Of a stretch of 40,000 bases of DNA, positions 1-40,000 are shown in pieces. The position numbers were made by a program, and so were the translations under genes. This DNA is from Cellvibrionaceae bacterium (GTDB taxonomy: Bacteria; Pseudomonadota; Gammaproteobacteria; Pseudomonadales; Cellvibrionaceae). How positions within the stretch are numbered: position 1 is the stretch's first letter; the number at the start of each line of letters is the position of its first letter. The stretch lies in contig OZ245996.1 of NCBI GenBank assembly GCA_965230205.1, forward strand, positions 2,575,978 to 2,615,977. The letters are read 5' to 3'. The notes beneath the pieces are model-generated. The model was not told the origin of the DNA. It saw only the letters and a program-made list of their open reading frames with translations, and did not search any database.

Positions 1-101
1 GTACGGCCTAAAGCATCTTCGATAGAGATCGATTCGTATTGTTCAATGGGGTTAGCATGAGCCAGAATTTGAGCTAAGGCATCGCTTATAGGTAGTAACA
101 T
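1..101 (-). CDS. moeA: Molybdopterin molybdenumtransferase MoeA, N-terminal fragment (gene runs off the left edge)
   Basis: Reverse-strand reading from CAT at 99-101 gives MLLPISDALAQILAHANPIEQYESISIEDALGR..., a typical MoeA N-terminus. It lies 52 nt downstream of moaB on the same strand. It is absent from the ORF track because there is no stop in the window. Confidence 0.55.
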   Translation of the reverse strand, partial: MLLPISDALAQILAHANPIEQYESISIEDALGR

Positions 102-153
102 GTCTGGTATTTCTTAATCGTTAATTAAATTAGTGCATTAGTATCAACAGGCC

Positions 154-660
154 TTAACCAAAGGCTTTAGTTAATAAGCCAACATAGTTACATGGCTTAT
201 GGTTATTATCGAGTTGCTCTTTTAAGATTTTATCCCATCCCGTTTTGCAGGCATTGTTGGAGCCGGGTAGGCAAAAGATCAACGTATTATTCGCTAATCC
301 CCCGATGCAACGGGACTGTATAGTTGAGCTGCCAATCTCATCATAGGAAATCTGGCGAAATAGTTCACCAAAACCATCGATGGTTTTATCGAATAAAGGT
401 GTCACTGCTTCTGGCGTGCTATCGCGTCCAGAAAAACCGGTCCCGCCAGTGCTGATAATGACTTGAATATCAGGGTTCGCTATCCATTGTGAAACCTGTG
501 CGCGAATGTGATAAACATCATCTTTTATTAGAGAGCGATCTACCACCTTATGATTGGCACTGACTGCACTGTCTGCCAATAGGTTTCCCGAGGTGTCATT
601 TTCCGGAGTGCGAGTATCTGAGATGGTTAAGACGGCAATATTGAGAGGTGTATTAGTCAT
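154..660 (-). CDS. moaB: Molybdenum cofactor biosynthesis protein B (MoaB/MogA fold)
   Basis: 168-aa ORF with motifs [17 protein letters not shown] and CLPGS. Its size matches MoaB, and it is adjacent to moeA. Confidence 0.8.
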
Positions 661-666
661 AATATT

Positions 667-1467
667 TTACTGAATGTCAAAAAAGATAGGTTGATTGTTG
701 ATTCGATAATTGTTGATAATTGTACGTCCTGCACCTTCTGTGATCCAGCTTTCCCACAGTGCAATGTAGTCACTATTTAACACATTTTTGAGTGATAACA
801 GGCTATATCGATTAGGTAGATGCTCTGGGTCTTCAAACAGTGAAATTAGCCCTTGCTTGTTGGCAAAGTTCATCCAGGTACCTCTATCGACAAGGGTATA
901 AGCCTTATGTTCAGCGGCAATGGCTAAAGTAGCCCCCATGCCTGTCCCAGTCTTCATATAATTGTTTTCGGCAGGTTGGGTGCTGGCTTTTTGCCACCAG
1001 GATTGTTCCATCTGGTGGGTGCCACTTTGATCTGCTCGGGAGACAAAGAGAGCGTTTACATAAGCAATTTTTTCAAGGGCTTCGTCAGGTGTGAGTGACA
1101 ATTTAATATGTGCCGGGTCGGAGCTTGGACCAATAATCAAGAAGTCATTCTGCATTAAAGGAGTGCGTTTGATGATAATGCCCTCGGCGAGTAGTTTTTT
1201 TTCGCCTGAAGGGTCATGGGTGATCGCGGTATCAATATCGCCTCGTTTGATGAGTTCATGTATTTGCCCACTACCGGCGATGATGGGTTTAATGGAAATA
1301 TCATGTTCTTTTTTAAAGGCATCAACTAAGGCACTAAGTAGGCCTGAGTCTTCGAGTGTGGTGGTTACTCCTAGTTTTAGCGATGCTTCATTCGTGCAGG
1401 CGGTCACTAATAAGCAGAGTGATAGAGTAAAGCGATACAGGAGTCGCGTGGAAATCATATTATTCAT
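667..1467 (-). CDS. tupA: Tungstate ABC transporter substrate-binding lipoprotein (TupA-like)
   Basis: 266 aa with a lipobox (LLVTAC). GVTTTLEDSGLL matches the TupA TTT(S)xxDSGLL oxyanion signature. It neighbours an ABC permease and ATPase. Confidence 0.75.
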   Translation of the reverse strand: MNNMISTRLLYRFTLSLCLLVTACTNEASLKLGVTTTLEDSGLLSALVDAFKKEHDISIKPIIAGSGQIHELIKRGDIDTAITHDPSGEKKLLAEGIIIKRTPLMQNDFLIIGPSSDPAHIKLSLTPDEALEKIAYVNALFVSRADQSGTHQMEQSWWQKASTQPAENNYMKTGTGMGATLAIAAEHKAYTLVDRGTWMNFANKQGLISLFEDPEHLPNRYSLLSLKNVLNSDYIALWESWITEGAGRTIINNYRINNQPIFFDIQ

Positions 1468-1528
1468 GTCTGGTTATATGGGTTTTATTGCCTTGTCCTT
1501 ATATTTCAGGTCCTTATATCTCTGGCTC

Positions 1529-2218
1529 TTATATCTCCGAGAACCGTTTGAAATCTGTCGAGTTGAAAAAGGATTCAGCAGTTAAATGGGTGAGCAGTTT
1601 ACCATCTTCCAATAGTAGGATGTCAGAGGCCAGTTTTTTGGCCTGTTGAATACTGTGGGTAGACATAAATATTTTACAAGATTTGCTGAGCTGCTGTATT
1701 AAAGTATCAATTTCCTGGCGTCGCGTTGGGTCAAGGTTAGCTGTCAATTCGTCCAATAATAATATAGTTGGCTCCAAAGCCCATGCTCTTGCGAGAGCCA
1801 CAAGCTGCTGTTGGCCTGTCGACAGTGTGGTGGCGACTTGTTTGCTTATATGGCTGATACCGGCCCAGTCTAATGCCTCTCGACTGCGCTCGAAGGGATT
1901 TTCTCTACGATGATAAGAAAGTGGTATTTGTATATTTTCAACCACCGTTCGATTTAATAGTACGGCATGTGGTGGTACTAAGGTTATGTGTGGCGGTTGA
2001 GGTTGTTGCTGCCAATAAATATTTCCATTAGACGGTGTGAGTAATCCAGCACAAAGTTTAAGCAGTAAGGTTTTGCCGGAACCATTGCTGCCCATGATGA
2101 CGGTAATCTCTGAATTTTCAATTGAGAAGCTGATATCCTTTAAGCATGTTTTTTCCCCAAGGTTCAATCTGACATTATCAAACCGCAATGGTAAAAAAGC
2201 AGAACCACTAATACTCAT
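1529..2218 (-). CDS. tupC: ABC transporter ATP-binding protein (TupC-like)
   Basis: Walker A GSNGSGKT, ABC signature LSTGQQQ and Walker B ILLLDE. It has a 4-nt overlap with the upstream permease gene. Confidence 0.75.
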   Translation of the reverse strand: MSISGSAFLPLRFDNVRLNLGEKTCLKDISFSIENSEITVIMGSNGSGKTLLLKLCAGLLTPSNGNIYWQQQPQPPHITLVPPHAVLLNRTVVENIQIPLSYHRRENPFERSREALDWAGISHISKQVATTLSTGQQQLVALARAWALEPTILLLDELTANLDPTRRQEIDTLIQQLSKSCKIFMSTHSIQQAKKLASDILLLEDGKLLTHLTAESFFNSTDFKRFSEI

Positions 2219-2952
2219 AAGTGACCCTCTTTTTTAAATATATTCTTCTTCAATAAGCGACCATCCATAGTAAATAGATGGGCTGCGATATTAATTAATA
2301 AGGCAAGTAAAATAAGCACTATGCCTAATGCTAAGGCAAGCGCTAGATTGCCTTGTCGAGTTTCCATAGCGATAGCGGTTGTCATTACACGAGTGTGATG
2401 TTCGATGTTGCCTCCGACAATCATGACTGCGCCAATCTCAGCGATGGCTCGGCCGAAAGCAGCTAATATAACCGTGACTAGGCCGATTCGAGATTCAGAG
2501 ATCAAAATATTTAAGCAGTGCTTGGGTTTAAAGCCCAGCATATGTAATTGTTCTTTAAGACGTTGCCAGTTTTGTTCAAATATAGGAAAGGATAAAGCGA
2601 TAACAATTGGGGTTATGAGTGCTGTTTGGGCAATAATCATTGCTGTTGGTGTATACAGTAACCCCATGATGCCCAATGGACCATTGCGTGAGAGTAATAG
2701 GTAAACGAGTAAGCCAACAACGACAGGTGGCAAAGCCATTAAGGTATCGACAATAATATGTAAAAAGCGCCGTCCGGGAAACTGATAGATAACCATCAGT
2801 ATAGCGATAGGGATGCCGATGATACTGGCTAAGAAAAGTGCGGATAAACTCACTTGAAACGATAGCGCAATGATTTCCCAAAGTGCAGAATCACCGTTGA
2901 TAATAATATATACCGCTTGAGAAAGAGCGTCAGTTAGCGTTGAGGTGGACAT
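2215..2952 (-). CDS. tupB: ABC transporter permease (TupB-like)
   Basis: 245-aa polytopic membrane protein with an ABC-permease EAA-type loop (AAFGRAIAEIGAVMIVGGN). It is in an operon with tupC and tupA. Confidence 0.7.
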   Translation of the reverse strand: MSTSTLTDALSQAVYIIINGDSALWEIIALSFQVSLSALFLASIIGIPIAILMVIYQFPGRRFLHIIVDTLMALPPVVVGLLVYLLLSRNGPLGIMGLLYTPTAMIIAQTALITPIVIALSFPIFEQNWQRLKEQLHMLGFKPKHCLNILISESRIGLVTVILAAFGRAIAEIGAVMIVGGNIEHHTRVMTTAIAMETRQGNLALALALGIVLILLALLINIAAHLFTMDGRLLKKNIFKKEGHL

Positions 2953-2966
2953 AGATTGTAGAGTGC

Positions 2967-4058
2967 TTATTCGCCAAAGTATTTTTGTTTAAGTTGGTCA
3001 AAACTGCCATCCTCTTGCATCGTAATTAAGGCGGCATTGATAGGTTCAAAGAAAGGAGAGTCTTCGCTGAACGCAAAGGCAATATTACTTTTAGAAAAAA
3101 CATCTCCGGCAATAGTGACTTTTCCCTGCCCTTGATTTTGTGCGTAATAACGGCTGACAGCAGCATCACCAACAATAGCATCAAGTTTTTTCTGTTCTAA
3201 ATCTGCAAGGCTTTGCGAAAAATCATCATATTCAATATAGCGAATATTTTCTTTGTCGAGAAAATCACTAATCGTTGTTCCTTTGGGAGCGCCTACTTTT
3301 TTCCCGCGTAGGTCATTATAATGATTAATTCCGCCGCTGAGTTCAGCAACCGTTAACGATGAAGCAATTTTTGCAGTTAGTGTAGAGATAAAAAATAAAC
3401 TTGCTAATATCCAAAAGACAGCGATGATTCGGCCAATAACGTGTTCTGGACGTTCTTTTTCAAAACCTCCCATTGTACAAATGACAAAAGCCCACCAAAA
3501 GGCGTCCCAAATACCTCCAAAGTATTCATCTCTAAAATAATCGTGCTTGGCGTCTTCACCTCTTTCGAAAAACCACATGAGGTGAGCCACAATTAATAAG
3601 ACTAGCAGCGCACCACATAAAAAAAGAATAATGCCTGATTCCCAAATAATGTCCCAATAATTAATTTTCTGATAGTCGGCAGATGTCAGTATTTGTAAGC
3701 CTGTAATATATATGGGTTGGGAAAAATCCATCGAGGCTTCGCGAGAAGACGTAACGGAAATATTAGCAACAGCCATTTGAGTTGAGCCCATCTTTACCTT
3801 ATTTAGCATATCGGCAAAGCTGGTTTCTTTTTCTAGCGTGTATGTAATACCTGTGCGTTGACTGATGGTCTTGAGTAACTCAAGAGAGAAGCCGGTCCAT
3901 TCACCATTAGCCTGTTGTGTTGAAAATGGCGGCCGCTCAATGGTACCGACAATAATGGGCGGACTTTTTACTGTGGGTTCATTGGCTAATGAGGGTAGTG
4001 GAGCTAGCCACAACAAAATTAAAGGCAATACCTGAACGAGTATCTTTTTAATATACAT
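2967..4058 (-). CDS. Ligand-gated ion channel homologue: periplasmic amino-acid-binding (SBP type 3) domain split by a 2-TM pore module (prokaryotic iGluR/GluR0-like)
   Basis: I chose the start at the internal Met (MYIKKILVQVLPLILLWLAPLPSLA is a signal peptide). An SBP lobe is followed by TM, WDAFWWAFVICTMGGFEKERP, TM, then a second SBP lobe ending ...FDQLKQKYFGE. Confidence 0.55.
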   Translation of the reverse strand: MYIKKILVQVLPLILLWLAPLPSLANEPTVKSPPIIVGTIERPPFSTQQANGEWTGFSLELLKTISQRTGITYTLEKETSFADMLNKVKMGSTQMAVANISVTSSREASMDFSQPIYITGLQILTSADYQKINYWDIIWESGIILFLCGALLVLLIVAHLMWFFERGEDAKHDYFRDEYFGGIWDAFWWAFVICTMGGFEKERPEHVIGRIIAVFWILASLFFISTLTAKIASSLTVAELSGGINHYNDLRGKKVGAPKGTTISDFLDKENIRYIEYDDFSQSLADLEQKKLDAIVGDAAVSRYYAQNQGQGKVTIAGDVFSKSNIAFAFSEDSPFFEPINAALITMQEDGSFDQLKQKYFGE

Positions 4059-4200
4059 ATTAAGTCGAGTTAATTGGGTATTGAGGCTGCCAGTTAAAGC
4101 ACAACGCAATAAGTTCAAGATATGGCGGTGCCAAGAAGTATTCTTGCCAATAGTACCTTGAAAATAATAGCGGCACCATAGTCCGTGTAGATAATAAACT

Positions 4201-4224
4201 ACTCGAATAGGCTCTGATTCGAGT
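4201..4224 (-). terminator. Hairpin downstream of the REC-GGDEF gene (candidate intrinsic terminator)
   Basis: A perfect 8-bp stem, ACTCGAAT/ATTCGAGT, with an 8-nt loop sits 66 nt after the stop at 4290. The trailing sequence on the minus strand is only moderately T-rich. Confidence 0.35.
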
Positions 4225-4289
4225 CATTTAATTTGGGGTAATCAAAGGAGTTTGCCGTCTATGGAATATAATACTGATATCGTCAAGCG

Positions 4290-5411
4290 CTAACGGTAAT
4301 TCATCACTCGTTGTTTTTGTTCGTTAGACAATAACGCTAGCAGCGGTGCGAGGTGTTCCAAAGCCTCGTCTAGCTGTTCAGCAATAATCAGCTCTTCACC
4401 GCTATTCACATGTTCTAAGAGTGTATCGATGGAAAGAGCATGACCATTTTTATTGTACTGTTTGCGGAATTCATGGGGTGTGATTAAGTAAAGTTGGCTT
4501 GGCCCCAAGGAGCCTGCTTTTTGTAGGGCTACATCTGCCATTTCAAATAAGATGTCAGGTTTAACGTCATCATCAGGAGTTAAGCTGCATATGCCTACAG
4601 ATACGGTTAGTTTTAATCGCTTTCCATTAAGTTTGGCTTTAATGACTTCTATGGTTTCACAGATTTTATTCGCCATTTCTAGAGCGCTTTCTTTATTGAC
4701 TAGCGGCATGGATATACTGAAACGAGCTAGGCCTGTTCGGGCGATAGTATCTTCTTTGCGTAGGCTATTTGTTAAGATCTCCGCAATTCGTTTGATAAGC
4801 TTTTCTGTACTGCCACGTCCCATCGATATAAAGAGGTCTTTATAGCTATCCAATTCAATAGTCATCATGCTCATGTTGTATTGATGTCTTGAGGTAAATG
4901 CTATTTCCTTTTCAAGTTGCTTGTAGAAGCCTCTTTGATTCAGTGTGCCTGTCAGTCCATCAATGGTCGTTTGTGCTCGGAGGGTATTTTTTGCAACATT
5001 GAGCTGAGCATAAGAATGGGCTCTAGCACGAATATCCGTGACATTGTTGAATGGCTTGGTAATAAAGTCAGTGGCGCCTAATGAGAGTGCCTTTTGTTTT
5101 GCAATTTCAGGGTTTTCTGCCCCTGTCATAACAATTACCGGCAAATGGTTGATATGTTCATTGGTATGGCTTCTTAGGGTTTTTAAGAATTCAAAACCAT
5201 CCATTTCAGGCATGACAAGGTCAGTAAAGACAACTTGAATCTTGGTATCATTTTCGATCACATTGAGCCCATCTTCACCATCTACGGCTAAAAGAACATC
5301 GAACTCAGAGCCGAATATACGAGAAGCAGCGATTCTGACAGTACTTGAATCGTCAATCACTAGGACTCTAATTTTGTCGGAATTTCTAACTGACATAAGG
5401 CTTTTATCCAA
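4290..5411 (-). CDS. Response regulator: REC domain plus a GGDEF-family domain with a degenerate active-site motif
   Basis: REC: RVLVIDDS...VFTDLVMPEMDGFEFL. GGDEF fold: DGLTGTLNQRGF...ARTGLARFSISMP, where GLARF replaces GGDEF. Confidence 0.8.
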   Translation of the reverse strand: MDKSLMSVRNSDKIRVLVIDDSSTVRIAASRIFGSEFDVLLAVDGEDGLNVIENDTKIQVVFTDLVMPEMDGFEFLKTLRSHTNEHINHLPVIVMTGAENPEIAKQKALSLGATDFITKPFNNVTDIRARAHSYAQLNVAKNTLRAQTTIDGLTGTLNQRGFYKQLEKEIAFTSRHQYNMSMMTIELDSYKDLFISMGRGSTEKLIKRIAEILTNSLRKEDTIARTGLARFSISMPLVNKESALEMANKICETIEVIKAKLNGKRLKLTVSVGICSLTPDDDVKPDILFEMADVALQKAGSLGPSQLYLITPHEFRKQYNKNGHALSIDTLLEHVNSGEELIIAEQLDEALEHLAPLLALLSNEQKQRVMNYR

Positions 5412-5696
5412 TATTATCCTTTTAGCGAGTGATGCCGTTTTGCCGCATAGCTCGCCTCAACCTATATCATTATAGTCGGTTTAAATAAAATCGAGAATAA
5501 TGATTGAAAAGAGAAAAAGTTACTCATTGGCATTTTAATGTTTAAAAAAAGAAACTAGGCTTATCTGTAAGCCGTAAGATAGCCCATAGGAATCAGGGAT
5601 TACAGAGGATATGTTGATATTTACTACAATCATAGTGGTCCCTTCACTATTAGGCCTTTATACTAAACAAATTATGTCCATTTTTAGGTATTTCAG

Positions 5697-6704
5697 ATGA
5701 ATTCGATTAGTTTTTTAAAACCATTAAAACATCTAGTTATAGTTACCTTTTCCCTAGGGTTGATTGCCTGTGGGTCACAAGCGACAAACGCTAGTGAGAG
5801 TGCCAAGCAAGCTAAAGCATCAGCGGCGGCTACAGGAGCCCCTATTGTGACCAAAATGAAGAATTATATTTTTGGTCATAGCTTAGTCAATCATACTCCC
5901 CCTAAGATCCCAACACCAAGTAATGAAACATCTGTTCCCCATTGGATGAAGGTATTAAGTAAGGCTTCTGGGTTTGGCTATACCGTTGATGGCCAGTATG
6001 GCTTCTTGCAAACTCACACAAATCTCCCTCCGACCCCACAATGGGGCTTTGACCTTCCAAAAAGTGGTTGGAGAGGGTCGTTTGCATCAAGTAATTTCAC
6101 CACTATTTTGTTAACGCCTGCGAATTTCATTCAATATCAGCCCGCTGATGTACCTTATGATGGGGATAATCCGAAGAGAACAACTCCAATAGAAGCAACA
6201 TTGACAGTTGTTGACTGGGTGACTAAGAAAGAACCTAACGCTATTATTTATCTTTATGAAAGTTGGCCCGATATGGCCTCATACATCCCTAACTTCCCGC
6301 CATCTGATCAGGATTTTGCGAAATATAATAACTATACCAATAATGAATTTCATCAATGGTGGATCAATTATCACGACGCAATTTTATCGGCAAGACCAAA
6401 TGCCAAGATTAAAATGCTGCCTATAGGACCTATTATTAGTAAGTTATTATTAGAGACTGATTTAGGTCAAATCCCCGTGACAGAGCTTTATGAAGATGCT
6501 GCTCCTCATGGCAGACCTACAATCTATTTTCTTGCGAGCTTGGTTACTTTTATGGGTACCTATGGCGTTCAGCCTGAATTAGATTTCAAAGTACCAAAGA
6601 TTATTCACCCTCTTGTTAAGAAAAATTATGAGAGCACAGTGAATTTTATTTGGAAAGAGTTGCAAGGTTTTAACGATAGCCAAGGCAATAGTCGGATTTG
6701 GTAG
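5697..6704 (+). CDS. Hypothetical lipoprotein (possible SGNH-like hydrolase fold; weak)
   Basis: 335 aa with a lipobox (LGLIAC). IFGHSL near the N-terminus and DAAPHG near the C-terminus loosely resemble SGNH blocks I and V. I recognise no firm family. Confidence 0.5.
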   Translation: MNSISFLKPLKHLVIVTFSLGLIACGSQATNASESAKQAKASAAATGAPIVTKMKNYIFGHSLVNHTPPKIPTPSNETSVPHWMKVLSKASGFGYTVDGQYGFLQTHTNLPPTPQWGFDLPKSGWRGSFASSNFTTILLTPANFIQYQPADVPYDGDNPKRTTPIEATLTVVDWVTKKEPNAIIYLYESWPDMASYIPNFPPSDQDFAKYNNYTNNEFHQWWINYHDAILSARPNAKIKMLPIGPIISKLLLETDLGQIPVTELYEDAAPHGRPTIYFLASLVTFMGTYGVQPELDFKVPKIIHPLVKKNYESTVNFIWKELQGFNDSQGNSRIW

Positions 6705-6723
6705 GTCAGATACTACTTCTATT

Positions 6724-7500
6724 TTAAGAGGCTGATATAGCTACAATATGGTTATATCGGCCTAATCTTTTATAGGGCTCTTTATTTGAATACTCTATTT
6801 CTTTTAAGAGCACTTCCTCGGTTGATTGGTGGCCCCCTCTTTTATTGAGCACATAATCACTAAAGACACGAATACCTGACATACTTTTTGTCATAAATCC
6901 TGCTGCTTGCAACCAGAGCTCTACTTGTTGTACATCGCGAGCATTCTGAGGCGTTAAGCTGCCGGAATCACTTTGTTTGGATTCTAGTTCATCCAAGTAA
7001 CGAAAGTTGCCGCAAATTAAGTTGCGATAAACTAATCCAGCAGGATTATAAAAACACAGGGATAAATACCCCTCTTTTTTAACTAACTTCTTTATTGCAG
7101 GAATAAGGGCTTCTGGCTTTTCTAGCCATTCCAAGACTGCATGACATAAAACAATATCAAAGGTATCACGGTATTGTTCACTGAGTGTTTGATAGGGTAA
7201 GTTAAGCCATTCGATATGATGTTGATTATTGGTGGCCTTTACTCGAGCTTGAGCTTTTTCCATCATTTTTATTGAAAGGTCATTATACGTCACATGATGG
7301 CCTAGCTCTGCCAGTTTCAGTGAAAAGTGGCCTAGCCCTGCACCAACATCAAGAATGCGTAAAGGGGTATTGTCGTTAATCGCTGGGATTTGTTCTGTTA
7401 AGTCTCTCCAAATAACAGCTTGTCTAATATTGCCTTTAAGGCTACTGTGAATACGACGTTCAAAACGTTCTGCTAATGAGTCAAAATTTTTATCGGGCAT
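6724..7500 (-). CDS. cmoM: SAM-dependent methyltransferase, CmoM (SmtA/YecP)-like tRNA mcmo5U methyltransferase
   Basis: The N-terminus NFDSLAERFERRIHSSLKGNIRQAVIWRDL parallels CmoM. SAM motif I is ILDVGAGLG. Confidence 0.65.
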   Translation of the reverse strand: MPDKNFDSLAERFERRIHSSLKGNIRQAVIWRDLTEQIPAINDNTPLRILDVGAGLGHFSLKLAELGHHVTYNDLSIKMMEKAQARVKATNNQHHIEWLNLPYQTLSEQYRDTFDIVLCHAVLEWLEKPEALIPAIKKLVKKEGYLSLCFYNPAGLVYRNLICGNFRYLDELESKQSDSGSLTPQNARDVQQVELWLQAAGFMTKSMSGIRVFSDYVLNKRGGHQSTEEVLLKEIEYSNKEPYKRLGRYNHIVAISAS

Positions 7501-7503
7501 GTA

Positions 7504-7878
7504 CTACTCTAAATCAATATTACTATTGTTGACATATTCAGTATATTTTCGAGAGCTTCCATAAACCTTATCAACAGGGTATTTCTGCCTGTTTTTTTCC
7601 ATTTTTTGTTCTACGGCTTGTAAAATATCAATATCGAGTTTTTGAGCTAATCGTAATAAATAGACCTGTACATCGGCTATTTCATCGCGGACTTCTTTAA
7701 ATGTTTTGTCATCTAAGTTGTGAGATTCAGTTTCTGTCAGCCACTGGAAGTGCTCCATTAATTCGGCTGCTTCAATACTTAATGCCATAGATAAATTTTT
7801 GGGAGAGTGAAATTTATCCCAGTCACGTTCTGTCGCAAACGTTTTAATTGCTGTTTGAATATCGTTTAAATTTTTCAT
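7504..7878 (-). CDS. MazG-like nucleotide pyrophosphohydrolase
   Basis: 124 aa, all-helical, with FATERDWDKFHSPKNL, EAAELMEHFQW and EIADVQVYLLRLA (MazG-type acidic helix pairs). Confidence 0.75.
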   Translation of the reverse strand: MKNLNDIQTAIKTFATERDWDKFHSPKNLSMALSIEAAELMEHFQWLTETESHNLDDKTFKEVRDEIADVQVYLLRLAQKLDIDILQAVEQKMEKNRQKYPVDKVYGSSRKYTEYVNNSNIDLE

Positions 7879-7911
7879 ATAAAATTATAAGTTTTATCGA
7901 ATTGAATATGG

Positions 7912-8412
7912 CTAAGATTTATCCCACCAGCGATTAGAACACTCGATTAAACCTGCATTGATTAGTGAACGGCGAGTCAATTCTAAGTCCTTTGGGTTAA
8001 GGAATTCTCCAATAGGTAATGATGTCGATTGATTAGTGAGTGTTAAAGCAAGCCTTTCAATAGGATGGTTAGGCTTTGTTGCCAGTAGATAACATTCCGG
8101 TCGCAAGAAAATTTGCTTTTGGTCTGGCTGATGTATGCCTGACTCAATGGTGACGGTGTCCTGATTAATAACAATTTGCTGTTTGCGGTAATTTTGATAG
8201 CATACCTTGTACATGAAATAGCTCAGCAATCCCAGCTCTAGACCAACAAAAGGTAATATAATCCATACGCCAAGAGCAAACCACCCAACGCCAACAATGA
8301 GTGCAGGTATGCTTAAAATCAATAACCAGAGACGTATATCTTGCCAATCCGCTGATCGGTTGGGAGACAGCGTAATTGTTGTATCGCCATTAATGGTTGT
8401 CGTTGTCACCAT
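7912..8412 (-). CDS. DUF2244-like integral membrane protein
   Basis: I chose the start at the internal Met (MVTTTT...). SPNRS followed by two TM helices with GLELGLL resembles DUF2244. The longer track ORF adds an implausible 33-aa extension. Confidence 0.5.
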   Translation of the reverse strand: MVTTTTINGDTTITLSPNRSADWQDIRLWLLILSIPALIVGVGWFALGVWIILPFVGLELGLLSYFMYKVCYQNYRKQQIVINQDTVTIESGIHQPDQKQIFLRPECYLLATKPNHPIERLALTLTNQSTSLPIGEFLNPKDLELTRRSLINAGLIECSNRWWDKS

Positions 8413-8612
8413 ACAATCGTCGTCACCATACAAGAGCCACCATGAAATAGTAAGCATCAGTAAAATTTTACATTCAGCCAATATACTTAATAGGCCAACG
8501 GAAATTAACAATCGTAGTGTTAGTGTAACAATAGGGCAGGGTATTCGGCTATAACATCTTCAAGCCCATTATCATGGTGCTTGAAGCATAATATATTTAC
8601 AGAGAGGTCTTA

Positions 8613-9395
8613 ATGCATAGACTTGCCGCTAATCTATCTATGTTGTTTGGAGAGTATAATTTTCTGGAACGCTTTGAGATTGCCGCAAAAGCTGGCTTTA
8701 AAGCAGTTGAATACCTTTTTCCTTATGACTATGAAGCTAATGAAATTAAGCAGCGTCTAGATCAATTTTCTTTAACGCAAGCTCTATTTAATTCCCCTCC
8801 AGGTGATTGGGACAGTGGTGAAAGAGGCCTGGCTTGTATCCCGGGAAGAGAAGTAGAGTTCGCTGATGGCATTGATAAAGCATTGAGTTATGCGCAGATC
8901 CTTGGTAATCAACGTATTCATGTGATGGCAGGAATAAAACCAGAAAACGTTAGTTATGATGAAGCACGAGCTTGTTATATTAAAAACTTGCGCCACGCTG
9001 CTATTGCGGCCCAAAAAGCGGGTTTAAAAGTGCTTGTTGAACCCATTAACAATGTTGATATGCCTGGTTATTTTGTTAATTTGCAGGACGACGGTGTAAG
9101 CCTAATAGAAGATATTAACGAGCCAAATGTTCGTTTGCAATTTGATTGTTATCATTGCCAAATGATGCAGGGAGATGTTGTTTCAACATTTCGACAATAT
9201 CATCAATATATTGATCATGTTCAAATTGCTGGGGTTCCAGGAAGGCATGAACCTGATGTAGGTGAATTGAACTATCACTATATATTAAAAGAAATTGATC
9301 GCACCGGTTACTCTGGATTTGTTGGTTGTGAATACAAGCCTAAAGCCGTGACCACGGCAGGTTTAGATTGGGCCACTGCCTACTTAACGCCTTAA
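8613..9395 (+). CDS. hyi: Hydroxypyruvate isomerase / 2-oxo-tetronate isomerase family (TIM barrel)
   Basis: 260 aa. LAANLSMLF...FLERF..AAKAGFKAVEYLFPY and the C-terminal GFVGCEYKP are typical of Hyi/OtnI. Confidence 0.8.
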   Translation: MHRLAANLSMLFGEYNFLERFEIAAKAGFKAVEYLFPYDYEANEIKQRLDQFSLTQALFNSPPGDWDSGERGLACIPGREVEFADGIDKALSYAQILGNQRIHVMAGIKPENVSYDEARACYIKNLRHAAIAAQKAGLKVLVEPINNVDMPGYFVNLQDDGVSLIEDINEPNVRLQFDCYHCQMMQGDVVSTFRQYHQYIDHVQIAGVPGRHEPDVGELNYHYILKEIDRTGYSGFVGCEYKPKAVTTAGLDWATAYLTP

Positions 9396-9459
9396 TAGGT
9401 TGAAGCCGTTGATTGAGTATGCAGTGGTTTCCTCTACGTTGCTTTACTGATAAGCTACC

Positions 9460-9720
9460 GGGCTTATAGGTGCCCTCTATTTCAGTTTGTTGAATAAAGG
9501 GATAATCGGGAAGTATGGTGACCTGTTAACCTTAGACTTTATGTCAAAGCAAGTAGGATCAACAAGTAATTCCATCGCTGCCCCCGCATCGGTATTAAAG
9601 AGTAGTTTGTGTTAACCACTGGAACAGCGTCTATGATTAGTGTTCTGGGAAGGTACAATCGTGGGAAGGTTTAATCGAAGGTAACTTGCCTCCCTCTTTT
9701 AGCCCGAAGACCGGCCTATA
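9460..9720 (+). ncRNA. Cobalamin (AdoCbl) riboswitch 1
   Basis: The conserved blocks appear in order: GGTGCC (9469), AAAGGGATAATCGGGAAG..GGTGA, GCTGCCCCCGCATCGGTA, AACCACTGG, TGGGAAGG, and a B12-box-like AGCCCGAAGACCGGCC (9701-9716). It lies upstream of the cob operon. Confidence 0.8.
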
Positions 9721-9762
9721 TACTCTAAAAACATTTGTACGGTGGGTGCAGAGAGGAATCAC

Positions 9763-9943
9763 ATGACATCAGATGTAGAATCTAAGCAGGTATAAACTAA
9801 GCTATTACTTATCTGTTTTAGTCCAAAAACGTGGAGTATTAGCATTTGGGCTTATCAACATTTTTGTAGTTGGCTTTTTACTTGTTGAAGCTGTTCACTA
9901 CAGCCATGATAAGCGTCATTCACTGTCTTTTCCTTACCGCTAG
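9763..9943 (+). pseudogene. cbtB: cbtB-like small cobalt-transporter subunit, interrupted by a frameshift (or needing recoding)
   Basis: RBS GAGAGGA, then ATG at 9763, gives MTSDVESKQV and a stop at 9793-9795. The +1 frame is open from 9779 to 9943 without any ATG/GTG/TTG. It encodes ...KRGVLAFGLINIFVVGFLLVEAVHYSHDKRHSLSFPYR: one TM helix plus an H..HD.RH...FP tail like CbtB as I recall it. The joined product would be about 60 aa. Confidence 0.4.
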
Positions 9944-10059
9944 CATTGTTGCCAGTGTTTTTAGTAACCTAGTATTTTAGTTGACGCATAGAGTCATTGT
10001 TGCCTGGGGGCTTAGTCGCTGGGTATTGATAGACCTCGCTTTTAATTCTGGTTCTGATC

Positions 10060-11880
10060 ATGCTGTTATTTAAATTTCCGTTTACTGCAATTGCTGGGCA
10101 ATCAAGCTGTAAGTTGGCCTTGATATTGGCTGCAATTAACCCTTTGATTGGTGGCGTTCTGGTTAGCGGACCACGGGGCTCTGCTAAGTCGACCTTGGCT
10201 CGGGGCTTAGCGGAAGTGATTCCTGGCAGCACTAATGATGAACAACCCTCATTCATTACTTTACCCTTAGGTGCTACCGAAGAAATGTTGGTAGGTACTT
10301 TGAATTTACAACAAGTCTTAGATGAGCAGAAAGTAGTATTTCAGGAAGGGATATTGGCTAAGGCCAATGGTGGTGTGCTTTATGTTGATGAAGTAAATTT
10401 ATTGCCCGATAACCTGGTTGATTTGCTGCTTGATGTTGCTGCTAGTGGAACAAATATCATAGAGCGTGATGGCATTAGCCATAGTCACCGCACCCAGTTT
10501 TTATTGATGGGGACGATGAATCCTGACGAGGGAGAATTGCGCCCCCAGCTACATGATCGATTTGGACTTTCTGTAGCGTTGGATAATCGCTATACAGTGC
10601 AAGAGCGTATGGAGATTGTCCGCCTGCGAGAGGCATATGATGTGGACCCTGAAGGGTTTGCAAATCGTTATCAAGATCAACAGAGAGAACTGAGCACTGC
10701 AATTGCTCAGGCTAGAGAAATACTAGGAGCTATTGAGTGCAGTGATGACTTACGACTGTTGATTGCAGAACGTTGCCAAGAAGCCAATGTCGATGGTTTG
10801 AGGGCAGATATTGTATGGTATCGAGCAGCCGTTGCGCATGCAGCATGGAGAATTTGCCAAAATAATGATGAGAAAGGTGCTGAGAAAAGTATTGATAGAC
10901 GTATTGAGAGATGTACTAAAAAAGTCACTAAGGGCGATATTTTAGCCGTTGAAGAGTTGGTATTACATCATCGCCGACAAATGCCGTCACAAACTCCTCC
11001 TAATCAACCACCTCCTCAAGGGCCTTCAAAGCCAAAACAACCGCCGTTTTCGCGTCCCCCCGAGAGACCCATGCAGCAAACTTCCAACACATCGACAGAT
11101 GCTCAGAGTCAGGGTGCCCAAAACGAGATAGAAGGTGACTGGGGAAGTATGGAGCCACAGCAACAAGTAACTGCGTCAATAAAGGCTTACTTACCTTTGT
11201 CGGTGGTGACTCGTAATGCCAACAACCACTATAGTAAAAAGCCTTTATCTTTCTGTCAGTCTCCACCATCAACAAAAGCATCTGCGATCAGCGCTAGAGG
11301 GAAGCTTGGCGCTAGTGGGCGAGGTGTCGATTGGTTTGCTAGTTTTGTCTCTAATATAGGGCAGTGGCCCTTAAAACAATTACGCTATCGTAAACGAAAA
11401 ATAGGACAGCCGGTACTGCATTTAATATTACTCGACACATCGGCATCGACATTACAACAACAGTTATTTGCTAATTCGAAAGCGGCAATCTTATCCATTG
11501 CTAAACAAGCCTATTTAAAACGAGAGCAATTAACTGTCTTAGGCTTTGGTAATCAGCAGGTGAAAACATTGTTACCACAACAAAAAGCACCTAAAGCCTT
11601 ACGCACTTGGATGGATTCAGTGGCAGCTGCGGGAGGCACCCCTTTCCGCGAGGTGCTCGAACAAGCGTTACGATTTCAACAGCAACAATTTCGAAAAAAT
11701 CCCACTATAGACATTCGTACTTATCTCATTACAGATGGTAGAACCACGCAATCATTTAACGATATGCATTTGCTGGGCGATGTGATGGTGATTGATACTG
11801 AGCAGTCAACAATAAAGCGCGGTAAGAGTAAAGAAATTGCGCAAGTTTTAGGTGCGGATTATTTTCCACTACCCGTATAG
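10060..11880 (+). CDS. chlID: Chelatase ATPase/VWA fusion protein (ChlI/BchI-like AAA+ N-domain, Pro-rich linker, BchD-like VWA C-domain); presumed CobN partner
   Basis: FPFTAIAGQ..KLAL, Walker A GPRGSAKST, Walker B LYVDEVNLL, linker PSQTPPNQPPPQGPSKPKQPPFSRPPERP, and VWA MIDAS motif LLDTSAS. Confidence 0.8.
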   Translation: MLLFKFPFTAIAGQSSCKLALILAAINPLIGGVLVSGPRGSAKSTLARGLAEVIPGSTNDEQPSFITLPLGATEEMLVGTLNLQQVLDEQKVVFQEGILAKANGGVLYVDEVNLLPDNLVDLLLDVAASGTNIIERDGISHSHRTQFLLMGTMNPDEGELRPQLHDRFGLSVALDNRYTVQERMEIVRLREAYDVDPEGFANRYQDQQRELSTAIAQAREILGAIECSDDLRLLIAERCQEANVDGLRADIVWYRAAVAHAAWRICQNNDEKGAEKSIDRRIERCTKKVTKGDILAVEELVLHHRRQMPSQTPPNQPPPQGPSKPKQPPFSRPPERPMQQTSNTSTDAQSQGAQNEIEGDWGSMEPQQQVTASIKAYLPLSVVTRNANNHYSKKPLSFCQSPPSTKASAISARGKLGASGRGVDWFASFVSNIGQWPLKQLRYRKRKIGQPVLHLILLDTSASTLQQQLFANSKAAILSIAKQAYLKREQLTVLGFGNQQVKTLLPQQKAPKALRTWMDSVAAAGGTPFREVLEQALRFQQQQFRKNPTIDIRTYLITDGRTTQSFNDMHLLGDVMVIDTEQSTIKRGKSKEIAQVLGADYFPLPV

Positions 11881-11885
11881 AGTTT

Positions 11886-12482
11886 ATGAATATGACTGAT
11901 AATCACAAAACACGTATGGCAGCGAAAAAAGCAGTAATGGATAAAAAAATTGCTGCTGCTAATGAAGAGCGTGGTGTCTTAATTTTACTGAAAGGTAATG
12001 GTAAGGGAAAAAGTAGTTCAGCTTTCGGTACTATGGCACGTTCTATTGGCCATGGGAAAAAGTGTGCGGTCATTCAGTTTATTAAGGGCCGCAATGAAAC
12101 CGGCGAGTATAAATTTTTTAAGGACCATCCCATGGTCGACTGGTATGTAATGGGGCATGGTTTTACTTGGGAAACACAAGATAAATCACAAGACATTGCT
12201 GCTGCTCAAAAAGCTTGGGCGTTGGCTGAAGAACTATTACAAAACGATGCTTATGACATGATTGTTTTTGATGAAATGAGTTATATGTTTAAGTATCAAT
12301 ATCTTGAAGTAGAGCCAGTTGTGCGTGCTTTACAGGTTCGCCCTAAAGATCAAAATGTCATCATCACAGGCCGCACAATGGCTTTACCACTGCAGGATAT
12401 TGCGGATACGATTTCTGTTGTGCAGGATGAACGTCATGCATTCCGTTTGGGTGTAAAAGCTCAAAAAGGCATTGAGTTTTAA
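11886..12482 (+). CDS. cobO: Cob(I)yrinic acid a,c-diamide adenosyltransferase (CobO/BtuR)
   Basis: 198 aa with GNGKGKSSSAFG, a P-loop-like motif, and DEMSYM. It sits in cob operon context. Confidence 0.9.
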   Translation: MNMTDNHKTRMAAKKAVMDKKIAAANEERGVLILLKGNGKGKSSSAFGTMARSIGHGKKCAVIQFIKGRNETGEYKFFKDHPMVDWYVMGHGFTWETQDKSQDIAAAQKAWALAEELLQNDAYDMIVFDEMSYMFKYQYLEVEPVVRALQVRPKDQNVIITGRTMALPLQDIADTISVVQDERHAFRLGVKAQKGIEF

Positions 12483-12508
12483 GCTGCGTATCCTATCGAG
12501 AATTAATC

Positions 12509-13918
12509 ATGTTAAATGAAGAGAAAAAAGCAGTTAAAAGCGTAACATGCCCAGCATTGTTTTTATCTGCGCCGGCTTCAGGCCAGGGTAAAACAACCAT
12601 TACGGCAGCGTTAGCCAGGTTGTTAACACGTCAAGGTAAGGTAGTCCGCATTTTTAAAACTGGCCCGGACTATTTAGATCCACAAATATTGGCGCAAGCC
12701 TCTCAACAAGATGTTATTCCTTTGGATATGTGGATGGCGGGCGAAACCTGGTGTCAGGAACAGTTATATATAGCCGCTCAAACAGCCGATTTAATACTTA
12801 TCGAAGGCGCGATGGGCCTGTTTGATGGCGAGCCTTCCAGTGCAGATCTTGCTGCTCGTTTTTCTATTCCTGTTGCGATTGTCATGGATGTAAAAGGAAT
12901 GGCGCAGACAGTAGCTGCCATTGCTAGTGGTTTGGCAAGTTTTCGTGACGATATTGACGTTGCGGGATTAATTGCGAATAACTGTGGCTCAAACAGGCAC
13001 CGTGAACTGATTGAAAATGCGCTGCCTGAAAATTTACCATTACTCACATGTGTTGCACGCTCGGAAGAAATTGCTTTGCCAGAGCGACACTTGGGCTTAG
13101 TGCAAGCTGATGAAGTAAAAGAAGAACTCGAGCAACGGTTTAATGCAGGAGCTGATTGTTTAGAAGAAGCGGGAGCAAATGCTCTATTGGAAAAAATTAA
13201 CCATGTGACGTTTTATGCATCTGATGTTGACGATAGGCTGCCGTTAAATACGACAGTACAAAATAAGCAACTTGAAGGAATGACAATCGCGGTTGCTAGA
13301 GATAAAGCGTTCACATTTATTTATGATGCGAATATTCGCTTGCTTGAAGAATTGGGTGCAAAAGTGGTTTTCTTTTCTCCGGTTAATGATGCCGTTTTAC
13401 CTGCTGCGGATGCACTTTGGTTGCCCGGTGGCTATCCAGAGTTGCATGCAAAATCCTTATCCTGTAATTCAGCAATGCTAGCTTCAATCAATGCTTTCTT
13501 TGAAAACAATAAGCCAATACTCGCTGAGTGTGGTGGTTTTCTTTACACGCTGGATACGCTTACCGACTTAACGGAAACGACCTATCCAATGGTGGGTTTA
13601 TTGAAAGGCGATGGTGCTATGCGAGGTAAGCGTGGTTGTCAGGGTATGCAAACAGCGCCTTTGCCAGAAGGTGATGTACGGGCTCATGCACATCATCGTT
13701 CCCGTAGTACATTATTACAAGAGCCTATTGCTCATGGGCGACGTCAGCGCCACTCTGCACCGGGTGAAGCAATCTATCGAGAGAAAAACCTAACGGCAAC
13801 TTATTTGCATTTGTTTTTTCCATCGAATCCCCAGGCTATTGCCCAATTATTCCAACCCCATCAAACTGTTAATGTTGTCGATAGCTCACTAAAAAGAGGG
13901 AATCAATATGTTAATTGA
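12509..13918 (+). CDS. cobB: Cobyrinate / hydrogenobyrinate a,c-diamide synthase (CobB/CbiA)
   Basis: N-terminal ATPase motif SAPASGQGKTTITAAL and a C-terminal glutamine amidotransferase with AECGGFLY. Confidence 0.9.
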   Translation: MLNEEKKAVKSVTCPALFLSAPASGQGKTTITAALARLLTRQGKVVRIFKTGPDYLDPQILAQASQQDVIPLDMWMAGETWCQEQLYIAAQTADLILIEGAMGLFDGEPSSADLAARFSIPVAIVMDVKGMAQTVAAIASGLASFRDDIDVAGLIANNCGSNRHRELIENALPENLPLLTCVARSEEIALPERHLGLVQADEVKEELEQRFNAGADCLEEAGANALLEKINHVTFYASDVDDRLPLNTTVQNKQLEGMTIAVARDKAFTFIYDANIRLLEELGAKVVFFSPVNDAVLPAADALWLPGGYPELHAKSLSCNSAMLASINAFFENNKPILAECGGFLYTLDTLTDLTETTYPMVGLLKGDGAMRGKRGCQGMQTAPLPEGDVRAHAHHRSRSTLLQEPIAHGRRQRHSAPGEAIYREKNLTATYLHLFFPSNPQAIAQLFQPHQTVNVVDSSLKRGNQYVN

Positions 13919-14624
13919 TTGGCTACCTCTTCTTTTATTGGGTTTTAGTTTGGGCTTTATGCATGCATTAGATGCTGATCATGTGATGGCAGTTTCTGCA
14001 TTAGCCAATCAAAAACCGAGCATTAAGCGCACACTGCTGTTTAGTTTGCAGTGGGCCTTAGGTCATGGAGGTGTTTTAGTCGCCTGTGGTGTCATTTTAT
14101 TTGGCATAGGTGTCAGTATTCCAAGTCATTTACAGCATTGGGCTGAAATGTCGGTAGGTGTTTTATTAATTTTTTTAGGGCTTAGTTTTTTTTGGACGTT
14201 CAGACAACAAAAAATCCGCTTAGTACAACACCGTCATGATGATATTGTGCATACGCACTGGAGTGCGGATGATCATGAAAGTAATAACCACCTTCATTCT
14301 CACAAAAGTAACCGGTCTGTGAAAGAAGCCATTATTAAAAACCATCAACCAGTTATGATTGGTATGCTGCATGGTATGGCGGGCAGTGCACCTGCATTGG
14401 CCTTAATTCCGGCCGTTACGTCAGGGCAGCTAACCTTGGCGATGACTTACTTAGTGATTTTTTCTCTAGGAGTTATTTTATCGATGGTAGCTTTTGGTTT
14501 GGGTTTTTCATGGATACAACAATATCTGTACAAAAATTACCAAAGTGTGTTTGCCGGGTGTCGTTGTGCTATTGCTCTGGCCGCTATTGCCTTCGGTAGT
14601 TTCTGGCTAATGAAAACAATATAG
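13908..14624 (+). CDS. Putative cobalt/nickel permease, NicO/NiCoT-superfamily short form with a His-rich loop
   Basis: 238 aa with about 6 TM helices. HALDADH in TM1 matches the NiCoT HAxDADH signature. The central loop is HRHDDIVHTHWSADDHESNNHLHSH. An 11-nt overlap with cobB suggests translational coupling. Confidence 0.6.
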   Translation: MLIDWLPLLLLGFSLGFMHALDADHVMAVSALANQKPSIKRTLLFSLQWALGHGGVLVACGVILFGIGVSIPSHLQHWAEMSVGVLLIFLGLSFFWTFRQQKIRLVQHRHDDIVHTHWSADDHESNNHLHSHKSNRSVKEAIIKNHQPVMIGMLHGMAGSAPALALIPAVTSGQLTLAMTYLVIFSLGVILSMVAFGLGFSWIQQYLYKNYQSVFAGCRCAIALAAIAFGSFWLMKTI

Positions 14625-14635
14625 CGCAATGTACC

Positions 14636-15829
14636 ATGTGGAATGAAAGTGGCGAGGCAAATAAAGGTGAGAGCCCACCCGCGCTACGCACAGGTTTAAC
14701 AACTGGATCCTGTGCTACCGCTTGTTGTGTTGCCGCAGCCATGAACTTATTAGCAGAACAGTCTCCTGATATTGTTAGCATTACCTTACCTTCTCGCAAA
14801 GATATTCGCCATGAAAACCTTGTTGAGGGTAAGACCGTTGAATTGTCGATAGAACAATATGATGTTACCGATACAGGTGTGCGTGTTAGTACGATAAAAG
14901 ATGCCGGCGATGACCCTGATGTGACTCATGGTGCAACAGTATTTGTTGAGTTATCTTTGAAAAATGAAGACAAAGATAAAGGTAATGATGTTGAGTTTGT
15001 TGCAGCGCAGGGAGTAGGTACTGTTACAAGAGATGGCTTGTTATTGCCTGTGGGTGAACCTGCAATCAATCCTGTTCCTCGGCAGATGATGATCGAACAT
15101 CTCAAGAAAATTTCTCAGCAGTATCAATATTCAGGTGGCTTTATTGTTGCGGTTGGTATTGAAAATGGTGAAGTTATTGCCGAAAAAACCATGAACCCGC
15201 GTTTAGGTATCGTGGGAGGGCTTTCTATTCTGGGGATAACGGGTATTGTTAGGCCTTTTTCCTGTGCAGCATGGATTGCTTCTATCTATCAGGGTATTGA
15301 TGTTGCCGAAGCTAATGGGCTAACGCATATTGCCGCATCGACTGGAAATCGTAGTGAAGAAACGATCAAACATTTGTATCAAATGGATGATATGGCATTG
15401 ATTGAAATGGGCGACTTTGCCGGTGCAGTATTAAAGCATTTAAAGAAAATGTCTGCCAAAAATCCAACTTTAACGATTAAAAAATTATCGATTTGTGGTG
15501 GTTTTGGAAAAGTCAGCAAATTAGCACAGGGCCATATGGACCTAAATAGCCGGGCATCGGCCATAGATTTTGATTTTCTGGTTGCAATGGCAAAAACCTG
15601 TGGTGCTGATGAGCAATTATGCCAAAAAGTCTATGCATCGAATACAAGCATAGAAGCGTTAAAGCATTGTCAGAAAAGTAATATTGATTTGGCATTAGCG
15701 TTGTGTCGACAAGCGTTAACCGTTGCTGAAAAAATTGTCCCTAAATCGATAGAGGTTGAAGTAATGGCAATTGATCGACATGGAAAAATTGTAGGCAGTG
15801 CTCAAACGACTGTTATGCGGCAGCAATAA
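14636..15829 (+). CDS. cbiD: Cobalt-precorrin-5B (C1)-methyltransferase CbiD
   Basis: 397 aa with LRTGLTTGSCATA and GITGIVRPFS, both CbiD hallmarks. Confidence 0.9.
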   Translation: MWNESGEANKGESPPALRTGLTTGSCATACCVAAAMNLLAEQSPDIVSITLPSRKDIRHENLVEGKTVELSIEQYDVTDTGVRVSTIKDAGDDPDVTHGATVFVELSLKNEDKDKGNDVEFVAAQGVGTVTRDGLLLPVGEPAINPVPRQMMIEHLKKISQQYQYSGGFIVAVGIENGEVIAEKTMNPRLGIVGGLSILGITGIVRPFSCAAWIASIYQGIDVAEANGLTHIAASTGNRSEETIKHLYQMDDMALIEMGDFAGAVLKHLKKMSAKNPTLTIKKLSICGGFGKVSKLAQGHMDLNSRASAIDFDFLVAMAKTCGADEQLCQKVYASNTSIEALKHCQKSNIDLALALCRQALTVAEKIVPKSIEVEVMAIDRHGKIVGSAQTTVMRQQ

Positions 15830-15860
15830 CGATTATGGTTGAAAGTACTAAAAAAAGCGC

Positions 15861-16676
15861 ATGAAAATACTATTGTTAGGTGGTACGGCAGATGGCCGAG
15901 TATTAGCAGAGCGATTACATAAAAAAAATGTTTCGGTCATTTATAGTGTTGCAGGCCTCGTTAGAGTGCCTACTGTGGAGTGCGAAGTTGTCAGCGGTGG
16001 CTTTACTCAATTTGGTGGTTTAGAACATTTTATTAAGCAGAAACATATCGATGCAATTTTAGATGTTACCCACCCTTATGCAGAAATAATGAGTACAAAA
16101 GCAATAAACGCAGCAGCACTGTGTCATATACCTTGTTGGCGATTTCATCGAAGAGAATGGCAGCCACAGGCTGGCGATAATTGGATATTGGTTAACAATT
16201 GGGAAGAGGCGTTACCGTTTTTATCTACTAAGCAATCTATATTGTTAACAGCAGGGCAATTAAATCAAGATTTTATTGATAGCTTATATGACATGTCGGT
16301 GGCTTTTTCTTCCCGACTCTTGCCAGACTCTTCATCAGGCCATTCATCTGATCTTTCGCCTAGGGTTCGGCCACGACAATTATTGAGAACGGCGGTTAAA
16401 CCTAAAGCTACTCTGCCACCTACAATGGAATGGATTAAAGCCATTGGTCCATTTTCTTATGATGATGAACTGGCATTAATGAAACAATATAATGTCGATG
16501 CGTTAATAACTAAAAACAGTGGAGGTGATTCAACCATTGCCAAACTGGCTGCGGCAAGAGATCTTGGCGTTTCGGTACTTATGCTAAAACGACCTAATTT
16601 ACCGGATGCAGCTCAAGTATTTTATAGCAGAGACGAATGTGAACAATTTATCTTAGGGGTATGTGATGCTCTTTAA
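15861..16676 (+). CDS. cobK: Precorrin-6A / cobalt-precorrin-6A reductase (CobK/CbiJ)
   Basis: MKILLLGGTADGR and GPFSYDDELALMKQYNVDALITKNSGG. It sits in cob operon context. Confidence 0.85.
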   Translation: MKILLLGGTADGRVLAERLHKKNVSVIYSVAGLVRVPTVECEVVSGGFTQFGGLEHFIKQKHIDAILDVTHPYAEIMSTKAINAAALCHIPCWRFHRREWQPQAGDNWILVNNWEEALPFLSTKQSILLTAGQLNQDFIDSLYDMSVAFSSRLLPDSSSGHSSDLSPRVRPRQLLRTAVKPKATLPPTMEWIKAIGPFSYDDELALMKQYNVDALITKNSGGDSTIAKLAAARDLGVSVLMLKRPNLPDAAQVFYSRDECEQFILGVCDAL

Positions 16677-17307
16677 TTATGAAACGAATCCACAAGCGAT
16701 AGAAAAAGAAAGTTTTCGTCAAATACGGGCATTAACATCTCTCACGCATTTGAATCGAGAGCAACAGCAAATAGCGATGCGTATTGTGCATAGTTTGGGT
16801 TTGCCACATTTAGTAGAACAAATACGGTTTAGTGAACGAGCTTGTGAAAGGGGTATGCAAGTGTTAGCCAGTGACTGTAATATTTTGTGTGATGTTGAAA
16901 TGGTGAAGCAAGGTATTACTAAACGAATGATTCATAAAGAGCCTTTATGTTTTTTAAATCATTCCGATACGGCAGTGCTAGCAAAACAAGCTCAAGAAAC
17001 CCGTTCAATGGCAGCGGTTGCACAGTGGATACCTCATTTAGCCGACAGTGTGGTCATTATTGGCAATGCACCTACAGCTTTATTTCGTTTGCTGGAAATG
17101 ATTGATGCTGGAGGAGAAAAGCCTGCATTAATAATAGGCATGCCTGTGGGTTTTGTCGGTGCAGCGGAATCGAAACAGGCTCTGTGGGATTTTCATAAAC
17201 GCTTAGATGTGGAATGTATTACTTTATTAGGGCGAGAGGGTGGGAGCGCAGTATCCGCAGCGACCTGTAATGCGTTATTGCGTTGTAATCGTGGTGAGTA
17301 CTACTGA
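16663..17307 (+). CDS. cobH: Precorrin-8X methylmutase (CobH/CbiC)
   Basis: 214 aa with IIGNAPTALFRLLEM and GMPVGFVGAAESK. Confidence 0.9.
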   Translation: MMLFNYETNPQAIEKESFRQIRALTSLTHLNREQQQIAMRIVHSLGLPHLVEQIRFSERACERGMQVLASDCNILCDVEMVKQGITKRMIHKEPLCFLNHSDTAVLAKQAQETRSMAAVAQWIPHLADSVVIIGNAPTALFRLLEMIDAGGEKPALIIGMPVGFVGAAESKQALWDFHKRLDVECITLLGREGGSAVSAATCNALLRCNRGEYY

Positions 17308-18593
17308 TGGCTATGCCTAGTATTCATGTTGTTGGTTTAGGTGTTGCTGAAAAGGCGGTGCTTTCAGATGCTGCACAGCATACGATTCATCATGCGGATG
17401 TGATTATTGGGTCTGAAAGACAGTTAAAAACGATTGATGATATTTTATCCAAAGCTCCTCAAAAAATTCCTACGCAATTGTTCCCTAAATTATCTGAGCT
17501 CTCATTGTTAGTTGAGTCGTATCCTGATCAACTTGTTGTTATTTTGGCATCAGGAGACCCCTTGTACTACGGTATCGGGCGTTGGCTAGTCAAACATTTT
17601 GATCGAGACAGGCTAAAGTTTTATCCTGCTGTTTCCAGTATTCAGGCTGCCTGTCATCAATTAGGTTTAGCGTTACAGGATGTTGATGTATTAAGCTTAC
17701 ATGGGCGGCCATTAGAAAAAATTCGTACACAATTGCATCGCCATAAGCATTTAGTTGTACTCACCGATAAACAAAGTCAGCCCCAAGCGTTAGCCGCAGA
17801 ATGTGTGGCGGCTGGGTTTGAACAATCCACATTAACAGTATGTGAAAAATTGGGTTATCAGCAGCAATATATTCGATCATTTTTGGCTGATGAATTAAGT
17901 AAAAGTAATAGTCTTACTTTCGATCCGCTTCATGTCACCGTTATCAGTGTTAAGGGTGATGGTGGTGTGCTGCCTGAATTTCCAGGCATTCCAGATAAAC
18001 AGTATATAACGGGTTCAGATCCCGGAAAGGGGATGATCAGTAAGCGCGAGGTGCGTTTGGTGATTTTATCCTTAATGCAAGCGAGTAATGAAGAAGTTAT
18101 CTGGGATATTGGTGCGGGTTGTGGGGGTGTTGCAGTTGAGCTCGCTTACTGGAATGAAAAAGTCACTGTGCACGCGGTTGAGTGTCACAAAGAACGTTTG
18201 GAATATTTATATGCTAATCGCCAGTGCTTTGGTGTCAGTCATAATCTACATATTATCCCTGGACGAGCGCCCGAAGTATTAGCTAGCTTGCCATCGCCAA
18301 ATAAAATATTTGTTGGTGGTAGTGATGGGAAATTAGAACCTATATTAGCGGAAGCCTGGCAGCGTTTACCTATTGGAGGTGTATTGATGGCCAGTGCAGT
18401 GATTGAGTCGACTAAAGCGCAGTTAAAAGTATTTTCGGAAACATTATCAATACAGTCTCCCGAAAGCTTAGTTGAAAGTGTTGAGGTTGCGGTTAAGCGA
18501 GGTGCTATAAAAGATAAACACTTAACATACGAGTCAAAATTACCTGTAGAAATTTTTAAATTTACGAAAAGCTCAGCTGGAAATAAACCATGA
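17307..18593 (+). CDS. cobL: Precorrin-6Y C5,15-methyltransferase (decarboxylating), CbiE+CbiT fusion (CobL)
   Basis: N-terminal tetrapyrrole methylase (VVGLGV...ASGDPLYYGIG) and a C-terminal SAM MTase (WDIGAGCGGVAVE). Confidence 0.9.
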   Translation: MAMPSIHVVGLGVAEKAVLSDAAQHTIHHADVIIGSERQLKTIDDILSKAPQKIPTQLFPKLSELSLLVESYPDQLVVILASGDPLYYGIGRWLVKHFDRDRLKFYPAVSSIQAACHQLGLALQDVDVLSLHGRPLEKIRTQLHRHKHLVVLTDKQSQPQALAAECVAAGFEQSTLTVCEKLGYQQQYIRSFLADELSKSNSLTFDPLHVTVISVKGDGGVLPEFPGIPDKQYITGSDPGKGMISKREVRLVILSLMQASNEEVIWDIGAGCGGVAVELAYWNEKVTVHAVECHKERLEYLYANRQCFGVSHNLHIIPGRAPEVLASLPSPNKIFVGGSDGKLEPILAEAWQRLPIGGVLMASAVIESTKAQLKVFSETLSIQSPESLVESVEVAVKRGAIKDKHLTYESKLPVEIFKFTKSSAGNKP

Positions 18594-19309
18594 CAGCAAA
18601 ATTTATAGGTGTAGGCGTGGGCCCTGGTGATCCAGAACTCATTACGCTGAAGGCGGCTCGGCTTATTCAACAGGCTGATGTGATTAGTTATATTGCCAAT
18701 GAAGAAAACCTATCGCAGGCAAAAACCATTGCCTCACTAGTGCTAGATAGCGCCAAAAAAGAACAAGGTGAAATACCTGTTATTATGCCGATGTGTGATG
18801 ACCGACGAGTCGCTAACCGCATTTATGACCAGGCCGCTAGTGATATTCAAAAGTCGATTATAAAAGGAAAGTCTGTCGTATTTTTATGTGAAGGCGATCC
18901 CTTATTCTTTGGCTCGTTTGCTTATTTACTAGAGCGCTTGCAGGTGCTCGATATCAGCTGTGAAGTGGTTCCCGGTATTTCATCCGTACATGCTGCATCT
19001 TCAGCATTAAATTTGCCATTAACCATGTTAAAAGAATCTTTTGCCGTGATGAGTGGTCGCCATAGTCAGGATAAATTAGTGGCAGCATTAAATTATTATG
19101 ATAGTGTCGTCATCATGAAAGCAGGGCGCTCTCGGCAAAAAATACTGGATGCTCTTAGTCTTTCTAAACGGAAAGATGAGGCTAAATATTTAGAATATAT
19201 TGGTCGAGAAGGTGAAGTCATTCATCATGATATAGATCAGCTATCAGGAGAAGCCGGGCCCTATTTTTCTCTCTTTGTTATTACTAAAAAACAACGAGAC
19301 CGTTCATGA
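18590..19309 (+). CDS. cobI: Precorrin-2 / cobalt-factor II C20-methyltransferase (CobI/CbiL)
   Basis: GVGVGPGDPELITLKA and CEGDPLFFGSF. It has a 4-nt overlap with cobL. Confidence 0.9.
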   Translation: MTAKFIGVGVGPGDPELITLKAARLIQQADVISYIANEENLSQAKTIASLVLDSAKKEQGEIPVIMPMCDDRRVANRIYDQAASDIQKSIIKGKSVVFLCEGDPLFFGSFAYLLERLQVLDISCEVVPGISSVHAASSALNLPLTMLKESFAVMSGRHSQDKLVAALNYYDSVVIMKAGRSRQKILDALSLSKRKDEAKYLEYIGREGEVIHHDIDQLSGEAGPYFSLFVITKKQRDRS

Positions 19310-20079
19310 TTCGTGTTATCGCCTTAACTGAAGCGGGACGGCTATTGGGAGAACGCATCCAATGCTTGTTATCAAAACAGAGTCAGCTCAACGAGCTGTG
19401 GTTTAAACCTCAACCTTTTACAGAAAAAGTACAGCGAGCCTTTAAGGATGGTGACGCATTACTTTTTATCTGTGCAGCGGGTATTGTGGTTCGAACTCTG
19501 GCGCCAGTCATTAACAATAAATATGATGATCCACCAGTTCTTGTGATGGATGAACAGGGTCAATTTGTTATCCCTCTATTGTCAGGACATGAGGGTGGCG
19601 CAAATCAATGGGGTGATGAAATAGCAAAGTTATTAGATGCTCAATTGGTATTAACAACGGCAAAGCCGTATCTTAAACCTATCTACACAGTGGGGATGGG
19701 GTGTGAGCGTCACTGCCCTAAAGAAGAGCTGATGCAACTTTTAGATAGTTGTTTACGTAAAGTCAATATATCCCTTGACGATATATGCAGTATTAACAGC
19801 ATTGATATTAAGGCTGATGAAAGCGGTTTGATTCATTGCGCGGCTTCTCTTAATAAGCCTTACCATACCTTTGATAAAAGCCAGCTTAGTACGGTTGAGC
19901 ATTTGCTAAGTATAAAATCTGATTATGTCTTTAAGACTGTTGGCGTCTATGGTGTAGCAGAGTCAGCGGCATTAGTCGCTGCCCAAAATGAGACGGGTGA
20001 TGTCGCTGAATTGGTGTTGAACAAAGTAAAAACTAAAAAGGCAACCTGTGCAATTGCTAGGTCTTATATAAAAGGCTGA
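19306..20079 (+). CDS. cbiG: Cobalt-precorrin-5A hydrolase CbiG (N, middle and C-terminal domains all present)
   Basis: AAGIVVRTLAPVINNKYDDPPVLVMDEQGQFVIPLLSGHEGGANQWG...TTA forms the CbiG N/mid part. The CbiG_C/CobE-like part is VGMGCERH...SIDIKADE. Confidence 0.85.
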   Translation: MIRVIALTEAGRLLGERIQCLLSKQSQLNELWFKPQPFTEKVQRAFKDGDALLFICAAGIVVRTLAPVINNKYDDPPVLVMDEQGQFVIPLLSGHEGGANQWGDEIAKLLDAQLVLTTAKPYLKPIYTVGMGCERHCPKEELMQLLDSCLRKVNISLDDICSINSIDIKADESGLIHCAASLNKPYHTFDKSQLSTVEHLLSIKSDYVFKTVGVYGVAESAALVAAQNETGDVAELVLNKVKTKKATCAIARSYIKG

Positions 20080-20123
20080 GCATTTTTTGATGCTTTTAAA
20101 GATAAAATTAAAATAGGAAATAT

Positions 20124-20900
20124 ATGAGTAAGTTGTATCTTATTAGTGCTGGTCCAGGTGACAGGGATCTGGTGGCCCCCAAAGCGATACAGGCAATTTC
20201 AGCCTGTAGTGATTTAGTTGCTTATGGACTCTATTTAGAATTACTCGGTGACGTTTGCAACGATAAAACTCATCATGACTTACCACTGGGTGAAGAAATT
20301 GGCCGTGCTCGTTTAGCCTTAGACTTGGCTGCCAGTGGTAAAGCGACGGCGTTAATTTCCAGTGGCGACATCGGTATTTATGCTATGGCGACCTTGGTAT
20401 TCGAACTGTTAGATCAACAACTGGCTGAACATGAGGAACATCCTGAATGGCTAGATGTAGATATTGAAGTGGTGCCAGGTATTTCTGCAATGCAGGCCGG
20501 CGCCAGTAGGGTAGGTGCTTTATTGGGCCATGACTTTTGTACGATATCGTTATCTGATTTGCTAACGCCTTGGCAAACGATTGAAAAGCGCTTACATGCC
20601 TGTGGTCAAGGGGATTTTGTTGTGTCTTTTTATAATCCTCGTTCAAAAAAACGCGATTGGCAAATTAATACTGCACGGGATATTTTATTAGAATACCGTC
20701 CAGCCACAACACCCGTATTGTTAGGAAGGCAACTAACTCGTGAAGATGAAAGCATAGCGATCACTACATTGGGTCAACTACATTCTGACGATGTTGATAT
20801 GTTTACCCTGGTTTCCGTCGGGAATAGTGAAAGCCGCCATATTATTAATGGCTCGAAAGAGTGGGTATATACGCCGAGAGGATACAGTAAAAAATTATGA
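20124..20900 (+). CDS. cobJ: Precorrin-3B / cobalt-factor III C17-methyltransferase (CobJ/CbiH)
   Basis: LISAGPGDRDLVAPKA, SSGDIGIYAM and SFYNPRS. Confidence 0.9.
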   Translation: MSKLYLISAGPGDRDLVAPKAIQAISACSDLVAYGLYLELLGDVCNDKTHHDLPLGEEIGRARLALDLAASGKATALISSGDIGIYAMATLVFELLDQQLAEHEEHPEWLDVDIEVVPGISAMQAGASRVGALLGHDFCTISLSDLLTPWQTIEKRLHACGQGDFVVSFYNPRSKKRDWQINTARDILLEYRPATTPVLLGRQLTREDESIAITTLGQLHSDDVDMFTLVSVGNSESRHIINGSKEWVYTPRGYSKKL

Positions 20901-21709
20901 CCGTTTATTTTATTGGTGCTGGTCCAGGCGACCCTGAGTTAATTACCGTTAAGGCACAACGATTAATTAATCAATGTCCTATTATTTTATATGCGGGTTC
21001 TTTAGTGCCTCGTGCTATTTTTGCAGATGTAGAAGCAACGGCAGAAAAAATTATCGATACAGCCTCTATTCATTTAGACGATATTATTCATCATATAACA
21101 ATGGCACATGAAGCAGGTAAAGATGTAGCTCGTGTGCATTCGGGTGACCCTTCTCTCTACGGTGCGATTGGTGAGCAAATCCGCCGCCTTGAAGGTCTAA
21201 ATATCGACTATGAGATTATTCCCGGTGTAACAGCAACATCGGCATCGGCTGCATGGTTAGGCAAGGAGTTGACGCTGTCTGGTGTATCGCAAACGATTAT
21301 TATGACTCGTTACGAGGGTAAAACCCCTTTTCCGGAAAGAGAGCGCCTGCCTGCCTTAGCGGCTACCGGTGCAACCTTGGCGATTCACTTAGGTGTTACT
21401 CGTATTCATAAAATTGTGGAAGAGTTGATTCCTTTTTATGGGGAAGACTGTCCAGTAGCCGTATGTTATCGCACCAGTTGGTCTGATCAGGATAAAGTCA
21501 TTGGTGTGCTAAGCGATATTGTTGAAAAGGTCAGAGAGAAAAAATTTACGCGGACTTCTTTAATTCTAGTTGGGCCAGTACTCGGCACCGATGAGTTTAG
21601 GGATTCCTATCTATACGACGAAACAAAAGCTCATGTTTATCGCCCTAAAGTAAAACCAAAGACAGCGAGAAATGTGGATAGTTTACAGGCGCACCCAACA
21701 TTGAAATAG
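20897..21709 (+). CDS. cobM: Precorrin-4 / cobalt-precorrin-4 C11-methyltransferase (CobM/CbiF)
   Basis: FIGAGPGDPELITVKA and HSGDPSLYGAIGEQ. It has a 4-nt overlap with cobJ. Confidence 0.9.
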   Translation: MTVYFIGAGPGDPELITVKAQRLINQCPIILYAGSLVPRAIFADVEATAEKIIDTASIHLDDIIHHITMAHEAGKDVARVHSGDPSLYGAIGEQIRRLEGLNIDYEIIPGVTATSASAAWLGKELTLSGVSQTIIMTRYEGKTPFPERERLPALAATGATLAIHLGVTRIHKIVEELIPFYGEDCPVAVCYRTSWSDQDKVIGVLSDIVEKVREKKFTRTSLILVGPVLGTDEFRDSYLYDETKAHVYRPKVKPKTARNVDSLQAHPTLK

Positions 21710-22114
21710 GACCTTTAAAAAACTCACAATCAATATGTTATTTTTAATATATTTAGTAATTACAAAATATTAATTTTAATTATTATCATAGGATAAAGCG
21801 CTCCCATTCATCGCGTAAATACAAGGCTGAAGATATCGTTCGAGTTCAGCCTGATGAATATTTATCTCAGATAATGGTAAGTGATAAAAAAGGTAATCAG
21901 GAACGAATGACGATAACAAGCGTTGAGCCTTTGTTGGCTTAGGCTTTGATACATTGTTATGGGATGATAATAAAATAATCGGCCTGATAGGCGATATGAA
22001 AAGATTTTCAATATCACCTAAAATAATAGGGTAAGGTTTTTTTAACTGCTCTTAATAAGAGAGAATATCCTAAAATGTTCGTTATACACAGGTACTTTAT
22101 GGTGTTCTTTAGCG

Positions 22115-23074
22115 CTACAACAGGTCAACCGGACTGGTAGTCCCCGCTCTTGCCTGTCCAACCACATGTGTATAAATTTCAGTTGTTCTAATATCTGCAT
22201 GGCCTAATAATTCTTGGACTGTTCTAATGTCACTACCTGATTGCAGTAGCTGAGTAGCAAAGGAATGCCGAAAGGTATGAGCTGTGACCCGCTTCATTAG
22301 TTCACTAGCTTTGACCGCCTGTCTCAATTGTTTGGCAAATGCAGAATCATGAATATGATGTCGACAAATATAACCATCATAAGGATGCGTGCAACGCGTG
22401 GAAGACGGAAATAAATACTGCCACGAAAAATCTTTTACTATTCGTCCATATTTACGTTGCAACGAAGGTGCAACGGATGTCATACCATAACCGTCATCCA
22501 AATCCTGTTGATGAACCTTTTTTGAACACTCGATTTGTTCGTGCAATGCTGGTACTAAGGATTCAGGCAACATCGTGTAACGATCTTTACCACCTTTACC
22601 GCGAAATACCAAAATAGACTGATTATGGAAATCAATATCTTTAATTCTCAGCGCAAGTACTTCCTTAATTCTGAAACCGCATCCATAAAGCATGGATGTA
22701 ATAAGGCGATATTTACCTCGCATGTGGCTCAAAATAGCAGCGACCTCAGCGGGTGAAAGTACCGTTGGTAAATTCCGTGGTCGTTTAGCAAAGCCATATT
22801 GCAAGCCTTCGATTGATCTATGCAATATATGGCGGTACATAAAAATAATGGCGCACAGTGCTTGGTTTTGAGTCGCAGCACTGACACCTCTATTAACCGC
22901 CATATGATTTAAAAACCGCTCAATCTCCTGGTTACCCATATCTGTTGGATGCCTTTTGTCATTAAATAAAATGAAGTGTCTTATCCAGTAAAGATAGGTT
23001 TTCTCAGTGCGTAGGCTGTAATGGCGTGTGCGTAACTCCGTTCTCACACTTTCCATGAAAGGGGATCGTGGCAT
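22115..23074 (-). CDS. intI: Integron integrase IntI
   Basis: 319 aa. It has the tyrosine-recombinase boxes (GFRIKEVLALRIKDID; HTFRHSFATQLL; LLGHADIRTTEIYTHV). It also has the IntI-specific insertion (APSLQRKYGRIVKDFSWQYLFPSS...ICRHHIHDSAF). Confidence 0.95.
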   Translation of the reverse strand: MPRSPFMESVRTELRTRHYSLRTEKTYLYWIRHFILFNDKRHPTDMGNQEIERFLNHMAVNRGVSAATQNQALCAIIFMYRHILHRSIEGLQYGFAKRPRNLPTVLSPAEVAAILSHMRGKYRLITSMLYGCGFRIKEVLALRIKDIDFHNQSILVFRGKGGKDRYTMLPESLVPALHEQIECSKKVHQQDLDDGYGMTSVAPSLQRKYGRIVKDFSWQYLFPSSTRCTHPYDGYICRHHIHDSAFAKQLRQAVKASELMKRVTAHTFRHSFATQLLQSGSDIRTVQELLGHADIRTTEIYTHVVGQARAGTTSPVDLL

Positions 23075-23092
23075 GGCGTTAACTCCCTATAA

Positions 23093-23108
23093 CTGTATGT
23101 ACGTACAG
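23093..23108. promoter_or_regulatory. LexA (SOS) box at the intI promoter
   Basis: CTGTATGTACGTACAG fits CTGT-N8-ACAG exactly. It sits inside a larger palindrome, TATAACTGTATGTACGTACAGTTATA, 19 nt upstream of the intI ATG. Confidence 0.7.
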
Positions 23109-23136
23109 TTATAACTGAATTTAGGCCAAATGCCAA
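23108..23136 (-). promoter_or_regulatory. Candidate PintI promoter (-35 TTGGCA, 17-nt spacer, -10 TATAAC)
   Basis: Read on the minus strand: TTGGCA (23136-23131), a 17-nt spacer, then TATAAC (23113-23108). The LexA box and RBS AGGGAG follow immediately. Confidence 0.5.
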
Positions 23137-23339
23137 GCACAGATCTCGTGAGAAACACTACTTCAATGTCTTGATTATCCCAAAAGATAGCTTTTAACAT
23201 ATTGATTTGCTTAGCTTTTAAAATTGCTTTTGAGTGCATATACGACCTTACCAGGGGCTCGTTAAATACAGAGTCGCGTTTTCTCCAGTAGAGTTGGTGT
23301 GAGTTTATTGCTGTAAGTTATTGAGTTTGATAGAGTTTG

Positions 23340-23413
23340 CGCTTCAGATTAACGCGGAATTTGGTTGTGGGTAAGTGGGATAAACACGAATTCCGACTAA
23401 TATACTGTTAGGC
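23340..23413 (+). other. attI region; proposed crossover core GTTAGGC at 23407-23413
   Basis: GTTAGGC fits GTTRRRY and lies 4 nt before the first cassette ATG, consistent with the short core-to-ATG spacing of the other cassettes. An upstream inverted repeat CGGAATT...AATTCCG is present. The extent is approximate. Confidence 0.4.
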
Positions 23414-23416
23414 TCT

Positions 23417-23857
23417 ATGGATACCGAAGAATACATAACTAAACTATTTGTCGATGCAGGGTGGCATGAAGGCCGCCAAGTCGAGGGCATAAATCAGGCT
23501 TCAAACTCATCCAGTACTGCCCACAAAAATGCAGCGGCCGTGCTGGCCGAATTTGGTGGTCTCGATGTGGGGGAAGTCGGCCCTGGAAGAGAGCTTTCCG
23601 CAAGTGACATATCGTTTAGAACTCAGGCGTTTGATTTTGGAAATGAGTTCCACAACTATTGGCAAAGTCTAGAGGTGTCTTTGTTTGCTTTTGCTTCAGC
23701 ACATCACGACCATATGTTGCTACTAGTTGACGACGAAAATAGCTTTTACATATTTACTGATCCAGACGAGCAGCTGTATAAAGTAGGCAGCTTCGAAGAA
23801 ACAATGAAAAGGGTGTTGTTGGGTATCAATTATGGTGCAGCGCTTGAAAAAGCCTAA
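23417..23857 (+). CDS. Cassette 1: SUKH-3-like (SMI1/KNR4 superfamily) immunity protein
   Basis: 146 aa. AGWHEGRQV, LAEFGGL, HHDHMLLLVDDENSFY and LYKVGSFEETMKRVLLG follow the SUKH-3 pattern as I recall it. Confidence 0.55.
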   Translation: MDTEEYITKLFVDAGWHEGRQVEGINQASNSSSTAHKNAAAVLAEFGGLDVGEVGPGRELSASDISFRTQAFDFGNEFHNYWQSLEVSLFAFASAHHDHMLLLVDDENSFYIFTDPDEQLYKVGSFEETMKRVLLGINYGAALEKA

Positions 23858-23935
23858 CAAGTGCATGTTGTTCGCCCACTTCGTGGGCTGGGACCTCCGC
23901 ACTGCGTGCTCCGTCCCCAAATGCAGGCGTTAAGT
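23852..23935 (+). repeat. attC 1 (84 bp)
   Basis: R'' GCCTAAC ... R' GTTAAGT, with inner complementarity (AAGTGCAT / ATGCAGGC). Confidence 0.7.
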
Positions 23936-23948
23936 TTCCAAGGAAGTC

Positions 23949-24299
23949 ATGAGTCAGAAAGTTGAAATTATAGAGCTTGGTTTTTCGGTTGCAGACGCCG
24001 AAGATATCACTTTCAAATATGACGGTGCTGACCTCGTATTGGAGTTCAACGATTGGCAGGAAAACCACATCACTATTAAGTGTGAAAATACTCTAGGTTT
24101 TAAATTTCAAAATGCAGAGTACGAGCTTTCTGAATCAGAGCGCTTTGACTCTTGTCATATCGTACATGACTCCGAGTGGGTAAAAGAGCACCTTAAGCAA
24201 GGAGAGGCTTGGGAAGGTGAAAATTGGCTCCATTATAAATTAAACTTTAATGCGGCTGGTGTCGTCGAGGTTCTATGTTCCGAGCTAGCCAAAACTTAA
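23949..24299 (+). CDS. Cassette 2: hypothetical protein (possibly immunity-like)
   Basis: 116-aa ORF filling the cassette. I recognise no family. Confidence 0.5.
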   Translation: MSQKVEIIELGFSVADAEDITFKYDGADLVLEFNDWQENHITIKCENTLGFKFQNAEYELSESERFDSCHIVHDSEWVKEHLKQGEAWEGENWLHYKLNFNAAGVVEVLCSELAKT

Positions 24300-24354
24300 C
24301 AAAGGTAGGCAGCAGGACCTCGCTGACGCTCGGCCTCTGCTACCGGCGTTAAGT
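24294..24354 (+). repeat. attC 2 (61 bp)
   Basis: R'' ACTTAAC ... R' GTTAAGT. GGTAGGCAGCAGG pairs with CCTCTGCTACC, leaving extrahelical bases. Confidence 0.75.
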
Positions 24355-24369
24355 TTACTAAGAGAAAAT

Positions 24370-24660
24370 ATGCCAATTAATCTAATTGACTATACAAATT
24401 CTGAGGAAGGCCAAAAAGGTAAATCTTTAGGTGGCATTTGCAAAGGTGAATGGGAAATGCCGAAGCAGGTAGAAGCGTTAGAGGTTTGGCTGAAGGAAAA
24501 AGGACAGAAGTTACCACCAGGAGACTATTTAGCTGATATAGGTTTTAGCCCACGAAAAGGTGCTCTAGGTGGTGGAGCTGTTCTTACACCAGAAGCCATG
24601 GCAATTATGTCCTCAATCGGCATGACCCTTTTTCTTTCTGAGTACCCAAATGATGATTAG
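24370..24660 (+). CDS. Cassette 3: hypothetical protein (weak DUF4279-like resemblance)
   Basis: 96-aa ORF. The C-terminal ...LTPEAMAIMSSIGMTLFLSEY loosely resembles DUF4279 ends. Confidence 0.45.
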   Translation: MPINLIDYTNSEEGQKGKSLGGICKGEWEMPKQVEALEVWLKEKGQKLPPGDYLADIGFSPRKGALGGGAVLTPEAMAIMSSIGMTLFLSEYPNDD

Positions 24661-24666
24661 TATCAA

Positions 24667-24741
24667 ACTTAACAAGCTTAGGTTGCGGAAAATTTACTGC
24701 GCCTTCGGCTCCGTAATTTTCCGCAACTAAAGGCGTTATAA
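24667..24741 (+). repeat. attC 3 (75 bp)
   Basis: R'' ACTTAAC ... R' GTTATAA. There is a strong stem, GGTTGCGGAAAATT / AATTTTCCGCAAC. Confidence 0.75.
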
Positions 24742-24748
24742 GTAAATC

Positions 24749-25078
24749 ATGTTCGAAAAAATCGTAAGCATTTTTAAAAACAAGAAACCGGAATGGTACG
24801 AACCAGAAGATCCGACTCCACGCGAACAATGTCCGTGTTGTGACTATATTTCTCTAGCAGAGCGTGGTAATTATTTAATATGCCCAATCTGCTTTTGGGA
24901 AGATGACGGCCAAGATGTAGATGAACTTGATTTAGGGTCTGGCCCTAATCACGGGATCACTCTTAGAGAAGGCAGGCACAATTTTAAAGAATTCGGTTCA
25001 TGTGAATTAGCTATGAAAAAACATGTGATCTCAGAAAGCGAGCGTAAGAAGTATGAACATAAACCGAGAAACTTATAA
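24749..25078 (+). CDS. Cassette 4: cysteine-rich CPCC-domain protein
   Basis: CPCCDYISLAERGNYLICPICFWEDDGQD...GPNHGITLREGRHNF matches the CPCC domain pattern. Confidence 0.65.
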   Translation: MFEKIVSIFKNKKPEWYEPEDPTPREQCPCCDYISLAERGNYLICPICFWEDDGQDVDELDLGSGPNHGITLREGRHNFKEFGSCELAMKKHVISESERKKYEHKPRNL

Positions 25079-25153
25079 CAAGGCACGCCAGTTGAAAAAT
25101 ATTACGTTTCGCTTCGCTGCACTACATATTTTCAACTGCGCTTGGCGTTATAC
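25073..25153 (+). repeat. attC 4 (81 bp)
   Basis: R'' TTATAAC ... R' GTTATAC. The stem is CAGTTGAAAAATAT / ATATTTTCAACTG. Confidence 0.7.
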
Positions 25154-25206
25154 CTCAAAACCCTTCAACAATTCCTTCTAAATTAAATCCAAATTAATTT
25201 CAAAAC

Positions 25207-25222
25207 CTGTTGATTCTTACAG
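25207..25222. promoter_or_regulatory. LexA-like box overlapping a candidate promoter of the SymE-like gene
   Basis: CTGTTGATTCTTACAG fits CTGT-N8-ACAG. It overlaps TTGATT (25210-25215), a 17-nt spacer and CGTAAT (25233-25238). Confidence 0.45.
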
Positions 25223-25364
25223 TATTTTAGTGCGTAATAGGTGGGCAGTTTTCACGCAAAGAAAGGTATTTTTATCGTAAAATTTTTACTTAAATAATCG
25301 CTACTCCTAGGTGCTACCAACACCTAGAAGCAGCTAACCACAACAGATATCGAGAGTATCCATC

Positions 25365-25631
25365 ATGGCTAAACGTACTATACAGCTAGAGCCTCGCTCG
25401 GCCCAAGAAAAATCTTCATCCTTCCGTAAACTCAAAGTCCGCAAAGGCTATTATCACTATCAACACGGTGATTTTCAGCCCCGTCAAAACCACCGTTCTT
25501 GCCAGCCTGTACCGTGGGTGCAAATAAAAGGTTATTGGCTCAATCAAGCAGGCTTTACTATTGGCACACAATTAAACGTGCAGGTGCAAAATGGTTGTAT
25601 TACTATCAAACCCCAATCTTCCCCCAGTTAA
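25365..25631 (+). CDS. symE: Cassette 5: SymE-like type I toxin (AbrB/SpoVT-fold)
   Basis: 88 aa. The C-terminal PWVQIKGYWLNQAGFTIGTQLNVQVQNGCITIKP is the SymE-family swapped-hairpin motif. The gene has its own roughly 210-nt upstream region within the cassette. Confidence 0.65.
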   Translation: MAKRTIQLEPRSAQEKSSSFRKLKVRKGYYHYQHGDFQPRQNHRSCQPVPWVQIKGYWLNQAGFTIGTQLNVQVQNGCITIKPQSSPS

Positions 25632-25677
25632 GTATCTGGGGTATATTCAGTCTATAAGCCAGCTCATACTTGGGCTG

Positions 25678-25781
25678 GTATAACAAAGCAAAGCACTCGG
25701 ATTTGGTAAAGCAGTCACTTTTTTTGCAAAAAGCGCAAAAAAACCGCCAACTTCACCAAGCCCGTGTTTGAAGCGTTAAAA
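25678..25781 (+). repeat. attC 5 (104 bp)
   Basis: R'' GTATAAC ... R' GTTAAAA. Its 3' half is nearly identical to that of attC 6. Confidence 0.7.
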
Positions 25782-25789
25782 GGCAAAAG

Positions 25790-26200
25790 ATGAAGAATTT
25801 AACAATTTCTATAACAGTGCTCCTAGCTTTATTGATGAGTTCCCTAGGCTTTTCTCAGGTTAAAAAATCTGAATTATGCTTTAGCAGCCCCTATGATCTG
25901 TTTAAAAAGCACCCTAATGTTTTTGAAAGAGCTAAATTTGCAGCTGTCCGCCAAGAAGGCGCTAATGAAAATGTCCTAGCACTTAGGATAACGAAGTCTC
26001 TTTCTAGTTCAAATCAGCTATCAAAAAACGGCTATGATGTTGGCGATAGAATCTTCGAAATCTGTGGTAATAGCATGCAAAACCTTTTTAATGCTTCAAA
26101 AGAGGCACCAGTTTGTTGCTCAGATGGTTATCCATTTAAAATTTCTGTAGTAGGTAGCAATTCATCAAGCGCAAAGCATAAATCAAATGTTTCACCATAA
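25790..26200 (+). CDS. Cassette 6: secreted hypothetical protein
   Basis: 136 aa with a signal peptide (ITVLLALLMSSLGFSQ) and several Cys. I recognise no family. Confidence 0.5.
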   Translation: MKNLTISITVLLALLMSSLGFSQVKKSELCFSSPYDLFKKHPNVFERAKFAAVRQEGANENVLALRITKSLSSSNQLSKNGYDVGDRIFEICGNSMQNLFNASKEAPVCCSDGYPFKISVVGSNSSSAKHKSNVSP

Positions 26201-26205
26201 ATACC

Positions 26206-26311
26206 TTTTAACAAGTCAAAGCACAGCGGACTTGGTAAAGCTGTCACCCTTTTTGCAAAAAAGCGCAAAAAGGCCGCCAACTTCACCAAGCCCGTGTTTG
26301 AAGCGTTATGA
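26206..26311 (+). repeat. attC 6 (106 bp)
   Basis: R'' TTTTAAC ... R' GTTATGA. It shares CCGCCAACTTCACCAAGCCCGTGTTTGAAGCGTTA with attC 5. Confidence 0.7.
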
Positions 26312-26608
26312 GTCACCGAAATTAGAGGTAACGTCCATACTTTTGTGAAGGATACGTATTATTTTAATTTTTTTGGGGGAAGTAACTTTATAAAAAATTA
26401 TATGGCTACCTTGTGGAAATTTTTGATAACCAGTCTTTATATGCTCACAAGCTTTGCCAATCGAGGGAGTTTCTGCAAGCATATGAAACGAATCATCAAA
26501 TTGCTTAATGTAAGCGTTTCGTTGTGTAAGCCCCCAACGTTTTTCAGTAAATCTTGCTATAGCTTTCAAGTCAGATTTAGCTCGTTGGGTTAATGTAAAT
26601 GAGTTCAT
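26306..26608 (-). CDS. parE: Cassette 7: ParE/RelE-family type II toxin
   Basis: 100 aa with an N-terminal TLTQRAKSDLKAIARFTEKRWG and a C-terminal IIFYKV...IKIIRILHKSMD. It has a 4-nt overlap with the upstream antitoxin gene. Confidence 0.8.
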   Translation of the reverse strand: MNSFTLTQRAKSDLKAIARFTEKRWGLTQRNAYIKQFDDSFHMLAETPSIGKACEHIKTGYQKFPQGSHIIFYKVTSPKKIKIIRILHKSMDVTSNFGDS

Positions 26609-26844
26609 TTGCCTTCGTTATCTAATTCCGTAATAAACTCATCATAGCTGTACTTAGCTGTTCCACTTTCCTCACCGTCAGTAAGCATTTGCCGCAATGC
26701 TGCAAGTTTGTGCTCCGTGTCTTCAAGTGCTCTCAAACCTGCACGTATTACCTCGCTTGCAGAGCCATAGCGGCCACTTTCAATCTGGTGTGCAATAAAC
26801 CCATCAAAGTGCTCGCCCAGTGTAATACTAGTGTTTTTAGCCAT
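26605..26844 (-). CDS. parD: Cassette 7: ParD-family (RHH) type II antitoxin
   Basis: 79 aa. NTSITLGEHFDGFIAHQIESGRYGSASEVIRAGLRALE is a typical ParD/CC2985 family sequence. Confidence 0.8.
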   Translation of the reverse strand: MAKNTSITLGEHFDGFIAHQIESGRYGSASEVIRAGLRALEDTEHKLAALRQMLTDGEESGTAKYSYDEFITELDNEGK

Positions 26845-26856
26845 ATTTCACCTCGT

Positions 26857-26887
26857 TTATACCAATATATACCCAATTATGGTATAA
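26857..26887. promoter_or_regulatory. Inverted repeat upstream of parD (candidate ParD/ParDE operator)
   Basis: TTATACCA-N15-TGGTATAA is a perfect 8-bp inverted repeat lying 13-43 nt upstream of the parD ATG. Confidence 0.45.
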
Positions 26888-26889
26888 AA

Positions 26890-26957
26890 CTCATAGCAAG
26901 GCAATCCAGTAGACGCACTACGTGTTGCTCCGTTTGTTACTAATTGAGGCGTTAGAG
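26890..26957 (+). repeat. attC 7 (about 68 bp; degenerate R'')
   Basis: R' is GTTAGAG preceded by the conserved GAGGCGTTA. The left end reads CTCATAGCAAGG instead of the usual TAACAAGG. Confidence 0.45.
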
Positions 26958-26992
26958 CTACAAACTCATCAATCAAAATAAGGAAATCAAAG

Positions 26993-27412
26993 ATGCATAC
27001 CCCAATCAAGTTTTATGTAAAATTACCCGCCGACCTCTTTCGCGGGGGCACACCAACTAAACATAAATTCGACTATTTAAGGACTATGCCACCAAGGAGA
27101 GAAGATCAAACGTATGATGTTAAAATCAATTCAGCTAGCGGGTTAATTGACCATACTACGGGAGGTTTAAGCCTTTTTAATAATCCTAATTATGGATTTG
27201 GTCAGGACTGGTGGGTGATCCCCGTAGGCACAAAACTCCCACCAGAATTTACTTTATCCAAAGACTTAACAGATGGTAAGTTTAGAGGGCATTACACAAT
27301 CAGGGCTCTTTTCGATATGCATGAATCAACATGGAAGAGAAAGTTGTCAGATTGGGCTGACAGGCATGCAATCCACATTAAACAATATAAAAAGGTAAAT
27401 AATAATGTTTAG
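26993..27412 (+). CDS. Cassette 8: Tse2-like toxin-domain protein
   Basis: 139 aa. TTGGLSLF...WWVIPVGTKLPPEF...GHYTIRALFDM parallels the Pseudomonas aeruginosa Tse2 core (GGTSVF...IPDGTDIPPDL...HYTIMP) as I recall it. There is no signal peptide and no trafficking domain. Confidence 0.5.
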   Translation: MHTPIKFYVKLPADLFRGGTPTKHKFDYLRTMPPRREDQTYDVKINSASGLIDHTTGGLSLFNNPNYGFGQDWWVIPVGTKLPPEFTLSKDLTDGKFRGHYTIRALFDMHESTWKRKLSDWADRHAIHIKQYKKVNNNV

Positions 27413-27581
27413 CGTTATGGAGTTAAGATTAATAAGAACATCTGTGAAAAATACAATGCAAGATTTAATTGAGCGCAAAGGTATTCTAGACCCAGAATCT
27501 GATGACTCTGTCGAAATAACAAACGACCTTATGATATATCAAAATATCCTTGAAAAAATAAATGACCGAGAAGATGTATAG
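27405..27581 (+). CDS. Cassette 8: unlisted 58-aa acidic ORF, candidate cognate immunity/antitoxin
   Basis: MFSVMELRLIRTSVKNTMQDLIERKGILDPESDDSVEITNDLMIYQNILEKINDREDV has 13 D/E versus 7 K/R. Its start overlaps the toxin stop (ATGTTTAG, 8-nt overlap). It is below the ORF-track length cutoff. Confidence 0.45.
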   Translation: MFSVMELRLIRTSVKNTMQDLIERKGILDPESDDSVEITNDLMIYQNILEKINDREDV

Positions 27582-27650
27582 CTCCAACAAACAACACCAG
27601 CGGAACAATTTACTCTTCGCCTCAATTGCCCCCTGTGTTGGGTGTTATGC
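27582..27650 (+). repeat. attC 8 (69 bp)
   Basis: R'' CTCCAAC ... R' GTTATGC. There is partial inner pairing (CAACACCAGCGG..CAATT / AATTGCCCCCTGTGTTG). Confidence 0.6.
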
Positions 27651-27671
27651 AGTCAAACATGGAGATATTAA

Positions 27672-27992
27672 ATGAAATATGTAACAGCATTATTAATTCT
27701 ATTTTTTTCGGCTAGCGCTTTGTCAGACGGAAAGATAACTAATATATGGATGTCGGGTCCAGACGATCCTAATCATATAAATATAGTTCAAATAACTATT
27801 GAAGGTGGTTTTTCAACTGTTGGTGGGTGTAGTGCTCAACACGCTGCAGTAAGAATTGAAGGTAGAGAACATCTCGTCAGCTTTATTTTAGCTGCCTATA
27901 AAACAGAAGAGCCTATAAAAGTTGTGCTCAACCCAGCAGATAAATACTATGCTGATCGTTGTACAATATCTAGAGTATCTTCATCATACTAA
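27672..27992 (+). CDS. Cassette 9: small secreted hypothetical protein
   Basis: 106 aa with a signal peptide (LLILFFSASALS) and two Cys. I recognise no family. Confidence 0.5.
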   Translation: MKYVTALLILFFSASALSDGKITNIWMSGPDDPNHINIVQITIEGGFSTVGGCSAQHAAVRIEGREHLVSFILAAYKTEEPIKVVLNPADKYYADRCTISRVSSSY

Positions 27993-27993
27993 T

Positions 27994-28092
27994 GCATAAC
28001 AAGTTATTTAAGTTTACTCCGGCCACAAAAAACGTGGCCTCCGCGGGACGGCTTACGCGTTGCTTCAGCCGCCCCTTAGCAAGGCGTTAGGG
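27994..28092 (+). repeat. attC 9 (99 bp; branched)
   Basis: R'' GCATAAC ... R' GTTAGGG preceded by AAGGCGTTA. Internal hairpins are GGCCAC/GTGGCC and GCGGGACGGC/GCCGCCCC. Confidence 0.55.
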
Positions 28093-28162
28093 GCAAAATA
28101 GAAATTAAGGCGTCTGACCAAATTATTTCTGATATAGTCTAATTTTATATGCGAAAGAGCTA

Positions 28163-29221
28163 ATGAAAACGTTGAATACTCAAGAAGCTTATGATCTATT
28201 TAAAAAAGGCCGACAAGAGTGGAATCATTGGGCATCCGAAAATGAAAATTGCCCTGTCGATTTTACGGGGCTTGAATTTGAATTAAGCCAAGAATTAAAT
28301 TTTTCTGGATTCATTTTTCCAGGAGGAGTTAATTTCAGTAGGAGTAAATTTAATTGCAATAAGCATAGTGAATATGGTTACTTTGATGGAGCAGTATTCA
28401 ATGGTCCAGTATTGTTTGAAAACACCATGTTTCACTCTTTTGCGACCTTTCGAAAAGCCCACTTTCATTCACACGTGAGCTTTTACAAGGCAGAATTGCA
28501 TTTTCATACTTCTTTTGAATACGCAATATTTGAGAAAAAAGCAACTTTTACTGGCTCCAGATTTTCAGATAAAACAAGAGGGACTTCATTTTTCGGCGCG
28601 CAGTTTGAGTTTTTATTCCTTGATCATTGTAGCTTTAGTAGGGTTCCTGATCTTCGAGTTGCTACCTTTTCCAAAGGGCTTTCCATGCACCAAATGTCTG
28701 TGAGCTATAGCAAATCTATTTCTTGGGTCACTAAAAGTCTCAGAGATATCCCCTACGAAAGTATGATGGGGTACGATGATGAAGAAAAACACAGAAGATT
28801 GAAAGTCATTGCCAGCGAAGCAAAAGATTATGAAAGTGAGCAAAAATATTTTGCTCAAGAATTAAAGGCTAAGCGTATACGTCATCCTCTATCTCCAAAA
28901 CACTTGCCAAACTATCTTTACCAGCTTCTTAGTGATTATGGTCAAAGTATTTATAGACCCTTAGTATGGTTATGTTTTTCATGGATACTGTTCGGCTTTT
29001 TGCACAAGAGATTGTCGATGGGAAGCCTTGAAGAGGCAATGATATTCTCTTTTCATCAAATTGTTCCATTACTCTCTTCATCAAAACTTTATTTTTCCGA
29101 TTACGACAAATTTATTTATGCATCATGGTATATGCCATATGTTTTGGTGATTGAAAATGTTGTGGGTGTAATTTTGATTTTTCTATTCGGGTTAGCACTT
29201 CGACGTAGGTTTAGAATGTAG
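28163..29221 (+). CDS. Cassette 10: pentapeptide-repeat protein with a C-terminal transmembrane module
   Basis: 352 aa. The N-terminal half has WNHW followed by tandem A(D/N)LxF-type pentapeptides. The C-terminus has DYGQSIYRPLVWL plus 2-3 TM helices. Confidence 0.7.
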   Translation: MKTLNTQEAYDLFKKGRQEWNHWASENENCPVDFTGLEFELSQELNFSGFIFPGGVNFSRSKFNCNKHSEYGYFDGAVFNGPVLFENTMFHSFATFRKAHFHSHVSFYKAELHFHTSFEYAIFEKKATFTGSRFSDKTRGTSFFGAQFEFLFLDHCSFSRVPDLRVATFSKGLSMHQMSVSYSKSISWVTKSLRDIPYESMMGYDDEEKHRRLKVIASEAKDYESEQKYFAQELKAKRIRHPLSPKHLPNYLYQLLSDYGQSIYRPLVWLCFSWILFGFLHKRLSMGSLEEAMIFSFHQIVPLLSSSKLYFSDYDKFIYASWYMPYVLVIENVVGVILIFLFGLALRRRFRM

Positions 29222-29249
29222 ATTTTTTATGGGTATGGACAAATATTAA

Positions 29250-29370
29250 GCCCTAACAAGCTGCTCCAATTGACGCAGCGGTCTACTTTCCTTTTTGTGC
29301 ATGTCGCTGACGCCCCATTGTTGCACAAAGGCTCACTTCAACCGCTGCGCAATTGAGCAAGGCGTTAGAT
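29250..29370 (+). repeat. attC 10 (121 bp)
   Basis: R'' GCCCTAAC ... R' GTTAGAT. A long stem, GCTGCTCCAATTGACGCAGCGGT / ACCGCTGCGCAATTGAGC, has extrahelical bases. Confidence 0.75.
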
Positions 29371-29392
29371 TTCAATAAAAGGTAATGTCTTC

Positions 29393-29770
29393 ATGTCAAT
29401 AGAGCCATTTATAAAGTCCAGCAATATAAAAACTTCGCTTGAATTTTATAGTGATATCCTAGATTTTAAAGTGATTCAAGCTCCCGACCCGAACCCAGAA
29501 GATTTTTTATCAGTCTATGCCTTCTTAGAGCGAGAGGGTAGTTTTGTGCACATTTCAGAGCACTCGGGAGATGGTGTTTTTGGAAATGTGCTCTATATCA
29601 GAGTGAAAAATTTAGACGCAACGTATCAAGCCTTTTTAAATAACGGCTTGCAAGTACAAGACAAAGCTGGCATTACAATGGAACCAGTAACTCAAACTTG
29701 GGGAATGAAAGAATTTTACGTGGCCGATCCAGATGGAAACCGAATCAGGTTTGGGCAACCAATTGATTAA
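29393..29770 (+). CDS. Cassette 11: VOC/glyoxalase-family protein, bleomycin-resistance-protein-like
   Basis: 125 aa. SLEFYSDILDF and WGMKEFYVADPDGNRIRFGQ are typical of the glyoxalase/bleomycin-binding fold. Confidence 0.7.
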   Translation: MSIEPFIKSSNIKTSLEFYSDILDFKVIQAPDPNPEDFLSVYAFLEREGSFVHISEHSGDGVFGNVLYIRVKNLDATYQAFLNNGLQVQDKAGITMEPVTQTWGMKEFYVADPDGNRIRFGQPID

Positions 29771-29772
29771 TA

Positions 29773-29830
29773 ATTCTAACAAGCACATTAAAAAATGCCC
29801 GTTATACTTGGGCATTTTATGCTGTTCTTT
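29773..29830 (+). repeat. Terminal attC 11 (58 bp) at the array end
   Basis: R'' ATTCTAAC is followed by AAGCACATTAAAAAATGCCC, loop GTTATACTT, GGGCATTTTATGCTG, and then GTTCTTT in place of GTTRRRY. Confidence 0.5.
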
Positions 29831-29865
29831 TCTATTTTTTCGGAATTATAGTTGCTTGCTAAAGG

Positions 29866-30663
29866 TTATTGTAAAAACTGAGGCCTTAGCCCTCCTAGTG
29901 TGAACCCGCCATCGACCATAATGCTTTGTCCTGTCACAAAACGTGCATCCTCAGACAGTAGCCATAATACGGTATCAGCGACGTCTTCCGAGTAGCCAAC
30001 GCGCTGCAATGGTGTGTGGAGGGCAAAAGGCTGCATGGCTTCTTCGCTGCCAAGTGCAGCTAAGCCCATTGGTGTGGCAATAATTCCTGGGCTTACATTG
30101 TTTACGCGAATACCTTTGGCACCTACTTCTAGGGCGGTTGTTCTCATCATTGCATCTAATGCGCCTTTGGTGGCGGCGTATGCTGCTATTCCTGGCATTG
30201 CGCCATGTGCGGTCCATGATGAAGTGTTAACAATAGAGGCACTTTTTCCCTGTTGAAGAATGGCTTTTAATTGGTATTTCATCGATAGAAAAATACCTTT
30301 TAGATTAATCCCCATAATATGGTCAAATTCTTCAGTGCTTATCTCATTTAAGTATTTAAATTCACCTAAGATGCCGGCGTTATTCCATACTAAATCAAGG
30401 CTGCCGAAAGCTTGGATAGTTTCGGACACCATATTTTCAACTTGCTTTTCATCGCTGATATCTGTGGCTATCGCTTTAGCTTTTCCTCCTGCTGTCTGAA
30501 TAATATCGGCGACTTCGTTGAGTGGTTCTTTCCTGCGCCCGGCGACAACAACTTTAGCACCTTGTTGGCCGAGGCTAATTGCAGCGGCTCGCCCCATACC
30601 TGTTCCACCTCCACTGATAAGGGCCGTTTTGCCTGTAAAGCGTAAAGAGCTTTTATGATTCAT
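29866..30663 (-). CDS. Short-chain dehydrogenase/reductase (SDR)
   Basis: 265 aa with ISGGGTGMGRA (TGxxxGxG), WNNAG and catalytic YAATK. Confidence 0.85.
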   Translation of the reverse strand: MNHKSSLRFTGKTALISGGGTGMGRAAAISLGQQGAKVVVAGRRKEPLNEVADIIQTAGGKAKAIATDISDEKQVENMVSETIQAFGSLDLVWNNAGILGEFKYLNEISTEEFDHIMGINLKGIFLSMKYQLKAILQQGKSASIVNTSSWTAHGAMPGIAAYAATKGALDAMMRTTALEVGAKGIRVNNVSPGIIATPMGLAALGSEEAMQPFALHTPLQRVGYSEDVADTVLWLLSEDARFVTGQSIMVDGGFTLGGLRPQFLQ

Positions 30664-30786
30664 GTAGTTCTCCCAATATAATATGTAGTTAAAACGCTGT
30701 TTTTACTCATCAAAAGGAGAATACATTGGCCACTATTGTTTGATAATATTGTATTTATTGAAAACACTATAAAGAAATACTATGTA

Positions 30787-31683
30787 ATGAATTTATTTGC
30801 CAGCATGCGTGTATTCGTAAAGATTGTCGATAAAGGGAGCCTGACAGCTGCTGCTAAGGCTTTGAATTTATCCTCCGCAATGGTCGGCAATCATCTGCAG
30901 GCCTTAGAAGATCACCTTGGTGTTATGTTGCTTTATCGAACAACAAGACGACAAAACCTAACGGATTTCGGGCTTCAGTATTATCATCGCTGTGTGGACA
31001 TACTAGAAAGGGTCACTGATGCTGAGCAGCCAGCATTAGACGATAATAAAAATCCGTCGGGAATACTGAGAATAACTGCCCCTATCTCTTTTGGGAGTGA
31101 AGCATTAATACCCTTATTAAATCAGTTCTATCGCGATTACCCTGATATTATTGTTGATCTTGTTTTAGGTGATCGTATTTTTGATCTGGTCGAAGATGAT
31201 TTTGATGTTGCGATTCGTATCGGTGAAATTCCTGACTCAGGAATGATTGCACGTAGACTTGGCCTTTATAAAATGTCAGTTTGTGCATCTCCTGAATACA
31301 TAGAGCAGCACGGATGTCCTGTAACGCCAGAGCAACTTGCCAATCACAATTGCATTCAATTCAAATCATTGGAGACAGTATGGAAATTTGAGGATAACGG
31401 CAAGAGAATCGAGGTGAGTGTTTCTGGTAATTTAAAAGTTAATAATGGCCAAGCCTTAAAAAAGGCGGCTCTTGAAGGCTTAGGCATTATTATGCAGCCT
31501 AAGCTTGTGATCAAAGGTGAGATTGATAGTGGAAACTTAGTTGAACTCTTTGCAGATTATCAATTGCCAGCCCGCGAAATGAGTATTGTCTATTTACGTG
31601 ATCGATATATGCCTGCAAAAATACGTTGTTTTATTGACTTTATGACAGAACATTTTTCTAATAAAAATGATAAAAGTATTTAA
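30787..31683 (+). CDS. LysR-family transcriptional regulator (divergent from the SDR gene)
   Basis: I chose the start at ATG 30787 (MNLFASMRVFVKIVDKGSLTAAAKALNLSSAMVGNHLQALEDHLG is the HTH). The track ORF begins at an upstream TTG. Confidence 0.85.
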   Translation: MNLFASMRVFVKIVDKGSLTAAAKALNLSSAMVGNHLQALEDHLGVMLLYRTTRRQNLTDFGLQYYHRCVDILERVTDAEQPALDDNKNPSGILRITAPISFGSEALIPLLNQFYRDYPDIIVDLVLGDRIFDLVEDDFDVAIRIGEIPDSGMIARRLGLYKMSVCASPEYIEQHGCPVTPEQLANHNCIQFKSLETVWKFEDNGKRIEVSVSGNLKVNNGQALKKAALEGLGIIMQPKLVIKGEIDSGNLVELFADYQLPAREMSIVYLRDRYMPAKIRCFIDFMTEHFSNKNDKSI

Positions 31684-31706
31684 AAGCCTAGCGCTTACAG
31701 CTAGGC
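31677..31706 (-). terminator. Candidate intrinsic terminator overlapping the cbiX stop
   Basis: The stem is GCCTAGC/GCTAGGC (31686-31706). On the minus strand it is followed by TTTTAAATACTTTT. The hairpin fills the 4-nt gap between the convergent lysR and cbiX genes. Confidence 0.4.
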
Positions 31707-32926
31707 GTGCCTTCTAGTTCTGCTTTAATTGCTTTTTCTTCATCAATAATATTTTGTGGAAATTGCCCCATAAAACAGCAACAAATATTTTCATTAATCA
31801 TTGTGCGTGGGCCATGGGGATGGCCTATATGCTTATAGGGGGCATGGCTGTGCGAGTGGCTATGAGAATGTCCATGTGAGTGGTCGTGTGAGTGTGTATG
31901 GTGGTGAGAGTGGCTGTGCGAGTGTGAATGCTCGTTTACCAGTGTCAACTTAGCTTCGTCATCTTCAGGGTCTAGATGCGCCTCTTCATTTTTTAGCCGC
32001 TGAAGCTCTTCATTTTGTTGAAGCTCTTTTGTCTCGGGTTGAAACTCGGCGTGATGATGGTGGACATCAACTTCACCGCGAACCAGCCTTTCCTGAAAAT
32101 CCTGCATAAGTGAAAGTGATTGACCAGCTCCTGTGACATTGCCATTAATTGTTTCGTCAATACGTGCAATAAATGTATTAATCACATGGGATTGATCGCG
32201 TAAATAATTGGCTTTTAAAAATTTTATATCAGGATTTTCTTTAGCAACTTTATCGACATAGCCATAGATGCGATCAATCAGTCGACCGCCAAAAAGAAAA
32301 TAGGGTGCGACAACAATTTTCTTAAAACCCAGTTTAACAGCCATCTCCAGACCGCGGCCAACAGAAGGGAAGGTGACGCCAGAATAAACAGTTTCTGCCC
32401 AGCCAAAGCCTAAGTTTTCGCAAACAATACGAGTTAACTTATTGGCTTCGGCATTCGCCTCAGTGACAGAGGTGCCACGCCCAACGGTGACTAACATAGT
32501 GTCGTATAGCTCACCAGCAGCAGGCGTTTCGGTATCGATATTTAAAGCTTCCAGTATTCTCGCTTGGAAAGCATTGATCATTTCCTGGTGCAGACCCAAT
32601 TCTTTCCCGTATTCTATTTGCAAGCCAGGGTGTTTCTCTTGGTAGGTGGTAAGTACCGAAGGAATATCATTTTTAGCATGAGTAGCCGCGAATAACATAC
32701 CGGGGACTGCATAGATTTTTTTAACGCCTTGCTCAACCAGACTATCAAGAGCCATATGAATATTAGGTGCGGAGTACTCTAAAAACCCATACTCTACTTT
32801 TAACTCCGGAAAGCGACTTTTTAGCCCTTTTGCTAATAAACTGAATTCCCTCTCAGCTATTTTGGCTCGGCTGCCATGGCCACAGATGAGGACGCCTTCG
32901 TTTTCAGAGAGTTGTTCGATATTCAT
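31688..32926 (-). CDS. cbiX: Sirohydrochlorin cobaltochelatase, long form (CbiX-L), with a His-rich tail and a C-terminal Cys cluster
   Basis: Two CbiX repeats (VLICGHGSR...; MLVTVGRGTS...) are followed by HHHHAEF, then EHSHSHSHSHHHTHSHDHSHGHSHSHSHSH, and NENICCCFMGQ...SCKR. Confidence 0.8.
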   Translation of the reverse strand: MNIEQLSENEGVLICGHGSRAKIAEREFSLLAKGLKSRFPELKVEYGFLEYSAPNIHMALDSLVEQGVKKIYAVPGMLFAATHAKNDIPSVLTTYQEKHPGLQIEYGKELGLHQEMINAFQARILEALNIDTETPAAGELYDTMLVTVGRGTSVTEANAEANKLTRIVCENLGFGWAETVYSGVTFPSVGRGLEMAVKLGFKKIVVAPYFLFGGRLIDRIYGYVDKVAKENPDIKFLKANYLRDQSHVINTFIARIDETINGNVTGAGQSLSLMQDFQERLVRGEVDVHHHHAEFQPETKELQQNEELQRLKNEEAHLDPEDDEAKLTLVNEHSHSHSHSHHHTHSHDHSHGHSHSHSHSHAPYKHIGHPHGPRTMINENICCCFMGQFPQNIIDEEKAIKAELEGTPSCKR

Positions 32927-32938
32927 ACTTATTTGTTT

Positions 32939-33406
32939 CTACTTAATTTTCTGTTCAATACTGATAGTGGTGGAAATGACTTTGCCTTGGTGAGCCAATG
33001 GTGAGTGATCATTGGCATTGAGTGTAACCATTAAATCATATTCACCGGGTCTGAGATCATTCAAGTGATACCATTCACTGTAGATTCTACTTAATTTATG
33101 GCCGTTAATATATAAGTGAGCATGTCCTTCGCCTGCGATATTTTCTAGATTGACTTTTTCAGGTGTAAAAACGAAGTTTTCGGTTTGTATGTGTAAATTC
33201 CAGCCTGCCATGGCATCTTGAGTAATAGTTGCGTTAATCGTGGGTATCGGTGCCGAGCTATCCAAAGTGGAGACTTCTAATGGTTTATGGTGATGTCCGT
33301 GGTCATGATCGCCATGATGGTGACCATGGTGATCTCCGGTGGTTTCTTGTTGGCATGCGATTAAGAGAGAAGATACAAGTAAGGCAGCAATAGTGATTTT
33401 GTTCAT
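32939..33406 (-). CDS. His-rich periplasmic lipoprotein (putative metal-binding; operon partner of cbiX)
   Basis: 155 aa with a lipobox (LLIAC). The mature N-terminus is GDHHGHHHGDHDHGHHHK. The beta-rich body contains GEGHAHLYINGHKL and NANDH. Confidence 0.6.
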   Translation of the reverse strand: MNKITIAALLVSSLLIACQQETTGDHHGHHHGDHDHGHHHKPLEVSTLDSSAPIPTINATITQDAMAGWNLHIQTENFVFTPEKVNLENIAGEGHAHLYINGHKLSRIYSEWYHLNDLRPGEYDLMVTLNANDHSPLAHQGKVISTTISIEQKIK

Positions 33407-33584
33407 GGTTCCTGATGATTACCTCCATTGTTAATAGAATGCATTGAGTTTGAAACGAGGCGATAGTGTTTTGTTGGATGAGGCTTGTCAATCAAAAGTA
33501 TCACAAATTCCTTAAATAAAATCTGGTCAGGATAATAGTGTTTTTCTTTAGCTATAAATGTCTTTATACTGCTGTAGCTCGATT

Positions 33585-33790
33585 TTAGGTTCCAGAGTGG
33601 TAGTGTCTAGCTTAGCTGCTATCAGTCGATGGATTAATAGGGAATGCCTGTAACGTCGTAAGGCGTTAATACCGCAGCTGTCCCCGCAACTGTATGCAAC
33701 GAGTTGTTACCAATAACCACTGATGCAATTAGTAAAAGCATTGGGAAGGTGGTAATGATGATGACCTGTGAGCCAGTAGACCTGCCTTAA
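33585..33790 (+). ncRNA. Cobalamin (AdoCbl) riboswitch 2
   Basis: AATAGGGAATGCCTGTAA, GCAGCTGTCCCCGCAACTGTA, AACCACTG, TTGGGAAGGTGG and B12 box GAGCCAGTAGACCTGCC. It lies upstream of cobW-cobN-cobQ. Confidence 0.85.
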
Positions 33791-34012
33791 TCGATAAACC
33801 TGATGGTCGGGGAGTGCAATCAGGGTAGGAAATTATTGTTTTCCTCCTTTTATCACTTCTGTGCTTATATGTACTGTTTTTGCCTAGGCAGGATTTGTCG
33901 CTCCTATGCAGAATTATAGTTCGATACTATTCCCGACTTTGATTATTGACGCTTACTATTGCAGCTCGTATTTTTTGAGCTAATAGTATTCTTTCAGTTG
34001 TTCGGAGCTCTT

Positions 34013-35092
34013 ATGCAATTAAATAAAATCCCCGCCACTATTGTTACTGGCTTCTTAGGCAGTGGTAAAACCACACTTTTATCTAATGTACTGAAACAAG
34101 CCGCGGGTAAGCGTATTGCTGTTATTGTTAATGAATTTGGTGAATTAGACATTGATGCCGATTTATTGCGTAGTTGTCCTTTAGATTGTAGTGAAGATGA
34201 CACTGCAACGATTGCTGAGGGTGAAGACGGTATTTATGAACTGGCCAATGGTTGTATTTGCTGTACAGTAGAAGAAGAGTTCTTGCCGGTGATGAAGCAG
34301 TTAGTTGAGCGTCGTGAAGATATTGATCATATTCTAATAGAAACCTCTGGTTTAGCCTTGCCTAAACCTTTAGTTCAAGCATTTAACTGGCCTGAAATTA
34401 AACAGTATTGTACGGTAGATTCAGTCATTACTGTTGTTGATGGCCCTGCGGTTGCGGCAGGTCGTTTTGCCAGTGATGAAGAGAAAGTTCAGCAGCAACG
34501 TTTAGCTGATGACAGCCTTGACCACGACCCCAGTTTAGAAGAGTTATTAGATGATCAGTTGAGTGCCGCTGACTTGGTTGTTGTGAGCAAAAATGATCTT
34601 TTGAGTGACGAGAAACGCGAACAGGTTAAAAAATCAGTGGCAGCCAAAGTCCCTGATTCTGTTAAAACCACCTATGTGAGTAATGGTGAAGTGGCTCTGA
34701 ATGTATTAATGGGTATAGAGTCTGCAGCTGAAGAACGTATTGATCATATTCATACCCACCACGATCACCATCATGAGCATGGTGAGCACCATGAACATGC
34801 TCATGATCATTTTGATTCCTATGTTATTCGTGTTGGCGAAGTTGACAGCGATAAAGTACAAACTGTTGTTTCAGAACTGATAGCAAAGCATACCATTTAT
34901 CGTGCCAAAGGCTTTGCCGCCGTTCCGGGTAAACCAATGCGGCAGGTTCTTCAAGCAGTCGGTAAGCGTCTGGATTCTCATTTTGATCGCCTTTGGAAAG
35001 AGAATGAGCCACGTCAAACACAATTGGTTGTTATTGGGAAGGGCTTGGACGAGACTGTACTGACAACCGCTTTAAAAACCGCAGAAGCCTAG
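34013..35092 (+). CDS. cobW: CobW (COG0523 G3E GTPase metallochaperone)
   Basis: I chose the start at ATG 34013, after RBS GGAG. Motifs are the P-loop GFLGSGKTT, GCICCT (CxCC) and the His stretch HIHTHHDHHHEHGEHHEHAHDH. Confidence 0.85.
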   Translation: MQLNKIPATIVTGFLGSGKTTLLSNVLKQAAGKRIAVIVNEFGELDIDADLLRSCPLDCSEDDTATIAEGEDGIYELANGCICCTVEEEFLPVMKQLVERREDIDHILIETSGLALPKPLVQAFNWPEIKQYCTVDSVITVVDGPAVAAGRFASDEEKVQQQRLADDSLDHDPSLEELLDDQLSAADLVVVSKNDLLSDEKREQVKKSVAAKVPDSVKTTYVSNGEVALNVLMGIESAAEERIDHIHTHHDHHHEHGEHHEHAHDHFDSYVIRVGEVDSDKVQTVVSELIAKHTIYRAKGFAAVPGKPMRQVLQAVGKRLDSHFDRLWKENEPRQTQLVVIGKGLDETVLTTALKTAEA

Positions 35093-35106
35093 TAGAGATT
35101 AGCTAG

Positions 35107-38100
35107 ATGCATTTGTTGGCATCTCAACCTGGTGGTTTTACTGATGATGAAGGGATTGTAGATTTAGGGCAGTCCCCAGCTGATATTGTGATTTTATCAG
35201 CAGCCGATGGGACATTGGCAGCATTAGCCGATAGTGCTGAAGCCTTACCAGAGAATTTTCCTTCTCTGCGCCTGGCGAATTGGATGCATTTATTAAAACC
35301 TGCTGCATTCGATTTGTATCGCGATAAAGTGATTGATCATGCGCAAGTCGTTGTATTGTCTTTATTAGGAGGGAAAAATTATTGGCAATATGGCTTTGAG
35401 CAATTACAGGAATGGGTACAAGCAGATAAGCAAAAACGTTGGTTAATTATTGTCCCTGGCGATGATACACCTGATGAAACGTTGTTTGCTGCATCTAATG
35501 TGGCTGTTGAATCTGCCATTCATGTCTGGCGTTTTCTGCGAGAAGGTGGCGCTCTTAATAATCAGCAATTATTTCGCTTTCTTGCCACCGAGTACTTAGC
35601 AGAAAATTACCCCTGGCATGCTCCTCAAGTACTGCCTCGTTGTATGTTATACCTTCCTGATACTGAGTCACTTCAGGGTAGAGCGGTACCATCCTCTTTA
35701 TCAAAAAACTATCAAGACAGTTTTGCAGATTGCCAACAGCGTTGGAAAAGGTATGGCCATGATGCTCCTGTATGTGCTGTATTATTTTATAGAAGCCACT
35801 TGCAGTCAGGTAATACTGCGATGTTTGATCAGTTACTGTTGCAAATTGAATCTCAAGGTTTGAATATTTTACCTATTGCTATCGCTTCGTTAAAAGATGA
35901 AGAATCTCTGGCCTTAGTTAATACTTTTTTATTCGAGACTGAAAACCTAAAATCAGAAAACGCCGAAGAAAATAGTAAAAAAGTTGCTTTAGTTATTAAT
36001 ACGACAAGCTTTGCCAGTAATACGGTTGGCAGTCCTGATTTATCTTCGGAGCCTACTAGTTTTCAATCGCTATTTGCTATTGATGTGCCTGTATTCCAAT
36101 TAATTTTATCTAGCTCAACAGAATTGGATTGGTCTACTTATAAACAGGGCTTACGTAGTCGTGATATTGCTATGCAAGTTGTATTGCCTGAAATGGATGG
36201 TCGTATCATCACGCGGGCAGTGAGCTTTAAAGCGGAAGAGTGGTTTTCTGAACGTTGTGAGATATCTGTTGTACGCTATGCGTTACATCAAGAGAGAGCA
36301 CAATTTGTTGCCAATCTAGCTCTACAATATAGCCAGTTATCCAGCAAAAAAAACAAGGATAAACGCATAGCCCTAGTATTGGCAAACTATCCAACAAAAG
36401 ATGGGCGTATTGGTAATGGTGTGGGTTTAGATACGCCAGCGTCGACGATTAATATTCTTCAAGCGCTGCAAGATAACGGCTATTCTATTAACAATATCCC
36501 TACTGATGGAACAGCATTGATTGCTGAATTATTAGGGGCAGTGACAAATAACCCAAATACTATTCATCAATTACCGTGTTGGCAAAGTCTCTCTCTGGAA
36601 GACTATCAGGGTTACTTTTCACAATTACCCGAGGCGAATCAGCACGCAATACTAAGCCAATGGGGTGATCCAGAATCAGACCCTAAATGTCGTAATGGAC
36701 GATTGATGCTATCGGGCATTCGCTTAGGCGAAACGTTTGTTGGTATTCAGCCTGCCCGCGGCTTTAATATTGATTTAATTGCGAACTACCATGACCCGGA
36801 TTTAGTCCCTCCCCATAGCTATCTTGCATTTTATTTTTGGCTTCGCCACTGTTATAAAATTGATGCGATTATTCATGTGGGCAAACATGGCAATTTGGAA
36901 TGGTTGCCAGGAAAGGGTACGGCATTATCGGATCAATGCTGGCCTGATATTGCTTTAGGCCCATTGCCACATTTTTATCCTTTTATTGTGAATGACCCAG
37001 GCGAAGGTGCGCAGGCAAAACGTCGAGCACAAGCTGTTATTATTGATCACCTTATGCCACCTATGACGCGTGCTGAAACCTACGGCGAATTGGCTGAGTT
37101 GGAAGGGTTAGTGGATGAATACTATCAGGCAATGGGTTTGGATAGTCGCCGTGAAGAATGGTTAAAAGAAAAAATCTTAACGGTTGCTAAGCAGACGCAT
37201 ATTATTGATGAGTTACCTCAAATAAGTAAAGTTGTAAATGGATCTACCAAAACGTCGAATGATGAGGAAATTTTAGCGGAGCTAGACGCGTATTTATGCG
37301 ATATCAAAGAAGCGCAGATACGACACGGCCTACATATTTTAGGTGAGCTGCCATCACCAGAAAAACTGACCGATACATTATTGGCATTGCTGCGTTTACC
37401 TCGCGGAGAGGGGGTGAATGAACAGGGAATACTGCATAATTTGGTTAATGATTTAGATTTACACCATGTATCGGTAGACCGTAGTAATAACAAAAGCATC
37501 ACAACACTGTTTGACCCTTTACAAACCGCAGTTGAAGTTTGGCAAGGCGAATGCCCTGAGCTGTTGGAAAAGGTTATCAATAATTCATCAAATTCGGTAT
37601 GGCGCACTACGGCAGATACTCGTGAGCGTTTAGAATTATTGGCAGCAAAACTAGTGATGAAAATAATTTGCCATCCTGATGATACTCATCTTAATGTTAA
37701 TGTAGAAAAAGTCTTACCGAAAACATATCAACAACTACAGTATGTAAAAGCAACATTAATGGCAGCACTGAATAAAAGTGCGGCACAAGAAATCGATGCG
37801 TTGATGCGTGGTTTGCAGGGTTATTTTATTGAGCCTGGTCCCAGTGGAGCGCCGACTAGAGGACGATTGGATACATTGCCTACGGGAAGAAATTTTTTCT
37901 CCGTTGATAATCGTTCTATCCCGTCACCGGCAGCCTGTGCTATTGGCGAAAAGTCAGCCCAGGCATTGATTGAGCGGCATTTGCAAGAACACGGTGATTA
38001 TCCCAGGCAATTGGGTTTATCTGTTTGGGGAACTGCTACGATGCGTACCGGTGGCGATGATATTGCTCAAGCTTTTGCACTGATGGGGATTAAGCCGATA

Positions 38101-39174
38101 CGCGCTGCGGGTTCACATCGAGTGATTGATTTCGAGATCATTCCAAGTATGTTATTAAAGCGCCCTAGAGTGGATGTTACTTTGCGAGTATCTGGTTTTT
38201 TTCGTGATGCCTTTCCGAATGTAATGAAACTTTATGATGCAGCGGTATTGGCTTTGGCTGACTATGATGAGTCAGGGGGTGATAATGTTATTCAATCGAA
38301 TATTCGTAGCCGCACAGCGGCGTTAATAGCCAGTGGTCTTTCGGAAAGAGAAGCAAGTCGCCAGGCAAGTTATCGTGTATTTGGTAGTAAACCAGGTGCT
38401 TATGGTGCAGGTTTGCAGGGCTTAATTGATGAACGTTGTTGGGAAACCCGTAGCGATTTAGCAGAAGCCTATTTAAATTGGGGAGGTTATGCTTACGGTA
38501 AGCATCTTGGTAATATTGATGTCGATATTGATGGGCAAAGCATTGATAATAAAAGTACTGATAGTAAAGCAGCGAGTGCAAACAGCCATGAAGACGGCAT
38601 AGAAGCAAAGGCCGCTTTTCAATATCAATTGAGTCAGCTGGATGTTGTTGTGCAAAACCAAGATAACCGTGAACATGACTTACTGGATTCAGATGATTAC
38701 TATCAATTTCAAGGCGGCATGGTCAATGCGGTAACAGAGTTCTCTGATATGGAGCCAGTGGTGTATCACAATGATCATTCTAATCCTGCTGCCCCTAAAA
38801 TTCGGACCTTAAAAGAAGAATTGAATCGTGTGATTCGGTCTCGTGTATTAAACCCGAAATGGATTAGCGCGATGCAGAAGCATGGTTATAAAGGGGCATT
38901 TGAAATGGCTGCCAGTATCGATTATTTATTTGCCTACGATGCAACAACGAACTTAATTGATGATTACCAGTATCAACAGGTCGCTGATACATTGGTTTTT
39001 GATGAAAAAAATAAAGCGTTTTTAGAACAGCATAATCCCAATGCTTTTGAAGAAATGGCTGAACGCTTACTTGAGGCGACTCAACGTGGCCTATGGTCTA
39101 ATGATGATGGGTATGCAGAAAAGCTGCAAAATTTATTACTGGAAATAGATGCTGCTCAAGAGGGTTTGTCATGA
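35107..39174 (+). CDS. cobN: Cobaltochelatase large subunit CobN (CobN/Mg-chelatase H family)
   Basis: 1355 aa. Characteristic blocks include [29 protein letters not shown] and YHNDHSNP. It lies between cobW and cobQ. Confidence 0.9.
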
Positions 39175-40000
39175 CCTCACATCTACTGACAACGGCTTCG
39201 ACAACAAAAACCAAACAGAAGCAACGCCCATTTCAATCACCTCATACGTTGATGGTGCAAGGCACAACGTCCGATGCGGGTAAAAGTATTTTAGTCACCG
39301 CTTTATGCCGTATTTTGGCAAGACACAAATTTTCTGTTGCCCCTTTTAAGCCTCAAAATATGGCGTTAAATAGTGCAGTAACTGCCGAGGGCGGTGAGAT
39401 CGGTAGGGCCCAAGCGGTTCAAGCCGATGCCTGTTATTTGCCCGCGTCTATTGCTATGAACCCTGTCTTATTAAAACCTAACAGTGACCTGGGAGCTCAG
39501 GTTATTGTTAATGGTCAGACAATCGGTAATATGCGAGCTCAGGAATACCATCAATACAAGCCTGAGTTGTTAAAAACGGTTATCTCAGCTCATGCAGATT
39601 TACAAAGTATTTATCAGACCGTCATAGTAGAAGGTGCGGGTAGCCCAGCAGAAATTAATTTACGGGCTCATGATATTGCCAATATGGGATTTGCTGAAGC
39701 GATCGATTGTCCAGTTATTATTGTTGCTGATATTGATCGCGGCGGTGTATTTGCTCACTTATATGGCACCTATGCTTTGTTGAGTGAGACTGAAAAGCGG
39801 CGTGTTCAAGGTTTTGTGATTAATCGTTTTCGAGGTGATGTTAAGTTGTTGGAGCCAGGCCTGTCATGGTTGGAAGAAAAAACGGGCGTGCCAACATTAG
39901 CGGTTATTCCCTATATTCCTAACCTGCATATAGAGGCTGAGGATAGTTTGGCTCGTCAACAACATACTGAACAGCCATCTTTAAAACAAGCATCTGATGC
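39171..40000 (+). CDS. cobQ: Cobyric acid synthase CobQ/CbiP, N-terminal part (runs off the right edge)
   Basis: An ATGA start/stop overlap with cobN. The translation is ...[23 protein letters not shown]...[10 protein letters not shown]...[11 protein letters not shown]. It is absent from the ORF track because there is no stop in the window. Confidence 0.85.

Follow-up and report, generated by a model that had tools for sequence, protein, structure and literature searches.

A compact and well-conserved sister clade of Tse2, in which toxins of 138–143 aa are accompanied by a 58-aa partner family of their own, moves as an integron cassette. The pair described here was found in a 40,000-nucleotide stretch of a Cellvibrionaceae genome (hereafter the window, whose numbering is used for all coordinates), where the toxin gene occupies 26993–27412 and the partner gene 27405–27581. 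The pair coincides exactly with a single cassette of a chromosomal integron; this cassette is mobile. We consider it very probable that they encode a toxin and its cognate neutralizer.

Tse2 was among the earliest antibacterial T6SS effectors to be described, in 2010. In Pseudomonas aeruginosa, it is a stand-alone protein of 158 aa that is encoded with tsi2 at the orphan locus PA2702/PA2703 and exported by binding to Hcp1. Its toxicity has been described only as NAD-dependent and possibly ADP-ribosyltransferase-like, and reviews differ in how strongly they word this description. An earlier sequence-only reading of the same DNA had put the pair forward as its best candidate for an undescribed system. 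This was half right: the partner family carries no annotation, but the toxin family is represented in Pfam, and NCBI and UniProt entries for its homologs already bear the name "Tse2 ADP-ribosyltransferase toxin domain-containing protein". Since Pfam and existing annotation recognize the toxin family, the pair extends known biology rather than representing a new kind of system. In the literature searched, integron cassettes are not reported to contain Tse2-like genes, and the 58-aa partner family is not described.

Assignment of the toxin to the Tse2 family

The toxin gene (26993–27412, forward strand) encodes a protein of 139 aa with a pI of 9.66, which is a distant relative of Tse2, the growth-arrest toxin of Pseudomonas, and has the ADP-ribosyltransferase-like fold of Tse2. 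The Pfam family PF18648 (ADPRTs_Tse2) matched this protein with 40.7 bits against a gathering cut-off of 26.6 (E = 4.5e-10), the match extending over toxin residues 14–130 and over positions 2–133 of the 137 in the model. When the 139-aa sequence was searched with phmmer, the best solved relative was P. aeruginosa Tse2 (5AKO, chain C; E = 0.002), and a profile built from 31 homologs retrieved the same chain from the PDB with E = 9.8e-5. An AlphaFold model built on the 31-homolog alignment reached a pLDDT of 85.2 and a pTM of 0.80. Searched against the PDB with Foldseek, the model matched 5AKO_C (E = 4.4e-4, probability 1.00, TM 0.61/0.56), which was its sole PDB match at E ≤ 0.001. Family and fold were thus recovered by HMM-based and structure-based searches alike, at levels far from those of a chance resemblance, and the likeness to Tse2 that the earlier reading had drawn was correct. 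The three motifs on which that likeness was based, TGGLSLF, WVIPVGTKLPPEF and GHYTIRALFDM, are present in the toxin in the order given.

Homologs of the toxin form 70 protein clusters with 53–99% identity. A search of 1.84 billion representative proteins returned 88 relatives at E ≤ 0.001, nearly all of which are stand-alone proteins of 110–200 aa; the one long match was to a repeat protein and is probably spurious. In a superfamily alignment of 31 diverse members, among them the representative of the Tse2 cluster, four residues (R17, G58, S60, and H100) are invariant, and all are kept in the window toxin. The near-invariant positions L15, G19, R30, G57, F62, W73, P83, and Y101 are likewise all retained, and the core motifs LxR, GGxSxF, and HYT are common to the window toxin and Pseudomonas-type Tse2.

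Identification of an overlapping partner gene

The second gene (27405–27581, forward strand) encodes a protein of 58 aa with a pI of 4.32 and is a candidate immunity or antitoxin gene. The sequence-only reading had pointed to this ORF, which was missing from the program-made ORF list, and had placed its start 8 nt before the toxin stop codon. This placement was accurate; the ORF is genuine, not a chance reading frame, and is an obligate companion of the toxin on its 3' side. Its ATG lies within ATGTTTAG, 8 nt ahead of the toxin stop, such that the two genes overlap by 8 nt. Homologs of the small protein form 61 protein clusters with 66–98% identity, many of them from contigs that also hold toxin homologs. 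Pairing was surveyed in 17 genome loci, 17 metagenome loci, and several further contigs, and the small ORF was found directly 3' of the toxin gene in all of the approximately 35 loci whose toxin is intact and whose sequence extends far enough, as the earlier reading had expected of a true partner. The partner in Vibrio cincinnatiensis was too diverged for tblastn and was visible by eye. The same arrangement, a toxin followed by an acidic ORF of 55–78 aa, characterizes the Tse2 superfamily as a whole, and the opposite charges of the two products (computed pI 9.66 and 4.32) recur in the Pseudomonas-type pair (9.04 and 4.11).

The junction between the two genes was tabulated across 24 loci. An overlap of 8 nt was observed in 15 of these, an overlap of 1 nt in five, and a gap of 1–9 nt in the remaining four. 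In the window, a Shine-Dalgarno-like AAGG (27392–27395, forward strand) is located within the 3' end of the toxin gene, about 10 nt 5' of the small-ORF ATG, and an AGG or AAAGG at about this distance is kept in all 24 loci. The tight junction and the conserved AGG-type motif suggest that translation of the two genes is coupled.

Both genes are under strong purifying selection. Over the 24 loci, pN/pS was 0.21/0.80 for the toxin gene and 0.23/0.83 for the small ORF, with saturated synonymous sites and low non-synonymous divergence in the two genes alike. Pairwise divergences of the toxin and the small ORF were correlated across these loci (r = 0.82), a value that derives partly from shared ancestry and hence is evidence for co-inheritance rather than for physical contact.

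The decay of the pair was also one-sided. An intact small ORF was found beside a disrupted toxin gene at seven loci (L011, L012, L013, L016, L045, L048, and L050), and the converse, a broken small ORF beside an intact toxin, was absent from the loci surveyed. The disruptions comprise frameshifts or premature stops (L011 from Microbulbifer thermotolerans, L013 from Sessilibacter corallicola, L045, and L048), a missing N-terminus (L012), and internal deletions (L016, and L050 from Thalassomonas actiniarum). This is the pattern expected of a toxin that is lethal without its partner. Given p ~0.09 for a 7:0 outcome under neutral disruption in proportion to gene length, the signal is suggestive rather than decisive.

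Predicted structure of the partner and comparison with Tsi2

AlphaFold predicts the 58-aa protein to be an antiparallel two-helix hairpin (helices 4–26 and 33–53; pLDDT 95.9), with the conserved acidic residues D29, E31, D33, E37, and D41 in the loop and at the beginning of helix 2. The description of the product as acidic and helix-prone in the sequence-only reading was therefore apt, as its 13 D/E against 7 K/R, its pI, and the modeled helices attest. In the crystal structure of Tsi2 (pI 4.1), helices 4–26 and 30–62 form an antiparallel coiled coil, and Tse2 is bound by a patch of acidic residues on helix 2 (E38, D45) (PMC3325213). As modeled, the 58-aa protein thus resembles Tsi2 in architecture, charge, and gene position, a resemblance that is not evidence for homology.

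Membership of the 58-aa protein in the Tsi2 family was considered and rejected, as Pfam, PDB profile, Foldseek, and hhalign comparisons were all non-significant. No Pfam family, the Tsi2 family PF21643 (T6SS_Tsi2-like) included, matched the protein at E ≤ 10, whereas PF21643 scores 99 bits on a Pseudomonas-type partner. Tsi2 did not appear in a PDB profile search with the 58-aa family or among the top 50 Foldseek matches of the model, which were non-specific helical hairpins, and an hhalign comparison of the family with a Tsi2 alignment gave a probability of 0.9% and E = 0.059. Nor was there an NCBIfam, PADLOC, or significant PHROG match for the protein. The sequence-only reading had ascribed Tsi2-type immunity properties to the small protein while finding its sequence unrelated to any recognized family; the second statement holds, and of the first, the hairpin form, acidity, and position stand and family membership does not. 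As sequence homology to Tsi2 is undetectable, the 58-aa proteins constitute a separate, unannotated family.

This family extends to the partners of toxins that are only 28–47% identical (hhalign probability 79–99%), which indicates that it is sizeable and provides partners for much of the Tse2 superfamily. A bridge from the family to Tsi2 through intermediate toxins was also sought and not obtained: the partners of toxins of 157–158 aa (L026 and L027) match neither family. No DNA-binding domain was detected in the 58-aa protein with Pfam or NCBIfam, and the predicted hairpin occupies the protein, leaving no room for one.

Integron context and mobility of the cassette

The integron is defined by an integrase gene, intI (22115–23074, reverse strand), which scored 400 bits against TIGR02249 (cut-off 265) and contains the Pfam domains Phage_integrase and Phage_int_SAM_4. 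The array begins at the attI recombination point GTTAGGC (23407–23413, forward strand), as read from the sequence, with the first cassette ORF starting at 23417, and continues to approximately 29800. It holds about 11 cassettes, of which the Tse2-like pair is approximately the eighth. Boundaries of the G[CT]GTTA type were located at about 23929, 24348, 24735, 25146, 25775, 26305, 26951, and 27644. Core sites in the array deviate from the RYYYAAC/GTTRRRY consensus (GTTAGAG, GTTATAA), and strict patterns miss most of them; cassette boundaries were accordingly set by sequence reading, by the break in homology to locus L001, and by a loosened core-site pattern.

The cassette spans about 693 bp (26952–27644, forward strand). 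Its 5' boundary is the R' core site GTTAGAG of the preceding attC (26951–26957, forward strand), which coincides with the start of homology to L001. Only 41 nt of leader (26952–26992) separate this boundary from the toxin ATG, and they include a Shine-Dalgarno-like AAGGAA (26980–26985, forward strand), read from the sequence, 7 nt 5' of the ATG. No sigma-70-like site was found on the forward strand upstream of the toxin ATG in the cassette. The attC of the cassette (27582–27650, forward strand) consists of R'' CTCCAAC (27582–27588), which abuts the stop codon of the small gene, and R' GTTATGC (27644–27650). Its bottom strand folds into a hairpin of R-box, spacer, and L-box with bulges (−10.7 kcal/mol, z = −1.5). 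5' of 26951, the region expected to contain the attC belonging to the parDE cassette folds no better than shuffled sequence. The adjoining upstream cassette is this parDE cassette, which is inverted, whereas the Tse2-like cassette is in the forward orientation. Additionally, the same array contains three cassettes encoding immunity-type proteins of polymorphic toxins (SUKH-3, NGO_1070-like, and CPCC).

Mobility is evident from a second array. Positions 26950–27647 of the window are 98.6% identical to positions 5958–6655 of L001, a locus in a related genome (CANKXO010000003.1), with the homology ending at both core sites; the 6-kb flanks on either side have nothing in common. L001 possesses the same 69-nt attC, with the canonical CTCTAAC. 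In at least 11 of 34 loci, the pair lies between boundaries of the attC type; among these are loci from Thalassomonas haliotis, Microbulbifer, Sessilibacter, and Vibrio cincinnatiensis, together with several on metagenome contigs. The mobile-cassette packaging suggested at the outset is thus borne out by the attC boundaries, the intI/attI array, and the copy of the cassette in a different array.

The pair is also found beyond integrons and across a wide taxonomic range. Copies with 76–78% identity occur in Desulfobacterota MAGs, and further copies occur in many orders of Gammaproteobacteria. Genomes with an intact pair include those of Thalassomonas haliotis (CP059693), Aliikangiella sp. (CP199292), Marinomonas spartinae, Litoribrevibacter albus, and Rheinheimera nanhaiensis. 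Elsewhere, the pair is located between housekeeping genes or beside ParE-like, HigB, or ParDE genes; in L007, for example, a ParE-like gene adjoins it. In Marinomonas spartinae and in metagenome contigs related to it, the pair immediately follows a phage pRha-type gene, and HigB, ParDE, and a gene faintly matching Shedu (SduA_C) lie close by. In one case, in Rheinheimera, it is oriented convergently with eCIS effector-like genes. From locus to locus, the sequences preceding the pair are unrelated, with homology starting only 10–25 nt 5' of the toxin ATG. None of the annotated neighborhoods contained T6SS genes (hcp, vgrG, PAAR, or tss) within 6–10 kb. Searches of the plasmid collection, of 50,697 phage records, and of IMG/VR found no copies of the pair, and PADLOC returned no match for it.

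Proposed role of the pair and alternative explanations

By analogy with Tse2, the toxin would arrest growth inside the cytoplasm in an NAD-dependent manner. The 58-aa hairpin would be translated from the same mRNA by coupling, through its ATG 8 nt before the toxin stop and the internal AGG, and it probably neutralizes the toxin by direct binding that occludes the active site, the mode in which Tsi2 acts on Tse2. Because such a toxin would act in the cytoplasm of its producer, a cell expressing the pair would depend on the small gene, and the pair would behave as a toxin–antitoxin or addiction module. The pair travels in a single promoterless integron cassette, with further copies outside integrons.

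Such a toxin and neutralizer may work without a dedicated export system, a proposition to which we give slightly less than an even chance and toward which we nonetheless lean slightly over export. Travel across phyla is hard to square with dependence on a cognate Hcp and favors independence from delivery. Two observations on the neighborhoods lie on the same side: within 6–10 kb they are devoid of annotated T6SS genes, and they often contain classical toxin–antitoxin genes (the parDE cassette here, the ParE-like gene in L007, and HigB/ParDE in Marinomonas). On the other side is the sole characterized relative, Tse2, a T6SS effector that is itself stand-alone and encoded at an orphan locus. As tse2 is also located away from its T6SS, the absence of T6SS genes from a neighborhood is not decisive. 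The sequence-only reading had called the toxin delivery-less on the grounds that PAAR, Rhs, and VgrG domains and T6SS neighbors are absent; this reasoning fails, because Tse2 fits the same description and is nonetheless exported by Hcp1.

In its traits, the pair is only partly that of a type II toxin–antitoxin system. Tight linkage of the genes for a toxin and a protein antitoxin was observed in 24 of 24 tabulated loci, whereas a DNA-binding, autoregulating antitoxin with a co-travelling operator was found neither in the 58-aa protein nor in the loci compared or the cassette leader. The order of the genes, with the toxin first, likewise speaks against a type II assignment, as does the lack of a co-travelling promoter. 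A silent promoterless cassette could not addict its host, which counts against an addiction role. The immunity-type cassettes in the array hint at a theme of bacterial competition, and the plasmid, phage, and IMG/VR collections are without copies; both observations weigh on the same side. The full proposal, a T6SS-independent toxin–antitoxin system of the Tse2 family with a new 58-aa antitoxin family, spread across phyla mainly as a promoterless integron cassette, is offered tentatively, as one that could be true but is less probable than delivery independence by itself.

A T6SS cargo effector with its immunity protein, as in Tse2–Tsi2, is a possible explanation of the same data, although we would not call it probable. 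The 16-kDa toxin would be loaded in the Hcp tube and injected into neighboring cells, the small protein would shield the producer and its kin, and the integron would supply and shuffle genes for weapons and immunity. Membership of the toxin in a family whose namesake is a stand-alone, Hcp1-exported protein from an orphan tse2-tsi2 bicistron agrees well with this explanation, as do the toxin-then-immunity order and abutting junction, which are those of the Pseudomonas-type loci L019 and L020. A small protein lacking a DNA-binding domain and a pair lacking a co-travelling operator would also be expected, and the seven loci with an intact immunity gene beside a dead toxin would be comparable to orphan immunity genes. 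Furthermore, three other cassettes of the array encode immunity-type proteins, and a Tse2-domain protein of Pseudoalteromonas has already been predicted, solely on the basis of its domain, to act as a T6SS effector (PMC11882849). However, no hcp, vgrG, PAAR, or tss gene is near the pair at any locus examined, and near-identical pairs occur across phyla and at unrelated insertion sites, whereas cargo fitted to a particular Hcp should not roam in this way. Addiction and effector roles need not exclude each other, since a cytoplasmic toxin makes the immunity gene indispensable in either case.

Abortive infection or phage exclusion, in which the small protein would restrain the toxin until phage infection frees it, is very unlikely. 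The Marinomonas spartinae locus and the related metagenome contigs, with a pRha-type gene directly before the pair and HigB, ParDE, and a faintly Shedu-like (SduA_C) gene in the vicinity, would suit such a role, but most loci are without a defense-island context and no sensing component is evident. The abortive-infection-like function suggested by the sequence-only reading also finds no counterpart in PADLOC, and the pair is missing from the 50,697 phage records, IMG/VR, and the plasmid collection. Least likely of all is that the 139-aa protein is a domesticated or inactive Tse2 fold with a chaperone or regulator, rather than an antidote, encoded beside it: identity to Tse2 is only 17–20%, and the literature reviewed establishes neither the catalytic residues nor the target of Tse2, but the superfamily-invariant R17, G58, S60, and H100 are retained under strong purifying selection, and one-sided decay together with a coupled, oppositely charged, obligate partner is what a toxic protein would need.

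Implications and relation to known systems

A toxin that is very probably accompanied by its own neutralizer provides a second, independent, and tractable system for studying the mechanism of Tse2 and its neutralization, and brings a further type of toxin and antidote into the repertoire recorded for chromosomal integrons. A question that arises is whether Tse2-family toxins serve mainly as secreted weapons or mainly as intracellular addiction modules. If the T6SS-independent reading is true, Tse2 would descend from, or belong to, a wider class of intracellular addiction toxins, and the minimal pair of 139 and 58 aa would be available for finding the biochemical target of Tse2.

Known integron toxin–antitoxin cassettes, such as parDE, higBA, and relBE of Vibrio superintegrons, have their own promoter and are often inverted. 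The pair described here shares with them the arrangement of a two-gene unit of toxin and neutralizer in one cassette of a large chromosomal array. It differs in having a forward-oriented cassette with a 41-nt leader and no recognizable promoter.

DarTG and ParST are toxin–antitoxin systems with ADP-ribosyltransferase-type toxins. DarG, a macrodomain enzyme, undoes the modification, and the antitoxin ParS binds DNA and has its gene upstream of the toxin gene. The likeness would lie in a two-gene module in which an ART-fold toxin in the cytoplasm of the producer is neutralized by a cognate protein. The window pair is not known to be related to these systems in sequence or family, and its partner is a predicted 58-aa hairpin encoded downstream.

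The closest known system is Tse2–Tsi2. The toxins of the two pairs belong to the same Pfam family (PF18648) and share a fold (5AKO), and in both pairs a small, basic, stand-alone toxin is followed by a small, acidic, two-helix partner in a bicistron away from a T6SS cluster. Unlike Tse2, which has 158 aa, the window toxin has 139 aa, is 17–20% identical to it, and possesses a conserved N-terminus of its own (MHTPIxFYV..DLFRGG..DYLRTMPPR). The partner, with 58 aa against the 77 aa of Tsi2, is without the C-terminal helix and loops of Tsi2, and the window pair, in contrast to Tse2–Tsi2, rides in an integron cassette.

Conservation and copies of the Tse2-like pair

The extreme N-terminus of the toxin (window 26993-27004) carries the residues MHTP, which are almost invariant among the homologs, with H2 present in 31/31 sequences. 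This near-invariance extends to toxin relatives of only 35-40% identity. Conservation of this degree at residues 2-4 is unusual, and these residues could matter for structure, catalysis, or recognition.

A Cellvibrionaceae MAG (OZ252214.1) has, besides its main copy, a distantly related second Tse2-like pair of 125 aa and 70 aa (L010, 4028-4628). This second pair is located 2 kb upstream of the main copy and is separated from it by IS-type genes; its toxin shares 29% identity with the window toxin. Two further traces in the same genome are L016, a copy with a deletion, and L015, a remnant of 28 codons. At another locus (L023, 1614-2449), two small acidic ORFs, 64 and 67 aa long, stand in tandem downstream of a distant toxin. 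Both are relatives of the 58-aa partner proteins (hhalign probabilities of 96% and 79%, respectively), and the arrangement looks like a duplicated immunity gene.

In Rheinheimera nanhaiensis (L002, 6713-10100), two genes with eCIS_core domains (PF13699), a marker of extracellular contractile injection system cargo, are convergent to the Tse2-like pair. As this neighborhood was found in one locus only, it may be coincidental.

Composition of the cassette array

Two attC sites of the array (window 25698-25785 and 26227-26315) are 88% identical to one another. In Thalassomonas haliotis, the attC found after the Tse2-like cassette (L018, 8593-8687) shares approximately 80% identity with both. From sequence resemblance, these two sites suggest that the host of the window is a relative of Thalassomonas. 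The attC of the window's own Tse2-like cassette is of a different type.

Directly upstream of the Tse2-like cassette, in reverse orientation, lies a parDE toxin-antitoxin cassette (window 26306-26844, minus strand; ParD, 119 bits; ParE, 71 bits), which has a promoter-like site of its own on the minus strand (26904-26876). The region in which its attC was expected (26872-26959) folded no better than shuffled sequence.

Nearer the integrase, cassettes encoding SUKH-3 (23417-23857), NGO_1070-like (23949-24299), and Cys_rich_CPCC (24749-25078) proteins, all of polymorphic-toxin immunity type, follow one another consecutively (n=3; 23417-25078) with no adjoining toxin. The window integron may be gathering orphan immunity genes. 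The integron region as a whole is flanked by two cobalamin riboswitches (9451-9733, 85 bits; 33570-33803, 84 bits), each of which lies upstream of an apparent cobalamin-related operon.

The array also includes a SymE-type toxin cassette (window 25153-25781; ORF 25365-25631; Pfam SymE_toxin, 63.7 bits), whose leader of approximately 210 nt is unusually long. Part of this leader (25295-25373) shares 85% identity with the opposite strand of Thalassomonas haliotis L018 at 9409-9486. A type I system's antisense RNA could lie within the leader.
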